Shown: piece after piece, positions 1 through 64,000 of the stretch | Position numbering within the stretch: position 1 is the stretch's first letter | Layout of the letters: each line of letters starts with the position of its first letter | Source: Escherichia phage FL33 | Length of the DNA stretch: 64,000 nucleotides | Direction: 5' to 3' (one strand) | Sequence record: PP400788 | The notes under the pieces: model-generated | Databases searched by the model: none | What the model was told of the DNA's origin: nothing | What the model saw: the letters and a program-made list of their open reading frames with translations, nothing else | Made by a program: the position numbers and the translations under genes

Positions 1-73
1 TTTTGAGCAAAATAAGGAAGACCTGATTGCCAGCTTAAACATACTCCATCAATATCAGTTAAAATAGTAGGCT

Positions 74-538
74 TCATAGAGAGTCTCTTAATAGGTTTAA
101 CACATCAATAAATTCAGCTTCGGTTAGTATTGTATCATCTTTTGTTAGACCACTAGCCATGCTGTGCTTCAAAACTTTTCCTTTCGAGGCTTGTAATGCA
201 TCACGAAAGCCCTTGTTTTGGATCGCTGCTTCAAAGTATGCATTTGTGTATAATTCTTTCCACGCTGGAGAGTATCTTGAAAACGGAACTCCAAGCCAGA
301 AGAGGGTCCCACGGTCTTGAGCTCTAGCATAAGACCTTCCAGCTTGTTGGGCGGCAAGCCCGGATAACCCAAATATACGACGTTGTTGTTCAGCATTTTT
401 CACCTTACATCCTTGAAGGAATCCTTCGAGACCTCCAAATTGGATACCATCCATAACGAAAGGCCATTGGGCGAAATTGCTTAATGCACATGATGGCCAT
501 CTAAAATTGCTTCTTATTTCTAGCTCAGACATTTTCAA
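74..538 (-). CDS. NADAR/YbiA-like domain protein (putative ADP-ribose-processing N-glycosidase family)
   Basis: 154-aa ORF; SNFAQWPF..DG block and overall pattern resemble NADAR (DUF1768) proteins; lies in the early cluster downstream of rIII. Confidence 0.5.
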   Translation of the reverse strand: MKMSELEIRSNFRWPSCALSNFAQWPFVMDGIQFGGLEGFLQGCKVKNAEQQRRIFGLSGLAAQQAGRSYARAQDRGTLFWLGVPFSRYSPAWKELYTNAYFEAAIQNKGFRDALQASKGKVLKHSMASGLTKDDTILTEAEFIDVLNLLRDSL

Positions 539-731
539 TACTTATAATTTCAACATCAGCCCAATGACCATAGCAAGGAAGACGAAATTCAACTGGCCAG
601 TTAGGGTCCTTTTCTAATATAATAGACTTAACTTGTGGTTCTTCATGTTCATCGGTATACGGACCTTTATACGTTACTTTATATGTGACCTTAATGTACT
701 GAATTCCAAAAATCTTATTAATTATATTCAT
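525..731 (-). CDS. hypothetical early protein
   Basis: 68-aa ORF co-directional with neighbours; start overlaps upstream stop (tight packing typical of T4 early clusters). Confidence 0.5.
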   Translation of the reverse strand: MNIINKIFGIQYIKVTYKVTYKGPYTDEHEEPQVKSIILEKDPNWPVEFRLPCYGHWADVEIISIENV

Positions 732-925
732 ACTAATTCCTTTAATCCATAGATAGGAGATAATTCATCACCCATACGAAGGTCTTCATTTCCATCTACC
801 CAGGAAACAATATAAGCCTCTTTTATTTGAATACCACTCCATTTAAATGGAGGTAGAACCTTAGAAATTAATCCAGGTATACCGACTCCCTTTAATTCAA
901 CAGTTTGACCCAAAAAGAATTTCAT
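728..925 (-). CDS. hypothetical early protein
   Basis: 65-aa ORF; 4-nt overlap with both flanking ORFs. Confidence 0.5.
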   Translation of the reverse strand: MKFFLGQTVELKGVGIPGLISKVLPPFKWSGIQIKEAYIVSWVDGNEDLRMGDELSPIYGLKELV

Positions 926-1212
926 TAGAACCTCATCTGAAAACCATGCGATTTAACATTACCGCCGTCAATATCAGAAATGTTAATTTCACGCGCAATT
1001 GAAGGGTCAATGTCAATTTCACGATTGAGTTTAGCGATAGCTAGAGTATCACGCCCATTTACAGTACGGAACTCTAAAGGGCAGACTGCATTAACATAGT
1101 TTTTAATCGATTCACTGGTAGGCTGCAAATGAGCAGGAAGGTCTTTAGGCGCCTTAGAGAAAACTACTTCGCAAAAATTTTTACGAGTATCAAAATAAGT
1201 AGTCATAAACAT
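925..1212 (-). CDS. hypothetical early protein
   Basis: 95-aa ORF with SD GAGGAAAA upstream of ATG, preceded by a CUUCGG hairpin. Confidence 0.55.
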   Translation of the reverse strand: MFMTTYFDTRKNFCEVVFSKAPKDLPAHLQPTSESIKNYVNAVCPLEFRTVNGRDTLAIAKLNREIDIDPSIAREINISDIDGGNVKSHGFQMRF

Positions 1213-1252
1213 AGTATTTTCCTCAGTAAGGGGCCGAAGCCCCTATTTTATT

Positions 1253-1618
1253 TTAAATATCAAATTCATTAAGAACTACATCAAAGATTGCTTCAAGATG
1301 CTCAGGTTTAGCTCTGTTGCTCAGAATATGACGAATCCAAGTTTTAACCAGAAGCTTGCGATTAACGCCATTCCAACAAGGATGAGTACCTAAATCACGT
1401 TGACGGAAATCATCATCTAATGCGATTTTAAAGGAAGAACCTTCTTTCGTGATTGAAACCGTGATGCCATTTTCAAATCGCATATAAACGTAGTTAGGAG
1501 TCATATACTGTTCAATTTCGCATACTGATCCATTTTGATGTTTCCAAAGGCAGATAGTATCAATAGAACCTGCAATACCATTAGAAACATATTTACGTTC
1601 AAAGTTGATGTAGTTCAT
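1253..1618 (-). CDS. hypothetical early protein
   Basis: 121-aa ORF in co-directional array. Confidence 0.55.
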   Translation of the reverse strand: MNYINFERKYVSNGIAGSIDTICLWKHQNGSVCEIEQYMTPNYVYMRFENGITVSITKEGSSFKIALDDDFRQRDLGTHPCWNGVNRKLLVKTWIRHILSNRAKPEHLEAIFDVVLNEFDI

Positions 1619-1686
1619 TTTTATTCTCCGAGATGTTTAATTGCGGTACAGGTATATAATATCATATCCTGTACCAAAGTAAACAA

Positions 1687-2019
1687 TTATTTTACTACTT
1701 TCCAGTGCTGCATGTCAAGTTTGCCAACTTTTTTCATCTTCTCAATTAAGCGTTCGGCACGTTGGCGAGCTGTAACATAATACCATTCACCTAATTCATT
1801 TTGTTCAATTTTTCCAACGATTACTGTATTCAACTCATAAATCCAACCGGTAAAGAAATTATGAACTTGAATTGTAAAGGTGAAATCTGTTCCCATACCT
1901 TCTGTTGTTTCTACTTCAATAATATCACCTTCAACTGCCATTAAGAACCACATAGTTTCATCATATTTACCATTGAAGCATTTAGTTTTAACTGTAGCGT
2001 TCAGATTAATCGTTTTCAT
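1687..2019 (-). CDS. hypothetical early protein
   Basis: 110-aa ORF in co-directional array. Confidence 0.55.
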   Translation of the reverse strand: MKTINLNATVKTKCFNGKYDETMWFLMAVEGDIIEVETTEGMGTDFTFTIQVHNFFTGWIYELNTVIVGKIEQNELGEWYYVTARQRAERLIEKMKKVGKLDMQHWKVVK

Positions 2020-2046
2020 TTTATTCTCCTTTGTTTGTGTAAGATA

Positions 2047-2076
2047 ATACTATCACAAAGGAACTATACTGTAAAC
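2047..2076 (-). promoter_or_regulatory. T4-type early (sigma70) promoter
   Basis: Minus strand GTTTAC -35 and TAGTAT -10 separated by 18 nt, A/T-rich upstream. Confidence 0.55.
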
Positions 2077-2098
2077 AACTTTGTGCAATCTTTGGAAA

Positions 2099-2126
2099 AT
2101 AAAAAAGGACTCCCGAAGGAGTCCTT
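2099..2126 (-). terminator. intrinsic terminator
   Basis: Minus strand GGACUCC-UUCG-GGAGUCC followed by UUUUUU. Confidence 0.65.
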
Positions 2127-2129
2127 AAC

Positions 2130-2306
2130 TTATGCTTTCTGCTTACCAAAACGAGAAGCATCATCTCGAAGAACCGCACGTGCTCGGCGCATGATCTTCT
2201 CAACAGTTTGATTGATACGAGAGTTCGACCCACGCTTGTAACCAGCGCGTTTAGAATCACCAACTTTCTTTTCAACTGCTTTCTTTGCTTTAGCTTGTTT
2301 TGCCAT
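2130..2306 (-). CDS. small basic protein (hypothetical)
   Basis: Lys/Arg-rich ORF; ATG at 2306 (MAKQAKAKK...) preferred over upstream in-frame start; followed by hairpin terminator 2099-2126. Confidence 0.45.
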   Translation of the reverse strand: MAKQAKAKKAVEKKVGDSKRAGYKRGSNSRINQTVEKIMRRARAVLRDDASRFGKQKA

Positions 2307-2593
2307 TATAAATTCTCTTTTAAATGAAAATGCAGGACTTATTGGCATTGCCTGCGCAAGCCCTCAAGGGGAACATAGGTTTTGAATATTTACCGACAGG
2401 ATAACCATAAACCTCGTCAACATACCACCAAGACTTACACAGATAACACTTTTCTGACGCATGATAGTAACATTCAAGAGGTACACCATAAAACTGCCGG
2501 GGTCTTAAAACTATAATGATTCGCAAATCATTAATCAGACAGTTCGATGGCTCCTCGATTTAGCTCACACTAAGGCAGTGAATCTCCAATAAA

Positions 2594-2842
2594 TTACTTC
2601 AGTGTTACCACAAAGTGACGAACTGCTTTTCGTGCAGCAGAAGCCAAAGGCTTAGCATATTTAAGTTCATCTTTTTCCTGAAGCTCAGCAGCTAATGCAG
2701 TTTGAGCAGGATTCAGATGTTTGAAATAACGCAGGATTTCAAGAGCTTCGGCTTCAACATCAATAGATGCGCCATAGTTTTCGTGACCATTATTCCATGC
2801 GTTTCGTTGCAGTTCAAGAGCGTGTTGTAATTGTTTAATCAT
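2594..2842 (-). CDS. rIII: rIII lysis-inhibition accessory protein
   Basis: 82-aa ORF MIKQLQHALELQRNAWNNGHENYG... matches remembered T4 RIII; position downstream of gene 31. Confidence 0.85.
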   Translation of the reverse strand: MIKQLQHALELQRNAWNNGHENYGASIDVEAEALEILRYFKHLNPAQTALAAELQEKDELKYAKPLASAARKAVRHFVVTLK

Positions 2843-2981
2843 TTAAAAATTCTCGTTAGAGATTAAAACTCGGTAGTCACGTTCTTCTGAATTTCATCTT
2901 CTTTCGACAGATCTCTCAGTTGTAGACTACCACGTAGAATTGTTCGGTTAACTTATTATTCCGACACCCAATTCATATTAT

Positions 2982-2989
2982 TATTTATA
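2982..2989 (-). promoter_or_regulatory. possible late promoter TATAAATA upstream of rIII
   Basis: Exact TATAAATA on minus strand, immediately 3' of gene 31 stop. Confidence 0.35.
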
Positions 2990-3325
2990 TCACTTATAAA
3001 GACATGGAATAGCTTTATAATGACATGTTACGAATTTTTGTTTAATTTCTTTTGGCTGCTTAAGACCCAGAGCTACAAAAGGATGCGGAACATTTCGAAT
3101 TTGACCAACTGGAAGAGAAGTCAAATCACCAACTTCGCAGAAACCTTCAGGAACATCAGGACCAACAGAGTGAACTACACACAGTTCAGGAACTTCACCT
3201 TGAACACGTTTACCGATAATGAGTCCTGATTCTGTAACTTCTTCATCACCAGCTTGCGCAGGTTCAGAAACTAAAATAACAAATTCACCGACAGCACGAA
3301 TTGGTAGCTGTTGTACTTCAGACAT
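2990..3325 (-). CDS. 31: gp31 GroES-like co-chaperonin for capsid protein folding
   Basis: 111-aa [17 protein letters not shown]...[11 protein letters not shown] matches T4 gp31 length and sequence as remembered. Confidence 0.9.
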
Positions 3326-3381
3326 TGTTTTTCCTTTTTGTTAACAGATGAATTAATAATAACAAATAATTCTTAAAGCAT

Positions 3382-3690
3382 TTATTTACCAATAAATTGA
3401 AGCAAATGCTCAACTTTCATACCATTAACGGAAATCAATTTGTCAATAGAAAAACCTCGCCATGCACCAAGCTCAACATCAAATACTGGAATCATATCAG
3501 TAGATTCTTTCCGAGTAAATTCAGTCAATTTACCGGTTTGCATGGTTGGCATAAAGTCAGCATCGCGTGTGCCTTTCATAGTACGAATAGTACCGTCAGA
3601 CTTTTCAAAAACTACATTTGAAATACCCATGGACAATTTAGTTTTCAAAATTTCACGAATTGCTACTTTCTGTTCAGTCGTCAGTTTCAT
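3382..3690 (-). CDS. hypothetical protein (positional equivalent of T4 31.1)
   Basis: 102-aa ORF between cd and 31. Confidence 0.6.
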   Translation of the reverse strand: MKLTTEQKVAIREILKTKLSMGISNVVFEKSDGTIRTMKGTRDADFMPTMQTGKLTEFTRKESTDMIPVFDVELGAWRGFSIDKLISVNGMKVEHLLQFIGK

Positions 3691-3927
3691 TTATTTACCT
3701 ATCACAGTTTTAATATGAGTTGTTCCACGTTCTTTAAGAGTGGAAAGCAATTTTTGGCATTTTTCTAAATCAGATTTCCAACTATACGGTCTATCAATAC
3801 AAACCCAGTTTGACTTATAATACTGCTTCCATTTAGAGAAAAAATATTTCTTATACTCTACAGCAAATGAAATGTTCTCGTTGGAATAAGAACTAATTGC
3901 TGTGAGTTGTACCAAACGAAATTTCAT
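3691..3927 (-). CDS. hypothetical protein (positional equivalent of T4 31.2)
   Basis: 78-aa ORF; start overlaps cd stop. Confidence 0.55.
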   Translation of the reverse strand: MKFRLVQLTAISSYSNENISFAVEYKKYFFSKWKQYYKSNWVCIDRPYSWKSDLEKCQKLLSTLKERGTTHIKTVIGK

Positions 3928-4508
3928 TATTCACCACAGAATTCGTTGATATTTTCCCAGTTTAACTTATTCAAGTTTTTCTTAGGAACATTAAACACTT
4001 CAATACCTGCATTTCGCAGAATATCATCCCAGCCAGATTTATTTTTATCGTATGTTTCGCAATAAACCAGCTTTTTAATACCAGATTGAGCTATCGCTTT
4101 TGCACAATCTGGGCAAGGAGAAAGTGTTACATACATAGTAGCACCTTCAATTGAAGAACCGTTTCGTGCAGCAAACAAAATCGCATTTAGTTCAGCATGA
4201 ATTTCATTTTTAGACGACCATTCAGAGTGAGCACTGCGGTGTTCTTTCGCCAAGACAAAACGATCAGTTGAACCAAATGATACGCATTCAGGCTTATGAC
4301 CTTGAATGATAGTATGTTTAGGCTTATTCAGCAACCAACCTTGCTCAGCAGCATAATCACAGCAATTCACACCACCTGCAGGCGAACCATTATACCCAGT
4401 AGAAATAATACGTCCATTCTTTTCAATTACTGCTCCTACCTTCCAGGAGCAACATTTTGATTCTTGTGATACTAAATATGCAATTTGAAGTACTGTACTC
4501 GCTTTCAT
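3927..4508 (-). CDS. cd: dCMP deaminase
   Basis: 193-aa ORF with cytidine/dCMP deaminase zinc motifs (HAELNA ... SPCPDCAKAI); T4 Cd is 193 aa. Confidence 0.9.
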   Translation of the reverse strand: MKASTVLQIAYLVSQESKCCSWKVGAVIEKNGRIISTGYNGSPAGGVNCCDYAAEQGWLLNKPKHTIIQGHKPECVSFGSTDRFVLAKEHRSAHSEWSSKNEIHAELNAILFAARNGSSIEGATMYVTLSPCPDCAKAIAQSGIKKLVYCETYDKNKSGWDDILRNAGIEVFNVPKKNLNKLNWENINEFCGE

Positions 4509-4843
4509 TTCATAATCACCAGATAAGCAGATTTAGCAGTTTCAACACGATAAATTTCGTGACGAAGTTTAGTTATACTTTTAATAACAGAACTAATTAT
4601 ATTCTGCCCATCTTTAAAGCGGTTTTTCTTATCAATAAAAATTGCGCCAACCATCTTTTTGTGAAGCTCAACTGGATACTTCGTCACAATAATAGCATCA
4701 TACACAGAAGGATGAATACTATTCACTAGAGTGTCATTCATTAAAGTTATTCTAATGAACTTTGCTGTTTCAGAGTCAAGCGCTCTATGATCACCAGTAT
4801 CATTTTCAAGACAATTATCAATTATATCAGTTAAATTCATCAT
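4505..4843 (-). CDS. hypothetical protein (cd-pseT interval)
   Basis: 112-aa ORF; overlapping start/stop with neighbours. Confidence 0.55.
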   Translation of the reverse strand: MMNLTDIIDNCLENDTGDHRALDSETAKFIRITLMNDTLVNSIHPSVYDAIIVTKYPVELHKKMVGAIFIDKKNRFKDGQNIISSVIKSITKLRHEIYRVETAKSAYLVIMK

Positions 4844-5076
4844 AGTACGCCATACACCCTTTGTGCTTCAACTAATCCATCAAAATCCAATTTGAGATGT
4901 GTTATTTGATCACCATCACCTGGATTCACAATTACTAATACTGAACGAGGAGTTTCGGTAATAACACGAACCAATGTTTCTGGAAATCGTTCAGAAACCT
5001 TATTTACTAATTCCTGTGCAAATAGTTTAACTTTTTCTTGGAATTCTTTAACAGTAATTGGTTTTTCACTTAGCAT
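4840..5076 (-). CDS. hypothetical protein (cd-pseT interval)
   Basis: 78-aa ORF downstream of early promoter at 5107-5136. Confidence 0.55.
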   Translation of the reverse strand: MLSEKPITVKEFQEKVKLFAQELVNKVSERFPETLVRVITETPRSVLVIVNPGDGDQITHLKLDFDGLVEAQRVYGVL

Positions 5077-5106
5077 TTTGTTTTCCTCATTTATTTTGGT
5101 AGAGCT

Positions 5107-5136
5107 ATAATATCACAACTCTACCATAAAGTAAAC
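5107..5136 (-). promoter_or_regulatory. T4-type early promoter
   Basis: GGTTTAC ... 18 nt ... TATTAT on minus strand. Confidence 0.55.
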
Positions 5137-5138
5137 CA

Positions 5139-5420
5139 TTAAATTGCTTTGAATTCTGATGTCTGTGATTCAAAGCGAATATCGCCTTTGATGACTAGCT
5201 CAGCATCAAGACCAAATACGACAATGATATGCGCGGAACCCGGATACAGCGTAATTGCAATAGAATCCACCTGGTCTGGAAGCAAAGTGTTCAATACATG
5301 AGTCACTTGAGCATGAATTCGAAGCTCGGCTGCGTTATCAAGCTTTTCAAACATATTATTAGCGATAATTTGACTAAACACTACTTCTACGATTTTAGAA
5401 TAAGTCGGAAACATATTCAC
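5139..5420 (-). CDS. hypothetical protein (cd-pseT interval)
   Basis: 93-aa ORF. Confidence 0.55.
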   Translation of the reverse strand: MNMFPTYSKIVEVVFSQIIANNMFEKLDNAAELRIHAQVTHVLNTLLPDQVDSIAITLYPGSAHIIVVFGLDAELVIKGDIRFESQTSEFKAI

Positions 5421-5609
5421 CCCACATAATTTTCTTCAAGCCAATTAATAACATCCAACGCATTATCAAAAGTTGAACCATCTACTATGTCTTCTGTTTC
5501 ATAATCAAGAATATCTAAGTCTATTCTTCCATCAACAATAGGCCATAAACAAAATAGATATTTCTTTTCTTTTTCAATTTTATCGCAAAGTTGATAAATC
5601 TTTTCTATG

Positions 5610-5617
<8 letters not shown>
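5417..5617 (-). CDS. hypothetical protein (cd-pseT interval)
   Basis: 66-aa ORF, overlapping junctions. Confidence 0.5.
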
Positions 5618-7025
<1,408 letters not shown>

Positions 7026-7029
<4 letters not shown>

Positions 7030-7256
7030 TTATTTTTCTCAACCAATGATTGAATATAATCATGCAGGTCTTTAGATGCTTTACCCCACTTATTTTGATA
7101 TTCATTTTTGAGATTAGCACGTGATTGAGCTAATAAAACATCATTAGTTGGAGGTAAAGATTCTAATCGCTGAATCTGACGTCCATAAATCATTGCAGCC
7201 ATCTCGGATTCATAAATCAATCCTTTGAGATGTTCAAATTGATGCCATGAAATCAT
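7026..7256 (-). CDS. hypothetical protein (pseT-alc interval)
   Basis: 76-aa ORF. Confidence 0.55.
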
Positions 7257-7552
7257 TTACATTTATCCTCTTTTAACTCTTGGCGATAATAACATATCAT
7301 AGTTTTCTGGTCGTGTACATATCGTTTTACATCATTAAGCCAAATACGAAATTCCTGGGAATCTTCAAATGGCATACCAACCCAAGCTTTACCATCAATA
7401 ACTTTAACTTGCCAAGATAGTTTAGCTTCGTCATATGACTTTATTTGTACAGGCCAATTAGGATGAATTGTTTCTTTCTTTACTTCTAGAGGCTTTGTCG
7501 AACAACCAACTAGAAGACCAATAGATAATATTACTGCTGATAGTTTAATCAT
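7253..7552 (-). CDS. putative lipoprotein
   Basis: 99-aa ORF with signal peptide and lipobox (LLVGCS). Confidence 0.6.
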   Translation of the reverse strand: MIKLSAVILSIGLLVGCSTKPLEVKKETIHPNWPVQIKSYDEAKLSWQVKVIDGKAWVGMPFEDSQEFRIWLNDVKRYVHDQKTMICYYRQELKEDKCK

Positions 7553-7902
7553 TTAGAAAGGTCCTGGATGTCTTCTGCGAACTTGTTGAAGGAGTTGTTG
7601 ATTTGTTTTTCAACCAATCCTGGCTTATGAGCCACCACATCCGCCTTCTTTGCGTCTTTGCGCAGTTTTTCATTTTCACGCTCAATAGCAGCAATTGCCT
7701 CACGATTTTTAGTATTCATCGCATCAATATAATTATACTGAATTCGCAAATTATTTAATGCTAAGGCGTTTTCATTGGCCGTTTTTGTAATTTCAGTAAC
7801 TGATGTTTCTAATCTTTCTACCTTATTTTTTAAAATAATAGATGTTCCGCCAAATGCTATTACAAGTAATAGCAATCCAGCTGTAAAATTACTTACATGC
7901 AT
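7549..7902 (-). CDS. membrane-anchored coiled-coil protein (hypothetical)
   Basis: 117-aa ORF; N-terminal hydrophobic helix then heptad-like charged region. Confidence 0.55.
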   Translation of the reverse strand: MHVSNFTAGLLLLVIAFGGTSIILKNKVERLETSVTEITKTANENALALNNLRIQYNYIDAMNTKNREAIAAIERENEKLRKDAKKADVVAHKPGLVEKQINNSFNKFAEDIQDLSK

Positions 7903-8399
7903 AAAGTTTTAATAACCTCTACAATATCGTCTTGAGAAAGACCGTTAATTAAAATATGATGTTCAGCTGGAGATTTAGAAATTTTAAAGCATGCCTCAAC
8001 ATCTTCTGCCATATCCGATGCACTACGATTTGGATTACTAATTCCAAGACGATGTTTTCCCGTCAAAGGATTAACGATGATATAGCATTTACAACTATTG
8101 ATATGAACATTAGGTTGTGTCTGATTAATGAACACTTCACAATCATACTTAGCGAGTTGATTTTCTAAAAAGACTTTCATCTCCTCAACTGCATCAGGAA
8201 GCATATCACGGGCTTGCTCAAGACGACGATTTCGATATTCTTTAATGGTCGTTTTCCGCTTGACTTGTTTAGCTAAATCTTTCTTAAGATCAGTGATATA
8301 TCCAACTCGACGATTTCCTTTGAATACAGAAATCCCATCTGTAGTATCACCGTATGCTTCAACGACCATTTCAGTAGTAATAAGCTGCAAATCCATCAT
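7893..8399 (-). CDS. alc: Alc, host transcription-elongation terminator at dC-DNA
   Basis: 168-aa ORF (T4 Alc 167 aa) directly downstream of rnlA, as in T4. Confidence 0.75.
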   Translation of the reverse strand: MMDLQLITTEMVVEAYGDTTDGISVFKGNRRVGYITDLKKDLAKQVKRKTTIKEYRNRRLEQARDMLPDAVEEMKVFLENQLAKYDCEVFINQTQPNVHINSCKCYIIVNPLTGKHRLGISNPNRSASDMAEDVEACFKISKSPAEHHILINGLSQDDIVEVIKTLCM

Positions 8400-8427
8400 A
8401 AAGTCCTCATGTTATGTCAGTAAGATT

Positions 8428-8457
8428 ACTATAACACAACACGAGGGACTTGTAAAC
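8428..8457 (-). promoter_or_regulatory. T4-type early promoter upstream of alc
   Basis: GTTTACA ... 18 nt ... TATAGT on minus strand. Confidence 0.55.
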
Positions 8458-8460
8458 AGC

Positions 8461-10048
<1,588 letters not shown>

Positions 10049-10056
10049 AATAAAAT

Positions 10057-10070
10057 GGGCCTTGCGGCCC
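10057..10070 (-). promoter_or_regulatory. RNA hairpin between Shine-Dalgarno and start codon of denA (split-SD arrangement)
   Basis: Minus strand AAGGAG-UGGGCCGCAAGGCCCA-UUUUAUU-AUG: GCAA-looped hairpin sits between the SD and the ATG. Confidence 0.5.
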
Positions 10071-10075
10071 ACTCC

Positions 10076-11245
10076 TTAAAAGTATTTTTTAAAACTCATC
10101 ATAACTTTATCATCAACATCATTATCAATCTGTGCAACAAGGTAAGATGACAGTTCTACTTCTTGTGGCGCGGATTGAACATTATCAGAATTAAGATATT
10201 CACGAATCCAAGGATATGGATGTTTAACCGGAGCATCGGTAATTGGGCATGGAAGACCACACTGTTTCATACGAGATACAGTTAAGTAATCAATAAAGCT
10301 CCACATGCTATTTGTATTTAATCCAGGAACATCACCATCTTTAAATAAATGAACTGCCCAATCTTTTTCTTGGCGGTTAACTTCCATGAAAATATCAACT
10401 GCTTCTTGTTCACACTCTTGAGCAATTTTAACCCATTCATCGCCATCAGTGCCAAGTTGAAGTTGACGAATAATATATTGGGTGCCTTTAAGGTGAAGCT
10501 GCTCATCACGAGCAATGAACTTCATAATCTTGGCATTACCTTCCATGATTTCCATGTTTTTGTGGAAGTTAAATGTACACGCGAAAGATACGTAAAAACG
10601 AATAGCTTCCAGGGCGTTGATTACATGAAGGCAAAGATAAAGAGATTTCATTAGTGCTCGTTTAGTACATTCAACAACTTTGCCTAACTCTTCTTTACGA
10701 AATCCTTCTGATAAAATTCCTTCATAATCTTCAACCGCATTCTGATATTCACGAGTCTTAACTAGAACATCATCGTAATAGCGACCAATGGACTCGGCAC
10801 GTTTCATAATAGCTTTATCTAATACAATCTCATCAAATACCTTTGACGGATCAGTATAAAGATTTCGCATAATATGAGTGTATGAACGACTGTGAATAGT
10901 TTCACTAAAAGTCCATGTAGCAACCCATGTATCAAGACTTGGGTCTGAAATTAACGACATAAGTACAGCAGACGGCGCACGACCCTGAATGCTATCCAAA
11001 AGTGATTGATACTTCAAGTTATTAGTAAAAATATCTTGCTGATATTGAGGAAGCTTGTTAAATTGTGCAGCATCCATCATCAAGTTTACTTCTTCAGGAC
11101 GCCAGAAAAATGACAACTGCTTTTCGGTTAAATCTTCAAAAACTTTATGACGTTGAATATCATAACGCGCAATACCAAGACCTGAACCGAAGAACATAGG
11201 TTCTTTTAAAACATCAACTGGATTTGTATTAAAAACTGTGCTCAT
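10076..11245 (-). CDS. nrdB: ribonucleotide reductase small subunit (class Ia beta), uninterrupted
   Basis: 389-aa ORF with di-iron/tyrosyl-radical motifs (EAIRFYVSF, ARDEQLHL); no intron. Confidence 0.9.
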   Translation of the reverse strand: MSTVFNTNPVDVLKEPMFFGSGLGIARYDIQRHKVFEDLTEKQLSFFWRPEEVNLMMDAAQFNKLPQYQQDIFTNNLKYQSLLDSIQGRAPSAVLMSLISDPSLDTWVATWTFSETIHSRSYTHIMRNLYTDPSKVFDEIVLDKAIMKRAESIGRYYDDVLVKTREYQNAVEDYEGILSEGFRKEELGKVVECTKRALMKSLYLCLHVINALEAIRFYVSFACTFNFHKNMEIMEGNAKIMKFIARDEQLHLKGTQYIIRQLQLGTDGDEWVKIAQECEQEAVDIFMEVNRQEKDWAVHLFKDGDVPGLNTNSMWSFIDYLTVSRMKQCGLPCPITDAPVKHPYPWIREYLNSDNVQSAPQEVELSSYLVAQIDNDVDDKVMMSFKKYF

Positions 11246-11296
11246 AAATTTTCCGCTTAGTTAATAGATAGTGACTCGTCCGTGAGTCAAATTATA

Positions 11297-12286
11297 TCAT
11301 AATTTACAGGATGAACAATCTTCAGCTTTTGGAGTTTCTATTTCATAATCATCAGTACCAGAACCATCACGGGTATTATGATAATAGAAATTTTTTCCGC
11401 CAAAATACCAAAAATACAAAAGGTCATCAATCATTACAGACATTGGAACCTTTCCTTTTGGAAAAATCTGCGGGTCATAATATGTATTCGCTGAAGCTGA
11501 TTGACATACCCATTTCAGCATAATAGCTACCTGCGTAAGATAAGGTTTATTACCTTTCTTAGCTAATTTCCATGTATAATCATAGAGGTCTATGTTATGT
11601 TCAATATTGGGCACGACTTGATTAAAGGAACCCTCTTTTGATTCTTTAACCGAGACTGGTCCACGTGGAGGCTCGATACCATTTGTACTGTTAGAAACTT
11701 GGGAAGATGACTCACATGGCATAAGTGCTGATAATGTGCTATTACGGATGCCAAAGAGCTTAAGGTCTTCCCGCAGCGACGACCAGTCACAAACGTATTT
11801 TGGAGCTGCGATTTGGTCAATCTTTTTATTGTACCAGTCGATAGGTAATTCGCCTCGAGACCAACGAGTGTCTGAATAATATTCGCAAGGTCCTTTTTCT
11901 TTGGCGAGCTTAATGGATGCTTTGATGAGTCCATACTGTAATCTCTCAAATAGTTCATGTGTTAAATCGTTAGCATCTTCATAAGAAGCAAAGTTACTTG
12001 CCAGCCAAGCTGCATAGTTAGTAACACCTACACCAAGATTTCGACGCTTTTTAGCTTTTTCTGCTTCAGGAACTGGATATCCTTGGTAATCCAAAAGATT
12101 ATCAAGAGCACGAACTTGAACTTCTGCTAATTCATTAATTTTATCTTGGTCTTGCCAATCGAAGTTATCTAATACGAATGCGCTAAGGGTACAAAGCCCC
12201 ACTTCTCCCTTGTTTTCAATAACTTCTATTGTAGTATACTCATCATCTTCGTAAAATTCATCTACAAATTCATAATCAATATTCAT
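11297..12286 (-). CDS. nrdA: ribonucleotide reductase large subunit, C-terminal piece (nrdA-b)
   Basis: 329-aa ORF; after about 23 acidic non-RNR residues it aligns with the C-terminal part of class Ia NrdA (GEVGLCTLSAF, NSTLSALMPCESSSQ, C-terminal CSSCKL redox tail); ATG overlaps end of HNH ORF. Confidence 0.8.
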   Translation of the reverse strand: MNIDYEFVDEFYEDDEYTTIEVIENKGEVGLCTLSAFVLDNFDWQDQDKINELAEVQVRALDNLLDYQGYPVPEAEKAKKRRNLGVGVTNYAAWLASNFASYEDANDLTHELFERLQYGLIKASIKLAKEKGPCEYYSDTRWSRGELPIDWYNKKIDQIAAPKYVCDWSSLREDLKLFGIRNSTLSALMPCESSSQVSNSTNGIEPPRGPVSVKESKEGSFNQVVPNIEHNIDLYDYTWKLAKKGNKPYLTQVAIMLKWVCQSASANTYYDPQIFPKGKVPMSVMIDDLLYFWYFGGKNFYYHNTRDGSGTDDYEIETPKAEDCSSCKL

Positions 12287-12986
12287 TTAATTCTTCTACC
12301 TTTTTTCTAGTAATTCCTAAAGCTTTAGATGCTCGATGTATTGATTGATATTCTATACCGTTTATTTTTACAGCAATTAAGTTATGGGGTTTTAATCCCT
12401 TTGGATGAGGTTTACTGACGAAAACTAAATTATCAAGCTCTGAAATCTTATCCAATTTCTTACACTTAAATCCTTTGTGATGCGACCGTTTACCTTTACA
12501 AACGGCTGACATAGTAGACGGATTTAAATTATGCTCTTTACAAAATTCGTTAAGACCTCGATGAATTTCCTCATGACCATCCGGAAATGTAAACACCCAA
12601 GATGTTTGAAGTCGAGATTTAACTTCTGGAGACATAGGAATACCTTTGTTCCAAGCTGGTTTGCCTTTATTATTTTCAGATACAGAAATAGCCAATTTTC
12701 TTCTAAGCCACCCATGACGTTTATTGGTGTTCTTTCGTTCAATATTATCTTCAGAATAAACACACATCATATTAGCAGCAAATATCAATTTATGATTATC
12801 TGGATATATCTTTACTAATAATTGATGAGCTATGTAATGCTCTTCTGGTGTCAAATCTACCAGGTTTTCCTTTGTATCAGAACCACCAATACACAGAGGT
12901 ATAATATGGTGTGATTCGGTATAGCAATCTAATTTTCTGTTCTTAGCTTTAGAAATAAGGTTATTGTAAATTTTAGAATAATCCAT
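12276..12986 (-). CDS. HNH homing endonuclease (free-standing, MobE/I-HmuI-like) inserted in nrdA
   Basis: 236-aa ORF with own SD (AAGAGGAAAAGTT-ATG); HNH core ESHHIIPLCIGGSDTKENLVDLTPEEHYIAH; NUMOD-like GKPAWNKGIPMSPE; C-terminal helix-turn-helix-like INGIEYQSIHRASKALGI. Confidence 0.8.
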   Translation of the reverse strand: MDYSKIYNNLISKAKNRKLDCYTESHHIIPLCIGGSDTKENLVDLTPEEHYIAHQLLVKIYPDNHKLIFAANMMCVYSEDNIERKNTNKRHGWLRRKLAISVSENNKGKPAWNKGIPMSPEVKSRLQTSWVFTFPDGHEEIHRGLNEFCKEHNLNPSTMSAVCKGKRSHHKGFKCKKLDKISELDNLVFVSKPHPKGLKPHNLIAVKINGIEYQSIHRASKALGITRKKVEELNEY

Positions 12987-13031
12987 AACTTTTCCTCTTG
13001 TTATGGATTATTTATTAACGGTCTGTGTACT

Positions 13032-14465
13032 TTATTTGCTTTGAATTATACCGCCAGGATTAGCTTCATAAAACTTAGCTACATCCGACTTCTTAATTTT
13101 GATTAAACGGGTTTGTTGGCTATTCACATCATTTGTTGGAATAGCAATTTCACAGCACAAGTTACTCTGACGAATAGGTGCCTTTTCACGAATAAACGGA
13201 GTATAGTTATTCGTATTATCAATGAACTGCACATAAATCCTTGCTGTTCCTGAGCGTTCAGTCATGAGTAATTCAAATAGTTCACGGGCTTTAATACGCT
13301 TTTTACGAATATTAGGGTCTTTTTCTGCGGCTTCGTACAATTCACGGAAACGGTCTTGGTCTTTAAAATAAGAATAATAAAGCTCGCCACCCATTTCATG
13401 CGGACTGAACAAAGTAATGTAGTCGTTCTTTCCAAAACGTTCCATCATCAAATCATTCAGCTGGACGCCATAATCCATATGACGGATACGGTTTTCTTCT
13501 ACGCCTTTGTTATTTTTCAAAACGAGAAGATTTTCAACTTCCAAATGCCAAATAGGATAATAAGCAGTAGCAGCGCCGCCACGAATTCCGCCCTGTGAAC
13601 ATGATTTAACAGCAGTCTGAAAATGTTTCCAAAAAGGAATAACACCAGTATGACGCACTTCACCTGTGCCAATCTTAGAACCTTCGGCACGAATCATACC
13701 AACGTTAATACCAATTCCAGCGCGTTTGGAGATATATTCAACAATTGAAGCAGAAGCCTTATTGATAGACTTCAGCGAATCACCTGCTTCAATAACAACG
13801 CATGAACTAAATTGCCGAGTCGGAGTACGACAACCAGCCATAATAGGAGTTGGCAATGAAATCTGTCGAGTAGATACTGCTTCATAAAAACGAATAACAT
13901 GTTTTAATCTGTCAACAGGTTCATCTTGATGCAATGCCATTCCAATAGTCATAAATGCAAACTGTGGAGTTTCATAAATTTGACCAGTGGTTTTATCTTT
14001 AACGAGATATTTTTCTTTTAATTGCATCGCCCCGGAATAAGTAAATTCCATATCCCGCTCGTGCTTAATTTTTGATTCTAAAAATGTAATTTCTTCTGCA
14101 GAATATTTTGACAACAATTCAGGGTCATATTTACCTTCATTTACACAGTAAGAAATATGGTCAATAAATGAACGTGGTTCATACTGACCGTAAACATGCT
14201 TACGAAGAGCAAACATTAAACAGCGTGCAGCTACATATTGATAATCAGGCTCTTCAACTGAAATAGAATTCGCAGCAGCCTTAATTACAATGGTTTGAAT
14301 GTCATCAGTGGTCATTCCATCACGGAGATATGATTTAATATTTTCATATAATTCATAAGGATCTACAGATGTTCCTTCAGCTGCCCAAGATAAAACTTTA
14401 ATAATTTTTTGCGGGTCAAAGCTTTGAGAAACACCACTACTTTTGATAACATTAATTAATTGCAT
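13032..14465 (-). CDS. nrdA: ribonucleotide reductase large subunit, N-terminal piece (nrdA-a)
   Basis: 477-aa ORF; class Ia NrdA N-terminal region through active-site loop SNLCCEIAIPTNDVN, then about 29 non-RNR residues and stop. Confidence 0.8.
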   Translation of the reverse strand: MQLINVIKSSGVSQSFDPQKIIKVLSWAAEGTSVDPYELYENIKSYLRDGMTTDDIQTIVIKAAANSISVEEPDYQYVAARCLMFALRKHVYGQYEPRSFIDHISYCVNEGKYDPELLSKYSAEEITFLESKIKHERDMEFTYSGAMQLKEKYLVKDKTTGQIYETPQFAFMTIGMALHQDEPVDRLKHVIRFYEAVSTRQISLPTPIMAGCRTPTRQFSSCVVIEAGDSLKSINKASASIVEYISKRAGIGINVGMIRAEGSKIGTGEVRHTGVIPFWKHFQTAVKSCSQGGIRGGAATAYYPIWHLEVENLLVLKNNKGVEENRIRHMDYGVQLNDLMMERFGKNDYITLFSPHEMGGELYYSYFKDQDRFRELYEAAEKDPNIRKKRIKARELFELLMTERSGTARIYVQFIDNTNNYTPFIREKAPIRQSNLCCEIAIPTNDVNSQQTRLIKIKKSDVAKFYEANPGGIIQSK

Positions 14466-14782
14466 AAGTCCTCAACTTGAAAATCGTCTTTAAACAATCG
14501 GTTAACTATATGAGCTATTATATCACCATGACACGGCTTTGGTTTACATGTGCATCCTAGCCTCATTCCACGTAAAGGCTCTAAATGTGCTTTAGTTATT
14601 TCTCCGGATTTAATTCGACGTATAAAATCTTTTTTGAATAATTCAATGGCAGCCTCCCGGCTGCCAGCATCTTTACCGACGTAATTTCCCCAAAATGTAC
14701 CACGGTGAATATTAACATCAAAGTCGGATTTATATTTATTCACTACCTGGCATAGACGGCCCGCGCGGTGATAATTCGTCAT
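14456..14782 (-). CDS. hypothetical protein (td-nrdA interval)
   Basis: 108-aa ORF; Cys/His cluster [11 protein letters not shown]. Confidence 0.55.
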
Positions 14783-14999
14783 ATTGTTTTTCCGTTAAAA
14801 CAGTAATATCATAGTAACAATCTGAAGAAGTTTTAACTGTAGAAATTTTATTATCAAAATACTCACGAGTCATTTTATGAGTATAATATTTTTTGCCATA
14901 AATGATAATAGGCTGATTTGGTCCTGGAACTTCTAACTCACTTGGGTTAGGAAGTGTAAAAAGAACTACACCAGAAGTATCTTTAAATCGTAAAATCAT
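14736..14999 (-). CDS. hypothetical protein (td-nrdA interval)
   Basis: 87-aa ORF. Confidence 0.5.
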
Positions 15000-15022
15000 A
15001 TATCCTCACAATTAATAATTAA

Positions 15023-15334
15023 TTACACCGCCATTTTTCCTTTCAAGACGCCGTGGGACTGATAATCTTTGAGAACGAAATCTTTAGGCCTGAGTTTAAG
15101 AATGTATTCCAATTGTTCTTTAGTAGAAAGATAGCGGAATTTATAAGGCAATCCGCCTATTACCAGTTCACAAAGCTCTTTAGGTTCACGACGCAAAATT
15201 TCTTTACATTGTTCTACGTGATTCATATAGATATGAGTATTACCACCGGAAAATATCAAATCTCCCGGAATAAGATTACACATCTTAGCTACAATATGAA
15301 CTAACGTAGCATATGATGCAATATTAAATGGAAG
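15023..15334 (-). CDS. td: thymidylate synthase, exon 2
   Basis: Encodes C-terminal 103 aa (LPFNIASYATLVHIVAKMCNL...); 3' splice site after intron terminal G at 15335. Confidence 0.9.
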   Translation of the reverse strand, partial: LPFNIASYATLVHIVAKMCNLIPGDLIFSGGNTHIYMNHVEQCKEILRREPKELCELVIGGLPYKFRYLSTKEQLEYILKLRPKDFVLKDYQSHGVLKGKMAV

Positions 15335-16350
15335 CATTATGTTCAGATAAGGTCGTTAATCTTACCCCGGAATTATATCCAGCTGCATGTCACCATGCAG
15401 ATCAGACTATATCTCCAACTTGTTAAAGCAAGTTGTCTATCGTTTCGAGTCACTTGACCCTACTCCCCAAAGGGATAGTCGTTAGGCATTTATGTAGAAC
15501 CAATTCCATTTATCAGATTTTACACGATAAGTAACTAATCCAGACGAAATTTTAAAATGTCTAGCTGCATCTGCTGCACAATCAAAAATAACCCCATCAC
15601 ATGAAATCTTTTTAATATTACTAGGCTTTTTACCTTTCATCTTTTCTGATATTTTAGATTTAGTTATGTCTGAATGCTTATGATTAAAGAATGAATTATT
15701 TTCACCTGAACGATTTCTGCATTTACTACAAGTATAAGCAGAAGTTTGTATGCGAACACCGCACTTACAAAACTTATGGGTTTCTGGATTCCAACGCCCG
15801 TTTTTACTTCCGGGTTTACTGTAAAGAGCTTTCCGACCATCAGGTCCAAGTTTAAGCATCTTAGCTTTAACAGTTTCAGAACGTTTCTTAATAATTTCTT
15901 CTTTTAATGGATGCGTAGAACATGTATCACCAAACGTTGCATCAGCAATATTGTATCCATTAATTTTAGAATTAAGCTCTTTAATCCAAAAATTTTCTCG
16001 TTCAATAATCAAATCTTTCTCATATGGAATTTCTTCCAAAATAGAACATTCAAACACATTACCATGTTTGTTAAAAGACCTCTGAAGCTTTATAGAAGAA
16101 TGGCATCCTTTTTCTAAATCTTTAAAATGCCTCTTCCATCTCTTTTCAAAATCTTTAGCACTTCCTACATATACTTTATTGTTTAAAGTATTTTTAATCT
16201 GATAAATTCCGCTTTTCATAAATACCTCTTTAAATATAGAAGTATTTATTAAAGGGCAGTCCTACAATTTAGCACGGGATTGTCTACTAGAGAGGTTCCC
16301 CGTTTAGATAGATTACAAGTATAAGTCACCTTATACTCAGGCCTCAATTA
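15335..16350 (-). mobile_element. td group I self-splicing intron (1016 nt) carrying I-TevI
   Basis: Intron 5' end reads UAAUUGAGGCCUGAGUAUAAGGUGACUUAUACUUGUAAUCUAUCUAAACGGGGAACCUCUCUAGUAGACAAUCCCGUGCUAAAUUGUAGGACU on the minus strand, matching the remembered T4 td intron; exon 1 ends GGU; intron ends AAUG. Confidence 0.9.
15482..16219 (-). CDS. I-TevI: I-TevI GIY-YIG homing endonuclease (intron-encoded)
   Basis: 245-aa ORF MKSGIYQIKNTLNNKVYVGSAKDFEKRWKRHFKDLEKG... with GIY-YIG motif and C-terminal zinc finger/DNA-binding region. Confidence 0.92.
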   Translation of the reverse strand: MKSGIYQIKNTLNNKVYVGSAKDFEKRWKRHFKDLEKGCHSSIKLQRSFNKHGNVFECSILEEIPYEKDLIIERENFWIKELNSKINGYNIADATFGDTCSTHPLKEEIIKKRSETVKAKMLKLGPDGRKALYSKPGSKNGRWNPETHKFCKCGVRIQTSAYTCSKCRNRSGENNSFFNHKHSDITKSKISEKMKGKKPSNIKKISCDGVIFDCAADAARHFKISSGLVTYRVKSDKWNWFYINA

Positions 16351-16899
16351 ACCCAAGAAAACATCTACTGATCGTTGATACCACTGCAAATCCAAATAGC
16401 CATTACGCACATTAAACTGATAGAACATATGACAAGGCGGTAATGCCATCTGCTTGAGTTCAGCTGGATTCCATGCTGAAACAATTTGACGCCTATCATT
16501 TGGCAATTTTTTAATACGATCAATAACTTCTATAATTTGGTCTACACCACCAAAATCACGCCACTGTTTTCCATAAATTGGACCAAGTTCACCGCTATGG
16601 TATCCTAAATCTTTTGCTTGATTTTCGTAATTTTCATCCCAAACTGTTTTGCCTTGGATTAACGAATCATGTTGAATTAATCGCAAATCATTTACGTTAG
16701 TACTTCCTGACAAAAACCATATTAGCTCAGCAATACAAGCTTTCCAGGCGAGCTTCTTAGTCGTTACTGCAGGAAAACCTTTAGTTAAATCCCAGCGTAA
16801 TTTAGTACCGAACAAAGCAATTGTTCCTGTGCCTGTTCGGTCATCGGTTTCATAGCCATTTTCAAAAATGTCTTTAATTAAATCTTGGTATTGTTTCAT
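16351..16899 (-). CDS. td: thymidylate synthase, exon 1
   Basis: 183 aa; TS motifs (TKKLAWKACIAELIWFLSG, PPCHMFYQF active-site Cys); reading frame hits an in-frame stop at the first intron codon. Confidence 0.9.
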
Positions 16900-16944
16900 T
16901 TAGTACCTTATATAAATTATAATACATTTTATGAAGCTAAATAA

Positions 16945-17295
16945 TCAATACGGTTTAGCATCAAATTTTCTTTCAATTTCAGGCGTGAAATACAATTCTT
17001 TACCGCGTTTGGAAAAGCGACCAATAATATGATAATTATTCTCATCAAACGTAATATTGCCAATATCCATAGCTTTCAACCAAATATCGATATTTCTATC
17101 CAGTTTTATATCAAAATTCCAATACGGAGAACTATTACCGAAAATACTGCAAGCGGATTCAGTGCAATAACTGCTGCTATAAATCTTGTCTTTGGGAACT
17201 ACTAATTGATAGACGCCTTTGATAAACTGAGGACCCTGCCATTTTGGTTGTTTCGCGTCTTTTTCTAATAGAATAGGATAATAATTAAAGTTCAT
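16945..17295 (-). CDS. hypothetical protein inserted between frd and td
   Basis: ORF of 120 aa from a GTG, or 116 aa from ATG 17295 (MNFNYYPILLEKD...); no family recognised. Confidence 0.55.
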   Translation of the reverse strand: MNFNYYPILLEKDAKQPKWQGPQFIKGVYQLVVPKDKIYSSSYCTESACSIFGNSSPYWNFDIKLDRNIDIWLKAMDIGNITFDENNYHIIGRFSKRGKELYFTPEIERKFDAKPY

Positions 17296-17315
17296 ATTTT
17301 CCGCCACGCGTTATT

Positions 17316-18145
<830 letters not shown>

Positions 18146-18155
18146 ATTATTTTCC

Positions 18156-18398
18156 TTAAACAGACTTTTTCACAATTTTCCAATCAGCTTTAAACTGTTC
18201 AACGTCAGAGTGGTAAATCCAGAATCCTGCGCTTTCTCCATCCTCATAAAGAGGGCATCCATCGCATTCATCTTCCCATCCCATGTCACGTAAAAGATGT
18301 TCAGCTTTTTCAACAAGTTCAGAATCTTTACCTATGATATTAAAATACCATTTACCTCTAACTTCTGAATCTTTAATGCTCTGGCGTTGTAATCTCAT
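18156..18398 (-). CDS. hypothetical protein (32-frd interval)
   Basis: 80-aa ORF. Confidence 0.55.
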   Translation of the reverse strand: MRLQRQSIKDSEVRGKWYFNIIGKDSELVEKAEHLLRDMGWEDECDGCPLYEDGESAGFWIYHSDVEQFKADWKIVKKSV

Positions 18399-18423
18399 TT
18401 TATTCTCCTTAGTTGATAGGGTA

Positions 18424-18453
18424 ATAGTATCACACTACTACCCTACTGTAAAC
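18424..18453 (-). promoter_or_regulatory. T4-type early promoter
   Basis: GTTTAC ... TACTAT on minus strand. Confidence 0.55.
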
Positions 18454-18833
18454 TACTTTTTGAAAGTTTTTCGCAAAAGTTCAATGATTTCATCTACATT
18501 GTTTTCGTCTACAATGCAGTGAATTTTTGTTACGCCAGAAATCTTGTCTTCGACTTCATCTTCTTCAGAAGTCGGTTCTTTATACTCACGAAAACAATGA
18601 AATTCGTCTTCACAAATTTCTAAAAGTCTATCTTTGAGGTAAAAATGCTTTCCATTTGCGCATTCAATGTGTTTTACTGCTTTATATCCATTAGCGACAG
18701 AAACTTCTTTAACTTCAAACCATCCGCCATTATCTCGAATAGCTTTAACTATTGATGAATTAGAACGTGGGCTATAATTAATAAATGTATCAATAAGTCT
18801 TGGAACAAGTTCATACTTTCTACCAGTATACAT
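18453..18833 (-). CDS. hypothetical protein (32-frd interval)
   Basis: 126-aa ORF downstream of CUUCGG-like hairpin. Confidence 0.55.
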   Translation of the reverse strand: MYTGRKYELVPRLIDTFINYSPRSNSSIVKAIRDNGGWFEVKEVSVANGYKAVKHIECANGKHFYLKDRLLEICEDEFHCFREYKEPTSEEDEVEDKISGVTKIHCIVDENNVDEIIELLRKTFKK

Positions 18834-18877
18834 TGTGTTTTCCTCATTTTAACGGGGCTGTAATAGCCCCTTGATAA

Positions 18878-19108
18878 TTATTGTTCAATCAGTCCCATAT
18901 AAAATTCTGCATCTTCAGAATCCATGCCATCACAATATTCATTAGCCATAAAGCGGGTGAGGTCTTCAAGAGGACCTTCAATGACAATAGAAAAATTGCA
19001 ATAATTGGGATCATCATGAATACTTGTGATACTAAGTTCAGGATAACGATTACGAATAATTTCTTCAATATATTCAAAATCAACGATGTCAATATCAACT
19101 TTAGCCAT
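18878..19108 (-). CDS. hypothetical acidic protein
   Basis: 76-aa ORF downstream of early promoter 19153-19182. Confidence 0.5.
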
Positions 19109-19152
19109 ATTATTTTCCTCTTTTAATCATCAGCAGTATTGCCGATAGTTGT

Positions 19153-19182
19153 ATAGTACCATGGAATGACAAGAATGTAAAC
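19153..19182 (-). promoter_or_regulatory. T4-type early promoter
   Basis: GTTTAC ... TGnTACTAT; shares a 25-nt near-identical block (GTAGTTGATAGTTGTATAGTACCAC family) with promoters at 35773, 38902 and 39405. Confidence 0.6.
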
Positions 19183-19205
19183 TGTTTTGTGAAAAAATTT
19201 TAAAA

Positions 19206-19234
19206 TAAAAAAGGGGACCTCTAGGGTCCCCAAT
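19206..19234 (-). terminator. intrinsic terminator after gene 32
   Basis: Minus strand GGGGACC-CUAGA-GGUCCCC followed by UUUUUUAUUUUA. Confidence 0.7.
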
Positions 19235-19253
19235 TAATTAGTAATATAATCTA

Positions 19254-20162
19254 TTAAAGGTCATTCAAAAGGTCATCCAGGTCCGTGTCATCAGCACCAG
19301 ATGAACTGCCAGAGCTTGAGCTCATAAAATCATCTTCAGTTTTTGTTTTGAAGTCATCAACATTGAATGCATCCAAATCATCAGCAACTTTATCAGCTTT
19401 CTTAGCGGCAGTTGCTGCGGCACCGCCCATAGCAGCAGTTCCCATAACTTGACTGAACTTAGTGCTCAGTTCTTCAAACGATTTGAATTTATCTTTAGAA
19501 GTCATTTCAGAAAGGTCAACCATTTGTTCGAACAGTTCTTTCTGGAAAGATTCATCATCAATGTTTGGAATCGCAGATTGATTCAGGAATTTAGATTCGT
19601 CGTAGTTACTAAAACCAGAAACTTGTTTAACTTTCAGTACAAAGTTAGCACCTTCCCACGGACAAGTTACATCAACCGGAGTTTCACCCATTTCAACATC
19701 AACTGCAATCATTGCATTGATTTTATCCCAGATTTTCTTACCGAAACGGTATTTAAATACTTTACCTTCATTTTCTGGAGCAGCTGGGTCTTTTACTACA
19801 AGAATGTTAGCCCAGTAAGAAGTTTTACGTTTAACAAGACCGTACTCTTTATTGTCAGTGTTATACAAATCATTTTTACTGATGTACTGACATACTGGAC
19901 AAGAATCGTAATCACCGTGGGTAGATGAACAGTTTTCAATATACCATTTACCATTTTTCTTGAAACCGTGATTTACAAGAATTGCGAATGGTGCTTGTTC
20001 ATCATTTTTAGACGGAAGAAAACGAATTACTGCTTGACCGTTACCCGCATTATCGAGTTTCAGTTTCCACTCGCCTTTATCTTCAGAAGAAAAACCACCT
20101 TTATTTCCAGCCAGTTTAGCCATTTGTGCAGCGAGTTCAGCAGTAGATTTACGTTTAAACAT
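19254..20162 (-). CDS. 32: gp32 single-stranded DNA-binding protein
   Basis: 301-aa ORF; zinc-binding [10 protein letters not shown]; acidic Ser/Asp-rich C-terminus; preceded by the gene 32 leader. Confidence 0.93.
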
Positions 20163-20232
20163 TTTTATTTCCTTTTTAATTTAATTAACAGTTGGTGCTA
20201 TGACGATGTATGACCTCATAGCTGGTCAGTGA
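20163..20232 (-). promoter_or_regulatory. gene 32 mRNA leader: A/U-rich translational operator plus upstream RNA pseudoknot
   Basis: Minus strand reads ...CUGACCAGCUAUGAGGUCAUACAUCGUCAUAGCACCAACUGUUAAUUAAAUUAAAAAGGAAAUAAAAAUG, the classic gp32 autoregulatory element. Confidence 0.75.
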
Positions 20233-20244
20233 GATAATTATAAT

Positions 20245-20252
20245 CTATTTAT
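20245..20252 (-). promoter_or_regulatory. late promoter TATAAATA upstream of gene 32
   Basis: Exact TATAAATA on minus strand about 85 nt upstream of the 32 start. Confidence 0.6.
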
Positions 20253-20261
20253 AATAAGCAA

Positions 20262-20915
20262 TTAATACTTACAGGATTTCACAGTTTCAATGAAAACATT
20301 TTTAGCTTTCTGTGAATCAATATTTAAAATTTTTCTATAAGCTTTTAACTTTATAGAATAATTATTCCAGACTAAATTATCAGTCTGTTCATCATGTTTA
20401 TCAATTATATTTAAAAACGAATCAAGCAAGATAAACGTCTCAAACGAAATTATATTCGATTGAAGTAGTTTAAAAATATAACTTGATTGAACTTTTGGAT
20501 TATATTCAAAGATTTCTTTAAAAGCAGAAACTTCAACTTTTTTACTAAAATAGTAAATATTGCGAATATCTTCTTCAAATTTAAATTTAACTTGCTTTAA
20601 GCGACCGATATATTCACGATAAAATACTAATGCATCAGCGTCAGAGATATCACCAATCCAAGCATCTTGGTTAGCTACAAGATTGCTAATAAAAATTAAA
20701 GTCAATTCTTTTAATTTATACTTTTCTGATAGCTTTTGGAAAAAATACTTATCCCTTCGCTTTTGATAAGCGGCATCAGACACCCGCATGCACCAATTGT
20801 ACTTAATAACATCATATTTTCCATTCATATGTTGTTTTATCATTAAGTATAATTTATAAACTGATTTACCATCAATATATCTTTCACCACCAGCAGGCAT
20901 GCGGAGTTTAATCAT
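20262..20915 (-). CDS. 59: gp59 helicase-loading protein
   Basis: 217-aa ORF MIKLRMPAGGERYIDGKSVYKLYLMIKQHMNGKYD...; T4 gp59 is 217 aa. Confidence 0.88.
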   Translation of the reverse strand: MIKLRMPAGGERYIDGKSVYKLYLMIKQHMNGKYDVIKYNWCMRVSDAAYQKRRDKYFFQKLSEKYKLKELTLIFISNLVANQDAWIGDISDADALVFYREYIGRLKQVKFKFEEDIRNIYYFSKKVEVSAFKEIFEYNPKVQSSYIFKLLQSNIISFETFILLDSFLNIIDKHDEQTDNLVWNNYSIKLKAYRKILNIDSQKAKNVFIETVKSCKY

Positions 20916-21259
20916 AGCAGAAAGTCTAACGTATTCGTTTTTTCACATCTAACAACAGAAGGGCGTAAAAGATTTTCGTCAATAGCTTCTGACTGAATTT
21001 TTTCAATTATACCCGAAGGAATAAATTTAGCAAATTGAGTTTCAGGAATAGAGTTTTCTTCCAAGAATGCTGTCGTAGCTTCAAGATAACTCATTCCAAA
21101 TTCTTCTACCATTTTTTCAATAATAAATCCATTTTCTTGGCGGTCAAGAAGCTTTGCAATTTCATCCTTTTCTTTCTTAATTGAAAGTTCTTTTTCTGAA
21201 AGCCCGGCCTCATCGACCGGGCGAATATCATTTAGAGAAAACTGTGTCATAAAGTTCAA
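20912..21259 (-). CDS. 33: gp33 late-transcription co-activator
   Basis: 115-aa ORF (112 aa if start is ATG 21250); position between dsbA and 59. Confidence 0.75.
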   Translation of the reverse strand: MNFMTQFSLNDIRPVDEAGLSEKELSIKKEKDEIAKLLDRQENGFIIEKMVEEFGMSYLEATTAFLEENSIPETQFAKFIPSGIIEKIQSEAIDENLLRPSVVRCEKTNTLDFLL

Positions 21260-21497
21260 CTACCTCTTCAGTTTCAGCTTCAAACACATCACGGTTATCT
21301 TTATGATATAGAGCCAAAAGACGATTAAACATCTTACCATCAACACCAAGTTCATCTTTGGCACGAATTCGAATATCTTTAATCAATTCATTATAACCAG
21401 AAATTTTCAGTTTATGATCAGATGCTTCTTTAATAAATTTAGCCAAATCTTCGCCATGGATAGCTTCATCAAATTCAACCATTTCTTTTTTAGCCAT
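21228..21497 (-). CDS. dsbA: DsbA double-stranded DNA-binding protein
   Basis: 89-aa ORF between rnh and 33; T4 DsbA is 89 aa. Confidence 0.75.
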   Translation of the reverse strand: MAKKEMVEFDEAIHGEDLAKFIKEASDHKLKISGYNELIKDIRIRAKDELGVDGKMFNRLLALYHKDNRDVFEAETEEVVELYDTVFSK

Positions 21498-21505
21498 TAT
21501 TCACC

Positions 21506-22423
21506 TCAAAATTCATTAATGCTATTAGTTAATTTAGAAAGACCCGCTTTTACAAAATATGAATAAATTTTGCCACGCGGTGGTAATTTATATGAATTAT
21601 AGTAATTCACAATGTTTGAAGCAATATTATCAGGAATATAATCAAAATCAATTAGAACTAAATTTTCTTTATAACGATTATATTCAGATTCTGTAAGAAG
21701 CACCTTAGCTTGCTCACGGTCATTAGCAATAGCTTCAACTATTGAAGTTTTCATTGAAGGAGTTCGTTCACCTTCAACTTTGGTAAACCAAAAGTCAGAT
21801 CGTACTTTAACTGAAGCAACGTTATCCTTTTTGTCGCCTTTAAGGATTTTAGTCATACAATCAATTTCAGCAGAACCGCTTTTAATTTTAACCCATTTCT
21901 TATGCATCGGCGACCATTGCTTAACATTTGGGTATTTGTGAAGCTGTGTAAAGTCACCATCCGATGAAATGATTAAAATCTTATGTCCTTCTAAAGAGAA
22001 CTTTTTAACAAGAACAGCAATATGGTCATCTGCTTCATACTTATCAATATCCATAACAATGTATGGCATATAAGCTTTCAATTCATCTATAACTTTATGG
22101 CTGGATTCAAAATAACCTTCCCAGTCCCAAGTAGATTCTTCTCGTGCTTTTCCACGGTTTTTCTTATAGTAATAAGCAAAATCACGACGCCAGTATCCAG
22201 ATTTCGCGTTATCGATACACAGTACAATTTTAGTGTATCCAAACGTTTTTGCTTTTTTGACATTAAACTTAATTGAGTTCAATATCAAATGACGAACCAT
22301 TGATAAATTAATTTTTTCTTTATCTGGGAAGTTTACTAAAGCAGTTGAAAGCGCAATTTGACTAAAGTCAATAAAGCAAATTCCTTCTTTGTAATCTTCA
22401 TCCAACATCATTTCTAAATCCAT
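21506..22423 (-). CDS. rnh: RNase H (FEN-1/5'-3' exonuclease family)
   Basis: 305 aa from ATG 22423 (MDLEMMLDEDYKEGIC...); conserved acidic clusters of flap endonucleases. Confidence 0.88.
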   Translation of the reverse strand: MDLEMMLDEDYKEGICFIDFSQIALSTALVNFPDKEKINLSMVRHLILNSIKFNVKKAKTFGYTKIVLCIDNAKSGYWRRDFAYYYKKNRGKAREESTWDWEGYFESSHKVIDELKAYMPYIVMDIDKYEADDHIAVLVKKFSLEGHKILIISSDGDFTQLHKYPNVKQWSPMHKKWVKIKSGSAEIDCMTKILKGDKKDNVASVKVRSDFWFTKVEGERTPSMKTSIVEAIANDREQAKVLLTESEYNRYKENLVLIDFDYIPDNIASNIVNYYNSYKLPPRGKIYSYFVKAGLSKLTNSINEF

Positions 22424-22485
22424 ATGAACCTCGTTCAATTAGTGAGATTTCTATTATATACCATCCAAATCTTAAAGTAAACAAG

Positions 22486-22493
22486 TATAAATA
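22486..22493 (+). promoter_or_regulatory. late promoter TATAAATA for gene 34
   Basis: Exact TATAAATA 35 nt upstream of gene 34 ATG; first plus-strand gene after strand switch. Confidence 0.7.
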
Positions 22494-22527
22494 CTTATTA
22501 TTGAAAACACAATAGGAGCCCGGGAGA

Positions 22528-25500
22528 ATGGCCGAGATTAAAAGAAAGTTCAGAGCAGAAGATGGTCTGGACGCAGGTGGTGATAAAATAATCAACGTAG
22601 CTTTAGCTGATCGTACCGTAGGAACTGACGGTGTTAACGTTGATTACTTAATTCAAGAAAACACAGTTCAACAATATGATCCAACTCGTGGATATTTAAA
22701 AGATTTTGTAATCATTTATGATAACCGCTTTTGGGCTGCTATAAATGATATTCCAAAACCAGCAGGAGCTTTTAATAGCGTACGATGGAGAGCGTTACGT
22801 ACTGATGCAAACTGGACAACTGTTTCATCAGGACCTTATCAATTAAAGTCAGGTGAATCAATTTCAGTTGATACTGCAGCTGGTAATGACATTACATTTA
22901 CTTTACCATCTTCTCCAATTGATGGTGATACTATCGTTCTCCAAGACATTGGAGGAAAACCTGGAGTTAACCAAGTTTTAATTACAGCTCCGGTACAAAG
23001 CATTGTAAATTTTAGAGGTCAGCAAGTACGATCAGTACTAATGACTCATCCAAAATCACAGATAGTTTTAATTTTTAGTAATCGTCTGTGGCAAATGTAT
23101 GTCGCTGATTATAGTAGAGAAGCTGTAGTTGTAACGCCTGCGAGTCTCTATCAGGCGCAATCAAACGATTTTATCGTACGTAGATTTACTTCTGCTGCAC
23201 CAATTAATGTTAAACTTCCAAGATTTGCTAATCATGGCGATATTATTAATTTCGTCGATTTAGATAAACTGAATCCACTTTATCATACAATTGTTACTAC
23301 ATACGATGAAACGACTTCAGTACAAGAAGTTGGAACTCATTCCATTGAAGGCCGTACATCGATTGACGGTTTCTTGATGTTTGATGATAATGAGAAATTG
23401 TGGAGATTGTTTGACGGGGATAGTAAAGCACGTTTACGCATTATAACGACTAATTCTAATATTCGTCCAAACGAAGAAGTTATGGTATTTGGTGCGAATA
23501 ACGGAACAACTCAAACAATTGAGCTTCAGCTTCCAACTAATATTTCTGTTGGTGATACTGTTAAAATTTCCATGAATTACATGAGAAAAGGACAAACAGT
23601 TAAAATCAAAGCTGCTGGTGAAGATAAAATTGCTTCTTCAGTTCAATTGCTGCAATTCCCAAAACGTTCAGAATATCCGCCTGAAACTAAATGGGTTACA
23701 GTTCAAGAATTAGTTTTTAATGGTGAAACTAATTATGTTCCAGTTTTGCAACTTGCTTATATAGAAGATTCTGATGGAAAATATTGGGTTGTGCAACAAA
23801 ATGTTCCAACTGTAGAAAGAGTTGATTCTTTAAATGATTCTACTAGAGCAAGATTAGGCGTAATTGCTTTAGCTACACAAGCTCAAGCTAACGTCGATTT
23901 AGAAAATTCTCCACAAAAAGAATTAGCAATTACTCCAGAAACATTAGCTAACCGTACTGCTACTGAAACTCGCAGAGGTATTGCAAGAATAGCAACTACT
24001 GCTCAAGTGAATCAGAACACCACATTCTCTTTTGCTGATGATATTATCATCACTCCTAAAAAGCTGAATGAAAGAACTGCTACAGAAACTCGCAGAGGTG
24101 TCGCAGAAATTGCTACGCAGCAAGAAACTAATGCAGGTACTGATGATACAACCATCATTACTCCTAAAAAGCTTCAAGCTCGTCAAGGTTCTGAATCATT
24201 ATCTGGTATTGTAACTTTTGTATCTACTGCAGGTGCTACTCCAGCTTCTAGCCGTGAATTAAATGGTACGAATGTTTATAATAAAAACACTAATAACTTA
24301 GTTGTTTCGCCAAAAGCTTTGGATCAGTATAAAGCTACTCCAACGCAACAAGGTGCAGTAATTTTAGCAGTTGAAAGTGAAGTAATTGCTGGACAAAGCC
24401 AAGAAGGATGGGCAAATGCGGTTGTAACGCCAGAAACGTTACATAAAAAGACATCAACTGATGGAAGAATTGGTTTAATTGAAATTGCTACGCAAAGTGA
24501 AGTTAATACAGGAACTGATTATACTCGTGCAGTCACTCCTAAAACTTTAAATGACCGTAGAGCAACTGAAAGTTTAAGTGGTATAGCTGAAATTGCTACA
24601 CAAGTTGAATTCGACGCAGGCGTCGACGATACTCGTATCTCTACACCATTAAAAATTAAAACCAGATTTAATAGTACTGATCGTACTTCTGTTGTTGCTC
24701 TATCTGGATTAGTTGAATCAGGAACTCTCTGGGACCATTATACCCTTAATATTCTTGAAGCAAATGAGACACAGCGTGGTACACTTCGTGTAGCTACACA
24801 GGTTGAAGCTGCTGCAGGAACATTAGATAATGTTTTAATAACTCCTAAAAAGCTTTTAGGTACTAAATCTACCGAATCGCAAGAAGGTGTTATTAAAGTT
24901 GCAACTCAGTCTGAAACTGTGACTGGAACGTCAGCAAATACTGCTGTATCTCCAAAAAATTTAAAATGGATTGTGCAGAGTGAACCTACTTGGGCAGCTA
25001 CTACTGCAATAAGAGGTTTTGTTAAAACTTCATCTGGTTCAATTACATTCGTTGGTAATGATACAGTAGGTTCTACCCAAGATTTAGATCTATACGAGAA
25101 AAATAGCTATGCGGTATCACCATATGAATTAAACCGCGTATTAGCAAATTATCTGCCGTTAAAAGCAAAAGCTGTAGATAGTAATTTATTGGATGGTCTA
25201 GATTCATCTCAGTTCATTCGTAGGGATATTGCACAGACGGTTAATGGTTCACTAACCTTAACCCAACAAACGAATCTGAGTGCCCCTCTTGTATCATCTA
25301 GTACTGCTACGTTTGGTGGTTCAGTTTCGGCAAATAGTGTACTAACTATTTCTAATACTGGAACAGCAACTCGTCTGATTTTTGAAAAAGGACCTCAGAC
25401 TGGAACGAACCCGGCTCAAACGATGACAGTCAGCGTGTGGGGGAATCAATTTAGTGGGGAATCAAACACAACACGTTCTACCGTATTTGAAGTTAGTGAT

Positions 25501-26397
25501 GAAACATCTTATCACTTTTATTCTCAACGCGATAAAGATGGCAATATAGCATTTAGCATTAATGGTACTGTAATGCCAATAAATGTGAATGCTTTAGGTT
25601 CTTTGAACGCGAACGGCGTTGCAACATTCGGTAGTTCAGTTACTGCTAATGGCGAATTTATCAGTAAATCGTCGAATGCTTTTAGAGCAATAAACGGTGA
25701 TTATGGATTCTTTATTCGTAATGATGCTGCTAACACCTATTTTATGCTTACTGCATCTGGTGATCAGACTGGTGGATTTAATGGATTACGTCCATTATCA
25801 ATTAATAATCAATCTGGTCAGGTTACAATTGGTGAAAGCTTAATCATTGCCAAAGGCGCTACTATAACTTCAGGTGGTTTAACTGTCAACTCGAGAATTC
25901 GTTCTCAAGGTACTAAAACCTCTGATTTATATACTCGTGCGCCAACATCTGATACTGTAGGATTCTGGTCAATCGATATTAATGATTCAGCCACTTATAA
26001 CCAGTTCCCGGGTTATTTTAAGATGGTTGAAAAGACTAATGAAGTGACTGGACTTCCATACTTAGAACGTGGCGAAGAAGTTAAATCTCCTGGTACATTG
26101 ACTCAGTTTGGTAACACACTCGATTCGCTTTATCAAGATTGGATTACTTATCCAACGACCCCAGAAGCGCGCACCACTCGCTGGACGCGCACATGGCAGA
26201 AAACCAAAAACTCTTGGTCAAGTTTTGTTCAGGTATTTGATGGGGGTAACCCTCCTCAGCCGTCTGATATCGGTGCTTTACCATCTGATAATGCTATAAT
26301 GGGGAATCTTACTATTCGTGATTTCTTACGAATTGGTAATGTTCGCATTATTCCTGACCCAGTGAATAAAACGGTTAAATTTGAATGGGTTGAATAA
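22528..26397 (+). CDS. 34: gp34 long tail fibre proximal subunit
   Basis: 1289-aa ORF (same length as T4 gp34); repeated (I/V)TPKKL and ATETRRG(I/V)A(E/R)IAT motifs. Confidence 0.92.
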   Translation: MAEIKRKFRAEDGLDAGGDKIINVALADRTVGTDGVNVDYLIQENTVQQYDPTRGYLKDFVIIYDNRFWAAINDIPKPAGAFNSVRWRALRTDANWTTVSSGPYQLKSGESISVDTAAGNDITFTLPSSPIDGDTIVLQDIGGKPGVNQVLITAPVQSIVNFRGQQVRSVLMTHPKSQIVLIFSNRLWQMYVADYSREAVVVTPASLYQAQSNDFIVRRFTSAAPINVKLPRFANHGDIINFVDLDKLNPLYHTIVTTYDETTSVQEVGTHSIEGRTSIDGFLMFDDNEKLWRLFDGDSKARLRIITTNSNIRPNEEVMVFGANNGTTQTIELQLPTNISVGDTVKISMNYMRKGQTVKIKAAGEDKIASSVQLLQFPKRSEYPPETKWVTVQELVFNGETNYVPVLQLAYIEDSDGKYWVVQQNVPTVERVDSLNDSTRARLGVIALATQAQANVDLENSPQKELAITPETLANRTATETRRGIARIATTAQVNQNTTFSFADDIIITPKKLNERTATETRRGVAEIATQQETNAGTDDTTIITPKKLQARQGSESLSGIVTFVSTAGATPASSRELNGTNVYNKNTNNLVVSPKALDQYKATPTQQGAVILAVESEVIAGQSQEGWANAVVTPETLHKKTSTDGRIGLIEIATQSEVNTGTDYTRAVTPKTLNDRRATESLSGIAEIATQVEFDAGVDDTRISTPLKIKTRFNSTDRTSVVALSGLVESGTLWDHYTLNILEANETQRGTLRVATQVEAAAGTLDNVLITPKKLLGTKSTESQEGVIKVATQSETVTGTSANTAVSPKNLKWIVQSEPTWAATTAIRGFVKTSSGSITFVGNDTVGSTQDLDLYEKNSYAVSPYELNRVLANYLPLKAKAVDSNLLDGLDSSQFIRRDIAQTVNGSLTLTQQTNLSAPLVSSSTATFGGSVSANSVLTISNTGTATRLIFEKGPQTGTNPAQTMTVSVWGNQFSGESNTTRSTVFEVSDETSYHFYSQRDKDGNIAFSINGTVMPINVNALGSLNANGVATFGSSVTANGEFISKSSNAFRAINGDYGFFIRNDAANTYFMLTASGDQTGGFNGLRPLSINNQSGQVTIGESLIIAKGATITSGGLTVNSRIRSQGTKTSDLYTRAPTSDTVGFWSIDINDSATYNQFPGYFKMVEKTNEVTGLPYLERGEEVKSPGTLTQFGNTLDSLYQDWITYPTTPEARTTRWTRTWQKTKNSWSSFVQVFDGGNPPQPSDIGALPSDNAIMGNLTIRDFLRIGNVRIIPDPVNKTVKFEWVE

Positions 26398-26405
26398 GAG
26401 GTATT

Positions 26406-27521
26406 ATGGAAAAATTTATGGCAGAGTTTGGACAAGGATATGTCCAAACGCCATTTTTATCGGAAAGCAATTCAGTAAGATATAAAATAAGTATAGCGGG
26501 TTCTTGCCCGCTTTCTACCGCAGGACCATACGTTAAATTTCAAGATAATCCTGTAGGAAGTCAAACATTTAGTGCAGGTCTTCATTTAAGAGTTTTTGAC
26601 CCTTCCACGGGAGCATTGGTTGATAGTAAGTCATATGTTTTTTCTACTTCAAATGATACAACATCTGCTGCTTTTGTTAGTTTCATGAATTCTTTTTCAA
26701 GCAATAGACTTGTTGCCATATTAACTAGCGGAAAGGTTAATTTTCCTCCTGAAGTAGTATCTTGGTTAAGAACGGCAGGAACATCTGCTTTTCCATCTGA
26801 TTCTTTATTGTCAAGATTTGACGTATCATATGCTGCCTTTTACACTTCTTCTAAAAGAGCTATCGCACTAGAGCATGTTAAACTGAGTAACAGAAAAAGC
26901 ACAGATGACTATCAAACTATATTAGATGTAGTATTTGATAGTTTAGAAGATGTTGGAGCGACAGGATTTCCTAAAAGAACATATGAAAGCGTTGAGCAAT
27001 TTATGTCAGCTGTTGGTGGAACTAATAACGAAATTGCACGTCTACCTACAGCATCTGCAATAAGTAAACTCTCTGATTATAATTTAATTCCTGGAGATGT
27101 TCTTTATCTTAAAGCACAACTATATGCTGATGCTGATTTACTTGCTCTTGGAACTACAAATATATCTATCCGTTTTTATAATGCGTCGAATGGATATATT
27201 TCCTCGACACAAGCTGAGTTTACAGGACAGGCTGGATCTTGGGAATTAAAAGAAGATTATGTAGTTGTTCCTGAAAATGCAGTAGGATTTACGATATACG
27301 CACAGAGAACTGCACAAGCGGGTCAAGGCGGTATGAGAAATTTAAGCTTTTCTGAAGTGTCAAGAAATGGCGGCATTTCAAAACCTGCTGAGTTTGGCGT
27401 CAATGGTATTCGAGTTAATTATATCTGTGAATCTGCTTCACCTCCGGATATAATGGTACTTCCTACGCAAGCATCGTCTAAAACTGGTAAAGTGTTTGGA
27501 CAGGAATTTAGAGAAGTTTAA
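26406..27521 (+). CDS. 35: gp35 long tail fibre hinge (knee) protein
   Basis: 371-aa ORF immediately after 34; T4 gp35 is 372 aa. Confidence 0.85.
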   Translation: MEKFMAEFGQGYVQTPFLSESNSVRYKISIAGSCPLSTAGPYVKFQDNPVGSQTFSAGLHLRVFDPSTGALVDSKSYVFSTSNDTTSAAFVSFMNSFSSNRLVAILTSGKVNFPPEVVSWLRTAGTSAFPSDSLLSRFDVSYAAFYTSSKRAIALEHVKLSNRKSTDDYQTILDVVFDSLEDVGATGFPKRTYESVEQFMSAVGGTNNEIARLPTASAISKLSDYNLIPGDVLYLKAQLYADADLLALGTTNISIRFYNASNGYISSTQAEFTGQAGSWELKEDYVVVPENAVGFTIYAQRTAQAGQGGMRNLSFSEVSRNGGISKPAEFGVNGIRVNYICESASPPDIMVLPTQASSKTGKVFGQEFREV

Positions 27522-27525
27522 ATTG

Positions 27526-27551
27526 AGGGAGCCTTCGGGTTCCCTTTTTCT
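27526..27551 (+). terminator. intrinsic terminator / UUCG hairpin after gene 35
   Basis: GGGAGCC-UUCG-GGUUCCC followed by UUUUUCUUU. Confidence 0.65.
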
Positions 27552-27552
27552 T

Positions 27553-27560
27553 TATAAATA
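27553..27560 (+). promoter_or_regulatory. late promoter TATAAATA for gene 36
   Basis: Exact TATAAATA 24 nt upstream of gene 36 ATG. Confidence 0.7.
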
Positions 27561-27583
27561 CTATTAAAATAAAGGGGCATACA

Positions 27584-28240
27584 ATGGCTGATTTAAAAGT
27601 AGGTTCAACAACTGGAGGCTCTGTCATTTGGCATCAAGGAAATTTTCCATTGAATCCAGCCGGTGACGATGTACTCTATAAATCATTTAAAATATATTCA
27701 GAATATAATAAACCACAAGCTGCTGATAACGATTTCGTTTCTAAAGCTAATGGTGGTACATATTTAAAAAAAGTAATTTTTAATAAAGGAATGGCTGTTC
27801 CTGGTGCTGGGTCAGGTGACAACGGTATTTTTGCCGGTCCTGGTGATAATGCCACATATGATACTACAAATATGGATATTGTTTCATGGTATGGTATCGG
27901 CTTTAAATCATCACAAGGGGCAGCAGGTAGAACTGTAGTAATTAACACACGAAACGGAGATATTAGCTCAAAGGGTGTAATTGAAGCATCACAAATACGC
28001 GCAACTTCGTTATCACCAGTAAATAATTATGACCTTACGAGGAAAGATTATGTTGATGGAGCAATAAATATTGTTACAGCAAACGCAAACTCTAGGGTAT
28101 TACGCTCTGGAGACACTATGATAGGAAATTTAACTGCGCCAAACCTTTTTTCACAGAATCCTGCATCTCAACCCTCGCATGTTCCACGATTTGACCAAAT
28201 TGTTATTAAGGATTCTGTTCAAGATTTCGGCTATTATTAA
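27584..28240 (+). CDS. 36: gp36 long tail fibre distal connector
   Basis: 218-aa ORF; T4 gp36 is 221 aa. Confidence 0.85.
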   Translation: MADLKVGSTTGGSVIWHQGNFPLNPAGDDVLYKSFKIYSEYNKPQAADNDFVSKANGGTYLKKVIFNKGMAVPGAGSGDNGIFAGPGDNATYDTTNMDIVSWYGIGFKSSQGAAGRTVVINTRNGDISSKGVIEASQIRATSLSPVNNYDLTRKDYVDGAINIVTANANSRVLRSGDTMIGNLTAPNLFSQNPASQPSHVPRFDQIVIKDSVQDFGYY

Positions 28241-28248
28241 GAGGACTT

Positions 28249-31200
28249 ATGGCTACTTTAAAACAAATACAATTTAAAAGAAGCAAAACTGCAGGAGCAC
28301 GTCCTGCCGCTTCAGTATTAGCCGAAGGTGAATTGGCTATAAACTTAAAAGACCGTGTACTTTTTACTAAAGATGACCAAGGAAATATTATTGATCTGGG
28401 TTTTGCTAAAGGCGGTAGTATTGACGGGAATGTTATTCATACAGGCAATTATAACCAAACTGGCGATTATACTTTAAACGGTACATTCACCCAGACTGGT
28501 AATTTTAATTTAATCGGTATTGCTCGAGTAACTCGTGATATTATTGCTGCTGGGCAGATTATGACTGAAGGCGGAGAACTTATTACAAAAAGTTCAGGAA
28601 CGGCACACGTTCGTTTTCATGATTCCGCCGACCGTGAACGCGGTATTATTTTTTCTCCTGCTAATGACGGTTTAACTACACAAGTAATTAACATCAGAGT
28701 TCAAGATTACAAAGCCGGTTCAGAAAGCACTTTCGCTTTTAATGGAAATGGTTTGTTTTCTTCACCAGAAGTTTTTGGGTGGAAATCTGTATCAACTCCG
28801 GTAATTTATACCAATAAAGTTATCACCAATAAAAAAGTTAAAGATGATTATGACATCTATTCGATGGCAGACAATGTTCCATTGTCTGAAAGCACTACTG
28901 CTATTAATCATCTTCGTGTCATGCGTAATGCCGTTGGTTCTGGTATTTTCCATGAAGTTAAAGATAATGATGGAATAACTTGGTATGCAGGTGATGGACT
29001 TGACACCTATCTTTGGTCATTTACTTGGAGCGGCGGAATTAAATCAAGTCACTCAATTTCTATTGGTTTAACACCTGGTAATAAAGATTATTCAATATTA
29101 GGACCATCTAGTATTGCTTTAGGAGATAATGATACTGGATTTAAATGGCATCAAGATGGATATTATTTTAGCGTTAATAATGGAACAAAAACGTTTTTAT
29201 TTAGTCCTAGCGAAACAACTAGCCTAAGAAAATTTGTAGCTGGATATTCTACTAACGGAACCGATTTAACTACTCCTCCAACTGAAAACTATGCTCTCGC
29301 TACTGTCGTGACATATCACGATAATAACGCGTTTGGAGATGGTCAGACTCTTTTAGGATATTATCAAGGCGGTAACTATCATCATTATTTCCGCGGCAAG
29401 GGTACCACAAACATTAATACTCACGGCGGTTTGTTAGTTACTCCTGGTAATATTGACGTTATTGGTGGTTCTGTTAATATCGATGGTAGAAATAATGCTT
29501 CTACACTGATGTTTAGAGGTAACACAACTGGTAGTAGTTCAGTTGATAATATGACAATTTCCGTGTGGGGTAATACATTTACTATTCCTAGTGAAGGTAA
29601 TCGCAAAAATGTCATGGAAATTTCTGATGCAACTAGTTGGATGAGCTATATTCAAAGACTTACAACAGGTGAAGTAGAAATGAACGTTAACGGTTCATTT
29701 GAATCATCTGGTGTTACTGCTGGACATAGAGGAGTTCACACAACAGGTGAAATTTCATCTGGAGCAGTGAATGCGCTTCGCATTTGGAATGCAGATTATG
29801 GAGCCATTTTTAGACGTTCAGAAGGAAGTCTTCATATTATTCCGACTGCTTATGGTGAAGGCAAAAATGGTGATATCGGTCCACTTCGCCCGTTTAGTAT
29901 GGCTTTAGATACCGGTAAAGTTACTATTCCAGATTTACAATCAAGTTACAATACGTTCGCTGCGAACGGCTATATTAAATTTGTTGGTCATGGCGCTGGC
30001 GCTGGTGGTTATGACATTCAATATGTTCAAGCGGCTCCTATTTTTCAGGAAATCGATGATGATGCTGTAAGCAAATATTATCCTATTGTTAAACAGAAGT
30101 TTCTAAACGGTAAATCCGTTTGGTCTTTAGGTACTGAAATTAATTCAGGTACATTCGTGATACACCATATCAAAGAAGATGGAACACAGGGCCATGCATC
30201 AAGATTTAATGCTGATGGTACAGTTAACTTCCCGGATAACGTTCTGGTCGGCGGTGATATTAACATGAAAGGCTTGATGACTTTTGACGCCGGACGTTTA
30301 GGATCACGAGATTATTTTAAATTTAACCATTGGGGTGATAGCAATAACGCTCGTGATAACATCATCCAGTTAGAAGATAGTCAAGGCGCCCATTTTTCCA
30401 CTGAACGTACTTTAGCGACAGGTGCAATTAAAACTCGTTTCTTTGGCGAAACATTCACTGATGGTACATTATACCTAAATCAGATGCATAATAGCTCTGA
30501 ACGATTCTCTATCAGCAATTGGGGAAATTCAGAAGTTGGACGCGCGGCAGTATTGGAAGTCGGCGATTCAAAAGGTTATCACTTCTATGCTGAACGCAGG
30601 ACAGATAACAGTTTGATGTTTGATGTTGCTGGTTCTTTGACCGTACATGGACCTAGCGGAATAACCATCAAAAACTCAACTGGTGCTCGCCATATCTGGT
30701 TTAGAGATGATAGCGATGCAGAAAAGGCTGTTATCTGGGCTACAGATGAGGGTATTTTACATATACGAAATAATCATGGGGGTTCATTTAGTCATCACTT
30801 CCAGGGTGCAATGATTAAAGCGGGAGAGCAAGTTCCTTATAATAGTGAATACGCTCTTATCCGTGGTGATGTTTTTGGTGGTGCTTGGGATGACTGGCGC
30901 AACCGTCCTGCTGGTATTCTCTTAGATTGTCAGGATTCACATACCCGAGCATATTCAATTTGGAAAGCAACTCATTGGGGTGTTGATCATCTTGCGGCAA
31001 TGGGTGTTCATGCTGGCGGTGGTCAAGCTACCGTAATGATGCATATGAACAAAGGCGGCTGGTATTCATGGGCTGCAAATGGTGATTTCACATCTAGTGC
31101 GTCGGTTTACTGTAACGATGTTTATATTCGTTCCGACCGTCGTCTGAAAATTAACGTTGAAGACTACGAAGAAAATGCGGTAGATAAGGTAAATAAACTA

Positions 31201-31485
31201 AAAGTTAAAACCTACGATAAAGTTAAGTCTCTTTCTGACCGAGAAGTCATCGCACATGAGATTGGTATTATCGCGCAGGATTTACAAGAAATTTTACCGG
31301 AAGCTGTTAGCACTTCTAATGTCGGATCTCTTGATAACCCAGAAGAGATTTTAACAATTTCTAACTCTACAGTGAATGCTCTTTTAATTAAGGCTATTCA
31401 GGAAATGAGTGAAGAAATTAAAGAATTGAAAACGCCTCTCTTTACTAAAATTGCTCGCAAAATTAGTAAATATTTTAAATTCTAA
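28249..31485 (+). CDS. 37: gp37 long tail fibre distal subunit, T2-type with C-terminal intramolecular chaperone domain
   Basis: 1078-aa ORF; conserved N-terminus MATLKQIQFKRSKTAGARPAASVLAEGELAINLKDR; C-terminal about 117 aa (from SDRRLKINVEDYEEN... with EIGIIAQDLQEILPEAV) resemble peptidase S74 auto-cleaving chaperone domains. Confidence 0.88.
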   Translation: MATLKQIQFKRSKTAGARPAASVLAEGELAINLKDRVLFTKDDQGNIIDLGFAKGGSIDGNVIHTGNYNQTGDYTLNGTFTQTGNFNLIGIARVTRDIIAAGQIMTEGGELITKSSGTAHVRFHDSADRERGIIFSPANDGLTTQVINIRVQDYKAGSESTFAFNGNGLFSSPEVFGWKSVSTPVIYTNKVITNKKVKDDYDIYSMADNVPLSESTTAINHLRVMRNAVGSGIFHEVKDNDGITWYAGDGLDTYLWSFTWSGGIKSSHSISIGLTPGNKDYSILGPSSIALGDNDTGFKWHQDGYYFSVNNGTKTFLFSPSETTSLRKFVAGYSTNGTDLTTPPTENYALATVVTYHDNNAFGDGQTLLGYYQGGNYHHYFRGKGTTNINTHGGLLVTPGNIDVIGGSVNIDGRNNASTLMFRGNTTGSSSVDNMTISVWGNTFTIPSEGNRKNVMEISDATSWMSYIQRLTTGEVEMNVNGSFESSGVTAGHRGVHTTGEISSGAVNALRIWNADYGAIFRRSEGSLHIIPTAYGEGKNGDIGPLRPFSMALDTGKVTIPDLQSSYNTFAANGYIKFVGHGAGAGGYDIQYVQAAPIFQEIDDDAVSKYYPIVKQKFLNGKSVWSLGTEINSGTFVIHHIKEDGTQGHASRFNADGTVNFPDNVLVGGDINMKGLMTFDAGRLGSRDYFKFNHWGDSNNARDNIIQLEDSQGAHFSTERTLATGAIKTRFFGETFTDGTLYLNQMHNSSERFSISNWGNSEVGRAAVLEVGDSKGYHFYAERRTDNSLMFDVAGSLTVHGPSGITIKNSTGARHIWFRDDSDAEKAVIWATDEGILHIRNNHGGSFSHHFQGAMIKAGEQVPYNSEYALIRGDVFGGAWDDWRNRPAGILLDCQDSHTRAYSIWKATHWGVDHLAAMGVHAGGGQATVMMHMNKGGWYSWAANGDFTSSASVYCNDVYIRSDRRLKINVEDYEENAVDKVNKLKVKTYDKVKSLSDREVIAHEIGIIAQDLQEILPEAVSTSNVGSLDNPEEILTISNSTVNALLIKAIQEMSEEIKELKTPLFTKIARKISKYFKF

Positions 31486-31491
31486 CAACAA

Positions 31492-31512
31492 GGGGGAAAT
31501 GCCCCCTTTGGA
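31492..31512 (+). terminator. stem-loop (possible attenuating hairpin) between 37 and 38
   Basis: AGGGGGAAAUGCCCCCUUU; short U-run only. Confidence 0.4.
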
Positions 31513-31521
31513 GTATAAATT

Positions 31522-32301
31522 ATGGCAGTAGTTGGAGTTCCTGGCTGGATTGGAAGTTCAGCCGTAAATGAAACGGGTCAGCGCTGGATGAGTCAAGCAG
31601 CTGGTCAATTAAGATTGGGTGTTCCTTGCTGGATGAGTCAATTTGCAGGTCGCTCAAGAGAAATTATTCATACACTTGGAGCAGACCATAACTTCAATGG
31701 TCAATGGTTCCGAGATAGATGTTTTGAGGCAGGTAGTGCACCTATAGTGTTTAATATCACTGGAGAATTAGTATCATATTCTAAAGATGTTCCTTTATTC
31801 TTTATGTATGGAGATACCCCTAACGAATATGTTACTTTGAATATTCATGGTGGTGTTCATATGTGGGGCCGAGGTGGTAACGGTACTGTAAACGGAAACC
31901 CAGGCACAAATGGTGGCGATGTAATCCAAAATGATATCGGCGGAAGACTTCGTATTTGGAACTATGGCGTTATTGCATCAGGCGGCGGCGGCGGTGGTGC
32001 AGTGTCATTACAGAATAGCTGGGCGCCAAATGCTACAGCAGGTGGCGGTGGCGGCAGACCATTTGGCCTCGGCGGCGGTGGCGTTAATTGGCCTGGCGGT
32101 AATGCTAGTTTGACGTCTCCGGGCAGTGCCGGTTACACTTCCCAATTCGGCGGAGGCAATGGCGGTGATGCTGGAGGTCGGGGCGGAGATGGATGGGGTA
32201 ATCACTTATCTAGATCTGGCGGTGGTGCTCCTGGCAGAGCAGTATTCGGTTCTTCACCATCATGGGGCGCTACAGGCACGATCTACGGCTCCTGGATTTA
32301 A
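31522..32301 (+). CDS. 38: gp38 receptor-recognising adhesin, T2-type (glycine-rich motifs)
   Basis: 259-aa ORF; conserved N-terminal block, then four Gly-rich motifs ([44 protein letters not shown]) separated by variable segments; T4 gp38 is a 183-aa chaperone instead. Confidence 0.85.
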
Positions 32302-32319
32302 ACGATAATACCTCTCAGT

Positions 32320-32327
32320 TATAAATA
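32320..32327 (+). promoter_or_regulatory. late promoter TATAAATA for holin gene t
   Basis: Exact TATAAATA 20 nt upstream of t ATG. Confidence 0.7.
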
Positions 32328-32346
32328 TTGATAAATTGGAGGTAAT

Positions 32347-33003
32347 ATGGCAGCACCTAGAATATCATTTTCGCCCTCTGGTATTCTGTTTGGTGTTCTA
32401 GATCGCTTGTTCAAAGATAACGCTACCGGGAAAGTTCTTGCTTCCCGAGTAGCTGTCGTAATTCTTTTATTTATGATGGCGATTGTTTGGTATAGGGGAG
32501 ATAGTTTCTTTGAGTACTATAAGCAATCAAAGTATGAAACATACAGTGAAATTATTGAAAAGGAAAGAAATGCACGCTTTGAATCTGTCGCCCTGGAACA
32601 ACTCCAGATAGTTCACATATCATCTGAGGCAGACTTTAGTGCGGTGTATTCTTTCCGCCCTAAAAACTTAAACTATTTTGTTGATATTATAGCATATGAA
32701 GGAAAATTACCTTCAACAATAAGCGAAAAATCACTTGGAGGATATCCTGTTGATAAAACTATGGATGAATATACAGTTCATTTAAATGGACGTCATTATT
32801 ATTCCAACTCAAAATTTGCTTTTTTACCAACTAAAAAGCCTACTCCCGAAATAAACTACATGTACAGTTGTCCATATTTCAATTTGGATAATATCTATGC
32901 TGGAACAATAACCATGTACTGGTATAGAAATGATCATATAAGTAATGACCGCCTTGAATCAATATGTTCTCAGGCGGCCAGAATATTAGGAAGGGCTAAA
33001 TAA
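32347..33003 (+). CDS. t: holin T
   Basis: 218-aa ORF MAAPRISFSPSGILFGVLDRLFKDNATGKVLASRVAVVILLFMMAIVWY... with single transmembrane helix and large periplasmic domain; T4 T is 218 aa. Confidence 0.92.
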   Translation: MAAPRISFSPSGILFGVLDRLFKDNATGKVLASRVAVVILLFMMAIVWYRGDSFFEYYKQSKYETYSEIIEKERNARFESVALEQLQIVHISSEADFSAVYSFRPKNLNYFVDIIAYEGKLPSTISEKSLGGYPVDKTMDEYTVHLNGRHYYSNSKFAFLPTKKPTPEINYMYSCPYFNLDNIYAGTITMYWYRNDHISNDRLESICSQAARILGRAK

Positions 33004-33276
33004 TTATTTGTTTGTATACATCTCTAGATATCGATATACACCTTCAAAACCCTCGTTGAATTCGTCGATGAGGGTTTTCTTATCTTCTTGAGTTAATTCA
33101 GAAACAATTTTACGGAATGAATTCTGATTTAATTTTCTACCTTCATGCGTTACTCCAATCTCATTCAGAAATGCAATAAAATTAGCACGATTCTCAACAA
33201 TATCTTCTCTGGAAAATTTAATCAAAATAGATGCAACAGTAATAATTTCACGAACTGTATCAATGTTTTTATTCAT
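33004..33276 (-). CDS. asiA: AsiA anti-sigma70 factor
   Basis: 90-aa ORF MNKNIDTVREIITVASILIKFSREDIVENRANFIAFLNEIG... matches remembered T4 AsiA. Confidence 0.92.
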   Translation of the reverse strand: MNKNIDTVREIITVASILIKFSREDIVENRANFIAFLNEIGVTHEGRKLNQNSFRKIVSELTQEDKKTLIDEFNEGFEGVYRYLEMYTNK

Positions 33277-33512
33277 TAACTATACCACTCAATTAGTTGA
33301 CTTTGTTATAATATCATCAGACGTTTGATTTGTAAACTGGTCTGTGCTATTTTCTTCAAAAATTTTTTCTACGAATTCCTTGAACGACTTACGTTCCTGA
33401 GCTACATTATGCTCGATTACCTTTTCAAGATTATGACTCATTCGAAATAATCTTCAATTTCATAATCATGGACATAAATCATTATAGTTTTTAATACATC
33501 ATCAATACTTTT

Positions 33513-33716
33513 TCATGGAGCTGGAATTACGTAAAAATATCCTGCTTTTGAGAGGTCTTTATAAGTTCCAATCAAGAAATCATTATTCTCAAGATGTAGT
33601 TCTTCAACTAATTCATTGACAATTGAATGGTATAAATTTGGTAGAAACTTATATAGCTTTTCTAAAATATCAATTTTGATTGTGTATTGAACCACGGACT
33701 GAGAATCAATAATCAT
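33513..33716 (-). CDS. hypothetical protein (asiA-motA interval)
   Basis: 67-aa ORF. Confidence 0.45.
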   Translation of the reverse strand: MIIDSQSVVQYTIKIDILEKLYKFLPNLYHSIVNELVEELHLENNDFLIGTYKDLSKAGYFYVIPAP

Positions 33717-33799
33717 AGACCTTCCCCTTATGTTTCTGTTTGCGATTAGATTCTTTAAACGCTTTCTTCTTATCCTTATGAACAGAAGCTTTATTAAAA

Positions 33800-34018
33800 T
33801 TATGTTTTGCGACTAAATTGTTCATAGTGCTGAATTACCTCTCTTAAACATTTGCATGTGAATGAAAACTTTTTAGCTACACCACATTCAAATATATGTT
33901 CTCTTAAATCACGTGTATCGGTATATCCCATCTCAACAATAAAATGCCGTATTAAATTTTTATCTTTATCATTGAGAGAATTAAAATAGTCAGATTTTGA
34001 ATTAATTTCCCTGGCCAA
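33800..34018 (-). CDS. hypothetical protein (asiA-motA interval)
   Basis: 72-aa ORF. Confidence 0.5.
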   Translation of the reverse strand: MAREINSKSDYFNSLNDKDKNLIRHFIVEMGYTDTRDLREHIFECGVAKKFSFTCKCLREVIQHYEQFSRKT

Positions 34019-34298
34019 ATTGAATCACCTTCAGTTGACGTTTTAGCTCTTTTATCATCTCTTCGTTCATCGCAATATAAAGATCGCGTAAAGCAGGTTT
34101 TAGCATTCCATTTACCGGAGAACTAAATGGGCATACATAATCTTTTCCTACAAGCTTTTTGGTAAATTCCATATCACAAAATTTAAATGCTGGCTCATTC
34201 GCATAAATTCCCCAATTGGTTGACATCATTTTATTAGCATATTCCAGTGCCTGGATTTGATTCATAATTCCATCAATTTGAAACTTTTTAATATTCAT
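34002..34298 (-). CDS. hypothetical protein (asiA-motA interval; possible arn equivalent)
   Basis: 98-aa ORF; name not verified. Confidence 0.5.
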   Translation of the reverse strand: MNIKKFQIDGIMNQIQALEYANKMMSTNWGIYANEPAFKFCDMEFTKKLVGKDYVCPFSSPVNGMLKPALRDLYIAMNEEMIKELKRQLKVIQFGQGN

Positions 34299-34759
34299 TA
34301 GTAAAGGTCCTCAGAGTAAAGTTCTTTTTCACTACCACCACGTTCAATACGTACTTGTCCAGCGTAAGTTGCAATAATCATTGCTTCTTCACGTGTCCAA
34401 TAATTACTATATTGGTCAATAAACCCTTGGTCATCATCACAAACTTGTTGAGTAACTAATTGAGGTTTAACTACATCTAAAACTTCTGCCATATCTTTAG
34501 AATAATGACGAGCACCTGGAATAATAAGAGTTCGTCCATCTTTTAATTTAAAACGGTTGGCTGCGCAAACAATTCGTCGTTGATACTTTTGGTTTTCATC
34601 CCAATACGCAGTCTGCCAACAGATTTCAGGAACTTCTTTCAGAATATCTTCTTCTGTGCATTTATAACCGTGTGCTTTAAATTTTTGAACAAGACTTTCT
34701 GGAGTCTCACGAGATAAAGGAACATTCAGCATTTTTAAACGATTAATAAATGGGTTCAT
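34298..34759 (-). CDS. hypothetical protein (asiA-motA interval)
   Basis: 153-aa ORF. Confidence 0.55.
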
Positions 34760-35085
34760 TTAAACCATCCTTTAATACGTTGCCACAAAGTTTTCTGTTG
34801 AGCTTTGTTAACACCAATTGAACGAATAACCGGTTGAGATTCCTGGAATTCTTTATAATCAGCAAGGTAAATTTCGTAAGCTGCATCTGTAAAGGAACTT
34901 ATCGCTGCCATAAAATTATTGCGAATACCTACTGGAGCATCTTTACTTTCACGAATAATCATGTATTTACCAGTCTTAATCTTTACGATAGTTCCAAGAT
35001 AAGCTCCATGATACCAGATGTCCCAACCCTCTTGAGTGGGTTCTGCACAACGACGAAGTTCATTGACAATTTCTAACTTGTTCAT
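34756..35085 (-). CDS. hypothetical protein (asiA-motA interval)
   Basis: 109-aa ORF. Confidence 0.55.
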
Positions 35086-35095
35086 TATTTATTCC

Positions 35096-35731
35096 TCACA
35101 GTTCAGATGCTACAGTGATTACAGCTTCAATGTTTTCTGCTGAGCGTTTAATGTCAAGATACACATTACCGTTTTTAGCGATTTTACAAGACATTCCGAT
35201 ATCAGTAAATTTCTGAATATGATGTTCCATCATTTTGTATCCAAAAATTCGCATGTTTCCATTGTTGTTAATTTCAAAATTGCGAATTCCGTGAGTGCGT
35301 TTTTCTAAAATAGCAAGATAGTTACTGCGGTAAGTTTCAACCTTTTTAAGAACAAATCCATTTTCATCTAAAAGTTTTAACATGAGGTCTTTATCTTCTT
35401 CCATATCAGAAGTAATCTCACGAGCTTTACGAGTAGCACGTTTTTTCAGAAGTTCTGGAGCATTTTCCTGTGCATATAAAGTTGCTGCATTTGAAATAAT
35501 ATCTTGCGCTTCGCCTGTAATGATTAATCCATCACCTGATTTCTCTACCAGGCCTTTTTTAATTAATACCCCAATATTACTATTAACTACTGCGTTACCT
35601 AAATCTGGATGCACCTCACGAACTTCTGCAGCTGTAATGAAATCTTTCTTAGCAATAGTAATTAAAATCGCAGCAGTTTTTTCATTCAGAACATCGTTAG
35701 AAGCTTTGATGATGTAAGTTACTTTAGACAT
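35096..35731 (-). CDS. motA: MotA middle-transcription activator
   Basis: 211-aa ORF (T4 MotA 211 aa); downstream of early promoter 35773-35802. Confidence 0.88.
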   Translation of the reverse strand: MSKVTYIIKASNDVLNEKTAAILITIAKKDFITAAEVREVHPDLGNAVVNSNIGVLIKKGLVEKSGDGLIITGEAQDIISNAATLYAQENAPELLKKRATRKAREITSDMEEDKDLMLKLLDENGFVLKKVETYRSNYLAILEKRTHGIRNFEINNNGNMRIFGYKMMEHHIQKFTDIGMSCKIAKNGNVYLDIKRSAENIEAVITVASEL

Positions 35732-35772
35732 TTTCTAATCTCCGTAATTCTGTATCAGTAGTTGATAGTTGT

Positions 35773-35802
35773 ATAGTACCACAGTATGCTTTGGTTGTAA
35801 AC
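35773..35802 (-). promoter_or_regulatory. T4-type early promoter upstream of motA
   Basis: GTTTACA ... 18 nt ... TACTAT with extended TG; A-rich UP-like element upstream. Confidence 0.6.
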
Positions 35803-35827
35803 CGTTTTGTGAAAAAAATTTTTGAAA

Positions 35828-35856
35828 TAAAAAAGGGAGAGCCGAGGCTCTCCCTA
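35828..35856 (-). terminator. intrinsic terminator
   Basis: Minus strand GGGAGAGCC-UCGG-CUCUCCC followed by UUUUUAUUU. Confidence 0.7.
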
Positions 35857-35859
35857 AAA

Positions 35860-36009
35860 TTATTGCATGACTGTGATAACTGTCATGATAACACGTTGAA
35901 TGCCGAACGCAAGAAGACCTCCTGCTACGGCTGGAACAACACCTAAACCCGCCAGTAAAATGCTACCGGATACTAATGCAGCGCTTGTAATACCTATGAA
36001 TGGACTCAT
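35860..36009 (-). CDS. small hydrophobic membrane protein (sub-threshold ORF)
   Basis: 49-aa ORF MSPFIGITSAALVSGSILLAGLGVVPAVAGGLLAFGIQRVIMTVITVMQ; ATG overlaps gene 52 stop (ATGA). Confidence 0.55.
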   Translation of the reverse strand: MSPFIGITSAALVSGSILLAGLGVVPAVAGGLLAFGIQRVIMTVITVMQ

Positions 36010-37334
36010 TTGATTTCCTCTAAATCTTTGGTGTATTCTGTAACTACATCAGTAGTTTTCCAATATTCGTTTTCTTCTTTTTTAGCTTTAGCTTCTTCAG
36101 CAAGTTTCTTTGCTTCATCAGAAGTCATATGAAAAATATTCATACCAACTAGTTTATCAACATAAGAAGAATACATATCAATTTTAGAAAGTTCTTCGGT
36201 CAGTTCTTTACGAGTTTTACCTTGAACAACAATTTCACCTGAAATTACTTTCTTAATGAAATGCGCCTTGGCAAAGGCTAAACGAAAAGCTGACTCAGTT
36301 TCTTTGATTTTGTTATCAATTCGTTTTTGGACATAAGTTTTACGAACTTCAACAAAGTCTTTAATTAAATCGACTACGTTATCGTAAACTTGTAGCTTTC
36401 CTTTCTCATTAATAACCGTAATATTCTGAGAACGACGCTCAATCAACCCGAAGTCTTTCATAATTTTCGCGTGACGTTCTTCTTCGTTATCGCTCAAAGC
36501 GTATTCTTTGCGGAATTTAACTTTAAAGCCAAAACCATGCTCACCACAAGCATCATCCCATGTAATGAAGCCTTTATCTTCAAGTGGATCTAAAATTTTG
36601 CTCACATAAGTTTCACGATCATACTTATACGGAATCTCAGTGATATGCATTTGAGTTCGTGAAGTAAACTTATATGTTCCACGAATTTCATATTGTCCAT
36701 CAATTTCAACGACTTCACCACGAAATTCTGGGAATTCTACCTTCGGTTTAGTTACTTTCTTTCCTTGAAGAGCTTGTAGTACAGCTTTCTTGACAGAAGA
36801 AACACTATGAGGAAGAATGTAAGTTGCATAACCAGTTGCAATACCGGAAACGCCATTAAGAAGAACAGTAGGAATAATAGGCAAATAGAAAGCAGGCGGA
36901 ATGTGTTCTTTATCTTGATGTACCGGAGCATATTCAGTATCTTTATATACGTTATAGAAATTTTTACTTACACGAGCAAAAATATAACGACTTGCCGCTG
37001 CCTTTTGGACAGTACGAGAACCAAAGTTTCCTTGACCATCTAATAGAGGAAAGTTATTATTCCAAGTATTAGCCATCAAAGCACCTGCGTCTTGCGCAGA
37101 GTTTTCACCATGATGATATCCAAGGTCCGCTACACCGCCTGCGATAGAAGCGAGTTTGTGAAACTTATCTTTATTTCCTCGTGCCAAATCAAGAGCTCGA
37201 GCAATAACAAATCGTTGAACTGGCTTAAATCCGTCAATCATATTTGGGATAGCACGATTTTCAACCGTGTACATAGCATAAGCCAATGCTTCATTATCAA
37301 TGATACTTTTTAAATCGCGATTATTCAGTTGCAT
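36006..37334 (-). CDS. 52: gp52 topoisomerase II medium subunit (GyrA-like)
   Basis: 442-aa ORF; GyrA N-terminal signature RAIPNMIDGFKPVQRFV; T4 gp52 is 442 aa. Confidence 0.92.
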   Translation of the reverse strand: MQLNNRDLKSIIDNEALAYAMYTVENRAIPNMIDGFKPVQRFVIARALDLARGNKDKFHKLASIAGGVADLGYHHGENSAQDAGALMANTWNNNFPLLDGQGNFGSRTVQKAAASRYIFARVSKNFYNVYKDTEYAPVHQDKEHIPPAFYLPIIPTVLLNGVSGIATGYATYILPHSVSSVKKAVLQALQGKKVTKPKVEFPEFRGEVVEIDGQYEIRGTYKFTSRTQMHITEIPYKYDRETYVSKILDPLEDKGFITWDDACGEHGFGFKVKFRKEYALSDNEEERHAKIMKDFGLIERRSQNITVINEKGKLQVYDNVVDLIKDFVEVRKTYVQKRIDNKIKETESAFRLAFAKAHFIKKVISGEIVVQGKTRKELTEELSKIDMYSSYVDKLVGMNIFHMTSDEAKKLAEEAKAKKEENEYWKTTDVVTEYTKDLEEIK

Positions 37335-37338
37335 AAAT

Positions 37339-37479
37339 TTACCATACTAGTGAATGTAGTGCCATAATAACATCAGAAATGAAAAGCACGACTTGAATTA
37401 ATCCGAACATTACTCCATAATATAACGCTATTAATAAAATAGCAAGGGCTAATGAATAGCCCAAGATTTTCTTAATCAT
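37339..37479 (-). CDS. small membrane protein (positional equivalent of T4 52.1)
   Basis: 46-aa hydrophobic [32 protein letters not shown]...; below ORF-track threshold. Confidence 0.5.
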   Translation of the reverse strand: MIKKILGYSLALAILLIALYYGVMFGLIQVVLFISDVIMALHSLVW

Positions 37480-37630
37480 TAGTAGATAACAACACAAATG
37501 TTAAATATGCACACATACCCTGGGCTAAAGCTTGTGAAAACACACTGCTAGCATCGATACAGATAGTTAAAACACATGCTACTATCCAACAAATAAATGA
37601 AATAACTCCTAATAATTTTGCGATATTCAT
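37472..37630 (-). CDS. ac: small membrane protein, probable Ac (acridine sensitivity)
   Basis: 52-aa hydrophobic [27 protein letters not shown]...; ATG overlaps stp stop; T4 ac is about 51 aa at this position. Confidence 0.55.
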
Positions 37631-37716
37631 ATTTTCCTCTGGCGTCCGAAGACGCCTTTGATTTTAAGATTGTTACGATAAAACTGCATCACATGTTCGT
37701 TATGGAAATTACTCAT
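37627..37716 (-). CDS. stp: Stp peptide (modulator of host restriction/anticodon nuclease)
   Basis: 29-aa [32 protein letters not shown], near-identical to remembered T4 Stp (26 aa). Confidence 0.7.
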
Positions 37717-38163
37717 TAATATGCCTGCAAAACAAATTTAAAGTTATCAGCCAACATACGGTTCATTTCTTCAAGTGTTTGATACTCAGAATGATGATTA
37801 CGAGTAAACGCTAAAGCTAACTGTCCTTTTCCAAATCCCGTCGTCAGAGGTTTCATCTTAGAAGCAGGCAGATAAAATACTGTGTATGGAACATTGTTAT
37901 TTGCAATAGTACGTGCAAGCTGAGACCGACGTTGACGAATATGACTTAGAACTGCGCTGAATCCTTGCTTAGAACGTTGATTACCTACATAAAATCGTGC
38001 AGACACACATGGATTACTAAATGGACGACCATCTAATTTACTTACTAAAAAGTTTAGATAAAATATCTTTATGTGGAACTCCCAAAAACCATTCACCGTT
38101 CTTGATTGTACCAATAACAGTAGCGCCTGCGTTGTTCAGATCAGTAACAGTCATATATTTCAT
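37716..38163 (-). pseudogene. ndd: ndd (nucleoid disruption) apparently frameshifted
   Basis: SD+ATG at 38163 opens a 41-codon ORF ([37 protein letters not shown]...) that stops at 38038; the +1 frame continues 111 aa ([14 protein letters not shown]...FVLQAY) to 37716; combined about 151 aa. Confidence 0.6.
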
Positions 38164-38223
38164 ATTAATTTCCTCTAAATTATTTTCTACTCCAAGGCCG
38201 CATGAATACACACGGCCATTAAA

Positions 38224-38439
38224 TTACTCGTCGCAGTCGACGCTCAATTCCCAGAATTCTTCTACGGTATAAGTTTCAGTATCATTTTCAATACAGAAAC
38301 GTTCATTACTATTATTTGCTAAAGTAGCATTAACTGTCGGTTTCTCGCTAGTGCTCTTAAGAGGTGAAATACGAATTAACTGATCACCGTTATCTAAACA
38401 AAAAATTTCACCAACTTTTACATCTTTAAAAATTTTCAT
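38224..38439 (-). CDS. hypothetical protein (ndd-denB interval)
   Basis: 71-aa ORF. Confidence 0.5.
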   Translation of the reverse strand: MKIFKDVKVGEIFCLDNGDQLIRISPLKSTSEKPTVNATLANNSNERFCIENDTETYTVEEFWELSVDCDE

Positions 38440-38554
38440 AATTCACCTCAAGGAGTATAAAATCCAAATGCAGTTGTTGACCATCCCATCCAATATGGGA
38501 AATTTGCACCAATGTAAAACATAAGAATATAAAACCAACCGCTCAGCAAATTCA

Positions 38555-38773
38555 TCATTTTACACCATTCCAAATTGTTTCAACTACGGATTTTAAACCA
38601 TTTTGATGAATATCAATTCCGACTACTGTCATCAAATAGATTCCAACTACAACTGAACCTAAGGCAAAAATCAGCATGAAAATGAATAAAGCCGGAAAAA
38701 TATTATCGAAAAACCATTCAATAAATGTAAAAGCACTGCGTTTACGCTTCATATTTTCCTCACATAAATCCAA
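38555..38773 (-). CDS. hypothetical membrane protein
   Basis: 72-aa ORF with hydrophobic helix. Confidence 0.5.
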   Translation of the reverse strand: MDLCEENMKRKRSAFTFIEWFFDNIFPALFIFMLIFALGSVVVGIYLMTVVGIDIHQNGLKSVVETIWNGVK

Positions 38774-39008
38774 AGTAAACGTTTAATACATCAATCATTA
38801 AAACGATTGGGAATATACTCAAAACTACTAGTATTATAACTACATTCCATATAGCTTTAATAATCTTTTTCATTTTCTGTTCCTCCGTAGTTGATAATTG
38901 TATAGTACCACGGAAGAACAGTCTTGTAAACAACTTTTTTAAAAATATTCGTAATAAATGTGAATACCAACTACTACCGCTGAAACCTGTGCAACCCACC
39001 ACGCACAA
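38760..39008 (-). CDS. hypothetical membrane protein
   Basis: 82-aa ORF, C-terminal hydrophobic helix. Confidence 0.5.
   Translation of the reverse strand: MCVVGCTGFSGSSWYSHLLRIFLKKLFTRLFFRGTIQLSTTEEQKMKKIIKAIWNVVIILVVLSIFPIVLMIDVLNVYFGFM
38902..38931 (-). promoter_or_regulatory. T4-type early promoter
   Basis: GTTTACA ... TACTAT on minus strand. Confidence 0.6.
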
Positions 39009-39113
39009 GCAATAAGTACAGAATTCAAAATTTTCATAATAACCTCATTACAAAAGTAAATGTTAAACAAATTACTGGAATACTAATTAACCAAACAAAA
39101 CACCACAGTGAAC

Positions 39114-39377
39114 TCATAGTTCAATCTCAGCGATTTTCATTTCATTACTATTAATAGCCGCTTTAAGACTATCTGAAAGAATTACATTCCAATGGTCATT
39201 CATATGACCACTAACTAAGCGTGTAATTTCTTCGGGAGTTGAAAAATAAGGCGTATCAGACTCCCAATGTGATAGTCCCAAACGAGTATAAATCATACCT
39301 TCATCATCGCTAGAATATTCAACTGACACAAACTCATCAGTTATTTTATGTTTAGCGTAATAAAATTTAAATTTCAT
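39114..39377 (-). CDS. hypothetical protein
   Basis: 87-aa ORF downstream of early promoter 39405-39434. Confidence 0.55.
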   Translation of the reverse strand: MKFKFYYAKHKITDEFVSVEYSSDDEGMIYTRLGLSHWESDTPYFSTPEEITRLVSGHMNDHWNVILSDSLKAAINSNEMKIAEIEL

Positions 39378-39404
39378 TTTTACTCCTCCGTAGCTGATAG
39401 TTGT

Positions 39405-39434
39405 ATAGTACCACGGTCCTTGTGGTATGTAAAC
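39405..39434 (-). promoter_or_regulatory. T4-type early promoter
   Basis: GTTTACA ... TACTAT on minus strand. Confidence 0.6.
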
Positions 39435-39450
39435 CGTTTTGTGAAAATTT

Positions 39451-40008
39451 TTAAATGGAAAGATACCATCCGTTGTAGTTGCTTTTTCTTACAACCTTAC
39501 GAAGGTCTTCTCTATCACCGATGAACTTCGGAGTGTACTGGATGACACCTGGATGAATTTCTTTAGTGTTGAATATAATTATACAGTCAGCGACCTGATG
39601 ATTCAGAATGGGCCCTAGATTTATTCCAGAACCGTATGGATACTCTCCGCTGCATCCGGTTGTTACTGAAATCCAACGTGAGTCAGTTTGATGTGTTTTG
39701 ACTTCTACACGAAGCCCGCAGTATTTTGGATGCGCTAATACATCCCATGCGTACGTATATGGGTCATTAACATCCTCTTGACCTTTATTAACATACCCGC
39801 TCAGCCAATCGGCTACAAAAAACTCTGCATACACAGCGATACGACATCTTTCAATAACTTCTGCTTTATCCTGATTAGGATTTTGTTTTAAAGAGTATCT
39901 TGCTGTATCAGCAATTTTGACCTTCATTTCACTAGTCAAATCATTGTTCGATAGGGTAAATGTTGGAATCTGAAATAGTCTCTGTAAACCCGGATTCGTT
40001 TTCTGCAT
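39451..40008 (-). CDS. denB: endonuclease IV (dC-specific ssDNA endonuclease)
   Basis: 185-aa ORF at the denB position upstream of ndd; T4 DenB is 185 aa. Confidence 0.75.
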   Translation of the reverse strand: MQKTNPGLQRLFQIPTFTLSNNDLTSEMKVKIADTARYSLKQNPNQDKAEVIERCRIAVYAEFFVADWLSGYVNKGQEDVNDPYTYAWDVLAHPKYCGLRVEVKTHQTDSRWISVTTGCSGEYPYGSGINLGPILNHQVADCIIIFNTKEIHPGVIQYTPKFIGDREDLRKVVRKSNYNGWYLSI

Positions 40009-40072
40009 TAAACTTTCCTTTCACGTCGGAATCACTGATATTCATATAATAAATCATAGTTTCTCTTAAAAC

Positions 40073-40091
40073 AAAAGGGCCGAAGCCCTTT
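40073..40091 (-). other. C(UUCG)G tetraloop hairpin (intercistronic mRNA stability element)
   Basis: Minus strand AAAGGGCUUCGGCCCUUU; the same 12-nt core also occurs at 40306-40317 and 45586-45597, and a GGGGCUUCGGCCCC variant at 1230-1243. Confidence 0.6.
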
Positions 40092-40094
40092 ATT

Positions 40095-40289
40095 TTATTT
40101 GAATTGTGCAATTCTTTTCTCTAAACAATCTGCATAAGATTTCATTGAGATAAACTGCGAAAGCAACAGTTCTTGCTCAACTGCATTAACCGTTGAAAAC
40201 TTTTCACTTTCTAAAAATTTGCTCAATGCATTAATTTTGAGCATTAATTGATCGTATTCTTCTTTTACTCGTGCTTGATAACCTAACAT
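40095..40289 (-). CDS. hypothetical protein (positional equivalent of T4 denB.1)
   Basis: 64-aa ORF flanked by CUUCGG hairpins. Confidence 0.5.
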   Translation of the reverse strand: MLGYQARVKEEYDQLMLKINALSKFLESEKFSTVNAVEQELLLSQFISMKSYADCLEKRIAQFK

Positions 40290-40317
40290 AATTTTCCTCA
40301 GTTAAGGGCCGAAGCCC

Positions 40318-41256
40318 TTATTTAAATTGTTCAGTAACGTCTTCAACTACTTCGTATTGGCAGGTACGCATTTTAGCATCGTTGTAATCAATTGGAATTG
40401 ATACTACATCACGAGGATGCACTTTAACTTTTACAACTCGACTAGTTGAACTGCCAAAGTGACGAATATAAGATTTAGAACACACATGCAGACCACGAGA
40501 ACAAGTTTGTGTATCATCGTCATTCACACGAGTGCGTGGCATTTTAACTACTTTACCAGGACTGTTATCAAAAGTATTTGAGTGACAGTCAAAGTAATTG
40601 CTGCGAACTACTTTCCAAGCATAGAAGTAGCCATCTTCTGTAATTTCAATATCGTTTGCTACCAAGAAATCAAAGAGTCGAGATACCGCTTTTTGGCTCG
40701 GGTTTTCCAACAGATTTTCCAAGAACGGAAAATAAAATTCAAAGTTTTCGCCTTTTTCCATCGAATCAAGAATACGATCAACTAAACCAGACCGCAATTC
40801 AATGTTTTGATAGAACAAGCTTCCACCTTCAATTCGAACATCACCGGAAATATATTTTTCAACAGCGCGACGAACGTTAATTTTTTGTGCTGCTTCTTCC
40901 AATTTATCTGCAACAAGCAGATTAAGAATTTCCTGGAAGTTTGAATGAGTATTAGGAGTTGCGTTATAAGTTACACCGTCAACAGTAATTGAAATGAATT
41001 TTTTAGATGCATTCCAAATAATGTCAGATTTAGCAACTGGAGCAATAGCTACATCACTCTTAACTTCAACTGTAATGTCACCGCTAATGGTAACTTTGGA
41101 GCGCTCAGCTTCTTCAGCATTTTTCAAAACACGACGGATGGTGTCAACCGATACACCTTGCCAATCAGCCAATTCCTGTTGGGTGTAATTACCACTTGAA
41201 TACAGTTTGACAATTTCAGCTTGTTCGTTTTTGGTCAGGCATTTAATATTGTACAT
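40318..41256 (-). CDS. rIIB: rIIB
   Basis: 312-aa ORF MYNIKCLTKNEQAEIVKLYSSGNYTQQELADW...; T4 rIIB is 312 aa. Confidence 0.9.
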   Translation of the reverse strand: MYNIKCLTKNEQAEIVKLYSSGNYTQQELADWQGVSVDTIRRVLKNAEEAERSKVTISGDITVEVKSDVAIAPVAKSDIIWNASKKFISITVDGVTYNATPNTHSNFQEILNLLVADKLEEAAQKINVRRAVEKYISGDVRIEGGSLFYQNIELRSGLVDRILDSMEKGENFEFYFPFLENLLENPSQKAVSRLFDFLVANDIEITEDGYFYAWKVVRSNYFDCHSNTFDNSPGKVVKMPRTRVNDDDTQTCSRGLHVCSKSYIRHFGSSTSRVVKVKVHPRDVVSIPIDYNDAKMRTCQYEVVEDVTEQFK

Positions 41257-41267
41257 AATTTTCCTTA

Positions 41268-43445
41268 TTAGGCCGCAAGGGCCTTCATAGTTTTAGCGAT
41301 TTGGGAAACTTCATCATCACTTAAAGAGTTGCGATAACCGATGAAGTCGGAAACAATACGGAATTTCTTGGTAAACTCAGCAACCATTTTATCACTGTTT
41401 TTTGAAGCATTATTTGATAATACATCAAAAAGATTAGTTACTGTCCAGATGTCATGACCGATGGTATCTTTTCCACCGTTGAAATATACACCCTGTAATG
41501 AACTAACCATATTAGCGAGTCGTGTATATTCTTCAGAAACTTCATCTACACTGAAGTACTTCATCATAAAATCTAGTTCAGGATACTTAATAATTTTATC
41601 AATATATCGTTTAGCTGAACTTGAATAACCTACATACTTATCATAATCTACATCATCAAAAGCATCTACATATAAATCACGCAGAGTTTCAAAAATACAT
41701 TGGCACTGACCAAGTTCTTTTACCTTTTTCTGCAAAAGCGGACGAATAACATAAAATTCATTAATGCCAATAAGATTAGCCATACGAGTCAAAATACTCG
41801 TAGATGGATGACAAAGCGATGTAGTACCATCCATAGAGAAAATATCAGAACGATGCATGTATGCTACATAACCAGTAATTTCATCTGCTTCTGACGTAAG
41901 TGTAAACAGTTCCTCTTTTTCCCAGCGCCCGTCTTTAATTTCAAACTTAAATGCAGTAACAGCTTTAGGACGAGGAGCTTTACTTTTAACTGCCTTCGGA
42001 ATATAACTTTTAACTAAATCTTCAATTTCTGACAAATAATGAATGTTAACTTCATCACTTTCAAACATTGCCATAATATCAGGAAGCAAATCAATCTGCG
42101 ATTCTACTTCCGGATTAATAAACAGAAGACGCTCATTGTGATGAATATTTAAGGTGTTATTAAATTCATTATCATCTAACGCACGTGCTAATCCACGGAC
42201 AATATTAACACGATTTTTAATATTATCAATGACGATATTAATTTTTGTTGTGTTAATACCAAACAGACGATAACTTGATGCAACGGCTGAAGTTTCATGG
42301 CTTTGCTTAATGCGTTTCAGTCGAGGGTCAAGATTTACTTCATACACAACCCCTGCATTGCATAACTTACTGTCAGGCTCAAACATGCTCTGCATCTTCT
42401 TATATGACAGATTTTTAGTCGTGAATTTGACCGAATTACTAATCATATAATCTCGAGCAGAATATCCCATCTTCATCAATTCACGGTATGTATGACGAGG
42501 AGATGTAGATTCTTTAAATCGTTTTACATCTTCATTAAATGCCTTCTCACTAAGCTCTTTAACACGCTCAATAATATTTTTACGAGTACGATCATCTAGT
42601 GAAAGAGCCTCACGCGATGGAGCAATATCAAGTGAACCCATTGGAAACTTAATGTAATTCACTTCATTGCGAATGCTTAACCAGTTACGGTCTCTAATAA
42701 CGCCATCAATAGGATAAACAATACCACCATAGATAGCATATAATCCACCACGATCTGGCCAGTATCTTTCTGGATTTACACCATAATAATCATCAAAATC
42801 CGGAAAATAATCAATTTCACGGTCAAGACCGTTAATGATAGCTAAATCTTTGAATGGTCGCATGATATAAGAAACTTCATAAGCAAAGTTTTTAAAGTCT
42901 TTTTCTTCAACTGGAACTACGATTTCAATACCAGTTTTATCGTCTGGACCCATTTCCTTTACGAATGTAGGTTTAATCTGCGGACCGTCACCATCCATAT
43001 AAGCTACATAACCGCGAATTTCACCTTTATGGTACGAAGTAATACTAAACGTATCAGTATAACTAAACGGAGATTTAGAACCTAAACCAAATCCACCAAT
43101 GAAATCGTTAGATTCAGCCTTAGATGAACTAAAGTATGAATTATACAACCCAGGAGAATTATCATCACCTTGAATATCAAAATCACTCATACCTGGACCA
43201 AAGTCTCGACAAACAAATCGTGGGTCTAATCGTCCTGGAACTTGAATGATAAATTTTTCAGGATTTCCATTAAGAGCATGGGCATCAATCATGTTGGTAA
43301 TCAATTCACGGACTACTGCGCGAATCTTGTTTGTATACAAATCAGATGATAGAATTTTAAATACTTTAGGAGATGCTGTGATGCTAAATGCTTTTGATTT
43401 AGAACCATTACCAAGAATTGTTTCTTTTTCAGTGGTGATAATCAT
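41268..43445 (-). CDS. rIIA: rIIA
   Basis: 725-aa ORF with N-terminal GHKL-type ATPase-like motifs (ELITNMIDA, GxGxG); T4 rIIA is 725 aa. Confidence 0.9.
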
Positions 43446-43455
43446 AATTTCCTCA

Positions 43456-43659
43456 TTAATTCATATTGCGTTTAATAACTTCAGCAACTTCTAGTAGTTC
43501 ATCTTTAGTTGCGGTGTCGGATTGAATTTTATCTCTAATATCCTTAAAGCGGTTTTTAAACTCTTCGGCTTCTCCCATATCGAAAAAGCGTTGAATGATT
43601 CTATATTCTCGATGAACTGCTTTATCAAAAAGTTCTAAATTTACTCTATATGATTTCAT
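43456..43659 (-). CDS. hypothetical protein (positional equivalent of T4 rIIA.1)
   Basis: 67-aa ORF downstream of early promoter 43685-43714. Confidence 0.55.
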
Positions 43660-43684
43660 TTCAATATCCTCATTTGCCCAATTA

Positions 43685-43714
43685 ATTATACCACATCCTT
43701 GTGGTAAAGTAAAC
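43685..43714 (-). promoter_or_regulatory. T4-type early promoter upstream of rIIA.1/rIIA
   Basis: GTTTAC ... 18 nt ... TGnTATAAT on minus strand. Confidence 0.6.
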
Positions 43715-45534
43715 TATTGGCTCATCCATTCTTTACGAAGGTCAGCATTATCTCCCATGAGCATTTCAAAAAGCTCTTTCCAGTTCTCAGGAAGTTTAAC
43801 AACATCATATACTGGGTTTTGAATCATCTCACGATATTCAGATTTTTCCAAAGAGCCAAGTCCCTTAATATAACGGATGCTATGTTTAGGTAGAGCATCT
43901 TTAGCACTCTCATATTCAGCGACTGTATAAAACCATTCTTGTTTTTTACCGACCTGAGCGATGATTACAGGAGTTTTGACAAAGCGAATTCTTCCTTGTT
44001 CAAACAGTTCTGGCCAATTACTAAAAAATCCGAGCAGAGAAGGATAAATGCTTCCTAGACCATCATGGTCAGCATCAGTCATAATAGCAATATTATGATA
44101 ATTCAAGTTTTCGGCTTTTTCACCAAGAACTAATCCAGTGATTGCGCAAATATCAAACAGCTCTTTGTTTTTAAGCATATCAGCATATGACATACCCCAG
44201 CTGTTAAGAACTTTACCACGCAATGGATAACCGCCATGAAGTTCTTTATCACGAACATCAATAAGATATCCGATAGCAGAATCACCCTCAGTCAAGAAAA
44301 GAGTAGTGTCAGCATCTTTACCGCAAAGATTCGCTTTAATATGTTTGTGAACCTTAGCTTTAGAGGCCTTTTTAGCTGCTTTAGTTTCTGCTGCTTTTTC
44401 TGCCGCCAATTTACGAGCTAATGCTGCTTCAACAATAGGCATAATCAAGGCTTCGTTTTTAAGAAGTGCCTGAGCAATTTTCTTAGCATCTAATTGGATA
44501 TGATTACGAATATCACCATACGTTGACGTTAAACGTTCTTTAGTCTGAGAATCAAAACGCATGTTGCTCATGTCTCTAATAAACATCAACATTGTGAGAC
44601 ATTCTTTAACACGAGCTTTAGTGACTTCAATACCCTTATATTTCTTTTTAATACCAGGCAAAAGATGTTCACAGATATCATCCATTACACATTCAACATG
44701 ATGACCACCATTTTTAGTATGGATGTTATTCACATAAGTTAAATGACGGAAGCCATCTGGTGATGTTGTGAATGCTATAGAGACTTTATCATTTTCTTGA
44801 ATGATGTTATCTTCGCCAAATTGTTTAGCAAATCGTTTAAAATTACCATCAACCTTTTTACCATTAAATGTGAACTTGATATCAGGATAAACGACTGCCA
44901 ATGTTTGAAGTCGGTCTAAAGTAATATCTAAATAAATTTGAGATAAATTATGCTCTTCAAATGAAGAGAAATCAGGAGTGAAGATTACTTTAGTGCCTTT
45001 ACCTTTAGATTTCTTAGAAGACCATGATTTGTTTTCCATTCCGTTTGAACAGTTAACAGTGATTTCGTTTTCGCCATCTGACGTGATGCCTGTAAACAAC
45101 GTAGAGAAGATATTAGTTAAACTACTCCCGACGCCGTTCATACCACCAGTCTTGCGTTCAGAGTCATCACCAAAGTTACCACCGGCCTTTGGAATAGTCC
45201 AGGCTGCTACAGGCCCAGGAATTTGTTCACCCGTTTGGTCGGTAACTAAACCTTGAGGAATACCACGTCCGTTATCTTCCACCGAAACTTGATTATTTTT
45301 AATTTGCACATCAATTTTATTTGCAAACTTAAATGATGTACGAATAGCTTCATCAACCGAGTTGTCAATAATCTCATCGATTAATTTAACCAGGCCAGGA
45401 ACATATTCAACTTGTTGATATTTACCAAACAAAAAACGCTCGTGGGCTTCTTTAGCCGAAGAACCAATATACATACCACTACGTTTCTTAATATGTTCTA
45501 CATCTGACAATACCTTAATTTCATTTTTAATCAT
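43714..45534 (-). CDS. 39: topoisomerase II large subunit (GyrB-like ATPase), intact single ORF
   Basis: 606-aa ORF with GHKL ATPase, TOPRIM and C-terminal region in one frame (T4 splits this into gene 39 plus gene 60). Confidence 0.9.
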   Translation of the reverse strand: MIKNEIKVLSDVEHIKKRSGMYIGSSAKEAHERFLFGKYQQVEYVPGLVKLIDEIIDNSVDEAIRTSFKFANKIDVQIKNNQVSVEDNGRGIPQGLVTDQTGEQIPGPVAAWTIPKAGGNFGDDSERKTGGMNGVGSSLTNIFSTLFTGITSDGENEITVNCSNGMENKSWSSKKSKGKGTKVIFTPDFSSFEEHNLSQIYLDITLDRLQTLAVVYPDIKFTFNGKKVDGNFKRFAKQFGEDNIIQENDKVSIAFTTSPDGFRHLTYVNNIHTKNGGHHVECVMDDICEHLLPGIKKKYKGIEVTKARVKECLTMLMFIRDMSNMRFDSQTKERLTSTYGDIRNHIQLDAKKIAQALLKNEALIMPIVEAALARKLAAEKAAETKAAKKASKAKVHKHIKANLCGKDADTTLFLTEGDSAIGYLIDVRDKELHGGYPLRGKVLNSWGMSYADMLKNKELFDICAITGLVLGEKAENLNYHNIAIMTDADHDGLGSIYPSLLGFFSNWPELFEQGRIRFVKTPVIIAQVGKKQEWFYTVAEYESAKDALPKHSIRYIKGLGSLEKSEYREMIQNPVYDVVKLPENWKELFEMLMGDNADLRKEWMSQ

Positions 45535-45597
45535 GTTGTCTCCTCGTTATGAAGGTATTCTATCATCCTAAATCTAAAGCAAAAAGGGCCGAAGCCC

Positions 45598-46020
45598 TTA
45601 TTTAAATTTAATTTTCTGAAGTGCATCAATTGCAGCCAAACGCCCTTGTTCACTTTTAACTGTAATGACCACATCGCCTGATACAATCACAGAACCATCA
45701 ACAAATTCTATAGAGCCTTTTTTGAAATCGACAGCTGTATCTGGTTCCGGAACTTCTTCAAAGAATTTAAATTCTGCACCATAAAGCAGAATATCACCTT
45801 GCATACTAATGATTGTACGTCCAGGTCCATCGGTTTCAGCGGCAATCATTGAAACACCATAACCAATCATCTCTTCTACAATAAAATCTCTTGATAATAA
45901 AACTGTATGCAGAGTAGTGTTAAGACGTTTACCAGTCGTATTAAGAATTCTCAAGAAATTATCTTCCTGTCCTTTGATAATACGATATTTCTTACCAACT
46001 TCAAAACCTTTAAAAGCCAT
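45598..46020 (-). CDS. hypothetical protein (positional equivalent of T4 39.1)
   Basis: 140-aa ORF. Confidence 0.55.
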   Translation of the reverse strand: MAFKGFEVGKKYRIIKGQEDNFLRILNTTGKRLNTTLHTVLLSRDFIVEEMIGYGVSMIAAETDGPGRTIISMQGDILLYGAEFKFFEEVPEPDTAVDFKKGSIEFVDGSVIVSGDVVITVKSEQGRLAAIDALQKIKFK

Positions 46021-46022
46021 AA

Positions 46023-46202
46023 TTAACCCTTCTTAAGTAAGTCGTAAAATCCACCATTCACATGCTTAGGAGCAGAAGGCCGACGAGTAGACAAACGATG
46101 ACATTTAGGGCAAACATCATTTTCTCGTTCAGAAATCTTTTTAATTTTTTCATATTCATGCCCGCAATCTTCGGATTGGCATTTATAATCATACATTGGC
46201 AT
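46023..46202 (-). CDS. FmdB-type zinc-ribbon protein (sub-threshold ORF)
   Basis: 59-aa ORF MPMYDYKCQSEDCGHEYEKIKKISERENDVCPKCH... with CxxC...CxxC ribbon. Confidence 0.5.
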   Translation of the reverse strand: MPMYDYKCQSEDCGHEYEKIKKISERENDVCPKCHRLSTRRPSAPKHVNGGFYDLLKKG

Positions 46203-46204
46203 AA

Positions 46205-46624
46205 TTATTCCTTAAAGTGCGCTTTCAGCATCTGATACAAGGACCATGCTTGTTCGTTATTTTCAATAGTAACTTTCATTACCGGGAATTCTGTGAAATC
46301 TTCTATTTGTTCTTGCTCTTCCTGCTCTTGTTCTTCAGCTGCCTGGTATGGATTTTCAACTTCATCAAAGAACCCAGCTTCACTTTTTGAAAGCCAAATA
46401 AAGTCTTCATCCAAAACATCTTTATCAGGAGATAGTACTAAATTTCCAGTAGATGACAAAATTTTAATAGGACGCCCAAGAGCGTCCACATCTAAAATTT
46501 TAAAAGGATACATACCTAAACGGCGCGCATAAATTCCGTTATTAATATGGTCTTTAATAAAATTTTCTTGAGCTTGTTTATTTTTAAATTGATACCATTT
46601 ATTAACTTCAAATCTAATAGCCAT
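46205..46624 (-). CDS. hypothetical acidic protein (possibly goF equivalent)
   Basis: 139-aa ORF with [10 protein letters not shown] acidic run; name unverified. Confidence 0.5.
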
Positions 46625-46839
46625 TAATAAATTTCCTTCCAGTAAGTTGTGCCATCTTCAGTAATTTCACGAAATACGCCGTAAATTGGCTGTTTATCAC
46701 CAACCTTTTCATAAACATAAACCGAAGTCAAGTGAGTAAACTTAATGGTGTGTTCCTTTTGAACCACTACCAAATCTGGATCGAATAATACATCTTCAAA
46801 TTCGTCATTAGTGCATTTCTGAACAGTTTTACGTTTCAT
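46624..46839 (-). CDS. hypothetical protein (possibly cef equivalent)
   Basis: 71-aa ORF; name unverified. Confidence 0.5.
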
Positions 46840-47110
46840 TACAATTTCCTCATTAATTGAACAGTGGAGCGATGCGTTTCAGAAGAGTAGCAGCACCTTT
46901 GGCAAATTTTCCATTTTATTCTCCAAGTTGTTTTCTGTATCAGTAGTTGATATTGATATAGTACCATAATCAACTACTGATGTATATAGTTTTATGAAAA
47001 AAATTTTAAACTTTATGCATAGAGAGCTTTGCTATAATGTTTAATCCAACTTTCAGGAATGACTTTGTATGTTCCTAAAAATACCACGTTATACAACTTA
47101 ACACCGTCTT

Positions 47111-47500
47111 CTACCCACTGATGGTAATGTATCCACACATAGCACGAGTATAAACAGCCTTTCCATCATCTGGGATGAATTTAAATTCACAAGGAGCAAT
47201 GAACTTAATAGATTGACCGAGTTTCCACTTAAAGTCTACACCTACATGCGAAGTATCAATCGTTTCAATTCCTTTAGCGGGAACAGCTTTCAAAAACGCA
47301 GATTCAAGAAATTTCGCACGAACATAGCCAAACTGAGGTTTAGACTTTCCATCTTTAGGAATGATACGCACTTTTACTTCAGAATCTTCATCTTTAACAC
47401 CATGCTTAAGCTGAATGCTTACAATTTCGACCAATTTTCCTGCTGCTTTAGAACGGGATTTATCAGATACACGAGCAATTTCACCAATATTAATAATCAT
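47111..47500 (-). CDS. hypothetical protein
   Basis: 129-aa ORF. Confidence 0.55.
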   Translation of the reverse strand: MIINIGEIARVSDKSRSKAAGKLVEIVSIQLKHGVKDEDSEVKVRIIPKDGKSKPQFGYVRAKFLESAFLKAVPAKGIETIDTSHVGVDFKWKLGQSIKFIAPCEFKFIPDDGKAVYTRAMCGYITISG

Positions 47501-47576
47501 AGTTATCTCTCACTTGTTAAAAAGATTTTATACTCCACAGGACCATTATACTCTGGTCCCAAGAGTTTGTAAACTA

Positions 47577-48110
47577 TTAATTTAAAATAGCTACCACCGC
47601 ACTACGAGGTACTACGCTAAAATCACCTGCATGAACAACGTTCAGAAGTTCAACGCCATCTTCAATCCACTGGTCTGTTACCCAACCACAGACCGAAATA
47701 AATGGAGTCTTGATAGCTACCGCATGAGTTAGAAGGTCAGTAGGATCGCATTCTTGAAAGAGGATGAACTCTGCTTCATAAACCAGGTTTTTCTCTATTT
47801 TGTTATTGTCTAAACGACGACCGTGGACAATATAAGATTTAGTAAACCATTTACTTTTTTCAAAATCTTCAACAATAAATTCACCTTCGCCAAAAACATC
47901 AGTCAGAATTTTATGGCCGGAAATCAAGGCATTAGTTTTAATTTCAGGTTCAACCAATTTGTAGGTTTTGCCGATTTCAATAGCGGTAGTCATAGTAGTT
48001 TCCTTAATTTCCAGTGGTTTAACAGGGCATACATAAGTGCTTACAACATCAAAATCAATCAGTTTAGTTACCGGATTTGGTATGTATTCAGGATTATAAT
48101 TAAATTTCAT
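47577..48110 (-). CDS. hypothetical protein
   Basis: 177-aa ORF. Confidence 0.55.
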   Translation of the reverse strand: MKFNYNPEYIPNPVTKLIDFDVVSTYVCPVKPLEIKETTMTTAIEIGKTYKLVEPEIKTNALISGHKILTDVFGEGEFIVEDFEKSKWFTKSYIVHGRRLDNNKIEKNLVYEAEFILFQECDPTDLLTHAVAIKTPFISVCGWVTDQWIEDGVELLNVVHAGDFSVVPRSAVVAILN

Positions 48111-48112
48111 AA

Positions 48113-48610
48113 TTATCTCATTTCAATAAAATCTACGAGTTCAGCATGCGATTTGCGGAACATTACTTGATGCCCACCAATGATAACTTCATCTTCAGGA
48201 ACTTCGTATACAGCAAGATAAAATCCTTTAGAAGATAATTCTTCACGCTCTTCTCGTGTGAACCATCTCATCATATCATATTCACTAGCGAAAGCAAAAT
48301 GATAAAGAGCTATAAACCATCCTGGAATATGATATTCTACTCCAACATAATCTTTCTTGAACTTAGTATTAATTACTATATTAGCGTTTTTAACTAATAG
48401 TTTATCTTCGTGCGGTAAAGGAATTCTTTTATTATCGCTATGATGCATAAAATTAGGTCTGTCATAACCTACGTGTAATAGCCACTCTTCGCTCCATGAA
48501 TCTATTATACTCCTGTACGGCGTTATTTGAACACAAAGATTTCGACGTATTGTTATAGCATCTTCATAATCAAGAATACTAAACGATGATTCAACACGAT
48601 AAATTTTCAT
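48113..48610 (-). CDS. hypothetical protein
   Basis: 165-aa ORF downstream of early promoter 48638-48667. Confidence 0.55.
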   Translation of the reverse strand: MKIYRVESSFSILDYEDAITIRRNLCVQITPYRSIIDSWSEEWLLHVGYDRPNFMHHSDNKRIPLPHEDKLLVKNANIVINTKFKKDYVGVEYHIPGWFIALYHFAFASEYDMMRWFTREEREELSSKGFYLAVYEVPEDEVIIGGHQVMFRKSHAELVDFIEMR

Positions 48611-48637
48611 TTTATTATCCTCAGTAGCTATGGTGTT

Positions 48638-48667
48638 ATAATACCATAACTAACCGAGGAAGTAAAC
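48638..48667 (-). promoter_or_regulatory. T4-type early promoter
   Basis: GTTTAC ... TGnTATTAT on minus strand. Confidence 0.55.
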
Positions 48668-48673
48668 AACTTT

Positions 48674-49357
48674 TTATCGTTTAGTTGGAAGAGATAGAGG
48701 ATCGCATTCTTCCTCTGATGGAGCGTCTTCAAGACCCATAGCATATCGCAAAGCATACTTCATCATCAGGATGTCTTTCGCACAGTCATGAATAGAATCA
48801 TGTGCAACGAATCCATCTAAAGTTCCCTTTGGAAGAGGACACGTGGTCATATCACGAACAAGCAGAAGTGCTTCAATTCTGGTACGAATATCACGCTGAT
48901 TCCAGAATTTACATGGTTCTAATTTAAATGTGTCAAGTTCATTCTCAGAAACGCCATTAAGACGTTGAATATCGCGAATGAGATCGACTAAAATTGGAAA
49001 ATCAAACGACATTCCACGGCACCAGCCTTGAGATTTCCAAGGATCGATATTATGCGCATTGATATAATCATTAAATTTTGCAATACCATCGATAGTGCTT
49101 ACATCTTCATCTGATGGTGCAATATTTTTTCGAGCTTCAGGAGACTGATTTTTCCACCATTCGATAGTGCTTTTAGTAAAAAGACGATGTCCTTTTTGGC
49201 TTTTTAAATCAAATTTGATTTTAATGCCACGTGAAACTAATTCATCAAATGTTTCAACCACTTCTGGGTTAGGGTCAAAGGCAATAACAGCCAAATCAAT
49301 AACAGCTGCTTTTTCACCACTTCCCATTGTTTCAAAATCTATAATAAAATCAAACAT
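48674..49357 (-). CDS. dexA: exonuclease A (DEDDh 3'-5' exonuclease)
   Basis: 227-aa ORF MFDFIIDFETMGSGEKAAVIDLAVIAF... with DEDD-type exonuclease motifs; T4 DexA is 227 aa. Confidence 0.88.
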   Translation of the reverse strand: MFDFIIDFETMGSGEKAAVIDLAVIAFDPNPEVVETFDELVSRGIKIKFDLKSQKGHRLFTKSTIEWWKNQSPEARKNIAPSDEDVSTIDGIAKFNDYINAHNIDPWKSQGWCRGMSFDFPILVDLIRDIQRLNGVSENELDTFKLEPCKFWNQRDIRTRIEALLLVRDMTTCPLPKGTLDGFVAHDSIHDCAKDILMMKYALRYAMGLEDAPSEEECDPLSLPTKR

Positions 49358-49632
49358 TAAATTTTCCTTGCTAAATCGCGAATTTGACCTATAGTATAGT
49401 CTTGAATATAAACTTTATTAATAGGTTCATCAATAAATTTTGCCATAGATTCAATATCTTTTTGCATCTCTTCAAGACTGTATATTATCTTTAAAGCTTT
49501 TTCGCGAATGGTAATATTTTCAGGACCAGAATTTTTCTCAATGACGGCTTTAACATTTGTCATAAGAGATTTAAACTGACGCCAACTTAATTCAATCATT
49601 AATAACCGCCTTATAAAGATGGCTAATTTCAC
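49357..49632 (-). CDS. hypothetical protein (dda-dexA interval)
   Basis: 91-aa ORF. Confidence 0.5.
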   Translation of the reverse strand: MKLAIFIRRLLMIELSWRQFKSLMTNVKAVIEKNSGPENITIREKALKIIYSLEEMQKDIESMAKFIDEPINKVYIQDYTIGQIRDLARKI

Positions 49633-49852
49633 CTAAAATGTAATCACTGATTGTAACAGTTTTTACTTCACCACAAAAGAATTCTAACGCAATCAAATCT
49701 CGTTCAATTTCTTCTAGTTGAAGCATTAACTTGCCTGATTTAATTTTTACATTTGTACGATTTTTACTATAAGCTATTTCATAAATTTCGCTTACTTTAT
49801 CTTGAAGTAAATAAAACTGGTCTTTAGTTATTTCCACGAATAGCTTCCTCAA
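49592..49852 (-). CDS. hypothetical protein (dda-dexA interval)
   Basis: 86-aa ORF; similar sequence architecture to the adjacent 91-aa ORF (possible tandem paralogues). Confidence 0.5.
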   Translation of the reverse strand: MRKLFVEITKDQFYLLQDKVSEIYEIAYSKNRTNVKIKSGKLMLQLEEIERDLIALEFFCGEVKTVTISDYILGEISHLYKAVIND

Positions 49853-49858
49853 ATTTAA

Positions 49859-51178
49859 TCATACATAAAACACATCATAACGACCACGTGTTACACCAAC
49901 ATAAAGAAGCTGCTGAGCTAGTTCAGCATCTGCATAATGAATACAAGGCGTATAGATGAAAGCACGATCTACAGACATGCCCTGAGCTTTATGGAATGTT
50001 GACGCAGGAAGTGCTTTCACTTTACTAAACTGTGATTTAGCATCCCAAAAATCACTCCATGGAGCCTTTCCGCCTTTATTCCAATTTTTGTAAGTTTCTG
50101 CAGTTTTACCTAAAAATAAGTTAAACTTATACAGCTCTTCATCAGATGAAATTATTTTAATCTTTTCACGATAATATTCATCATCGCCGTAAGTTTCTAC
50201 TGTTAAATCCCAATAACGAATTAGATATTCTCCAGGAACACCACGAGCTTTAACAAATGTTGATGTATACTCTGCTTCTATAATACGAACTAATTGTCCG
50301 TTATTAAAAATAATTTCTGACACAGGCTTTCCATCAATTTTATATGTTTTAATTAACGGTTCCTGCATTACAATAATTTCACCGACAATAAAATCTTTAT
50401 CAGTTTCAAAAATCTTTTTACGAATAATGCTATTTAACTTATCAACAGATTTATTCGTAAATGCCATTACACGATTTTCAAACAAATCATCTAGCGATTT
50501 GACGATTGAAAAATAATTTACCATAAAATCGCGTAAAGCGGTATCACCGGTAAATCCACGTACTCCATGCCCATCAATAATTTTATCATAAATCCACTTA
50601 CCGTTACGAACATCAGTAGCTACATCAATAATAGGAGCATTACTGCGTTTAACTTCAGTGAGTTCACACTGATAAAAATCTTTGTGTGTAAAGAATGGAC
50701 TGATATAAGCAGTGTTTTCTCCTGGGTCAACAGGTCTAATTTGCTTATTATCGCCTATTCCAATTATAGTACACCAAGGTGGAATAGTTGAAAGCAGAAT
50801 TTTAAATAGCTTTCTATCATACATTGATACTTCGTCGCAGATTAATACTCTGCATTTAGCTAAATCCGGTACTTCTTTTTGTTCAAAAAGAACGTTTTCT
50901 TCGTATGTTACTGGGTTAATTTTAAGAATACTGTGAATAGTACTCGCTTCTTTCCCTGATAGTTTTGAAAGAATCTTTTTAGCTGCATGAGTAGGAGCTG
51001 CTAAAATAATGCCAGTTTCGCCCGTAGATATTAAGGCTTCAATGATGAACTTAGTAAGAGTAGTCTTACCGGTACCAGCAGGTCCATTAATAGTTACATG
51101 ATGTTTCTTTTCTTTGATAGCCCTCATAACGATGTTAAAGGCATTTTTCTGGCCTTCTGTCAAATCATCAAATGTCAT
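49859..51178 (-). CDS. dda: Dda SF1B DNA helicase
   Basis: 439-aa ORF with Walker A GPAGTGKT and helicase motifs; T4 Dda is 439 aa. Confidence 0.92.
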   Translation of the reverse strand: MTFDDLTEGQKNAFNIVMRAIKEKKHHVTINGPAGTGKTTLTKFIIEALISTGETGIILAAPTHAAKKILSKLSGKEASTIHSILKINPVTYEENVLFEQKEVPDLAKCRVLICDEVSMYDRKLFKILLSTIPPWCTIIGIGDNKQIRPVDPGENTAYISPFFTHKDFYQCELTEVKRSNAPIIDVATDVRNGKWIYDKIIDGHGVRGFTGDTALRDFMVNYFSIVKSLDDLFENRVMAFTNKSVDKLNSIIRKKIFETDKDFIVGEIIVMQEPLIKTYKIDGKPVSEIIFNNGQLVRIIEAEYTSTFVKARGVPGEYLIRYWDLTVETYGDDEYYREKIKIISSDEELYKFNLFLGKTAETYKNWNKGGKAPWSDFWDAKSQFSKVKALPASTFHKAQGMSVDRAFIYTPCIHYADAELAQQLLYVGVTRGRYDVFYV

Positions 51179-51486
51179 CGTAAATTCCCTGCAATTGGTA
51201 TACTAACAATACGCCCAGTATCTAAAATTCGCCGATATAATCTTTGTGTGTCTACATCAGGCTTAACGTGTTTAACTTCTATTTTATTAAACCAAAACTT
51301 ACGTGGAGTCTCAACTAATCTCGGAATTCCCATACCTAAAGCTAGTTGATACTGCTCTTTAAGAGTTGTAAATACTTTATCAGCAATCTCCCTTTCAAAA
51401 AATACAGCAGGGCGATGTTCATCAAGAGGAACAGGCACCGCAAATCCATCTTTATCTCTATACACTATCGCGTATACATAAAACAT
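51175..51486 (-). CDS. hypothetical protein (positional equivalent of T4 dda.1)
   Basis: 103-aa ORF overlapping dda start. Confidence 0.55.
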   Translation of the reverse strand: MFYVYAIVYRDKDGFAVPVPLDEHRPAVFFEREIADKVFTTLKEQYQLALGMGIPRLVETPRKFWFNKIEVKHVKPDVDTQRLYRRILDTGRIVSIPIAGNLR

Positions 51487-51487
51487 A

Positions 51488-52234
51488 TTATCCTCGGATA
51501 AGTTTAAAAATTGAACAATTTAGCGGGTATCCTCTTTTCAGTTTAAATTTATCAATAAAAGACAAGTTTTGATACCGCTCTACACCTTGAATAATTTTAT
51601 CACACATATCATATTGCATTTCTGCTTCTGACAACTTTTTCACAGTTTTCCAATCCGAGCCTTTAAGAAGAACGTTCAATTTAACAACTTCAGCGCCTTC
51701 TGCTATACGAGAACTATCAATACGAGCTTTAAGTGCTATAATCGTTAGCTTAACGTCAGAAGTTTGTTTTGATTTAGAAAGCTGAGAAATGTGCTCAATT
51801 CGGTTTTCACGTTTTTTCTGTATAGCTTTAATTTGATTATAAGTCTTTTTGATTTTAGCCCATTTCTTTTCATCTAAATTTAGTTTATGAACTTTTTTCG
51901 CAGATGAACGACCAATTCGCAAAGCAAATAAATCACGCTTTTCAATCAACTCTTCTAAAGTATAATCAGAACGAAATGTATTATACTTTTTCTTTACTGC
52001 AATAACATTCCCTTTAATGTATCCAACGTTATTATCAAAACGTTCTAATGATAATTTCTCTCCTTCAATACGATTATCAAAAGGTTCTCCCGAGTAAGCA
52101 CAAACTTTCTGATCTAAAATGTTCTTAATGTAATTGAAGTCTAAGTTAAAATCTTTAGAACGTCTTTTTGCAGATGCCTGAGTATGCTCTAGACGACGTT
52201 TAATTTTACGAATTTGGTTATTAGACAGCTTCAT
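51488..52234 (-). CDS. Srd-like protein (possible host RNase E/sigma-related modulator)
   Basis: 248-aa basic ORF at the srd position between dda.1 and modA; assignment by position and size only. Confidence 0.5.
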   Translation of the reverse strand: MKLSNNQIRKIKRRLEHTQASAKRRSKDFNLDFNYIKNILDQKVCAYSGEPFDNRIEGEKLSLERFDNNVGYIKGNVIAVKKKYNTFRSDYTLEELIEKRDLFALRIGRSSAKKVHKLNLDEKKWAKIKKTYNQIKAIQKKRENRIEHISQLSKSKQTSDVKLTIIALKARIDSSRIAEGAEVVKLNVLLKGSDWKTVKKLSEAEMQYDMCDKIIQGVERYQNLSFIDKFKLKRGYPLNCSIFKLIRG

Positions 52235-52270
52235 ATTTTTCTCACATCTTACGGACGGTTAACTACTTAT

Positions 52271-52300
52271 ACTATAACATTTTTACTTTAACTTGTAAAC
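52271..52300 (-). promoter_or_regulatory. T4-type early promoter
   Basis: GTTTACA ... TATAGT on minus strand. Confidence 0.55.
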
Positions 52301-52356
52301 AACTTTATGAAAAATGCTTTAAAACTTTCATGGTATAATGAATCTAAGTCCTTCCA

Positions 52357-52959
52357 TTATAGATTAAATCCTTCAAAATCAAGAGTATAGATAGTGTATG
52401 TTGAATACTTTTTATACTCATATCTATCTGCAATTCTAAATACACTTCCAGCTGGTATCATTACTTCTTGTTCATCTGAAACTAATTCCATATTACGATA
52501 GCGATGGCTATCCGGAAACTTAAAGTTTGGATTGTATTCTTTACAGCGTAGAGCTTTTATGGCATACTCCTGGAAATTGAATACCATAGGAGCTTTGAAT
52601 TCAAAAATAACTTGTGTGTTGTATTCTAATCCAGAAGCAAAATGTAGAGCTATATTTTTATCATATGAAGCTGATACTACTTTATCAAATGTAATAATAT
52701 CAATTCCTTGATTTAACACTTGCTTAGTCTCAACTGGAACACCTCTCCAAAGAGGTTTATCGTTTGGTTCCAAACGAGATTTGATTATTTCATTTAACCA
52801 AGAGTGGTCGTCTGGCTTATTAGTAATACAATGAATTAAAAGTTCAATTTCGGATAAATTAAATCCTTCAGAAAGTAATTCTTCACGAATAGAAGCACGC
52901 ACCGATGCATCCATTGATTTGATTTTAAAATCTTTTAATTGCATTGCTGAATATTTCAT
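52357..52959 (-). CDS. modA: ADP-ribosyltransferase ModA
   Basis: 200-aa ORF with R-S-E ART signature (LWRGV, VVSASYD, EQEVMIPAGS); T4 ModA is 200 aa. Confidence 0.8.
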   Translation of the reverse strand: MKYSAMQLKDFKIKSMDASVRASIREELLSEGFNLSEIELLIHCITNKPDDHSWLNEIIKSRLEPNDKPLWRGVPVETKQVLNQGIDIITFDKVVSASYDKNIALHFASGLEYNTQVIFEFKAPMVFNFQEYAIKALRCKEYNPNFKFPDSHRYRNMELVSDEQEVMIPAGSVFRIADRYEYKKYSTYTIYTLDFEGFNL

Positions 52960-53579
52960 TCAACTACCTCAATATCATACACTTTAAATGTTCCAAATGA
53001 ATCGTGTAATTTTTCTTTTGAAATAGAAGTTATTTTATACTTTCCAATTGGAATCATCCATTCTTGTTCACGCACAATCATCATTAAGTTATCAGTACGT
53101 TCTGAATCTAATCCATCAGTATCTTCATATGTATACTTAAACTCAGTATTAGGAGAAGAAAGTATAATATCGCTGATATGGTCAGAGTAATTAAAAGCTT
53201 TATCAGTTTTTAAGCGAAGTACTATTTCAGTGAAATATTCAGCATAAGAAAAAGAACACGCTGTATGCAAACTAGTAGTAAATGAATCTACTCTGTTCGT
53301 TGAAAACACTTCTCCAACTTGTAAATCTTTAATGAGTTCTTTTGTCGATTTTGATATACCACGATATAGCTGATAAGGCGATTTAGTTAAATGCTTTTTA
53401 ATGATTTTATTCAACTGCCGATGAAGAGCTTCATTCTTTTTGGCTTCCATACATTGCCAAAGAACTGACTGTTCAAAGTCAGTAAATTTTTCACAGACCT
53501 TTTTATACATATCATATTGAAAATCAACACTTTCAGCTTTTATAGATAACTGTTCAACATCTGCAAGATTAATAATCAT
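52956..53579 (-). CDS. modB: ADP-ribosyltransferase ModB
   Basis: 207 aa from ATG 53579 (SD GGAGG); R-S-E pattern (LYRGIS, VFSTNRV, EQEWMIPIG). Confidence 0.78.
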   Translation of the reverse strand: MIINLADVEQLSIKAESVDFQYDMYKKVCEKFTDFEQSVLWQCMEAKKNEALHRQLNKIIKKHLTKSPYQLYRGISKSTKELIKDLQVGEVFSTNRVDSFTTSLHTACSFSYAEYFTEIVLRLKTDKAFNYSDHISDIILSSPNTEFKYTYEDTDGLDSERTDNLMMIVREQEWMIPIGKYKITSISKEKLHDSFGTFKVYDIEVVE

Positions 53580-53605
53580 GATAGCCTCCATATACTTCAG
53601 AAGCT

Positions 53606-53635
53606 ATCATATCATTGTTAGGAAGGAAAGTAAAC
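53606..53635 (-). promoter_or_regulatory. T4-type early promoter upstream of modB
   Basis: GTTTAC ... 18 nt ... TATGAT on minus strand. Confidence 0.55.
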
Positions 53636-53646
53636 AACTTTTTGAA

Positions 53647-53829
53647 TTATTTTGCCCAGGGAGCCCAGGGCGGAGGGTCAAGATGGTATGAAGCTAGTTC
53701 TTCTAGAAGAGCATCTGGGGCTTCAATTCCATAATTCTGTAATACTATACGGTATTCTTTCTTATAATCACTAGAATCATTCTGGATATTCGTAGAATGA
53801 TTATCTTCTAACATCTCAAATAAATCCAT
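53647..53829 (-). CDS. hypothetical protein
   Basis: 60-aa ORF. Confidence 0.45.
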   Translation of the reverse strand: MDLFEMLEDNHSTNIQNDSSDYKKEYRIVLQNYGIEAPDALLEELASYHLDPPPWAPWAK

Positions 53830-53837
53830 ATTAATTC

Positions 53838-54308
53838 CTAGCGATAAAAACCAAAGTGACGATTAGCTTCAATGATCTTTCTTTCTTCTTCGGACATTCT
53901 CCAGCGTAGTCCAACATCAAAATGAGCCCAGACCATCCTAACAAATGCATTTATATCTTTAATATCTTCAATAATGAATGTTTTACTTTTAGAAGGTTGA
54001 CTCGCTAATTTAACTTTATCGTCTTCAAACATGTCAAAAAGACCATATTCATGAGCTCTTTTATAGCCTTTAATAGTTAAAGCTTCAGAAGAAGAAAACG
54101 GTGAATCAGTATTCTGCAAAATATCTTCAGTATGCTTTATAATTAGAATAACATTTTCTGGATATTTTCTTTCTTTTATATCTTTAATTAAAATATCCGG
54201 ATTTTCTGCTAAAGGAATAATCAATGAGCAATTTTTATCAAGCGTATTTACTGATTTACCTTCTTTAGACATAAATTCTATTGAATAATGTTTTGCTACT
54301 TCAATCAT
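53838..54308 (-). CDS. hypothetical protein
   Basis: 156-aa ORF. Confidence 0.55.
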
Positions 54309-54461
54309 GTGATTTCCTTTTGCCTACTAATGGACCGTCAGGAATTTTGTTTTCCTGAATGTATTTCTCATTTTCTTCCATCATTTTACTGCCAATTTTA
54401 AGAAGCAAATCCATTGCTTCATTTGCTTTTGCTTTAGCCTCTTCTAACGTCATATCTTTGT

Positions 54462-54665
54462 TCATGATTTATCACCATAGATGTCTCTCATCAATTTAAG
54501 CGCTGAGCGTTCTAATTTCTTTTCTTTCTCAGCACTAATCATTGATTTCATCCATTCTTCCGATTCGTTCTGAATTTCTTTATTTGCTTGTTCAACCCAA
54601 CCATCATCAATATACATTGAGTTTGGTCTACTAAACCATTCAAGAATCTTCTTGAGAACTTTCAT
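54462..54665 (-). CDS. hypothetical protein
   Basis: 67-aa ORF. Confidence 0.5.
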
Positions 54666-55137
54666 TTGTTTTACCTAAAACAATAGTAGGAGAATCGTCA
54701 AATTCATGAATTTTTAGCAATTTTGGATTTAAATTATTCCATACATAATAAATAAAGTATGATAAAGCATCTTCACTCGCAATTATAAATTTATTTCCTT
54801 TATCTATTTTCCAGTCATATACTGAATCGTACGAATAAAAAGATAAAGGGTTATCATTATATTGTTCTGCGCTAACATTAATGTATTCGGATTTAGTAAA
54901 TGCTTCAATTGCTCTAAACGGACTATTTGACACAGTTTCAATAATTCCGATCTTTTTAAGTTTTATTTCAGCATCTTCTGGAACTGGCATTGAAACGAAA
55001 TTTTCTACGAGATACATAGGGTTACGATAACCCTTATCAATCATTACGGCTACAGTAATTGGAACATCTTTAGCAAACGACATGCTATTACTGCTAATAT
55101 ACATTTCAAACAAAATCGCTTCCATAATTTTCCTCAA
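54640..55137 (-). CDS. hypothetical protein
   Basis: 165-aa ORF. Confidence 0.55.
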
Positions 55138-55478
55138 TCACAAGATGTAGATGAACAACTAGAATCACAAGAACTTCCACATGAATCGCCCGTCCATACA
55201 TGAACAGGAACATTAGTATCATATGAATCAGAACTAGACTGTGTATTCTGTGTGTTAGATGATGTAGTAGGTACTGACCAGCGCCAAGGATTTTTATAAT
55301 ATTCTTGGGCTTCTTCATAAGTCATAGTAACTGCTTCTATTGTTCCATCTCCCATATAAACATACTCAACTACAGTTAAAGGAAGGTAGTCATTTGAAAT
55401 AGGAACTACACCTTCCCCAGGAGTTGTAGAGAAAAAATCCGTAAAGAAACTTTTAAACCAATTAAAGATAAACATCAC
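55134..55478 (-). CDS. hypothetical Cys/Ser-rich protein
   Basis: 114-aa ORF ending in [16 protein letters not shown]. Confidence 0.5.
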
Positions 55479-55687
55479 AAAAATCCTCTTTGAAATTCGA
55501 CTCTTTGAAATCCACCCCAGTCAGTATATCGCATTTCAGCATTGAACTCGACTGAACCATCTGCATGCATCATGAATGAATGCGTGACGACATCACAATC
55601 CCAGCTTTTCATACCCCATTTATCAGCGATAGCTTTATCAAGAACCTTCTGGAGGTCTTCATTTGGTTTAATCCAACGATTTAACAT
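55475..55687 (-). CDS. hypothetical protein
   Basis: 70-aa ORF downstream of early promoter 55714-55743. Confidence 0.5.
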   Translation of the reverse strand: MLNRWIKPNEDLQKVLDKAIADKWGMKSWDCDVVTHSFMMHADGSVEFNAEMRYTDWGGFQRVEFQRGFL

Positions 55688-55713
55688 AGTGTTCTCCTAT
55701 ATAAGATATTTTT

Positions 55714-55743
55714 ATTATACCACACTCATTTTGACATGTAAAC
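55714..55743 (-). promoter_or_regulatory. T4-type early promoter
   Basis: GTTTACA ... TGnTATAAT on minus strand, just downstream of the soc terminator. Confidence 0.6.
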
Positions 55744-55750
55744 CATAAAA

Positions 55751-55778
55751 TGAAAAAAGGAATCCCGGAGGATTCCTT
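55751..55778 (-). terminator. intrinsic terminator after soc
   Basis: Minus strand AAGGAAUCC-UCCG-GGAUUCCUU followed by UUUUCAUUUU. Confidence 0.7.
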
Positions 55779-55785
55779 AAATTAT

Positions 55786-56043
55786 TTAACCACCGACACC
55801 TGGTGTCGGTGTAACAGTCCAAAGACCTTCATTAGCAGTGATCCATTCAGTACGCTGATTTTCTTCATATACTGTAGAATATGCTGCTTTTTCAGAAGGG
55901 AATGTCTGATAATGAGCACCAGAAATTTTGTGAACATCAGAATAAAGAGGGAAAGCTACAGAAATTTCTTTACCCTGAATTGTACCACCATCAACTGCTT
56001 GGTCAAATGTTTTGATATTAACATAACCGCGAGTACTAGCCAT
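55786..56043 (-). CDS. soc: Soc small outer capsid protein
   Basis: 85-aa ORF MASTRGYVNIKTF...ISVAFPLYSDVHKISGAHYQTFPSEKAAYSTVYEENQRTEWI...; preceded by late promoter. Confidence 0.88.
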   Translation of the reverse strand: MASTRGYVNIKTFDQAVDGGTIQGKEISVAFPLYSDVHKISGAHYQTFPSEKAAYSTVYEENQRTEWITANEGLWTVTPTPGVGG

Positions 56044-56073
56044 GTAATTCTCCTTTTATTTAAATTACATGAT

Positions 56074-56081
56074 TATTTATA
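56074..56081 (-). promoter_or_regulatory. late promoter TATAAATA for soc
   Basis: Exact TATAAATA on minus strand about 30 nt upstream of soc ATG. Confidence 0.65.
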
Positions 56082-56111
56082 ATAAATTCTCGCGGCTTTT
56101 AAGACGAGCTG

Positions 56112-56630
56112 TTAATAACCTCGGTCTTGACGAGCGAAGTTTTCAGCATTTTTCAGATAATAAAGTTTAAAGATTTCTTCTGCTGTAAGACCAAGACCTT
56201 GGAACATGTTCAGAACGAAATGGAGAATATCAATCATTTCAAATTTAATTTCCAATTGGTCTTGTGGAGACAAATCAGTAATCAGAGTTTCACGGCGTTC
56301 ACCATGCTGAGCTTTCCACGGCTTCCATACAGCAGATGCATCTTTTTCGCCATTGCTCATACCACCAAGAGAAGTCAGAAGTTCGCGGAATTCATCATCA
56401 ATATAATCTTTCTGATTACGCAGCCAATCAACAACTTCACCTGCAGTAGCCAAATCATCAGGATGACGGTTATATTCAGGTTTATCTTTAGCTAAACGAA
56501 TCTGCAGAGATTTCTGCATGTCAAGCATTACCTGCAGCGGGTCTTTTTCATCACCGAGAATATCCCAATATTCATTTTGAGCTTTATCAGCGCCTTCAAT
56601 CAGTTGTGAACATTCGTTAAAGTAAGCCAT
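56112..56630 (-). CDS. 56: dCTPase/dUTPase (dCTP pyrophosphatase)
   Basis: 172 aa from ATG 56630 with SD AAGGA (ORF-track upstream extension begins at a GTG); MAYFNECSQLIEGADKAQNEYWDILGDEK... Confidence 0.85.
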   Translation of the reverse strand: MAYFNECSQLIEGADKAQNEYWDILGDEKDPLQVMLDMQKSLQIRLAKDKPEYNRHPDDLATAGEVVDWLRNQKDYIDDEFRELLTSLGGMSNGEKDASAVWKPWKAQHGERRETLITDLSPQDQLEIKFEMIDILHFVLNMFQGLGLTAEEIFKLYYLKNAENFARQDRGY

Positions 56631-56701
56631 TATTTTTCCTTTCAATTCATGGGTTAGTAGATTAATTATACAATAAATATATAAAGCAATAAGGAGGACA
56701 T

Positions 56702-56902
56702 ATGGTACAAAAATTAATGGCACTTGTTAATGCCATCAAAGGTAATAAAAAACGTATAGCTTTTACTATTTCTGCTATGATAGGAATTTTACTTTGGAAT
56801 TTTGTTTTATCACCAGTTGCTATTGCTCATGGCGTTAGTATTCCAGTAATTACTCTTGATACATTCGTGGATTTAGCATTTGCTTTAGTTGGGTTAATTT
56901 AA
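56702..56902 (+). CDS. small membrane protein, divergently oriented (hypothetical)
   Basis: 66-aa plus-strand ORF with two hydrophobic helices and very strong SD (AAGGAGGACAT-ATG); only plus-strand ORF in this early-gene block. Confidence 0.5.
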   Translation: MVQKLMALVNAIKGNKKRIAFTISAMIGILLWNFVLSPVAIAHGVSIPVITLDTFVDLAFALVGLI

Positions 56903-57927
56903 ATCTTAGCATATTTAGATAGCCGCATTTTAGCCATCAACCCTTGGGCAATATTATTTTTCATATATTCCATAATTTGTTCAGGGGTTGCACCTTCCTT
57001 TCTAATCATATCATTGACGTCTTTTGATTTCCAGGGAGATTTATCCCAAAACATAACCCTTTCTCCTGCATCAACTAATTTAGTCATTCGTTTGATAGTG
57101 TCAGGGTGACGAGGTTCATTATCTAAAACCCACACTCGTCTATCTTTAAATGGAACAATTTCTAGGTCTAATTGACCGCCTGTAATAGCTATACCATTTT
57201 CAATAAAAAGCGAATCTATAGGTCCTTCTAGAACATATACATCGCCATCTTTAACCCGTTCGACACCGTAAATTTTTGTTGCCTCAGGATAAGCTTTGAT
57301 GGTAATATACTTTTGTGGAGCATCTTTCTTTAATGCACGCCCTTGAAACGACTCGGCTTTTCCATTAGCATTATAAATTGGAATAACAAGACGAGGCTCA
57401 GGTATTTCCTTTTTATATGTTCCCGGTGCTATGCTATTAACTAATTTAGGCCATTCAGTTGTAAACCAAAGATATTTCCATTTATCCTTTGGAATACAAC
57501 GAGCTTTTACGTATTTTATAATTGGATGGTCTTCCGCCAGTTTATCTAATCTAATGCATGACGGAAGAGATTTAATTATTTTCTTCTCAGGTTGTTTAGG
57601 AAGTTCTTTAGGTTTTTCTACTGGACGACTTTTACCTTTTTCTTTTCTTATTTCAAAGATATACTCACGATATAAATCAGGTTCAAACTCCTTTAAATAT
57701 ATTCCGATTGGTGCATGATAGTTACAGTTATAACAATGAATATTTCCTTCATTATTATCGCCATAATACCATCCACGAGCTTTATTCTGGTCGGTTTTTG
57801 AATCTCCACAAACAGGGCATCTAAACCGCAATTTAAAAGTTGAACTATTATTTACTTGTGTGAATTTAGGTAAATGAGCTAATGCACGGTATGCAAACTC
57901 ATTATCAATCCAAGGTATTGATGACAT
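56899..57927 (-). CDS. 61: gp61 DNA primase
   Basis: 342-aa ORF with N-terminal zinc ribbon (CPVCGDS...HCYNCNYH) and TOPRIM core; T4 gp61 is 342 aa. Confidence 0.92.
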   Translation of the reverse strand: MSSIPWIDNEFAYRALAHLPKFTQVNNSSTFKLRFRCPVCGDSKTDQNKARGWYYGDNNEGNIHCYNCNYHAPIGIYLKEFEPDLYREYIFEIRKEKGKSRPVEKPKELPKQPEKKIIKSLPSCIRLDKLAEDHPIIKYVKARCIPKDKWKYLWFTTEWPKLVNSIAPGTYKKEIPEPRLVIPIYNANGKAESFQGRALKKDAPQKYITIKAYPEATKIYGVERVKDGDVYVLEGPIDSLFIENGIAITGGQLDLEIVPFKDRRVWVLDNEPRHPDTIKRMTKLVDAGERVMFWDKSPWKSKDVNDMIRKEGATPEQIMEYMKNNIAQGLMAKMRLSKYAKI

Positions 57928-57929
57928 TT

Positions 57930-58094
57930 TTACTCTTCTTTTTCTTTAGATTCCTCTTTTTTCTTTTTAGGAATCTGTTCAGGACCTTTATTTACTACAG
58001 CGCCTGATGTTGTTCCAGTAGAGATATTTTCAGGATTACCACCTGAATCTCCAGCGACCATATCTTCTTTGATAAATTCTTTATATGTTTTCAT
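57930..58094 (-). CDS. small Lys/Glu-rich protein (positional equivalent of T4 61.1; sub-threshold ORF)
   Basis: 54-aa ORF MKTYKEFIKEDMVAGDSGGNPENI...; ATG overlaps upstream stop. Confidence 0.5.
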   Translation of the reverse strand: MKTYKEFIKEDMVAGDSGGNPENISTGTTSGAVVNKGPEQIPKKKKEESKEKEE

Positions 58095-58095
58095 A

Positions 58096-58722
58096 TTAAC
58101 CTCTATTCATAAAAGCATTAAAAATTTGGTCATCAATAGAAACATTTACTTTAGACTGTTTTTCAGATGGCAATTCATATCCACATATTACAATTTTATG
58201 ATCAATATCAAAATACACAGAAGCAATATGATTAATGATATTTTCAGTGAAGTCTAAATCAACATCAATGTCTTTTTGACCAAAACCCAAAGGATAAATA
58301 ATGCGAGTAATTCGATTATCTTTAACAAAGATTCCACCGACATACTCTGTGCTGCGTTTAAAGTCTACACGCCGACGAAATGAAAAATATTCAGGCTCTT
58401 TATGAGCTCGGCTCATAGGGCACAACGAATAACTAGAATAAGAGATGTCAAATCCTACGCCTTCAATATGAACTAAATTGTCATGATTAAACCAATTATA
58501 ATCATATGCCAAGTCCATTAGATTGTCATATGTGAAAGGCACCGGATTAACATCATTGGTCACAAGCATATAATTAGCAACTGCTATAATTTCATTATTT
58601 TTAACGAAAACAAACCGTGATTGATGCGAATGACCTGGACCTGTGTTTTCACGATTAATGATATAACACTGGGCACCTTTATATTTGTACGTGTCTTTAC
58701 ACTTGTGCATTTGATAAAGCAT
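58096..58722 (-). CDS. hypothetical protein (positional equivalent of T4 61.2)
   Basis: 208-aa ORF. Confidence 0.6.
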   Translation of the reverse strand: MLYQMHKCKDTYKYKGAQCYIINRENTGPGHSHQSRFVFVKNNEIIAVANYMLVTNDVNPVPFTYDNLMDLAYDYNWFNHDNLVHIEGVGFDISYSSYSLCPMSRAHKEPEYFSFRRRVDFKRSTEYVGGIFVKDNRITRIIYPLGFGQKDIDVDLDFTENIINHIASVYFDIDHKIVICGYELPSEKQSKVNVSIDDQIFNAFMNRG

Positions 58723-59015
58723 TATTCACCTACCACTTCAGCGATGATATTTTTATTATTAAAGTTTTTATCGCAATACAGAACATAATTATACTGCATT
58801 ACACCGCCAGACTTAAGTTGTTTTTGAACTTCGGCTTTCATTTCAGGACGATCACGCTCAACGATATTCATAATATCTGCTTCAATTTGAGTTTCAACCT
58901 CAGTCTGATCTGCAGTCATAGACCATTCGCACAAATCTTTATCATAACCTGCCATAGCAGGCTGAGCAGCACAAGAAGCTAAAGCAAAAATTGTGGCAAA
59001 GATAAATTTTTTCAT
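58722..59015 (-). CDS. sp: Spackle periplasmic protein (superinfection exclusion/lysozyme inhibitor)
   Basis: 97-aa ORF with cleavable signal peptide MKKFIFATIFALASCAAQPAMA; T4 Sp (61.3) is 97 aa. Confidence 0.75.
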   Translation of the reverse strand: MKKFIFATIFALASCAAQPAMAGYDKDLCEWSMTADQTEVETQIEADIMNIVERDRPEMKAEVQKQLKSGGVMQYNYVLYCDKNFNNKNIIAEVVGE

Positions 59016-59075
59016 GATAATCTCCTCAGTAGTTTATGTTTATATAGTATCTCAATTTTCAACAAAAGTAAACAG

Positions 59076-59333
59076 TTATTTTAAAACTTCTGCGTAATCA
59101 CATGTTACAAACTGTTTCTCTAACTTGACGATTTTACGAAAGTATCTTTTGCATTGGCGAATCTGCCGCTTCGTAGGGCGAACAGCAAACTTAATAAATT
59201 CCACTCGACCAAATGGAGGACTTTCTTCTGCTGGAATATCTAACACCAATTCCCACGTATCTGCAATAAGTGCTTTGAATTGCGTATTTTTCCTGACGTT
59301 ATACGGAGTGGGTTTAAATAAAACAATATGCAT
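59076..59333 (-). CDS. hypothetical protein (positional equivalent of T4 61.4)
   Basis: 85-aa ORF. Confidence 0.55.
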   Translation of the reverse strand: MHIVLFKPTPYNVRKNTQFKALIADTWELVLDIPAEESPPFGRVEFIKFAVRPTKRQIRQCKRYFRKIVKLEKQFVTCDYAEVLK

Positions 59334-59334
59334 A

Positions 59335-59517
59335 TTATCCTCGGCAATCTACTTCACATACTTTCTTGTCATCAATGAAAGCTTTAACTAATGCTTTATT
59401 AACTTCAGCATATTGAGTAGTAGCCCATTGAACGTCATCTTTCATCATTGTGATTTCTTTAGTAAACATGCTTTCATTCTTAAACCACCCCATAAAAACT
59501 ACCTTTACCAATTCCAT
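59335..59517 (-). CDS. dmd: Dmd antitoxin (inhibitor of host RnlA/LsoA toxins)
   Basis: 60-aa ORF MELVKVVFMGWFKNESMFTKEITMMKDDVQW... at the 61.5 position just downstream of gene 41; T4 Dmd is 60 aa. Confidence 0.7.
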   Translation of the reverse strand: MELVKVVFMGWFKNESMFTKEITMMKDDVQWATTQYAEVNKALVKAFIDDKKVCEVDCRG

Positions 59518-59546
59518 AACAATCTCCTCATTTAACCAACAAGACT

Positions 59547-59576
59547 ACTATACCATAGTCTTGTCAGCTTGTAAAC
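59547..59576 (-). promoter_or_regulatory. T4-type early promoter upstream of dmd
   Basis: GTTTACA ... TGnTATAGT on minus strand overlapping the 3' end of gene 41. Confidence 0.55.
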
Positions 59577-61003
59577 TAAAATTTTAATTCATTTGCCAAA
59601 GCATCTAACTGGGCTCGAGTGGATTCATTTCTTTGATAGCGATTCTGTTCAGCCTGAATCTGTTGTGAACCTGCTACTTCGTTCACTTCAGTTGGAGTAG
59701 AATCTTGTTCAATTTCTACCCATTTCTGATTTCCTTTTTGAACACCCATCAAAAACTTATTCCATTTATTCTTATCACCATATCGTGATTTGATTTGCTT
59801 AATGAGTTGTTGTTCAGCAGCTGCCAACTCCTCGGTTTCAATGACCGCAAGCATAAAATCAGCTGTTGCTGGAAGACCAGCAGATTCTGCAATATCGCTC
59901 ATGTTAACATCAGAAGAATCCCAAGCTTGTTTGCCGACCTGTGCTGCAGTCCAAAGAACAGTTTCGGTTTCAACAGCCAGAGCACGCAATTCCTCTGCAA
60001 TAGCTTTAACAGTTGTGTAACTATTTTCTGAATAAACTCTAATGCGGCAAGATTTACAAATACCCAGATAGTCTACAATAATGATTGTTGGAACAAAATT
60101 CTTCTTGAGCTTCAATTCATTCAAGAGAGACCTGAATGTGTTAGCATCTGCCCCACCAGTAGGATACTGTTTAACGATTAAACGGCCGAGAGTAGATTTC
60201 TCACGCCATTTTTCCATTTTTCCTTTATATTCAGCGTAAGAAATATGCCCATCATCAATGTCATCAAGAGAAACATCGAGCATATTAGCGTCAATACGTT
60301 TAGCACAGACTTCTTCTGCCATTTCCATGGAAATGTAAAGAACATTATGTCCGAGCTGTAAATAATCTGCTGCTAATGAACACAATCCTAATGACTTACC
60401 AACGTTAACGCCAGCCATTAAAACGTTCAGTGTTCCAGTCTCAGCTCCGCCTTTAGTAATTTTGTTTAGAATTCTGAGTTTAAATGGAACCTTACGAGCT
60501 TTATTCATATAAGATAGCCAACGTGCTTCGTAGTCATCCATCCAATCATGACCAACGTAGCTATCAAATGAAATTGATAATGCTTGACGCATAATGTCAG
60601 GAATAGCACCAACATCCGGCATTTTTTTATTTCGTTTTTCCGGAGGAAGCTCAGCATTAGTTTGAATTTCGATTATTTTAGACGTAGCATTAAACATCGC
60701 CCTTTGCTGAACATATTTTTCTGTTTCTTTTACTAACCAACTGTGGTCTTCTGGAGAATCGGCTAGTTTTGAAATAAGTGTTTTTACACCAGAATATTCT
60801 GTTTCAGTAAATGAACTATTTTCTAATGCAACATTTAACGCATTAATAGATGGAACGCTATGGTACTCATTAACATGAGATTTAATTAATTTGAATGTAT
60901 TTTTAGCTGGACCACTTTCAAAATATTCTGAATCCATATATGGCCAAACTTTTGAAAAATAAGCTTGATCAAATATGAGATGAGAAAGAATAATTTCTAC
61001 CAC
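59576..61003 (-). CDS. 41: gp41 replicative DNA helicase (DnaB-like)
   Basis: 475-aa ORF with Walker A GVNVGKS and DnaB-family motifs; T4 gp41 is 475 aa. Confidence 0.92.
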   Translation of the reverse strand: MVEIILSHLIFDQAYFSKVWPYMDSEYFESGPAKNTFKLIKSHVNEYHSVPSINALNVALENSSFTETEYSGVKTLISKLADSPEDHSWLVKETEKYVQQRAMFNATSKIIEIQTNAELPPEKRNKKMPDVGAIPDIMRQALSISFDSYVGHDWMDDYEARWLSYMNKARKVPFKLRILNKITKGGAETGTLNVLMAGVNVGKSLGLCSLAADYLQLGHNVLYISMEMAEEVCAKRIDANMLDVSLDDIDDGHISYAEYKGKMEKWREKSTLGRLIVKQYPTGGADANTFRSLLNELKLKKNFVPTIIIVDYLGICKSCRIRVYSENSYTTVKAIAEELRALAVETETVLWTAAQVGKQAWDSSDVNMSDIAESAGLPATADFMLAVIETEELAAAEQQLIKQIKSRYGDKNKWNKFLMGVQKGNQKWVEIEQDSTPTEVNEVAGSQQIQAEQNRYQRNESTRAQLDALANELKF

Positions 61004-61012
61004 ACTTACTCC

Positions 61013-61369
61013 TTAAAAGAATTTAAATTTTTTCTTTGACCTTTTATTAAATGCATCTTGTAGTTGCATTGTAATACATTTTTCTACATGAGGAGCTAAC
61101 TCAGCTTTTCTTTCTTGGTCAAGAACAGCAAAGTCCATTACGACTTTTCCATCAACCCAATCTAATTTTGTCACATACACAATGTGTGTAGAACCATCTT
61201 CTAGTTTAATGATAATCTCCTGGATAACATTTTCCATGGCAGATTTAATTATCTTAAGAGATTCATTAAAAAGACGTTCTTTTCTTTCTTCTTCCCCCTC
61301 CGAAGAGGGGGATTCGTCGATAATTTCTAAATCTAAATCATCTTTATTCATTAAATTCTTCCATATCAC
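61013..61369 (-). CDS. 40: gp40 head vertex assembly chaperone
   Basis: 118-aa ORF between uvsX and 41 as in T4. Confidence 0.7.
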   Translation of the reverse strand: MIWKNLMNKDDLDLEIIDESPSSEGEEERKERLFNESLKIIKSAMENVIQEIIIKLEDGSTHIVYVTKLDWVDGKVVMDFAVLDQERKAELAPHVEKCITMQLQDAFNKRSKKKFKFF

Positions 61370-62525
61370 TTAACTGATCTAGGTCAGTTTCTAAATCAGC
61401 TGCTGATTTACTTTTACTTTCTGGAGATTTAAATTTTTCAACCTTTGAGTTAATTAATTCATCAACTTCGGCTTCAACAATTTCATTACTATCAATAGCA
61501 CCTAATTGATAAGCACGTTTAATAGCATCTCGGAATGGTTGATGCTTAAATAAAGGACCCCAGAATGTAGTGCAGTTGGTATCTTTTGCACGCCAAGATT
61601 TTTCTTCGCGAATCATCTCGCCTGTTTCTTCGTCAAGAAATTCACGAGCATACCAGCCATTTTTAGGTTTTACTACAAATCCTAATTCAAGAGCCATATC
61701 TAACAATCCAGAATAAGGATCGATACCACCGTCAAATTTAACATCAATAAAGAATTTACTTTTTTCTTTAACGGTACGAGATTTTTCTACATTTAGAACA
61801 AATTGATACCCCTGAAGATCAGAACCATCTTTAATCTGGCGCTTACCGATAATGAATACAGTATCAGCCGAATACATTACGCCTGTACCACCTGTCATCA
61901 CGGTTTTACTAAACATTTCAATTGTTTCAATTGTATGGTTAACCGCAACGCATGGAATATTTTTAATACTAAAATAAGGAGTAACAATACGGAATAATGA
62001 CTTCAGCGATTTAGCACGAGTCATATCTGCCACAGATTTTTCATTCAAGGCATCTTCCGTTTCTTTCTTAGAAGCCATATTACCGATTGAGTCGATGAAT
62101 ACAATAACCTTTTCACCACGCTCAATAGCTTCAAGCTGATTCACCATATCAATTTTCAGTTGTTCAACTGACTGAATTGGTGTATGAATTACTCGTTCCG
62201 GGTCAACTCCCATGGATCGCAAATAAGCTGGAGTGATACCAAATTCGCTATCATAAAATAGACAAACTGCATCAGGATATTTGTTCAAATACGCCGCAAC
62301 CATAGTCAAAGACATATTTGATTTAAAGTGTTTAGAAGGACCTGCAAAAATGGTTAAACCAGACTGCATACCACCATCAATCGCACCGGAAATAGCAATA
62401 TTAAGCATTGGGATTTTTGTACGGATTACATCCTTTTCATTAAAGAATTTAGATGTAGTCAGTTCAGCAGTCATTTTAGAAGTGGAAGCTTTAATCAAAC
62501 GGGATTTTAAATCTGCAATAGACAT
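61344..62525 (-). CDS. uvsX: UvsX RecA-like recombinase
   Basis: 393-aa ORF with RecA-fold Walker A (GPSKHFKS) and acidic C-terminus; T4 UvsX is 391 aa. Confidence 0.92.
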   Translation of the reverse strand: MSIADLKSRLIKASTSKMTAELTTSKFFNEKDVIRTKIPMLNIAISGAIDGGMQSGLTIFAGPSKHFKSNMSLTMVAAYLNKYPDAVCLFYDSEFGITPAYLRSMGVDPERVIHTPIQSVEQLKIDMVNQLEAIERGEKVIVFIDSIGNMASKKETEDALNEKSVADMTRAKSLKSLFRIVTPYFSIKNIPCVAVNHTIETIEMFSKTVMTGGTGVMYSADTVFIIGKRQIKDGSDLQGYQFVLNVEKSRTVKEKSKFFIDVKFDGGIDPYSGLLDMALELGFVVKPKNGWYAREFLDEETGEMIREEKSWRAKDTNCTTFWGPLFKHQPFRDAIKRAYQLGAIDSNEIVEAEVDELINSKVEKFKSPESKSKSAADLETDLDQLSDMEEFNE

Positions 62526-62602
62526 TCATTTTTTCCATAGGCATCATTATATTTTCCTCACCGGTTAAAGATAGAGTAATTATAACACAATAAATTTAGG
62601 CA

Positions 62603-63445
62603 TTAATCAACTACTATTGGATGAATAGCATTAAACTTATGAAACGCTTCTGATTTTTCTTTGCGCGAAACACACATGCGAAGAACCTTTAATGGCTCAT
62701 CTTCTTCACCCAACGATTTTCTCTTTTCAATATTCGATGTTTTCCAACGAGCTTGCTCTGGAAATTCTCTATTGATTTGCTCAAGCGCTCTATTATGTTT
62801 AGAATTGCTACGAATTGAACTACATCCACCGGGGGCTTGTGCTTTTCCGGATACAACCAGATATTTGAACAAGGCCAAATGCGGATAACCTTGATTAATT
62901 AAATTGAGAAATGCATACATATCTTCGCATAAATCAATTTTTCCATACCCAATTTGTTCTGTTGTAAGTTTTCCAAGGTCATACCATGTATTCGTGAATC
63001 CATATGAATTTTCACGATAATTACCCCAAGATGAAGTAATTTTAAAAATAGGTAGACGAGCATGGCCATGATAATACCCGCAATCCATGGCATCTTCAAC
63101 GTATTGAATCAATTCATAGAACTGTTCACGAGTTAATTGATTAATTTTATCTACGCAGCGACGATCATCTTTCTTTCGCATTGAACTCATACGAATAGTA
63201 GTATCATCATCGATCATCCAAATTCGTTGACCTGCATACATATCAGTAATTGCTTTACGAGTACCGGCAATTCCATTAACATCATCAGGAATAGCTATAA
63301 TTTTAGCTCTAGACCCATAAGCATCATAATAAGCTTTTTCTTCGTGTTCACGCACTACAATATGGGGTTCATAATCAGTCGGAAACATATTAAGGGCAGA
63401 AACTGCCCCGACACGCTGATAACTTGGAATTACGAATTGAATCAT
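62603..63445 (-). CDS. GT-A type glycosyltransferase, probably HMC-DNA beta-glucosyl-alpha-glucosyl-transferase (T2/T6-type) at the T4 beta-gt locus
   Basis: 280-aa ORF with DxD motif (IWMIDDDTT); unrelated to remembered T4 beta-gt (351 aa); locus upstream of uvsX. Confidence 0.5.
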   Translation of the reverse strand: MIQFVIPSYQRVGAVSALNMFPTDYEPHIVVREHEEKAYYDAYGSRAKIIAIPDDVNGIAGTRKAITDMYAGQRIWMIDDDTTIRMSSMRKKDDRRCVDKINQLTREQFYELIQYVEDAMDCGYYHGHARLPIFKITSSWGNYRENSYGFTNTWYDLGKLTTEQIGYGKIDLCEDMYAFLNLINQGYPHLALFKYLVVSGKAQAPGGCSSIRSNSKHNRALEQINREFPEQARWKTSNIEKRKSLGEEDEPLKVLRMCVSRKEKSEAFHKFNAIHPIVVD

Positions 63446-64000
63446 TTAAGTGCCTTACATTTGTCAAAATGGTATCTTGTCATATTTGGCCCACGTCCTT
63501 TTAGTCCGCAATGCGGACATATTTTTTCTATCAAATTATGAGGTTTTCCTTTACGATTTTTAGACATCGTTTCTTTAATTATTTTAGCTTTTTCTGCGCC
63601 AAAAATTTCTTCATAAGTTTTACCAGAATTTTCCTTTGCTCGATTTATAATTCCATATGCCTGCTCATTTTTACCATACATTGGATTACCTTCGCCTTTC
63701 ATTCTTTTAGAATGGTCAGGACGCTTAATTCCACGAAAGGCATTTCCACATTTATATCTTTCTTCTGGAGATAGTTTCTTACCGTACATTCCATTTAATT
63801 TGCCCGGAAAACTTCCTCCCCATGCTTCATTCTTTAAATTATATGAATCTGGACAATTAGCAGCATCTAAACAAGTTAAAATAATTTCTTCAACCTGTCT
63901 AAACATTGGTCCTTCATATAATATTTCTTTATTAAAGGATTTTATTCCATATTTCTTTTTAGCATGTTGCCAAACTACACCCGAACCATCATAATTCAGG
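63442..64000 (-). CDS. Seg-like homing endonuclease (GIY-YIG/NUMOD3 family), N-terminus beyond window edge
   Basis: ORF open to the window edge; repeated NUMOD3-like motifs (GKKLSPEERYK, GEGNPMYGK, GKTYEEIFGAEKAKIIKETMSKNRKGK), C-terminal CPHCG zinc-finger-like element. Confidence 0.55.
   Translation of the reverse strand, partial: LNYDGSGVVWQHAKKKYGIKSFNKEILYEGPMFRQVEEIILTCLDAANCPDSYNLKNEAWGGSFPGKLNGMYGKKLSPEERYKCGNAFRGIKRPDHSKRMKGEGNPMYGKNEQAYGIINRAKENSGKTYEEIFGAEKAKIIKETMSKNRKGKPHNLIEKICPHCGLKGRGPNMTRYHFDKCKALK

Follow-up and report, generated by a model that had tools for sequence, protein, structure and literature searches.

Introduction

Splitting of nrdA by a homing-endonuclease gene is already known in kind (Friedrich 2007, Crona 2011). 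In Aeromonas phage Aeh1 the locus reads nrdA-a/mobE/nrdA-b (Friedrich et al. 2007 PNAS, drawn on here as related by Crona 2011 and by reviews; Gibb & Edgell 2007, 2009). The two halves of the Aeh1 ribonucleotide reductase (RNR) are separate unprocessed polypeptides that form an active holoenzyme, deletion of a tail leads to a 2000-fold loss of activity, and in 2011 the tails were reported to be without database matches (PMC3045599). Further cases were mentioned as unpublished in a 2022 preprint, and the Aeh1 split RNR was still cited as a single case in 2023 (PMC10448857).

Three other arrangements are comparable. T4 mobE belongs to the same endonuclease family and the same operon, but it encodes 141 aa, is intergenic and interrupts no gene. 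In the T4 mobA/gene 39-gene 60 system the gene of an essential enzyme is interrupted by an HNH gene of the Mob family (Bonocora et al. 2011; bioRxiv 10.1101/2022.08.31.505936). The mobA cassette adds C- and N-terminal extensions to the products, is mobile and carries its own remedy, as at nrdA; unlike the nrdA cassette, its target is topoisomerase II, its tails are unrelated and it has a 50-nt translational bypass. Finally, in split-intein fractures (Dassa et al. 2009, PMC2677866; L027 is an example) a free-standing endonuclease gene interrupts nrdA close to the thiyl-radical Cys; a hairpin lies upstream of this gene, which overlaps the second half of nrdA. These halves are rejoined by trans-splicing, whereas the locus described here has no intein motifs and its halves would stay separate.

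Organisation of the split nrdA locus

The window (the whole stretch of 64,000 nucleotides analysed) carries nrdA as two ORFs on the minus strand, recognised from the ORF list, Pfam and catalytic motifs. The RNR barrel is divided between the two: its first half, together with the ATP-cone and the all-alpha domain, is in the nrdA-a ORF (13032..14465, 477 aa), and its second half is in the nrdA-b ORF (11297..12286, 329 aa). Pfam assigns ATP-cone, Ribonuc_red_lgN and positions 1-221 of the barrel to nrdA-a, and barrel positions 219-523 to nrdA-b. Between them lies a mobE-like HNH homing-endonuclease gene of 236 aa (12276..12986, minus strand), separated from the nrdA-a stop by a 45-nt spacer (12987..13031, minus strand) that is 98-100% identical among the five coliphage copies compared. 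The nrdA-b ATG sits within the HNH ORF, and the overlap is 11 nt here and 1-20 nt across all lineages. The original prediction had given this layout, and its coordinates all match the ORF list. It was also correct that T4 has mobE in the nrdA-nrdB spacer and that this spacer is empty here (51 nt, 11246..11296, minus strand); nrdB follows at 10076-11245.

By motif location, C222, N435, C437 and E439 are present in NrdA-a, while NrdA-b carries C32, Y301-Y302, C324 and C327. Residues 22-323 of NrdA-b align with residues 452-751 of E. coli NrdA. The break lies between the equivalents of the catalytic Cys439 and Cys462 (C437 in NrdA-a and C32 in NrdA-b), and the junction is in one and the same loop across 10 lineages.

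The intact alleles of PP01, T4 and JS98 are single ORFs of 754 aa in which the junction reads NDVNSPDAEIGLCTLSAF, which bears out the claim that the halves are contiguous in T4. The split locus is exactly 904 nt longer (net) than the intact T4/PP01 nrdA. An insert of about 904 bp had been proposed at 12218-13121, between the NDVN and ENKGEV codons; its net length and position stand, but two details change. The Ser after NDVN is also present in the uninterrupted alleles, which leaves a unique tail of 28 aa starting at 13118. Moreover, ENKGEV is itself donor-type and replaces five native codons (PDAEI) at 12217-12200. The ten adjoining GLCTLSAFVL codons (12199-12170), compared codon by codon, show 8 clustered synonymous differences from PP01, with switch points that differ among alleles. 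The segment 12170..12217 (minus strand) is likely to be a tract of co-conversion or a target site that has been immunised.

The dimensions are close to those of Aeh1 (477 aa, 45 nt, 236 aa, 11-nt overlap and 329 aa here vs. 473 aa, 46 nt, 237 aa, 14-nt overlap and 323 aa in Aeh1), and both loci share the insertion loop, a homologous full-length HNH gene, a basic tail and an acidic head. They differ in the carriers (Tequatrovirus and Mosigvirus here, Cinqassovirus in Aeh1), in the distal tail, which is unrelated, and in the surroundings, a T4-type td-nrdA-nrdB block here while the Aeh1 nrdAB genes lie elsewhere in the genome. Unlike Aeh1, the present system exists in many copies in divergent backgrounds.

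Tail and head sequences added to the two halves

NrdA-a ends in a basic tail (S449-K477 plus stop, 13032..13121, minus strand; unique from Q450 onwards by comparison of the junction with PP01) with the core LIKIKKSDVAKF and a net charge of +4. NrdA-b begins with an acidic head of 23 aa (12218..12286, minus strand), supported by Aeh1 homology, conservation and coding pattern, with the core YEFVDEFYEDDEYTTIEV and a net charge of -9. Both are homologous to their Aeh1 counterparts: the score of the tail was reached by 1/20,000 shuffles and that of the head by 0/20,000. Judged from these similarities, this phage and Aeh1 carry one and the same mobile cassette, together with its tails, rather than merely analogous insertions, and this goes beyond the original prediction.

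The charges are maintained in every one of 10 lineages (+4 to +7 in the tails, -5 to -10 in the heads), as are the motifs L.KIKKSDV..F in the tail and YED.EYTT in the head. Mean pairwise identity across these lineages was 0.62 for the tail core and 0.70 for the head core, compared to 0.65-0.66 for the NrdA core and 0.54 for the HNH protein. Divergence at codon positions 1/2/3 was 0.30/0.14/0.54 in the tail and 0.25/0.08/0.44 in the head, that is, in the order 3 > 1 > 2 in both, with some 180-200 synonymous codon differences each. Tail and head are conserved as protein, to a degree close to that of the NrdA core and above that of the HNH protein.

A Dhakavirus match to head residues 19-47 covers just the native loop TDVNSPDAEIGLC and is uninformative as to where the cassette came from.

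The endonuclease gene and its start region

The HNH protein was identified by Pfam and by its similarity to the Aeh1 and T4 MobE proteins. It is 46% identical to Aeh1 MobE over 227 aa (full length, E 3e-58), and the two are mutual closest full-length relatives among 50,697 phage records. The identity to T4 MobE is 45% over the N-terminal 130 aa. Pfam recognises an I-HmuI NUMOD-like domain (E 3e-9, 36.7 bits vs. a cut-off of 27), while the HNH match is below its cut-off (18.2 vs. 21.4). The HNH catalytic motif is present, with H26, H27, N41, H50 and H54 invariant between this protein and Aeh1 MobE. The gene is under selection, with a dN/dS of 0.06-0.19. Its central segment (approximately aa 112-189, the NUMOD-like region; 12420..12650, minus strand), delimited by its mismatch profile, exists in two variants among the coliphage copies that are about 70% identical.

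A 13-bp hairpin (12977..13012, minus strand) spans the start of the HNH gene; its loop contains the Shine-Dalgarno (AAGAGGAAAA), and the HNH AUG is part of its 3' arm. Its folding energy (dG -13.8 kcal/mol, z -4.9) was matched by 0/200 shuffles. The AUG is base-paired in 9/10 lineages, and covariation supports the structure (3/13 pairs compensatory, 98.7% of cells paired, 0/500 shuffles). The 5' arm overlaps AATAAATA (13009..13016, minus strand), a late-promoter-like box with one mismatch to its T4 counterpart TATAAATA. This phage lacks the exact T4 box upstream of the HNH gene, where only AATAAATA is found; the exact TATAAATA is found at the equivalent position in L091, L093 and L097. AATAAATA may act as a late promoter. 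Aeh1 also has a hairpin over the endonuclease translation start, adjoining a late-promoter-like box; there the hairpin pairs the Shine-Dalgarno, whereas here it pairs the AUG.

Distribution and mobility of the cassette

The split layout was found in 34 phage records (approximately 27 genomes) and in eight metagenomic contigs. The nearest isolates to the three metagenomic contigs compared are Klebsiella, Erwinia and Makalu-type phages. Because 34 phage records have this layout in their annotation, a reservation made in the original prediction itself applies in part: what had been predicted from the letters is real but is not novel as an arrangement. There were no split alleles without the endonuclease: the HNH gene is present in all 34 head-bearing phage records. 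An IMG/VR scan with a MobE alignment returned Aeh1 itself as the sole split case, and the MobE relatives in IMG/VR mostly follow an intact nrdA, i.e. they occupy the T4 mobE position. In IME537 that spacer contains an extra ORF, which RefSeq labels a second homing endonuclease.

Six coliphage copies of the cassette were examined in detail. Between this phage and PTE-Eco05 the cassette is 99-100% identical and the nrdA flanks just 77-80%, and dS is 0.036 in the cassette vs. 1.4-1.8 in the flanks. In the population the cassette has sharp edges, and the co-conversion end points are variable. The cassette has been transferred horizontally as one unit, and its many copies in divergent backgrounds indicate recent mobility.

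Split nrdA causes annotation problems in practice. The HY01 record leaves both nrdA halves uncalled, and the genome paper of UFV13, a T4-like coliphage that was itself unchecked for the cassette, gives nrdA as absent.

Alternative explanations

The insertion might be a group I intron with an HNH ORF that is spliced from the nrdA mRNA to give a single NrdA. T-even phages have such introns in td, nrdB and nrdD, the td intron with I-TevI is just 2.5 kb away within the window, and a plausible loop of the E. coli type would result if NDVNS were joined to ENKGEVGLC. An Rfam scan (RF00028) gave no group I match at E <= 10, but the td intron within that stretch escaped it too, so this result is not evidence either way. 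The sequence flanking the HNH gene is in frame with the exons in 10/10 lineages and has a coding substitution pattern, and as protein its conservation is close to that of the NrdA core, which is not as expected of an intron. Furthermore, nrdA-b starts from an ATG of its own in all lineages, as the original prediction had pointed out for this phage, the non-HNH sequence left for an intron core is just about 130 nt plus 60 nt, and mass spectrometry detected the homologous Aeh1 tails in intact form on separate polypeptides (PMC3045599). We consider an intron very unlikely, and MobE homology, homologous tails and coding pattern uphold the prediction of a free-standing HNH insertion as in Aeh1. Tail and head could also be the parts of a split or degenerate intein, with protein trans-splicing uniting the two NrdA halves. 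Genuine nrdA fractures of the split-intein-plus-endonuclease type are known a few codons upstream (L027; Dassa 2009), Crona et al. suggested a remnant origin as possible (PMC3045599), and in L030, another split at this loop, the tail resembles an intein fragment. The L030 tail is unrelated to those of this phage and of Aeh1. The 28 + 23 residues (51 aa) are far below the size of a HINT fold, blocks A, B, F and G, a Cys/Ser/Thr nucleophile context and a terminal HN are all lacking, and the Aeh1 tails are unprocessed (PMC3045599). There was no Pfam intein match at E <= 10 (8e-16 in the L027 control), and shuffle tests against the L027 intein were not significant (p ~0.15-0.9); a degenerate-intein origin of the tails of this phage and of Aeh1 was rejected for want of support. 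In L093 a genuine intein sits at the catalytic Cys with the cassette 10 codons downstream, which makes them separate elements. We regard trans-splicing of the two halves as extremely unlikely.

It is also conceivable that the split killed nrdA and that the ORFs are decaying while the phage uses the host or an anaerobic RNR. T4 nrdA is classed as an auxiliary gene that is required in nrd-defective hosts alone (Miller 2003, cited from PMC5931544), and some annotations, such as that of HY01, omit the halves altogether. By contrast, both halves are intact in 34/34 phage records, and the same holds for the eight metagenomic contigs examined, apart from L094 and L097, where the end of the contig cuts off one of them. 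The dN/dS of the halves is 0.005-0.12, a low value that partly reflects divergence older than the insertion, the catalytic residues are all retained, and the Aeh1 enzyme is fully active (PMC3045599). Conservation of the tails to about the degree of the enzyme core is sensible only if reassembly matters. We regard decay as very improbable.

Discussion

We consider it very likely that a cassette of the Aeh1 mobE type split this nrdA and that the two halves are made separately. The cassette would have homed into the loop between the Cys439 and Cys462 equivalents, and would consist of the basic tail-coding segment, a stop codon, the presumably regulated HNH gene and the acidic head-coding segment with a start codon. 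As it brings both a stop and its own start codon, NrdA-a (approximately 54 kDa) and NrdA-b (approximately 38 kDa) should be separate polypeptides. By homology with Aeh1, NrdA-a and NrdA-b, together with NrdB, would assemble into an active (aa/ab)2-b2 reductase, and the oppositely charged tails would be required for dimerisation and holoenzyme formation. RNR activity is not guaranteed here, since T4 nrdA is dispensable in ordinary hosts. The hairpin over the start codon presumably silences the endonuclease on early and middle transcripts, so that expression would be late. The endonuclease would then cleave the intact nrdA of co-infecting phages, putatively near the GLCTLSAF codons, and we propose that repair of the cut copies the entire cassette, tails included.

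Somewhat more tentatively, we favour the view that the endonuclease and both tail segments are one self-contained gene-splitting cassette, that it has spread by homing into the same nrdA loop in no fewer than five or six T4-like phage groups (Tequatrovirus, Mosigvirus, Aeh1 and those carriers from metagenomes whose closest isolates are Klebsiella, Erwinia and Makalu-type phages), and that the tail cores are a portable reassembly module. With the same reservation, these cores of approximately 12-18 residues appear to be charge-complementary and under stronger constraint than the endonuclease.

The existing picture of how such elements work is unchanged. What the 34 phage-record copies and eight metagenomic relatives add is that the mobile cassette includes the tails as a conserved component and jumps as one unit between divergent nrdA genes. 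As the cassette is present in coliphages growing on E. coli K-12, tail function, target-site recognition and homing frequency are open to standard T4 genetics. If the spread by homing is correct, the tails would be an evolved, transferable antidote rather than random DNA fixed once in Aeh1, and this phage would provide an E. coli-based system for dissecting the reassembly module.

Organisation of the split nrdA locus

Over the 3.4 kb queried, the window matches Escherichia phage FL34 (PP400789) at 100% identity; FL34, whose name we use here, is T4-like and comes from pig faeces. On the minus strand, nrdA-a (13032-14465, 477 aa) is followed by a 45-nt spacer (between 12986 and 13032), an HNH endonuclease ORF (12276-12986, 236 aa), nrdA-b (11297-12286, 329 aa, its ATG 11 nt inside the HNH ORF) and, beyond a 51-nt spacer, nrdB (10076-11245). 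The ORF list reproduced exactly all of the ORF coordinates and sizes of the original prediction. Intact nrdA is a single 754-aa ORF in T4 and PP01 and one CDS in JS98; NDVNSPDAEIGLCTLSAF spans the break point. NrdA-b had been proposed to be the C-terminal half of NrdA, and its residues 22-323 indeed align with E. coli NrdA residues 452-751. Pfam divides the barrel between the first ORF (ATP-cone, all-alpha domain, barrel positions 1-221) and the second (barrel positions 219-523).

The insert is homologous to the Aeh1 mobE cassette

Cassette dimensions are nearly alike in Aeromonas phage Aeh1 (nrdA-A 473 aa, 46-nt spacer, mobE 237 aa, 14-nt overlap, nrdA-B 323 aa) and FL34 (477/45/236/11/329). 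Identity of the FL34 HNH protein to Aeh1 MobE is 46% (227 residues, E 3e-58); against the truncated T4 MobE it is 45% (130 residues). In a collection of 50,697 phage records, the nearest full-length relatives of Aeh1 MobE are these coliphage HNH genes (45-48%), followed by a group at about 31% beside helicase genes. The NrdA-a tail (QQTRLIKIKKSDVAKF in FL34, KEKMLFKVKKSEVDKF in Aeh1) and the NrdA-b head (IDYEFVDEFYEDDEYTTIEV and IEHERIYEVYEDEEYTTVEI respectively) are also homologous, with scores reached by 1/20,000 and 0/20,000 composition-preserving shuffles; the Aeh1 tails were reported in 2011 to lack database matches (PMC3045599).

At about 30-34% identity, the next-closest full-length MobE relatives (phage records H44-H46, H137-H160) are neighbours of helicase (uvsW) genes, or share sequence with them, in many Tevenvirinae. 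Some are labelled 'group I intron endonuclease', and uvsW may be a further target of the family. The NUMOD-like centre of the HNH gene (12420-12650, minus strand) occurs as two variants, about 70% identical, in otherwise near-identical coliphage cassettes (FL34, PTE-Eco05 and 236Ecol vs. AV111, IME537 and F2; loci L006, L007, L008), which suggests recombination within the endonuclease gene, possibly the swapping of a DNA-binding module.

Distribution, transfer and junctions

The original prediction called for a search of related T-even genomes. The insertion was found in 34 phage records (approximately 27 distinct genomes after merging RefSeq/GenBank duplicates), about 3.6% of the records matching this part of nrdA, and all carriers have the HNH gene. 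Carriers are Tequatrovirus phages, one Mosigvirus (AV111) and records without genus classification, isolated on Escherichia, Shigella, Yersinia and Salmonella. Among 5.8 billion proteins, full-length HNH homologues form a graded series from 82% down to 45% identity. The order nrdA-a/HNH/nrdA-b was present in all eight metagenomic contigs examined, with nrdB next wherever the contig reaches. Isolate genomes served as comparison for three contigs. L092, a Klebsiella T4-like phage, matches intact-nrdA isolates at 99.5% identity up to the junction; the nearest relatives of L091 and L095 are Erwinia phages (about 80%) and Makalu-type coliphages (about 74%). In some cassette-bearing coliphages the nrdA-b/nrdB spacer holds an additional ORF, annotated as a second homing endonuclease in IME537 (RefSeq, 243 aa; L008, 3604-4335) and as DNA adenine methylase in 236Ecol005PP (L009, 3648-4439).

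FL34 and PTE-Eco05 share 77-80% identity in the nrdA flanks but 99-100% throughout tail, spacer, HNH gene and head, and the change is sharp at both edges (about 13130 and 12200); dS is 0.036 in the HNH gene vs. 1.4-1.8 in the flanks, indicating recent transfer as a single unit between diverged genes.

FL34 equals PP01 through AAT AG (window 13120). Consequently, the Ser that follows NDVN belongs to native nrdA, leaving a unique tail of 28 aa, one fewer than predicted; the calculated net gain of 904 nt was confirmed against the intact 754-aa gene. At the right junction, ENKGEV (12217-12200) replaces the native PDAEI codons, and the ten following codons (GLCTLSAFVL, 12199-12170) carry 8 synonymous differences from PP01. 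The return point to host-type sequence varies among endonuclease-carrying alleles. Varying return points and recoded codons are what either of two processes should leave behind: co-conversion around a homing site, or selection favouring a target that the endonuclease cannot cut.

Coding extensions and alternative explanations

Over ten lineages, mean pairwise identity was 0.65-0.66 in the NrdA core, 0.54 in HNH, 0.62 in the tail core (consensus L.KIKKSDV..F), 0.70 in the head core (YE.V.E.YED.EYTT) and 0.21 in the distal tail. Charge was +4 to +7 in all tails and -5 to -10 in all heads. Divergence by codon position was 0.30/0.14/0.54 in the tail core (182 synonymous codon differences) and 0.25/0.08/0.44 in the head core (207). 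Judged from sequence, this pattern marks the extensions as protein-coding in the frame of the RNR halves, and points to tails that are translated and under selection.

This in-frame signature is the main argument against a group I intron; the originally favoured reading, a free-standing endonuclease, is supported. The td gene of the window (15023-16899, minus strand) is interrupted as in T4, with exon ORFs at 16348-16899 and 15023-15337 and an I-TevI-like GIY-YIG ORF at 15482-16219 (minus strand). An Rfam scan at E <= 10 reported no group I intron there; RF00028 therefore detects ORF-bearing phage introns poorly. The data also argue against a dead gene: dN/dS is 0.005-0.12 in the nrdA halves and 0.06-0.19 in the HNH gene, although part of the divergence is older than the insertion, and catalytic residues are retained in NrdA-a (C222, N435, C437, E439) and NrdA-b (C32, Y301-Y302, C324, C327).

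The tails gave no intein signal, while the split-intein control was recognised at E 8e-16. This control, IMG/VR contig L027 (1-2498), has nrdA fractured at the catalytic Cys (CVTGDTRV... and ...NILVHN/CEI) and the intein-bearing parts flank a free-standing HNH gene of 322 aa; this is the Dassa-type layout with an HNH instead of a GIY-YIG or Vsr-like endonuclease. Metagenomic nrdA L093 (707-4287) carries a true in-frame intein at the catalytic Cys (NL/CLSGDS...VHN/CLEI) and, only 10 codons further downstream, the mobE cassette, which places two mobile elements in a single active-site loop; intein and cassette are thus separate elements. In IMG/VR contig L030 (3-2441), a GIY-YIG-like ORF (241 aa) with unrelated extensions splits nrdA in the same loop as in FL34. 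Its NrdA-a tail resembles the intein block B region (4/20,000 shuffles; Pfam Intein_splicing E 0.016), pointing to a split intein that has decayed.

Expression signals and proposed function

A perfect 13-bp hairpin (12977-13012) covers the start of the free-standing HNH gene (dG -13.8 kcal/mol, z -4.9, 0/200 shuffles). Its loop holds the Shine-Dalgarno sequence and its 3' arm the AUG, which is paired in 9/10 lineages. In the six lineages sharing the FL34 hairpin layout, 98.7% of cells were paired and 3/13 pairs had changed on both sides; the covariation score was reached by 0/500 shuffles (six sequences only). A late-promoter box lies next to the 5' arm or partly within it; three lineages have the exact TATAAATA, and FL34 has AATAAATA. 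No structure covers the start region of nrdA-b. If I-TevI and Aeh1 mobE are a guide (PMC2988022), a late transcript beginning within the 5' arm would release the HNH start codon. The tails would, as proposed from Aeh1, favour NrdB binding and formation of the dimer of heterodimers; Aeh1 tails are unprocessed and deleting them reduces activity about 2000-fold (PMC3045599).

Significance

Both the original observation and its Aeh1-like interpretation stand. This kind of element is already known from Aeh1 (2007-2011). A 2022 preprint (10.1101/2022.08.31.505936) mentions, as unpublished data, MobE within nrdA in Aeh1 'and several others', together with conserved terminal extensions. As late as 2023, a paper cited just one instance (PMC10448857). 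Genome papers on cassette-carrying phages do not mention the split. Split nrdA may be a source of annotation errors: neither half is annotated in the HY01 record (GenBank KF925357), and a possible further case is the T4-like coliphage UFV13, from which nrdA is listed as absent (PMC5931544). The present analysis adds evidence for tails travelling with the endonuclease, and an E. coli system at hand.

Follow-up and report, generated by a model that had tools for sequence, protein, structure and literature searches.

A conserved small phage gene between frd and td that was probably deleted from T4

An open reading frame, here named orfX, separates the dihydrofolate reductase gene frd from the thymidylate synthase gene td in the window (the whole 64 kb stretch of phage DNA analysed). 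Judged by its conservation, orfX is a real and strongly conserved small phage gene. Taken as a whole, the data are best explained if orfX is a conserved occupant of the frd-td slot that T4 lost by deletion, and we regard this account as likely to be correct. The gene is already catalogued, though uncharacterised: it is RB32ORF229c, it belongs to PHROG 1928, and it is listed as hypothetical in hundreds of genomes. Its product is referred to below as X.

The orfX locus

All of the genes around orfX are on the minus strand, and all features given here are on that strand. The orfX coding sequence, which encodes 116 aa, is homologous to RB32ORF229c and belongs to PHROG 1928, occupies 16945..17295, with the ATG at 17295 and a TGA stop codon at 16947..16945. 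An alternative GTG start in the ORF list would extend the frame to 16945..17307 and the product to 120 aa. Of the two, the ATG at 17295 is more likely to be the start, as homologues align from MNFNYY and none align further upstream, the database cluster representative P0001 (100% identical to the window protein) is also 116 aa, and the T2 and T6 records annotate the gene at 115 aa. No Shine-Dalgarno-like sequence was found upstream of the GTG at 17307; GGCGGA precedes the ATG instead.

The upstream neighbour, frd (17316..17900), ends with GTA TAT AAA TGA, its stop codon lying at 17318..17316. It is followed by a 20 nt spacer (AAATAACGCGTGGCGGAAAAT; 17296..17315) that includes the weak Shine-Dalgarno-like GGCGGA. 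On the other side, a 45 nt spacer (16900..16944), identified from sequence and alignment and kept in T2 and T6, leads to td exon 1 (16348..16899; ATG at 16899), and the Shine-Dalgarno-like TAAGGT of td itself lies inside it, 7-8 nt upstream of the td ATG. An earlier note on this DNA had given the coordinates of the open frame and its distances from the frd stop (20 nt) and the td ATG (45 nt), and both distances are exact.

In the window, td is interrupted at 15338..16347 by a group I intron bearing I-TevI, as it is in T4 and T6. I-TevI (15482..16219) lies between the td exons, and td exon 2 (15023..15337) is 3' of the intron. T2 has orfX and lacks the td intron. An Rfam scan of 14500..19500 at the gathering threshold returned no family, the ORF-interrupted td intron going undetected at that threshold.

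Over the 901 bases around orfX, the window, which is assigned to Tequatrovirus, matches Escherichia phage FL34 at 100% identity and RB32 and RB33 at approximately 96-97%. The FL34 copy of orfX is 100% identical to that in the window. RB32ORF229c, found in T2, T6, RB14, RB32, RB51 and others, is the same gene, with the same frd-td position and length. In T2 and T6, the gene departs from the window copy at one spot, SSCF versus SSSYC, where the window has one extra codon. This one-codon indel with substitutions is at codons 41-45 of the window gene (17155..17175), where F2 also has SSCF, and falls within the most variable and lowest-confidence loop of the predicted structure (block 41-50, mean pLDDT 72).

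orfX belongs to an uncharacterised, strongly constrained family

The earlier note had recognised no family for the product. A profile search places it in phrog_1928 (RB32ORF229c), with an E value of 1.3e-33 and residues 8-116 aligned to profile positions 2-125 of 126. A tblastn search with orfX found matches in 580 phage records; identity was at least 90% in 362 of them and under 60% in 218. Pairwise dN/dS values (Nei-Gojobori) for orfX were 0.03-0.04. Between the window and phage F2, dS was 1.09 and dN 0.044, and T2 is separated from T6 by 11 synonymous and 0 non-synonymous changes. An AlphaFold2 model built from a 45-sequence alignment had a mean pLDDT of 91.6 and a pTM of 0.84. The weak Shine-Dalgarno sequence is what might be expected if orfX were an untranslated frame that is open by chance. 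However, with dN/dS at 0.03-0.04, conservation at the protein level that extends across genera down to 27% identity, and a confident fold driven by co-evolution, such an explanation is vanishingly improbable, and the conservation pattern effectively refutes it. The PHROG match, the spread over 580 records, the low dN/dS and the confident fold together lead us to exclude a chance ORF.

Q16, W19, G27, Y29, G92, F94, K96, G98 and F103 are shared by all or by at least 90% of the 45 aligned sequences, and the window protein has each of these residues. As no acidic, His or Cys residue is invariant or near-invariant in this alignment, no conserved catalytic set is apparent. The family has a median pI of 8.8. 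Scans of Pfam and NCBIfam with the window protein and the 45 family members gave no match, and a profile search of PDB sequences with the family returned nothing below E 0.1. PADLOC matched 0 families with the window protein, and two single-member matches above E 0.01 were seen among the 45. Among 1.84 billion representatives, an exhaustive profile search yielded only 41 cluster matches, of 37-139 aa, two of them seemingly truncated. All 41 are single-domain proteins with no domain fusions, and every family member with a visible genomic context is in a T4-like phage or on a T4-like metagenome contig. No significant structural neighbour was found for the predicted fold. The protein and profile searches and the structure prediction that the earlier note had suggested led to PHROG 1928 and a confident fold, and to no functional family. 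PHROG 1928 is strongly constrained, phage-restricted and confidently folded in prediction, with no significant structural neighbour, and it has escaped study because T4 lacks it.

All of the cluster members of orfX are named 'hypothetical'. Literature searches with the ORF name, accessions, frd-td and accessory genes found no paper that discusses orfX, and a review names frd and td only as auxiliary-metabolism genes (Petrov 2010). Several records of orfX carry other names, variously 'putative homing endonuclease', 'putative glucose-1-phosphate adenylyltransferase' and 'putative dihydrofolate reductase' (examples are in MZ501066, MZ501089, NC_054937, PQ571308 and OK272484). None of these three putative enzyme annotations is supported by any profile search run here, and the first two are exposed as public misannotations. 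orfX is an ordinary and known accessory gene, and the practical value of finding it is modest.

Distribution of orfX in Tequatrovirus

RB32ORF229c is annotated between frd and td in both T2 and T6. For a wider survey of the junction, a 200 nt T4 frd/td probe was compared with the phage collection, and 60 spread samples of the 514 matching records were examined. In 40 of the 60, or about two thirds, the T4 junction is split by approximately 415 bp that correspond to orfX. Only four have the uninterrupted T4 junction, namely two T4 records, vB_EcoM_112 and HY03. The remaining 16 matched the probe in the frd half only, and two of these, fPS-2 and F2, were inspected. The slot in fPS-2 holds a different gene of 68 aa, here named Z (PHROG 9550), which has an ATGA overlap with frd and a TAATG overlap with td.

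Phage F2 has a 91%-identical X between diverged flanks. In F2 (locus extract L012:3090-3135), one extra A, TATAAAAATGAAATAG versus TATAAATGAAATAA, abolishes the frd stop codon, so that the F2 Frd is 12 residues longer and overlaps the start of X as it does in other genera. As F2 reads the equivalent bases as an extension of Frd, the 20 nt frd-orfX spacer in the window is degenerate former coding sequence.

X and its relatives in other genera

Outside Tequatrovirus, X homologues with 27-47% identity are found directly after frd, mostly overlapping its 3' end. They are in this position in Jiaodavirus JD18, Gelderlandvirus Melville, Winklervirus Gravdalen and Kagamiyamavirus EcS1, and also in Enterobacter phage MY742 and Klebsiella phage kv_tblp2, both of them Karamvirus-like and recorded without a genus. 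Relatives of X in Morganella, Providencia and Proteus phages adjoin the dihydrofolate reductase gene where this is annotated.

In most of the relatives outside Tequatrovirus, X is followed by a second gene, here named Y, and in some Y is followed by Z. Y was located in five relative loci (L004:2809-3156, L005:2814-3185, L006:2814-3185, L007:2790-3143 and L002:2832-3191). This Y, found in Gelderlandvirus, Winklervirus, Kagamiyamavirus, the Karamvirus-like phages and metagenomic relatives, falls into the same PHROG as X and is its paralogue (hhalign probability 99.3%, E 9e-21). The two share the motifs QKxW, HGxY and GRFxKxG…F, but only Y has an insertion of approximately 20 residues, APTIxxYKRNPxKY, after the QKxW motif. 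Y is not present in the window or in any Tequatrovirus examined, and no paralogue of orfX was found elsewhere in the 64 kb window. The relationship suggests an old duplication of X, and X and Y may possibly form a heterodimer.

The metagenomic contig that contains the closest X outside Tequatrovirus (61% identity) has the order frd-X-Y-Z-td, with overlaps of 4-17 nt throughout, and a second metagenomic contig has frd-X-Y-td. Between the window and JD18, identity is 44% for Frd, 31% for X and 83% for Td, and on such comparisons the divergence of X parallels that of the flanking frd and td. The simplest history would be an ancestral frd-X-Y-(Z)-td block that has been pruned differently in different lineages. 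Most T4-like phages, T2 and T6 included, hold one to three extra genes between frd and td.

The T4 junction was probably formed by deletion

In the T4 record, frd is at 145109-145690 and td ends at 145112, so that the two genes overlap directly at an ATGA. This overlap was reportedly described by Purohit and Mathews in 1984. In the window, the same boundaries are marked by a direct repeat with the core TAAATGAAA, detected in a repeat search. The left copy, TAAATGAAAtaa (17311..17322), spans the frd stop and the right copy, TAAATGAAAcaa (16891..16902), spans the td start. The copies are identical at 11 of 12 positions, including a perfect 9 nt (17322..17314 and 16902..16894), and are spaced exactly 420 bp apart. 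T4 consists of the left flank, one copy of the repeat and the right flank, with exactly 420 bp missing relative to the window. Up to the stop codon, the 3' end of frd is the same in T4 and the window, and so is the 5' end of td from its ATG onwards.

In its flanks, T4 matches T6 at 96.5% identity in frd and 96.9% in td exon 1, and on the td side T4 is 94-97% identical to X-type phages and 80-83% identical to the Z-type phage. As the flanks are T6-like and of the X type, and the sequence fits the loss of one repeat copy, T4 appears to descend from a T6-like ancestor that carried orfX. In that ancestor, deletion between the short TAAATGAAA direct repeats would have produced the frd/td overlap. 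No homologue of X, Y or Z was found when the complete T4 genome was searched with HMMs in all six frames (best E 0.66). On these comparisons, the T4 overlap is a recent, derived and rare state, and the T4-centred view requires correction: instead of the ancestral arrangement, the textbook overlap is a deletion scar, seen in a few per cent of the relatives that have been sequenced.

The reverse history, in which the direct overlap is ancestral and a 420 bp cassette with orfX, perhaps mobile, was inserted in the lineage of this phage, is very unlikely. The 11/12 direct repeat at the bounds could be read as microhomology or as a target duplication, orfX is patchily present among near-identical phages, and the T4 ATGA junction has a tidy look. 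However, the same slot is occupied by X, at 27-47% identity, in five other named Tevenvirinae genera, in two further Karamvirus-like phages and in metagenomic relatives, where it diverges along with frd, and X-Y-Z is found in the outgroup whose X is nearest to that of Tequatrovirus (61% identity). Within Tequatrovirus, X has diverged to a dS of approximately 1, as have its flanks, and T4-type junctions are rare (4/60 sampled). At the left end, ATGAAATA is homologous to the Frd-extension codons of F2 and is not a relic of a td start. A ATGAAATAA mini-ORF at the frd stop was also considered as such a relic, which would imply insertion, and was rejected, since F2 reads the same bases as the C-terminal extension of Frd.

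The earlier note had described an extra ORF inserted between genes that overlap in T4, and had proposed comparing the junction across T-even phages. Its account of T4, with an ATGA overlap and no ORF between the genes, is borne out by the T4 record, and orfX is indeed real and absent from T4. The direction has to be reversed, though, as T2, T6 and other genera have orfX; the comparison found it in T2, T6 and most Tequatroviruses and not in T4.

Directly upstream of frd in the window is an 81 aa ORF (17900..18145), the stop codon of which overlaps the frd ATG. It is RB32ORF231c (PHROG 3183), which is present in T2 and T6 and absent from T4, where a gap of approximately 70 nt precedes frd and is itself preceded by frd.1. 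Since RB32ORF231c is missing there as well, T4 seems to have been trimmed on both sides of frd.

Possible functions of X

Our best guess, which is a tentative one, is that X may be an OB-like, non-catalytic early binding protein. It would act early, bind nucleic acid or a partner protein and be conditionally dispensable. The predicted fold has OB-like hints, and OB-fold nucleic-acid-binding domains (HIN, Teb1/RPA, Cdc13, S1 and SSB) are among the systems to which X may be compared. The known OB families (S1, CSD, SSB, RPA, tRNA_anti and others) gave no Pfam match in the 45 members and no PDB profile match below E 0.1. The median pI of 8.8 and the conserved aromatic and basic residues provide indirect support for nucleic-acid binding.

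Other functions have to be weighed against an OB-like binder. X might serve in anti-defence or host takeover by binding a host protein or an immune signal, unconnected with nucleotide metabolism, and each lineage would keep or lose it depending on the hosts it meets. The small T4 accessory ORFs that have been solved (Acb1, Acb2, Arn, Dmd and IPI*) are mostly of this type, and this base rate favours such a role, as do the small size and early position of X, its dispensability in T4, its repeated loss and its narrow, phage-restricted distribution (41 clusters in 1.84 billion representatives). It has no match to a known family or in PADLOC, although PADLOC covers defence and not anti-defence proteins, and its dN/dS is very low and its position deeply conserved, which is unlike an arms-race gene, though compatible with one. 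A role of this kind is on balance doubtful, but about as likely as the OB-like binder. We consider it unlikely that X, together with Y and Z where they occur, serves the dNTP-synthesising complex as an adaptor or accessory subunit, either binding dihydrofolate reductase or thymidylate synthase or linking these enzymes to ssDNA/gp32 at the replication fork. The invariable location of X between frd and td in many genera, with overlaps suited to translational coupling, fits an adaptor, as do the OB-like hints in the fold, the basic pI and the strong purifying selection expected for contacts with conserved partners. However, the complex was defined in T4, which is wholly without X, Y and Z, and gene overlaps are generic in T4-like early regions.

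That orfX could be a free-standing homing endonuclease or another selfish mobile gene is suggested by the 'putative homing endonuclease' annotation in BASEL-collection records, by its presence/absence polymorphism, and by its surroundings, which are rich in homing endonucleases, with I-TevI in the adjacent td intron and seg and mob genes nearby in T4. Against this, the 45 members gave no GIY-YIG, HNH, LAGLIDADG or PD-(D/E)xK match in Pfam, NCBIfam or the PDB and have no invariant or near-invariant acidic, His or Cys residue. The gene is fixed in position and vertically inherited across genera, diverging in parallel with frd and td. It is under strong purifying selection and, at 116 aa, its product is shorter than those of the typical seg and mob genes annotated in T4. 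As there is neither a catalytic motif or profile nor a sporadic spread incongruent with the flanks, a homing endonuclease identity was rejected, and we give it hardly any credence.

A broader proposal, that X, Y and the 68 aa Z constitute an unrecognised T4-like module with a new or extremely divergent small beta-barrel fold, is a long shot. If it were true, the module would be either an accessory or tethering set for dihydrofolate reductase and thymidylate synthase or a new counter-defence binder, and would have gone unnoticed for decades, since all three genes happen to have been deleted from T4, the model phage.

Expression signals

A late-promoter-like sequence had been noted immediately upstream of orfX. 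The sequence, TATAAATG at 17324..17317, is present, but it consists of the terminal frd codons V-Y-K-stop (with TAT-AAA-TGA). T4 has the identical sequence with no ORF after it, and the canonical late-promoter core, TATAAATA, is different. That core occurs six times in the window and not at all at the frd-orfX junction. A T4 late promoter at orfX was therefore rejected.

The nearest upstream early-promoter-like match is at 18424..18452 (GTTTACA, 17 nt, TGATACTAT; 9/12 consensus positions and a TG extension), and another lies after the gene 32 terminator. No terminator-like sites were found within 16300..18500. The site at 18424..18452 probably drives a transcript that includes frd.1, the 81 aa ORF, frd, orfX and td. 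The T4 frd and td genes are expressed from polycistronic prereplicative transcripts. From the upstream early-promoter-like sites, the lack of a terminator in this interval and the T4 transcripts, we infer that orfX is expressed early, in a polycistronic transcript with frd and td.

There is no MotA-box-like site near frd, X or td, as none of the matches to WWTGCTTYA falls between 8764 and 21617. The window as a whole contains 30 such matches, compared with 12.2 ± 3.3 expected from shuffles, and this excess is consistent with the presence of many T4-type middle promoters.

Follow-up and report, generated by a model that had tools for sequence, protein, structure and literature searches.

The long-tail-fibre tip of Escherichia phage FL33: a probable T2/S16-type module of self-cleaved gp37 and OmpF-directed gp38

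Processing of the T2 tail-fibre protein gp37 has been known since 1986 and the structure of the S16 fibre tip since 2018. According to Drexler (1986), as cited in PMC3157838, gp37 of T2 and T6 is proteolytically processed and then capped by gp38. Autoproteolytic release has been shown for the gp37 proteins of T2 and S16 and for T5 pb1, endoNF and MyRF. In S16 the gp37 tip has pockets that receive the tryptophans of gp38 (PMC6851490), and the solved gp38 structures contain ten polyglycine-II (PGII) helices and five distal loops, with a family plan described in the literature as five glycine-rich motifs (GRMs) and four hypervariable segments (HVSs; PMC3157838; PMC12032242). In relatives the receptor changes when gp38 is exchanged or when a single one of its residues is altered.

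The locus considered here lies in a 64,000-nucleotide stretch from Escherichia phage FL33 (PP400788), referred to below as the window. What it encodes is an ordinary receptor-binding tip of the familiar T2/S16 type of T-even phages; earlier publications already cover its architecture, its self-cleaving chaperone, the way gp38 docks and the receptor that the phage uses, and none of this is new here. The present analysis contributes the domain identities, the conservation of the catalytic dyad, the fold match and the sequence identity of the distal loops with those of relatives, and draws on the literature for OmpF dependence, for the Trp-prong mode of docking and for cleavage in T2, S16, T5 and MyRF. 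Its value is that of annotation: it assigns the host-range determinant to loops A-E of gp38, in which Q208 occupies a position known to switch between OmpF and OmpW, and opens no new question.

Gene order and intergenic elements

Both open reading frames of the first-pass annotation were recovered at their original coordinates on the plus strand. Gene 37 (28249..31485) encodes 1078 aa plus stop, the precursor of the long tail fibre distal subunit, and matches PHROG 1699, 'long tail fiber protein distal subunit', over its full length with 1325.7 bits. Gene 38 (31522..32301) encodes a monomeric tail-fibre tip adhesin of 259 aa plus stop and matches PHROG 2056, 'tail fiber protein; host specificity'. 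Preceded by gp34 (22528-26397), gp35 (26406-27521) and gp36 (27584-28240) and followed by holin t (32347-33003), the two genes complete the canonical order gp34-35-36-37-38-t of the T-even long-tail-fibre cluster, in which gene 38 lies directly downstream of gene 37 and upstream of t, the position of an adhesin-type gene.

A GC-rich RNA stem-loop (31490..31508, plus strand; MFE -14.7 kcal/mol, z=-3.3) separates the gene 37 stop from the Shine-Dalgarno sequence of gene 38, GGAG at 31510-31513. A hairpin occupies the same place in T2, fPS-2, RB69, Bas47, Bas35, AR1 and STP4-a, five times with a UUCG loop. The 37-38 spacers were folded one sequence at a time, because MAFFT/RNAalifold misaligned the stems and gave too low a count of covarying pairs. 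A terminator scan flagged the hairpin on the minus strand only, so that it is not a canonical plus-strand terminator, and a scan for sigma-70 promoters gave no enrichment (19 found against 17.1 expected). Outside the tail-fibre tip proper, and as context for it, TATAAATA at 32320..32327 (plus strand), upstream of holin gene t, reads as a match to the T4-type late-promoter consensus; the fPS-2 record likewise has a late promoter predicted between g38 and t.

The gp37 shaft, its chaperone domain and the predicted cleavage site

The shaft of gp37 is a mosaic in which residues 1-650 are 90-100% identical to RB69/fPS-2, residues 650-950 resemble Bas46 only, and residues 448-550 match Pfam Gp34_trimer. 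The extreme C-terminus of this trimeric fibre protein, the last 117 of its 1078 residues, is a Peptidase_S74 intramolecular chaperone (IMC; residues 962-1078, 31132..31482, plus strand) with predicted release by autocleavage. The segment proposed at first as about 117 aa long is thus exactly that, running from S962 to F1078, with SDRRLK starting at residue 962 and its first codon at nt 31132. Residues 962-1020 cover positions 1-57 of the 58 in Pfam PF13884 (53.5 bits, where the cut-off is 22 bits; E=2.9e-14), and the first profile position falls on S962. The catalytic motif S962-D-R-R-L-K967 (31132..31149, plus strand; Ser codon 31132-31134, Lys codon 31147-31149) places a Ser-x4-Lys dyad at the very start of the domain, equivalent to S911/K916 of endoNF, S587/K592 of MyRF and S1264/K1269 of T5 pb1. 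Across an alignment of 63 sequences, S962, D963, L966 and K967 are invariant, as is a G..AQ...LPEAV motif.

Comparisons with solved structures agree. By sequence, the C-terminus of gp37 matches 6F45_A, the S16 gp37 construct in which VSSDRRIKK stands opposite IRSDRRLKI, as well as 8JOV and 7DC3, the latter being the MyRF ICA domain. An AF2 model of the C-terminal segment, built as a monomer of a domain that works as a trimer, reached a pLDDT of 82 overall and 85-95 in the chaperone, and has the IMC fold with a long terminal helix (residues 139-175 of the modelled query). With this model, Foldseek returned 7DC3 (E=1.2e-5, TM 0.69) and the endosialidase IMC structures 3GW6/3GUD (probability 1.00); the significant matches were IMC/ICA structures only, and the chains of T5 pb1 and S16 gp37 were not among them. 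Profile, invariant dyad, sequence matches and fold therefore all bear out the earlier assignment of the gp37 tail to the S74 chaperones, and the structural similarity on which that assignment had been staked is present.

The position of the cut in gp37 is expected to be R961/S962, at the junction of nt 31131 and 31132, by analogy with T5 pb1 (T1263/S1264), MyRF (P586/S587) and S16 (DLNVS/SDRRIKK), in all of which cleavage falls before the Ser. This would refine the original prediction of cleavage near nt 31132, with which the family sites agree. Published accounts of the scissile bond disagree, and in phi29 gp12 the Ser is modelled as the last mature residue; a cut after the conserved Ser was considered here and rejected on the T5 pb1, MyRF and S16 data. 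The same DVYIR/SD cut is predicted in the fPS-2 paper, and (D/N)VY(I/V)R-SDxR(L/V/A)K is common to all gp37 proteins compared, real T2 included. From the cleavage position in homologues, the mature protein would comprise residues 1-961 (28249..31131, plus strand), ending in NDVYIR, and is predicted to form the trimeric fibre shaft and the gp38 docking tip. Its expected end at R961 can serve in engineering or in predicting receptors.

It may be asked whether the domain is instead catalytically dead or retained in the virion, with gp38 attached elsewhere or not at all. The argument for cleavage in this phage is drawn wholly from homology, which gives such a reading its opening, but we consider it very improbable: the Ser-Lys dyad and the motif around it are strictly conserved, and the junction is shared with T2, whose gp37 has been shown to be processed, and with S16, whose IMC cleaves itself off. 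In T5 pb1 the receptor-binding end is masked as long as the chaperone stays uncleaved, and in FL33 an uncleaved chaperone would be expected likewise to cover the surface on which gp38 docks.

The gp38 adhesin and its receptor

The sequence of gp38 places it in the adhesin type, and not in the T4 chaperone type, as had been proposed at the outset. Pfam GP38 (PF05268) is matched over its full profile, 1-218 (E=1.8e-83, 280.1 bits), and Gp38_N (PF21721) at residues 1-42 (E=1.4e-20, 73.5 bits), each against a cut-off of 25 bits; like the PF13884 match in gp37, these scores are far above what chance would give. Among solved structures gp38 is homologous to PP01 gp38 (9V85, E=4.6e-76) and S16 gp38 (6F45_D, E=3.8e-48). 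In several database records close homologues carry the name 'distal long tail fiber assembly catalyst/chaperone', and one might accordingly picture gp38 as a T4-like assembly chaperone only, released after gp37 has folded, with the gp37 C-terminus binding the receptor. We find this reading barely credible. Such names are inherited from T4, and the entry for RB69 states that the unrelated 'gp38' of the T2 subfamily is the adhesin; the family and structure matches just given are joined by PGII motifs and Trp prongs; and at its end gp37 bears no needle tip of the T4 kind but an S74 chaperone that can be removed.

As an adhesin, gp38 begins with an attachment domain (about residues 1-45, 31522..31656, plus strand; Gp38_N) whose three Trp prongs (W9, W22, W37) each have an aligned Trp in S16 gp38 and are conserved in eight of nine aligned adhesins. 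The specificity region (residues 116-243, 31867..32250, plus strand) holds the Gly-rich motifs and the distal loops A-E. Four such motifs had been counted in the first-pass annotation; the nine-sequence alignment, in keeping with the literature, gives five, as invariant Gly blocks at 116-121, 154-159, 175-182, 212-221 and 238-243. Gly makes up 37% of residues 110-240, and variation falls mostly between the blocks. By homology to 9V85 and 6F45 these motifs would form a PGII sandwich. The loops, mapped with the definitions of the PP01 structure, are A 122-127, B 163-172, C 185-190, D 205-209 (including Q208) and E 225-231, and the role of the variable segments as host-range determinants is backed by published mutagenesis of adhesin loops (PMC3157838 among the sources). 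A single protein with both S74 and GP38 domains (P0001), in which gp38(1-156) is joined to a gp37 C-terminus at a poly-Gly run, was considered as a natural fusion and set aside, being most likely a chimera of assembly or recombination.

FL33 and FL34, both Tequatrovirus, depend on OmpF (Npj Viruses 2025, PMC12032242). The comparison with FL34 (PP400789.1) is close: both flanks are 100.0% identical to the window, over 22.5 kb and 24 kb, gp37 (XAO17404.1) has 100% aa identity, and gp38 agrees fully as far as nt 32174, at about residue 217. The differences are confined to the last 130 nt or so of gp38, within bases 1-243 of the FL34 record, and these bases are an error-laden duplicate of its clean other end, which matches the window at 932 of 932 positions. 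It follows that the 259-aa gp38 of the window is correct, and that the 270-aa GenBank version is an artefact of an untrimmed terminal overlap and not a real variant.

In each of its five distal loops gp38 is identical to Bas46, fPS-2, Bas47 and RB69, and it falls by sequence in the OmpF-binding clade of RB69, RB51, Bas47 and fPS-2. Dependence on OmpF has been shown for Bas47, fPS-2 (OmpF+LPS), RB69 (OmpF+FhuA+LPS; PMC3157838) and RB51. Loop identity with these phages, together with the loss of FL34/FL33 plating on deletion of ompF (PMC12032242), supports the porin OmpF as primary receptor, the dependence itself being taken from the literature. A phage of the same architecture with another primary receptor (OmpW, FadL or TolC), or with OmpF plus an obligatory co-receptor, is improbable, though several observations lean that way. 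The change Q206L is enough to switch the RB51 adhesin from OmpF to the RB68 specificity, OmpW; FL34 drops by about one log on a tolC mutant, read by the authors as a minor role (PMC12032242); and RB69 and RB51 need FhuA and LPS core besides OmpF (PMC3157838), so that in FL33, too, OmpF is possibly not the sole requirement. Against a different receptor, the residue equivalent to RB51 Q206 is Gln (Q208), the loops are those of OmpF binders, and FL34, whose gp37 is identical and whose gp38 is identical wherever its record is reliable, is the phage that fails on the ompF deletion.

One further observation that leans towards another receptor is a difference from the other OmpF-clade adhesins. Residues 197-202 are LTSPGS here and YDAPGG in the rest of the clade, and a patch of the LTSPGS type is also present in the OmpC binders PP01/AR1 and in T2. 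Against such a reading, it lies between loops C and D, outside the receptor-contacting loops as defined in PP01. That the patch is a micro-recombinant segment altering the use of OmpF alleles or of a co-receptor, for example in the small TolC effect of FL34, is a doubtful suggestion; if true, the FL34 cassette would be related to Mosigvirus fibre tips, with a functionally distinct host range.

Proposed assembly and comparison with known systems

Taken together, the locus very probably encodes the distal end of a long tail fibre of the T2/S16 type, a tip module in which self-cleaved gp37 is capped by gp38 and OmpF is the receptor. On this model gp37 would be made as a 1078-aa precursor whose S962-F1078 segment, the chaperone, trimerises via its C-terminal coiled coil and serves as the template on which the triple beta-helical end of the fibre folds. 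After the trimer has folded correctly, the Ser962-Lys967 dyad would cut the chain at R961/S962, and departure of the chaperone trimer would expose a flat trimeric gp37 tip ending in DVYIR. On this tip a single gp38 monomer, a stoichiometry suggested for FL33 by its relatives, would dock, its three-helix N-terminal domain putting W9, W22 and W37 into three symmetry-related pockets. The remainder of gp38 is predicted to be a beta-helix with a polyglycine-II sandwich built of the Gly-rich motifs, from which the five distal loops would project and bind the host receptor, here OmpF.

Parallels with the S16 tip (PDB 6F45; Dunne et al. 2018) are extensive, and include the gp37 trimer with an autocleaved IMC, the single gp38, the three Trp prongs, the beta-helix and the PGII sandwich. 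S16 differs in its distal loops, in its target, which is Salmonella OmpC, and in a gp37 shaft without sequence relation, and the S16-like phage STP4-a has a gp38 with no more than about 50% identity to the one in the window. The closest solved structure is PP01 gp38 (PDB 9V85; mBio 2026, PMC12892980), which has the beta-helix and GRMs in common and an identical LTSPG segment at 197-201, whereas loops A to E are all different and PP01 binds OmpC of O157 (PMC12892980). The gp38 proteins of RB69, RB51, Bas47 (AlbertHofmann), Bas46 (ChristianSchoenbein) and fPS-2 are 89-98% identical with the same five loops, differing by the four substitutions at 197-202 plus E82N. In RB69 the N-terminal attachment module of gp38 is of another, K3-like, kind and the gp37 tip and IMC differ as well, and Bas46, Bas47 and RB69 are Mosigvirus whereas the backbone of the window is Tequatrovirus. 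T2, which uses FadL/OmpF (PMC3157838 among the sources), shares the gene order, the VYIR-SDxRLK junction, the S74 tail and the GRM/HVS plan; its gp37, however, has 1341 aa and is mostly <45% identical, and its gp38 reaches 53% identity as a whole, with 49% in the N-terminal half (143 aa). The 'T2-type' label first given to the locus is therefore true of architecture only, real T2 gp38 being so distant in sequence. Beyond the T-even phages, endoNF (3GW6/3GUD), the T5 pb1 IMC (4UW8) and the MyRF ICA (7DC3) have in common with gp37 the Pfam family, the Ser-x4-Lys dyad, the fold with its terminal coiled-coil helix and the location at the C-terminus of a trimeric beta-helix, at a low sequence identity of 9-22%. 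With 117 aa the gp37 chaperone is nearer in size to the MyRF ICA than to the endoNF chains (252-257 residues), which are also its poorer match in the fold search.

Organization of the fibre-tip locus

The window is a segment of a T-even phage genome in which gp37, the precursor of the long tail fibre distal subunit, and gp38, the tail-fibre tip adhesin, lie within a canonical + strand cluster of long-tail-fibre genes. The order is gp34 (22528-26397), the proximal hinge connector gp35 (26406-27521), gp36 (27584-28240), gp37 (28249-31485, 1078 aa), gp38 (31522-32301, 259 aa) and holin t (32347-33003), followed by asiA and motA on the - strand, and the gp37 and gp38 coordinates agree exactly with those of the first-pass annotation. 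Within gp35, a Pfam ILEI ('interleukin-like EMT inducer') match at residues 58-127 (31.1 bits against a gathering score of 27, E=3.5e-7) points to an unexpected fold relationship.

The g37 and g38 genes share one reading frame, with two in-frame TAA stops between them. A GC-rich RNA hairpin at 31490-31508 (-14.7 kcal/mol, z=-3.3) lies downstream of the g37 stop codon and upstream of the g38 Shine-Dalgarno sequence, and a hairpin occupies the equivalent position in all eight T-even relatives checked, with variable stem sequences and a UUCG tetraloop in five. Similar stable CUUCGG hairpins have been described between T4 cistrons; candidate roles of the one here are mRNA stability and translational decoupling. 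The g38-t spacer carries the T4 late-promoter consensus TATAAATA at 32320-32327, and a predicted late promoter is annotated in the corresponding intergenic region of the fPS-2 record.

The C-terminal chaperone of gp37 and its predicted release

It is clear that gp37 ends in an intramolecular chaperone. The final 117 aa (S962-F1078) open with SDRRLK, the Ser962 codon starting at nt 31132, as had been read from the sequence at first pass. Peptidase_S74 ('chaperone of endosialidase', PF13884) matches residues 962-1020 with Ser962 at profile position 1 (E=2.9e-14, 53.5 bits; Pfam cut-off 22 bits), and when residues 901-1078 were searched against 5.8 billion proteins, nearly all of the 143 hits contained PF13884. 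All 63 sequences of an alignment have S962, D963, L966 and K967, and the G..AQ...LPEAV motif remarked upon at first pass is almost fully conserved. The catalytic dyad of the S74 family is Ser-x4-Lys, exemplified by S911/K916 in endoNF, S587/K592 in MyRF and S1264/K1269 in T5 pb1. An AlphaFold2 model built from the same alignment has chaperone pLDDT values of 85-95 and a long helix at the end. Structural similarity to S74 chaperones, the lack of which had been named as contrary evidence, is thus present, since a Foldseek comparison with the PDB finds only two domains at significance: the ICA domain of MyRF (7DC3, E=1.2e-5, TM 0.69) and the intramolecular chaperone of endosialidase (3GW6/3GUD, probability 1.00). 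Profile match, invariant Ser/Lys dyad and fold all bear out the proposed resemblance.

For three systems, structures and mass spectrometry place the cut N-terminal to the catalytic Ser. In T5 pb1 the mature protein ends at Thr1263 and Ser1264 departs with the chaperone; MyRF is cut at P586|S587, and S16 gp37 at DLNVS|SDRRIKK. The only exception, phi29 gp12, was modelled otherwise, from weak density. Because these homologues cut before the catalytic Ser, gp37 would be expected to be cleaved at R961|S962 (nt 31131|31132), releasing 117 aa. A (D/N)VY(I/V)R-SDxR(L/V/A)K junction is common to all gp37 proteins compared (T2 itself, RB69, Bas46, fPS-2 and STP4-a), and cleavage after DVYIR was already predicted in the fPS-2 paper. 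According to PMC3157838, which cites Drexler et al. for the demonstration of T2 gp37 processing in 1986, T2 and T6 gp37 undergoes cleavage before gp38 caps it.

The gp38 adhesin and its receptor

Pfam assigns gp38 to GP38 (E=1.8e-83 over the full profile) and Gp38_N (E=1.4e-20), and two adhesins of known structure are homologues, PP01 gp38 (9V85, E=4.6e-76) and S16 gp38 (6F45_D, E=3.8e-48). W9, W22 and W37 line up with the three S16 gp38 tryptophans that enter pockets on the gp37 trimer tip (PMC6851490). The first-pass annotation counted four Gly-rich motifs, one too few: an alignment of nine adhesins has five invariant Gly blocks (116-121, 154-159, 175-182, 212-221 and 238-243) separated by variable segments, fitting the plan of five Gly-rich motifs and four hypervariable segments of Trojet et al. 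(PMC3157838), which crystal structures resolve as ten polyglycine-II (PGII) helices and five distal loops (PMC6851490, PMC12892980).

The closest relatives of gp38 are those of ESh27 and Bas46 (98.1%), fPS-2 (97.3%), Bas47 (93.0%), RB51/RB68 (90.0%) and RB69 (88.8%). When the PP01 definitions (PMC12892980) are transferred onto the alignment, the window shares every residue of distal loops A (122-127), B (163-172), C (185-190), D (205-209) and E (225-231) with Bas46, fPS-2, Bas47 and RB69, save for one loop D position that the fPS-2 record gives as an ambiguous X; Tsx, OmpC, T2 and S16-like adhesins have different loops. OmpF is required by Bas47, OmpF and LPS by fPS-2, and OmpF, FhuA and LPS core by RB69 and RB51 (PMC3157838); Q206L alone redirects RB51 to OmpW, and the residue at the corresponding position here is Gln208. 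At residues 197-202 (nt 32110-32127), between loops C and D, gp38 has LTSPGS where every other OmpF-clade adhesin compared has YDAPGG; this patch matches the PP01/AR1 (OmpC) segment, and T2 in part, and looks like a micro-recombination tract.

The OmpF receptor is measured, more than predicted, because the window matches FL34 (PP400789.1) at 100.0% identity across both flanks (1-22500 and 33004-57000), the gp37 proteins are identical, and the published Tequatrovirus isolates FL34 and FL33, 99.95% twins, lose plating when ompF is deleted, tolC having a minor effect (PMC12032242). All 83 differences from FL34 fall past nt 32174, within bases 1-243 of its record. Comparison of window 32148-32390 with bases 1-243 and 166989-167231 shows the first ~243 bases to be a G-biased copy, riddled with indels, of the clean sequence at the opposite end of the record, and that clean sequence matches the window at 932/932 positions. 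The FL34 record thus retains an untrimmed terminal overlap; since the duplicate is corrupt and the clean end agrees with the window, the C-terminal ~42 aa of the annotated 270-aa FL34 gp38 (XAO17403.1) are false and the 259-aa form is correct.

Assembly, mosaicism and relation to known fibre tips

In the proposed sequence of events, the chaperone would help the gp37 precursor to trimerise, correct folding would position the Ser962-Lys967 dyad for the cut, the chaperone trimer would depart, and one gp38 would dock via its three Trp prongs, leaving the distal loops of its PGII sandwich to bind OmpF. The domain assignments, conserved dyad, fold and matching loops come from the present analysis, and the OmpF requirement, the manner of docking and the cleavage of homologues from published work; for this phage the precise bond cut and the number of gp38 copies per tip are deduced. 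The initial observation is confirmed and its interpretation supported with minor corrections; the fibre-tip feature was already known and the phage already published.

A 303-aa database protein (P0001) on a 25.7-kb contig of an E. coli assembly has gp38 1-156 fused, precisely at the poly-Gly run, to a gp37 C-terminal segment and S74 chaperone. It is probably a chimera produced at the shared GGN repeats by assembly or recombination.

gp37 is a mosaic. Over residues 1-650, a stretch that includes a Gp34_trimer module (448-550, Pfam) also found in gp34, identity to RB69 and fPS-2 is 90-100%; the distal shaft (650-950) is similar to Bas46-type fibres only, with 14-28% identity to RB69 and fPS-2; and chaperone identity is 98-100% to Bas46, 58-92% to fPS-2 and ~30% to RB69. 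In gp38, 23 of the 29 differences from RB69 lie in residues 4-48, nearly all thus in the attachment domain. This pattern illustrates a rule already in the literature (PMC3157838): the tip of gp37 and the N-terminal domain of gp38 vary together as a single module, and the specificity domain moves separately. Mosigvirus (Bas46, Bas47, RB69) and Tequatrovirus (FL34, fPS-2) phages alike carry the OmpF module. The original 'T2-type' label holds for architecture but not for sequence, since identity to the gp38 of T2 itself is 53% overall, and 49% in the N-terminal 143 aa.

Follow-up and report, generated by a model that had tools for sequence, protein, structure and literature searches.

In the 64,000-nt stretch of Escherichia phage FL33 analysed here (record PP400788; hereafter the window), the two minus-strand genes 56 and 61 are separated by a short space that holds a small open reading frame (ORF) on the opposite strand. 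The features on which our argument rests, with positions counted from the first letter of the window, are these:

56112..56630, minus strand: gene 56 (dCTP pyrophosphatase), 75% amino acid identity with T4T gp56.
56691..56682, minus strand: middle-promoter-like site for gene 56, the box TATTGCTTTA, followed after an 11-nt spacer by TATAAT at 56670..56665.
56672..56679, plus strand: late-promoter-like box AATAAATA, the A(-13) variant of the consensus TATAAATA, recognised from sequence and comparison.
56691..56698, plus strand: Shine-Dalgarno sequence (SD) AAGGAGGA, read from the sequence; CAT then separates the octamer from the ATG.
56702..56902, plus strand: 66-aa coding sequence with ATG start, from the ORF list; ortholog of T4T Dam.1 / RB32ORF030w, PHROG 2024.
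56714..56739, minus strand: terminator-like hairpin and then TTTTTGT, within codons 5-13 of the small ORF, with gene 61 on one side of it and the gene 56 promoter on the other.
56899..56902: TTAA, the overlapping stops of the small ORF (plus strand) and primase gene 61 (minus strand), read from the sequence.
56899..57927, minus strand: gene 61 (DNA primase), 98.8% amino acid identity with T4T gp61.

An earlier, sequence-only reading of this DNA had drawn attention to a 66-aa plus-strand ORF with a very strong SD in the spacer between gene 56, starting at 56630, and gene 61, ending at 56899. The ORF is present at 56702..56902 and both flanking coordinates hold. The strength of the SD is borne out as well: AAGGAGG occurs once in the 64-kb window, both strands counted, against 4.35 occurrences expected by chance, and GGAG or GGAGG is present upstream of all T4-like orthologs. 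The distance of 7 nt to the ATG given in that reading is true only when counted from the middle of the SD (about 7); from the end of the octamer it is 3 nt, and from the last G of GGAGG 4 nt. At the other end the ORF does overlap the stop of gene 61, through the TTAA at 56899-56902: its stop TAA (56900-56902) overlaps that of gene 61 (56899-56901, minus strand), the two genes are convergent, and no space is left between them for a terminator. The small ORF had also been described as the sole plus-strand ORF of this early region. It is the only plus-strand gene within at least 3 kb on either side (in the annotated record, identical over the compared region); the remaining plus-strand ORFs listed nearby lie antisense, inside minus-strand genes, and unlike them the small ORF occupies the sole gene-free gap. 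The family HMM, run against all ORFs, finds no paralog in the same genome (next-best E = 0.51), and a search of the region against Rfam gave no match.

Length alone does not place such an ORF beyond chance, since several antisense ORFs in the ORF list reach 60-122 aa; it is because the small ORF is conserved and under selection, as measured by dN/dS, that we judge it real. Its position and orientation are kept in Tequatrovirus, Mosigvirus (JK42), Gaprivervirus (VR7, MN01) and Jiaodavirus (KpnM6E1), in Slopek-like Klebsiella and Enterobacter phages, and in three more divergent T4-like metagenomic contigs; in all these T4-like loci the ORF and the primase gene converge, the ORF lying opposite to the early-gene strand. 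A profile search of 5.8 billion proteins returned 113 clusters (at 90% identity), whose lengths range from 33 to 73 aa, with 105 between 60 and 70 aa; all the named ones, like all contigs of at least about 160 kb, are T4-like. When 1.84 billion representatives were scanned exhaustively with HMMER, only 19 matches were obtained.

Across this family W32, N33, P38 and G44 are invariant, though identity drops to about 20%; P48 is conserved in at least 90% of members and G64 is nearly invariant. The product encoded in the window fits the family (about 57-68 aa, with the motif W-N-x4-P-x5-G-x3-P). Purifying selection is evident from dN/dS values of 0.07-0.2 within four subtypes (types A, C, D and E) and of 0.34-0.44 in the fifth, the first copy of Gaprivervirus. 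Between genera, amino acid identity is 28-54% for the small protein, 66-84% for gp56 and 59-74% for gp61, and the small protein evolves at a pace similar to that of Soc and Sp. In Gaprivervirus the gene is present as two tandem paralogs, the second with an SD of its own and without the promoter box discussed below. Such tandem copies lie at 1995-2401 in L005 and 2084-2470 in L004 and are found also in L014, L015 and L024; in VR7 the second copy is unannotated and its C-terminal end appears frameshifted, and in L024 the family match is confined to an N-terminally shorter ORF of 46 aa. That a chance ORF has arisen within an AT-rich intergenic spacer might be suggested by the many antisense ORFs of 60-122 aa in the window; conservation, synteny, dN/dS, the unique SD and the conserved promoter box all contradict it, and we consider its probability negligible. 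The small ORF is a real, conserved, single-copy coding gene of T-even-type phages (Tevenvirinae).

The gene is also a known one. Between 56100 and 57950 the window shows 100% identity to Escherichia phage FL34, and about 97% to RB32-like Tequatroviruses. Over window positions 1-32385, which run across the ends of the FL34 record, identity to FL34 is 99.85%; in the other compared segments it is 100%. A tblastn search with the 66-aa product matched 867 phage records, about 502 of them at 80% identity or more, and among the matches listed the ORF adjoins the primase gene. The ortholog in T4T, Dam.1 (ADJ39749.1; HM137666, 17724..17924, plus strand), is likewise 66 aa long and, at 93.9% amino acid identity, four substitutions apart from the window protein; strand, TTAA overlap with gene 61, type of SD and ATAAATA box are all shared. 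The two loci differ in the upstream neighbour, which is dam in T4T and gene 56 in the window, and in the form of the late-type box (GATAAATA in T4T, AATAAATA here). In RB51 and VR7 the ortholog goes by the name RB32ORF030w or 'similar to RB32 ORF030w', and residues 2-66 match PHROG 2024, annotated as of unknown function, with E = 1.9e-30. T4T and most newer T4-like genomes carry the annotation. The T4 RefSeq record NC_000866.4 leaves the ORF unannotated, in a 309-bp gap between dam and 61 (17626-17934). Searches of Pfam, NCBIfam and PDB sequence profiles, and of BFVD and PDB with Foldseek, returned the protein's own family or noise only; the papers found in a literature search on the gene's names, T4 ribosome profiling and T4 antisense RNA-seq do not mention the gene. 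In the FL34 record many of the names given to gene products seem to be errors that have been passed on: 'molybdenum ABC transporter' stands for small ORFs close to soc, and about ten unrelated genes in a row are all named 'thioredoxin'.

The neighbourhood invited the idea that the ORF stands in for something lost. The sequence-only reading had stated that T4 carries dam and segF here, correctly, as the annotations of T4 (order segF, 56, dam, 61) and T4T (dam on the minus strand, dam.1 on the plus strand, 61 on the minus strand) show, and had noted that neither is present in this DNA. The search for Dam that it had proposed agrees: tblastn against the window and the remainder of the near-identical FL34 gave no Dam homolog (best E = 1.0). 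For SegF the same sequences yielded distant GIY-YIG relatives (26% identity) and no ortholog, and the four [DNS]PP[YFW] strings lie outside methyltransferase-like ORFs. With dam and segF missing and the ORF at the T4 dam position, the small gene could be thought to fill the dam slot and to replace Dam or SegF functionally, for instance as an anti-restriction or anti-defence device. This proposal fails on the T4T locus, in which dam and dam.1 are adjacent: since T4 carries both, the one is no substitute for the other. The ORF region is matched too by HY03 and further dam-carrying phages, and the product is a 66-aa membrane protein from which any DPPY-type methyltransferase motif is absent. Records with the ORF (about 502, at 80% identity or more) also outnumber those with a T4-type Dam (182, at 90% identity or more), and by these counts the dam-less arrangement appears to be the commoner layout. 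A replacement of Dam or SegF is thus refuted: the feature is a known hypothetical gene of T-even phages, neither a novel insertion nor a dam substitute.

That the product is a membrane protein, as had been proposed, finds support in hydropathy, in the distribution of charge and in an AlphaFold2 model. The model, built with 58 family sequences (mean pLDDT 75.8), places helices at residues 2-12, 16-42 and 52-63; the predicted layout is a basic N-terminus (1-18), a transmembrane helix at about 16-42, a loop HGVSIPVIT and an acidic amphipathic helix at 52-63. Of the two hydrophobic helices in the earlier description, therefore, one stands as a spanning helix, and the second is the 12-residue C-terminal helix. 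Among the 58 members the net charge before the transmembrane helix ranges from 0 to +5, mostly +2 to +5, and that after it from -2 to 0. Topology prediction for the 66-aa product, which the sequence-only reading had put forward as a check, thus yields one transmembrane helix, and the positive-inside rule applied to this distribution of charge suggests an N-in/C-out arrangement with one membrane span and a short, acidic, amphipathic C-terminal helix. In the other subfamilies the C-terminal helix is too polar, or else not long enough, to cross a membrane (for example, ...TMEHIHSIIGYFTGIPS), and this speaks for a single span with an amphipathic helix on the periplasmic side. The last 24 residues of the window protein form a hydrophobic segment whose net charge is -2, and the Tequatrovirus form is hydrophobic throughout residues 19-66; because of this long hydrophobic stretch, the Tequatrovirus subtype may alternatively form a two-helix hairpin, N-in/C-in.

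Evidence bearing on when the gene is expressed comes from the sequence ahead of it. In every T4-like lineage examined the heptamer ATAAATA stands, without variation, 12-22 nt before the ATG (of the first copy, where there are two), and it is kept whichever gene is the minus-strand neighbour (gene 56, dam, one of 94 aa, or another); the remaining upstream sequence cannot be aligned between lineages. The exact octamer TATAAATA precedes the ORF in three loci (L016, L022 and L023), and the box in the window agrees with the consensus at 7 of 8 positions, as do those of most lineages. No such box was found in front of the family members outside T4-like phages. Of 50 listed T4 late sites, 32 are exact and 9 carry A(-13), the commonest variant, with a caution that how strong such variants are in vivo is uncertain (Geiduschek and Kassavetis, PMC2988020); position -13 is poorly conserved among T4-like phages (Nolan et al., PMC1524935).

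Within the window both octamers, AATAAATA and TATAAATA, are rarer than in shuffled sequence, and 4 of the 6 TATAAATA sites and 3 of the 7 AATAAATA sites lie 19-34 nt before the ATG of a long ORF. The ORFs behind these late-type sites span 66-1289 aa and include soc, a 218-aa ORF and a 1289-aa ORF that matches the FL34 gene named 'long tail fiber'. The ATG of the small ORF stands at +22 from its box, the others at +19 to +34, and the same 22-nt geometry recurs with the A(-13) variant ahead of a 245-aa and a 236-aa ORF on the minus strand of the window. At these last two places AATAAATA lies at 16243-16250 and 13009-13016 (minus strand), 22-23 nt before the ATGs; the two ORFs correspond to genes annotated in FL34 as homing endonucleases, one or other of which splits the thymidylate synthase and nrdA genes there. 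Ahead of soc there is an exact TATAAATA at 56074-56081 (minus strand), 30 nt before the ATG and within the 68-bp gap between gene 56 and soc, the place of segF in T4; the late gene soc shares the early-gene strand, and the small ORF does not.

The suggestion of late expression is thus supported by comparison: (N)ATAAATA is kept in every T4-like lineage examined, at a spacing that matches other sites in the window. Because ATAAATA is conserved and AATAAATA is the commonest late-promoter variant, late, gp55-dependent expression is likely, and we read the box as a probable gp55-type late promoter, from which transcription would start near 56685 (placed by the -13..-6 convention) with a leader of about 17 nt. 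In Jiaodavirus the box sits just 12 nt before the ATG; a transcript begun at the usual distance would therefore retain only part of the SD.

The opposite strand carries signals of its own. The box TATTGCTTTA together with TATAAT we take to be a putative MotA-dependent middle promoter of gene 56, judged by eye against the MotA-box consensus (a/t)(a/t)(a/t)TGCTT(t/c)A plus a -10 element. The late box falls within the spacer of this middle-promoter-like site, because gene 56, and not dam, is the upstream neighbour here, and the MotA-like box overlaps the first base of the SD. The divergent promoters are thus interleaved, an arrangement specific to the dam-less layout; in JK42 the late box lies outside the middle-promoter spacer. 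The equivalent gene 56 promoter of T4, which belongs to the oriA region, is found immediately downstream of dam. The terminator-like hairpin of the minus strand folds in Tequatrovirus sequences only and in no other lineage; as a cause of the conservation of the ORF it was considered and, being confined to Tequatrovirus, ruled out. On the plus strand no terminator-like site was found downstream of the ORF within 55500-60500, and a late transcript should therefore extend antisense into gene 61. In Jiaodavirus a GC-rich hairpin, aaggggctttggcccct, separates the small ORF from the convergent primase gene (2160-2185 in L006; about 1690-1715 in L025-L028). It may be a bidirectional terminator; it is missing in Tequatrovirus because the two genes overlap there.

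These features could be taken to mean that the locus acts mainly as RNA: a late plus-strand transcript, antisense both to the 3′-terminal part of gene 61 and to read-through from 61 to 56, would, together with the interleaved promoters, shut off or process prereplicative transcripts, and the peptide would be secondary. Convergence with gene 61 at a common stop, no plus-strand terminator thereafter, and a late box in the spacer of what looks by eye like a MotA-type promoter on the other strand are all in keeping with this, as is the transcription of both T4 strands at differing times at several sites (PMC2988020). It is nonetheless the amino acid sequence that is under purifying selection, with motifs that persist at 20-30% identity; the Jiaodavirus hairpin, straight after the ORF, would limit antisense read-through; and the interleaving of promoters is not conserved, the neighbour being dam in T4 and the box lying outside the spacer in JK42. 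A locus that works mainly through its RNA is accordingly doubtful, and we regard an antisense effect on early and middle transcripts as a possible addition to the making of a protein.

What a late membrane protein of this kind might do is a matter for speculation, and two roles deserve to be weighed. The first is in lysis, the product being a holin-like, pinholin-like or lysis-modulating membrane protein. The small size and the one or more transmembrane domains by which a holin is recognised are both found in the predicted product, and its promoter is of late type. The UniProt entry for the ortholog in OE5505 is labelled 'Holin', which we take to be automatic annotation. Against this, none of the 58 members matches a holin family of Pfam or NCBIfam at E <= 10. 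A typical holin ends in a hydrophilic, highly charged tail, whereas the C-terminus here is hydrophobic or acidic and has no such tail. In size, transmembrane helix and expected late expression the small protein resembles class II and III holins, pinholin S21 68 and the T4 antiholin RI, but with none of these does it share sequence or profile similarity. T4, moreover, already encodes the holin T, spanins and the antiholins RI and RIII; none of the T4-like loci has the gene beside lysis genes, and no r-type mutation is known to map to the locus.

A further lead to function, and a weak one, is the context of the distant relatives. These family members outside the T4-like phages sit in siphovirus-like contigs and at one prophage end, where their neighbours are an Endonuclease VII gene and a conserved two-gene module (about 180 aa and about 106 aa) that weakly matches 'minor tail protein'. 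In favour of a role in lysis, in one such siphovirus-like lineage (L034, L035) the family member opens an operon whose last gene is T4-lysozyme-like, and in L040 and L043 a lysozyme gene lies within 3.5 kb; in L033 and L042, to the contrary, the module runs on into tail-chaperone-like genes and not to lysozyme. (The loci are L033 3001-4082, L034 3001-4610, L042 4001-5089, L040 1980-3213 and L043 3543-4159; in L041 the neighbour of the family member is a gene with a RelA_SpoT domain.) The partner genes of the distant relatives have no homologs in the T4-like genome of the window and are found in no cultured phage. The 94-aa neighbours seen in divergent T4-like and in siphovirus-like loci were compared as possibly related genes; their sequences are unrelated.

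The second role is in exclusion or anti-defence, as had been offered by the sequence-only reading: a membrane peptide that blocks the entry of superinfecting DNA or a membrane-acting host defence. In favour of this, the product is predicted to be a small envelope protein, and it is encoded 1.8 kb from sp (58722..59015 in the window). It evolves faster than the neighbouring enzymes, much as Sp does (27-55% identity across genera, a similar rate); the gene is duplicated and diversified in Gaprivervirus; and family members have reached unrelated siphovirus-like phages and a prophage end. Imm and Sp of T4 are, like it, small envelope proteins of T-even phages. Their genes, however, are prereplicative and on the early strand, whereas the small gene lies on the opposite strand behind a late-type box, and the family HMM finds no relative elsewhere in the genome, so that there is no similarity to Imm, Sp or RI. 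We consider the lysis-related and the exclusion- or defence-related roles about equally likely, and either of them, taken singly, unlikely.

The explanation that we favour, with fair though not full confidence, is that the ORF is a genuine single-copy T-even gene, the ortholog of dam.1 / RB32ORF030w, whose product is probably an inner-membrane protein made late in infection. At that time RNA polymerase, with gp55, gp33 and gp45, would start from the AATAAATA box at 56672-56679; the leader of about 17 nt would bear the strongest SD of the window and so allow efficient translation of the 66-aa product. The protein would insert into the inner membrane so that the basic N-terminus faces the cytoplasm, followed by a single transmembrane helix bearing W32-N33...P38 and by a short periplasmic tail made up of the H/x-G44...P48 loop and the acidic amphipathic helix. 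Through the conserved W-N...P...G...P surface, in or near the membrane on its periplasmic side, it would bind another envelope protein, and the candidate late processes are the timing of lysis or exclusion and defence at the membrane. The late transcript would continue antisense into primase gene 61.

A bolder proposal, which we put forward with little expectation that it will prove right in full, is that this is an overlooked late inner-membrane microprotein with a part in one of the classic envelope phenotypes – lysis timing, lysis inhibition or late exclusion – and that the late switch would also strike the middle promoter of gene 56, in the oriA region.

The gene is already annotated, and uncharacterised, in T-even phages, and its interest stems mainly from its absence from the T4 reference annotation. 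T4 is the reference for this phage family, yet NC_000866.4 omits the gene; studies that use that annotation therefore cannot report on it. If the predictions of a late promoter and of a membrane location are true, the locus would encode a compact, conserved and fast-evolving envelope protein, and such proteins often mediate conflicts between phage and host or between phages.

Follow-up and report, generated by a model that had tools for sequence, protein, structure and literature searches.

Free-standing endonucleases of phage T4 cleave hundreds of base pairs away from their own gene, and the intervening sequence is co-converted (PMC2988022). SegA, SegC and SegE are reported to be active (Table 1 of PMC2988022), and segA is known to cut uvsX (PMC2988022). 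For the intron-encoded GIY-YIG enzyme I-TevI, the td interval Q175-L184 separates the cleavage site, CAACG, from the site at which the td intron is inserted (PMC5009752). Endonuclease genes have also been described in HEG islands at genetic-exchange boundaries (Barth et al. 2023, PMC10448857).

The locus studied here lies in a stretch of 64,000 nucleotides from Escherichia phage FL33 (PP400788), referred to as the window. It contains an uncharacterised seg gene which, like those encoding T4 SegA, SegC, SegE, SegF and SegG, is intergenic, has the orientation of its neighbours and overlaps them, is not located in an intron or intein, and occurs sporadically among close relatives. As for the T4 Segs (PMC2988022), the gene presumed to contain its target is conserved and essential, and the target lies some hundreds of base pairs from the insertion point. 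Unlike any T4 Seg, it is inserted at the junction of gene 42 and a glucosyltransferase gene, and gene 42 itself is the presumed target. On the basis of sequence comparisons, this seg is probably a selfish gene, whose conserved partner, and also its probable target, is gene 42 (dCMP hydroxymethylase) rather than the glucosyltransferase. An endonuclease at this junction was not found described in the literature that we covered, which left out most subscription journals and is hence weak evidence of absence.

The locus between gene 42 and uvsX

The genes are arranged in the order gene 42, seg, beta-alpha-gt and uvsX (Table 1), with the glucosyltransferase ORF directly upstream of uvsX. Window positions 56400-64000 match Escherichia phage FL34 (PP400789.1) base for base. 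The endonuclease ORF, which ends at 63442 with a TGA codon, is open to the window edge and has 185 codons in the window. As the window stops inside the gene, the N-terminus was taken from the FL34 record, which is identical over the shared region. Read in this way, the full gene corresponds to window-equivalent 63442..64083 and encodes 213 aa, the first 28 codons being located beyond the window end. Its first 10 nt are shared with the end of gene 42, and its last 4 nt with the glucosyltransferase gene. Since both ORFs have hundreds of database homologues, with E-values down to 1e-140 or lower, neither of them is a chance ORF. No dedicated seg promoter can be proposed because sigma-70-like sites were not above the shuffled expectation (7 versus 7.7) and a motif scan from gene 42 to uvsX revealed neither the T4 late motif (TATAAATA) nor a MotA box.

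Table 1. Features of the locus in window coordinates
Feature	Position	Strand	Basis
uvsX	61344..62525	-	annotated recombination protein / uvsX in FL34 and vB_SsoM_113; right-hand conserved flank of the glucosyltransferase locus
beta-glucosyl-HMC-alpha-glucosyltransferase gene, T2/T6 type, 280 aa	62603..63445	-	phrog_842, Pfam TAGT, identity to T2
DDD (DxD-type) motif, glucosyltransferase residues 79-81	63203..63211	-	direct reading of the translation
predicted Seg-type GIY-YIG homing endonuclease gene, residues 29-213 and stop	63442..64000	-	ORF read from identical FL34; phrog_314; family profile versus I-TevI 1LN0
C-terminal two thirds of the GIY-YIG catalytic domain, residues 29-90 (YDGSG, E65, N82, G89)	63814..64000	-	alignments and AlphaFold model
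linker / DNA-binding region with NUMOD3-like repeats, residues 95-180	63544..63801	-	Pfam NUMOD3 E=0.003 (below cutoff); 22/30 relatives match
NGMYGK repeat, residue 97	63778-63795	-	read by eye
NPMYGK repeat, residue 133	63670-63687	-	read by eye
C-terminal CCHC zinc-finger-like module (C189, C192, H205, C209)	63445..63528	-	conservation and model
ATGA overlap, endonuclease stop codon / glucosyltransferase start codon	63442..63445	-	context CTTAAATGATTCAAT

With regard to the glucosyltransferase, the beta-glucosyl-HMC-alpha-glucosyltransferase activity of T2 and T6 was established in older biochemistry. The glucose transfer activity of the two enzymes is known (PMC2993671). A preliminary description of the window, made from its letters alone, had interpreted the 280-aa ORF as an enzyme of this type, unlike that of T4, and this interpretation holds. 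The protein shares 97.5% amino acid identity with the T2 protein, both being 280 aa long and encoded between gene 42 and uvsX, and it matches Pfam TAGT (PF20691) over its full length (40.3 bits, cutoff 27.5) and phrog_842 (E=1.8e-88). In contrast, no similarity was observed to the 351-aa T4 beta-gt (PF09198), for which the best BLASTP E-value was 3.4 and tblastn gave no match in the T4 locus. When the glucosyltransferase or the endonuclease was compared as a single sequence with PDB sequences by phmmer, nothing meaningful was obtained. The alpha-gt partner gene is also encoded in FL34. Judging from these similarities, this is an ordinary, already known T2/T6-type gene with no difference of note from its T2 and T6 counterparts; given the 97.5% identity, its product is expected to transfer a second glucose onto alpha-glucosyl-HMC in a beta-1,6 linkage. 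The FL33 glucosyltransferase thus offers nothing new.

A predicted Seg-type endonuclease with a C-terminal CCHC finger

The ORF upstream of the glucosyltransferase had been described as a Seg-like endonuclease with NUMOD3-like repeats and a zinc-finger-like C-terminus, with recovery of the N-terminus suggested as a check. FL34 supplies this N-terminus, in which the GIY-YIG motifs are present (VYK...YIG, YxGSG, E65 and N82), and both the repeats (NGMYGK and NPMYGK) and the C-terminal element (CPHC...HFDKC) are found as described. From N- to C-terminus, the protein comprises the catalytic domain (about residues 1-90), a linker rich in NUMOD3-like elements and the CCHC finger. Y9 of the first motif, VYK, which is outside the window, aligns with Y6 of I-TevI, the second motif, Y20-I-G22, is invariant in family alignments and aligns with Y17-V-G19, and E65 and N82 align with the catalytic residues E75 and N90. 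Among relatives that share 30-98% identity, Y9, Y20, G22, E65, N82 and the four CCHC residues each show 90% conservation or more.

The family profile matches I-TevI (1LN0, E=8e-5), which single-sequence PDB searches did not reach, and the endonuclease matches phrog_314, 'homing endonuclease', with E=5.6e-31. Taken alone, the FL34 protein has no match to PF19835 (SegE_GIY-YIG) or PF01541 at E up to 1, and these models match 11/30 and 7/30 relatives, respectively; its match to TIGR01453 is below the cutoff (24.5 bits versus 56). The match to Pfam NUMOD3 (PF07460) is just below the cutoff for this sequence alone (17.9 bits versus 20.4, E=0.003), and the motif is recognised in 22 of 30 relatives with E-values no higher than 0.01 (best, 4.5e-10).

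An AlphaFold model was made from a protein 98% identical to that of FL34 (P0001). It exhibits an alpha/beta fold built on a three-stranded sheet (strands at residues 7-12, 19-24 and 51-57; helices at 36-45 and 61-72), and its pLDDT is above 90 over residues 11-80. The best Foldseek matches are to the I-TevI catalytic domain, 1MK0 and 1LN0 (prob 1.0, target TM 0.63-0.64, rmsd 2.8-3.0). Residues 186-212, which correspond to the CCHC module, form a predicted beta-beta-alpha element that weakly matches the Rad18 UBZ finger in fold.

The catalytic domain has no equivalent of the Arg27 helix of I-TevI, the R27 segment being a 10-residue gap in the profile alignment. Alignment revealed that the shortened YxGSG segment found in its place is common to T4 SegA, SegC and SegE. 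As these reportedly active enzymes share both the deletion and YxGSG, the loss of Arg27 marks the Seg subtype and does not exclude nuclease function. Motifs, profile and predicted fold together identify the 213-aa product of the upstream ORF as an as yet uncharacterised GIY-YIG homing endonuclease of the free-standing Seg type.

Despite this common catalytic domain, the endonuclease is only distantly similar to the T4 Segs, with multiple-alignment identities of 26% to SegE, 29% to SegC and 31% to SegA, and, unlike these three, it has a C-terminal CCHC finger. Local matches were 36% over the N-terminal 132 aa for SegC (tblastn) and 31% over 167 aa for SegA (BLASTP). The comparison with segA suggested in the preliminary description has to be amended, and equivalence to T4 segA was rejected, as the identity is 31% and segA lies on the opposite side of the glucosyltransferase gene. 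The label 'SegD' in LR746311.1 is likewise unsupported, the best T4 match being the tblastn match to SegC; the alignment covered SegA, SegC and SegE. With I-TevI and I-BmoI, the endonuclease shares the catalytic fold, NUMOD3-type linker elements and a host gene of the thymidylate synthase superfamily. Unlike I-TevI, it is free-standing and not intron-encoded, has neither the Arg27 helix nor the helix-turn-helix domain, and carries its zinc finger, of the CCHC type, at the C-terminus and not in the linker. The comparisons made do not place it nearer to I-TevI than to other Seg proteins.

The recoded gene 42 allele and the predicted target

The partner of seg is the same in every context examined: relatives of 43-71% identity are located directly 3' of gene 42 or of another PF00303 (thymidylate-synthase-family) gene in Jiaodavirus, in IMG/VR contigs L012-L016 and in 7/7 metagenomic look-ups. 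Gene 42 itself differs according to the presence of seg. In all four seg-bearing Tequatrovirus loci compared, as well as in phage CE1, it has three dense substitution patches (A to C; nt 502-528, 594-606 and 651-663), at which the seg-less alleles are T2-like (10/10 compared). The last ~40 nt of the gene are divergent in the four seg-bearing loci and T2-like in CE1. The three patches are too far apart for one recognition site. Across the database, identity to the allele over its last 252 nt falls into two modes, with 86 records at 90% or above and 417 at 80-90%. The patch A type is found in about 90 records, compared with 77 that have seg, and about 13 keep the recoded patch without seg. CE1, which encodes beta-alpha-gt and SegA, has the recoded patches and no seg.

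Jiaodavirus provides an independent replicate: its seg-bearing and seg-less loci are near-identical to about nt 498 of gene 42 and then show 14-19 mismatches per 60 nt to the gene end, compared with 0-5 per 60 nt on the glucosyltransferase side. The outer boundary of the recoded 3' end falls at codons 168-176 in two genera. At this boundary, Arg168 and Ser169 are retained but drawn from another codon family (AGA AGC in place of CGC TCA; for Jiaodavirus, AGT in place of TCT), and VVFG(F/Y) is replaced by CWAGY in seg-linked gene 42. This segment aligns with T4 td Q175-L184, so that the predicted target would be homologous to the segment between cleavage site and intron insertion site that I-TevI uses (PMC5009752). 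In contrast to I-TevI, which acts within 25 bp, seg is ~200 bp from its presumed target.

We consider intronless homing of a Seg-type endonuclease into gene 42 to be the likeliest mechanism and hold it with fair confidence; nuclease activity, exact target, expression and homing are all predicted from sequence. In a mixed infection with seg-less relatives, the predicted nuclease would cut their gene 42, most probably in the segment encoding M167-RSNDVVFGF176 (5'-ATGCGCTCAAATGACGTGGTCTTCGGATTC in T2), which lies ~205-235 bp upstream of the seg insertion point. Repair of the double-strand break off the seg-bearing genome would then copy both the recoded 3' end of gene 42, which is presumably resistant to cleavage, and seg itself, as described for SegF and SegG. 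The sporadic distribution, the constant synteny, the allele linkage and boundary recoding in two genera, the homology to the td site and the precedent of the T4 endonucleases speak for this reading. Against it, the Tequatrovirus patches may all descend from a single mosaic ancestor, in which case the patch A boundary could be an old recombination end-point and not the target; the remote seg-linked genes without the patch A motif, the frameshifted seg copies and the lack of a nearby T4 middle or late promoter motif also count against it.

Among the alternatives, the one that we rate highest, although it is still unlikely, is an active homing endonuclease whose target lies elsewhere than patch A, for instance at the HVY-SRH codons of patch C or at the junction of gene 42 and the glucosyltransferase gene, the patches being remnants of imported tracts. 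The existence of three separate patches in Tequatrovirus, the divergence over the whole gene 42 3' tract in Jiaodavirus and the different sequence of remote seg-linked genes at the patch A motif (xW(A/S)GY is absent from the thymidylate-synthase-family genes of L105-L107) all fit this possibility. Nevertheless, it does not account well for an outer boundary that coincides in two genera, for switching between the codon families of conserved Arg and Ser residues, which is rare under ordinary drift, or for the homology of the patch A position to the I-TevI site.

Beyond homing into gene 42 as such, we tentatively propose, with a little less than even confidence, that the endonuclease belongs to a widespread, unnamed Seg lineage specialised on genes of the thymidylate synthase superfamily, with a target in the stretch of gene 42 that codes for the active site (R168-S169-D171 through G175), homologous to the I-TevI/I-BmoI site in td/thyA. 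If this is true, the same piece of the thymidylate synthase fold would have been colonised by intron-borne and free-standing GIY-YIG enzymes. The element would act in the T-even phages as a driver of gene 42 3' end replacement, bringing with it the change of VVFGF to CWAGY beside the specificity residue D179, and, together with segA on the other flank, would leave the glucosyltransferase gene bracketed by endonuclease sites.

Distribution of seg and the place of the glucosyltransferase gene

Counts were made on GenBank phage records, as an IMG/VR scan for the glucosyltransferase gave only 5 loci, too few for this purpose. At 95% amino acid identity or above, seg is present in 77 records, all with the arrangement seg / beta-alpha-gt / uvsX, and the glucosyltransferase is present at 90% or above in about 472, so that about 84% of the phages with this enzyme have no seg. 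These include T2, RB32 and HY01, in which gene 42 directly abuts the glucosyltransferase gene. FL34 and T2 differ at this junction by the precise presence or absence of 632 bp.

This distribution bears on the modification-gene cassette exchange suggested in the preliminary description, according to which the endonuclease mobilises the glucosyltransferase gene and beta-alpha-gt is swapped for beta-gt among T-even phages. In its favour, beta-alpha-gt is beside seg in all 77 seg-bearing Tequatrovirus records, T4 carries a different Seg, SegA, on the far side of its glucosyltransferase gene, and the state of CE1 indicates that this gene has an endonuclease insertion site on either side. Furthermore, for seg to home into a genome with beta-gt, repair synthesis would have to extend to uvsX, so the glucosyltransferase gene would be carried along. 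However, the constant partner of seg is gene 42, and the genes downstream of its relatives are variable and unrelated, encoding beta-alpha-gt, a glycosyltransferase of the T4 beta-gt family (L113), dCMP deaminase, helicase, NTP-transferase and others. The divergence profiles of Tequatrovirus and Jiaodavirus place the seg-linked divergence in the gene 42 3' end and reveal none in the glucosyltransferase gene, most phages with the enzyme have no seg, and no phage was seen to pair seg with a recently transferred glucosyltransferase gene. We therefore regard cassette exchange as unsupported and improbable, somewhat more so than a different target. The locus does resemble the HEG islands (PMC10448857) in that the endonuclease gene is located between the divergent gene 42 3' tract and conserved sequence, and in that the glucosyltransferase gene can lie between two different endonuclease sites, that of seg and that of segA; unlike in those islands, no genome was seen with both flanking endonuclease genes together.

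Some seg copies, in Shinka and Roth77, are frameshifted, which indicates decay in parts of the population, and that of PYps5T aligns in two pieces. Least probable of all, in our judgement, is that the protein has ceased to act in homing and is instead either a remnant in decay or a factor domesticated for DNA binding or competition to the benefit of the phage: the missing canonical Arg27 segment, the failure of the FL34 protein alone to match the Pfam GIY-YIG and SegE models, these damaged copies and the roughly 13 records with a recoded patch and no seg are compatible with it, but the motif and CCHC residues are conserved across distant relatives, active T4 Seg enzymes have the same motif variant, and an active homing cycle would be expected to produce just such a sporadic distribution together with a linked, recoded target.

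With the predicted endonuclease, the T-even homing-endonuclease model system gains a member that can be tested cheaply. Its predicted target, the essential DNA-modification precursor gene 42, is clear, and presumed resistant and sensitive alleles of that gene occur naturally in two phage genera. Natural intermediates are available as well, namely a presumed resistant allele without seg in CE1 and the frameshifted seg copies. If the predicted site is right, this would be a second, independent GIY-YIG solution for the active-site-coding segment of the thymidylate synthase fold used by I-TevI and I-BmoI, which would bear on target switching by GIY-YIG enzymes and on engineered nuclease domains. 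It would also explain the local mosaic of gene 42 in therapeutic and environmental Tequatrovirus isolates.

Organisation of the locus and its glucosyltransferase

This analysis revealed that gene 42, which encodes the dCMP hydroxymethylase gp42, and the glucosyltransferase (GT) gene are separated by an inserted GIY-YIG gene of the Seg type. Megablast gave 100% identity over 62400-64000 between the window and a Tequatrovirus of pig faeces, Escherichia phage FL34 (PP400789.1), and direct string comparison found the two identical over 56400-64000; the part beyond the window edge was read from FL34. The full locus contains both elements of the preliminary description, namely a GT ORF upstream of uvsX and an ORF that overlaps the GT start and runs off the edge, here called seg. 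The first 10 nt of seg are also the last 10 nt of gene 42, and at the other end an ATGA combines the GT start codon with the seg stop codon, TGA. The gene order in FL34 and Shigella phage vB_SsoM_113 is 43, imm.1, imm, 42.1, 42, the 213-aa ORF, the 280-aa ORF, uvsX, 40, 41. Between imm and gene 42 lies 42.1, a small ORF (8423-8572 of retrieved locus L001) that is annotated in FL34, T2, RB32 and vB_SsoM_113; T4, Shinka, CE1 and HY01 have a ~150-nt unannotated gap in its place (L001 compared with L004, L091, L092 and L095). GC-rich hairpin-like palindromes are present at 63504-63518 on the plus strand (GTCCGCAATGCGGAC), within the CPHCG zinc-finger codons of seg, and at 63393-63409 on the minus strand (GGGGCAGTTTCTGCCCT), 36 nt into the GT gene, the latter also in T2. 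Three terminator-like sites were found in the scanned region, compared with 0.9 expected from shuffles.

Features of the locus (window positions) and of the seg-linked gene 42 allele (gene 42 nucleotides)
Feature	Position	Strand	Remark
gene 41	59576-61003	minus	
gene 40	61013-61369	minus	
uvsX	61344-62525	minus	
280-aa ORF (GT)	62603-63445	minus	
seg ORF	ends 63442, open to window edge	minus	
seg, full 213 aa	window-equivalent 63442..64083	minus	28 codons beyond window (FL34)
first patch	gene 42 nt 502-528		17/27 positions changed; MRSNDVVFGF -> MRSNDCWAGY
second patch	gene 42 nt 594-606		
third patch	gene 42 nt 651-663		YSRHF -> YENQF

The GT gene is already known. Its product has the motif DDD (residues 79-81) and gives a full-length match to Pfam TAGT (PF20691; 40.3 bits, cutoff 27.5) as well as a match to phrog_842 'beta-glucosyl-HMC-alpha-glucosyltransferase' (E=1.8e-88). 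By tblastn, ~472 phage records contain it with at least 90% identity, T2 among them (97.5%), and ~200 records of Klebsiella, Enterobacter and Salmonella phages contain it with 60-80% identity. The T2 gene occupies the same slot from gene 42 to uvsX, without seg, whereas T4 has the order 42, beta-gt, segA, uvsX, and no similarity to T4 beta-gt was detectable by BLASTP (E=3.4). Together, the two family matches, the T2 identity and the shared slot confirm that this DxD enzyme, unlike that of T4, is the T2/T6-type beta-glucosyl-HMC-alpha-glucosyltransferase (beta-alpha-gt), as had been proposed. The substrate of beta-alpha-gt is made by alpha-gt, for which FL34 has a gene as well.

A GIY-YIG endonuclease of the Seg type

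The full seg protein starts MEVNAPHVYKYKHPKTKKWYIGSHDGHNLNYDGSG. As a single sequence it matches phrog_314 'homing endonuclease' (E=5.6e-31), while its matches to NUMOD3 (17.9 bits, cutoff 20.4) and TIGR01453 'group I intron endonuclease' are sub-threshold. A search of a large protein collection yielded 69 relatives of 28-98% identity, and among 30 family members NUMOD3 was matched by 22, SegE_GIY-YIG (PF19835) by 11 and GIY-YIG (PF01541) by 7. The catalytic and zinc-finger residues are conserved: Y9, Y20, G22, Y31, G33-S34-G35, G46, E65, N82 and G89, as well as C189, C192, H205 and C209, are invariant or at least 90% conserved in the alignment of relatives. Against the PDB, the family profile found the catalytic domain of I-TevI (1LN0, E=8e-5; 1MK0, E=8e-4), with Y9, Y20, E65 and N82 aligned to Y6, Y17, E75 and N90, respectively.

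The structure was taken from the AlphaFold model of a relative 98% identical to the FL34 protein (P0001), used in place of the latter (mean pLDDT 87.3, above 90 across most of the N-terminal domain). It exhibits a beta-beta-alpha-beta-alpha core, and the best Foldseek matches in the PDB were 1MK0 and 1LN0 (probability 1.0, target TM 0.63-0.64, rmsd 2.8-3.0 Å), followed by PD-T4-3, a GIY-YIG restriction enzyme. The last 28 residues are predicted to form a beta-beta-alpha unit with CCHC residues, whose fold weakly resembles the Rad18 UBZ finger. With the recovered N-terminus (Y9, Y20, G22), the I-TevI profile match and the fold, the earlier assignment of this ORF to the GIY-YIG Seg endonucleases is upheld.

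In the profile alignment, the helix carrying R27 of I-TevI is absent from seg and a shorter YxGSG segment stands in its place. The same replacement occurs in T4 SegA, SegC and SegE (DGY[LM]GSG), all listed as active endonucleases in a T4 review (PMC2988022), so that we read it as a signature of the Seg subtype rather than a defect. SegC and SegA are the closest T4 proteins, with 36% identity over the N-terminal 132 aa for SegC (tblastn) and 31% over 167 aa for SegA (BLASTP). Database annotations of seg are hypothetical, 'homing endonuclease', 'putative endonuclease segE' and 'SegD', the last, from one GenBank record, being backed by none of our comparisons. A literature search, with subscription journals mostly outside its scope, found no paper describing seg.

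Distribution, neighbours and the recoded gene 42 allele

The distribution of seg is sporadic. By tblastn, 77 phage records contain it with at least 95% identity, and the number of records covering 80% or more of a 1601-nt query that spans uvsX, the GT gene and seg is likewise 77; therefore all close copies share one arrangement. Of the phages with this GT, ~84% have no seg. In seg-less phages such as T2, RB32, HY01, fFiEco06 and PYps35T, the gene 42 stop overlaps the GT start directly, and aligning FL34 with T2 shows a cleanly delimited 632-bp segment, present in the former and absent from the latter. In Shinka (L091, about 3310), one extra A in an A-run (A7 instead of A6) causes a frameshift that removes the CCHC finger, and seg of Klebsiella phage Roth77 (L005, 2383-2993) is also frameshifted, aligning in two frames; both disruptions could be decay or homopolymer sequencing errors. 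PYps5T seg aligns in two pieces.

Synteny with genes of the thymidylate synthase (TS) superfamily, to which gp42 belongs, is invariant. Relatives of 57-71% identity were found in Klebsiella Jiaodavirus phages (ValerieMcCarty03, KPN6, Roth77), Yersinia phage MHG19 and IMG/VR contigs L012-L016; in the Jiaodavirus phages and L012-L016, whose flanks were read, a gene 42 homologue always lies directly upstream. The downstream gene is beta-alpha-gt in Jiaodavirus, dCMP deaminase in L012, and a small ORF followed by an unrelated 338-346 aa ORF in L013-L016. All seven remoter relatives (43-61%, metagenomic contigs) lie immediately 3' of a Thymidylat_synt (PF00303) gene, with downstream genes including a helicase, dCMP deaminase with a family A DNA polymerase, an NTP-transferase, an IMPDH-like gene and, in L113, a T4 beta-gt-family GT (PF09198). 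The remote partial relative P0064 (33%) has no TS-family neighbour. As the upstream neighbour is constant and the downstream one varies, the conserved partner of the seg lineage is the TS-family gene and not the GT gene.

Several of these contigs have further features. In L113/L114 (Logan SRR13892588/SRR13892587, 1697-4293), where the 61% relative lies between the TS-family and PF09198 genes, a CofD-family gene follows and a second TS-family gene lies ~1.3 kb upstream. In L012 (IMG/VR 3300020044_003503, 1002-2644), the dCMP deaminase gene and an uncharacterised 404-aa ORF, both downstream of the seg relative, may belong to another pathway of base modification. Further NUMOD3-containing ORFs at L103 4743-5390 and L107 757-1680, less than 2 kb from seg relatives, make these regions dense in endonuclease-like genes.

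Linked to the presence of seg is a gene 42 allele with a recoded 3' end, the outer limit of which coincides in two genera. In an alignment of 15 Tequatrovirus loci (four with seg, CE1, and ten without seg, including T2 and T4), the four seg-bearing loci and CE1 share three dense patches of change relative to all ten seg-less alleles, the sequences between patches being almost identical. The last ~40 nt are divergent in the four seg-bearing loci and T2-like in CE1. Matches in the phage database to the 252 nt that end FL34 gene 42 are bimodal (86 records at 90% or more, 417 at 80-90%), and a 91-nt query with the first patch at its centre retrieved ~90 records at 90% or more, compared with the 77 bearing seg. 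Jiaodavirus is an independent replicate: seg-bearing and seg-less gene 42 are near-identical to ~nt 498 and then show 14-19 differences per 60 nt to the gene end, with VVFGY -> CWAGY at the boundary. On the GT side, both genera show only background divergence (0-6 differences per 60 nt).

The conserved residues Arg168 and Ser169 are retained but encoded from the other codon family (CGC TCA -> AGA AGC in Tequatrovirus, TCT -> AGT in Jiaodavirus); no synonymous exchange could alter the nucleotide sequence more. Selection to escape a sequence-specific nuclease would produce such recoding. The seg-linked amino-acid changes, at codons 172-176 (L001 7888-7902) and 218-220 (L001 7756-7764), beyond the window, adjoin gp42 active-site motifs, VVFGF -> CWAGY lying just before R177-N178-D179 and SRH -> ENQ after HVY.

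Proposed homing into gene 42

A promoter scan found no motif for seg itself, so the enzyme is presumably made from gene 42 transcripts. In co-infecting relatives, it would cut the VVFG-type allele of gene 42, and repair off the seg-bearing genome would then copy the resistant allele together with seg. Homing into gene 42 is probable; a cut at or near codons 167-176 is a placement that could equally prove right or wrong. Phage CE1 (vB_EcoM_CE1, ON229909.1; L092 2020-4269) carries the three recoded patches without seg, and has a SegA gene, 98% identical to that of T4, between beta-alpha-gt and uvsX. It is a natural recombinant that looks like a resistant, endonuclease-free stage of the putative cycle, and it shows that which GT type is present does not determine the assortment of the two endonuclease sites on either side of the GT gene.

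The preliminary description had instead suggested an endonuclease-mediated exchange of a modification-gene cassette. In its favour, seg in Tequatrovirus was only ever seen adjoining beta-alpha-gt, and entry into a T4-type genome would be predicted to need repair as far as uvsX, replacing beta-gt (and segA). Nevertheless, the constant TS-family partner, the varying downstream gene and divergence confined to the gene 42 side argue against cassette exchange as the normal mode, and the L113 relative, beside a beta-gt-family gene, shows that the link to beta-alpha-gt is not obligate.

Homing into gene 42 would also parallel the site of I-TevI. Exon 1 of T4 td ends CAA CGC TCA GTA GAT GTT TTC TTG GGT before the intron, encoding YQRSVDVFLG|LPFN, and gp42 M167-R-S-N-D-V-V-F-G175 aligns with TS Q175-R-S-V-D-V-F-L-G183 (BLASTP). 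The first patch sits just 5' of the codons for R177-N178-D179, the last of which is the residue that sets cytosine specificity in dCMP hydroxymethylase. I-TevI binds at the point of intron insertion and nicks upstream of that binding site, within CAACG (PMC5009752), which in td forms the Q-R codons. The first patch is therefore the codon-for-codon counterpart of the interval from I-TevI cleavage to td intron insertion. Free-standing T4 endonucleases are known to cleave at a distance of hundreds of bp from the genes that encode them, with co-conversion of the sequence between (PMC2988022); the first patch lies ~205-235 bp from the seg start codon. The interest of seg lies in two predictions, its specialisation for gene 42 and the TS family and the parallel of its presumed target with the I-TevI site.
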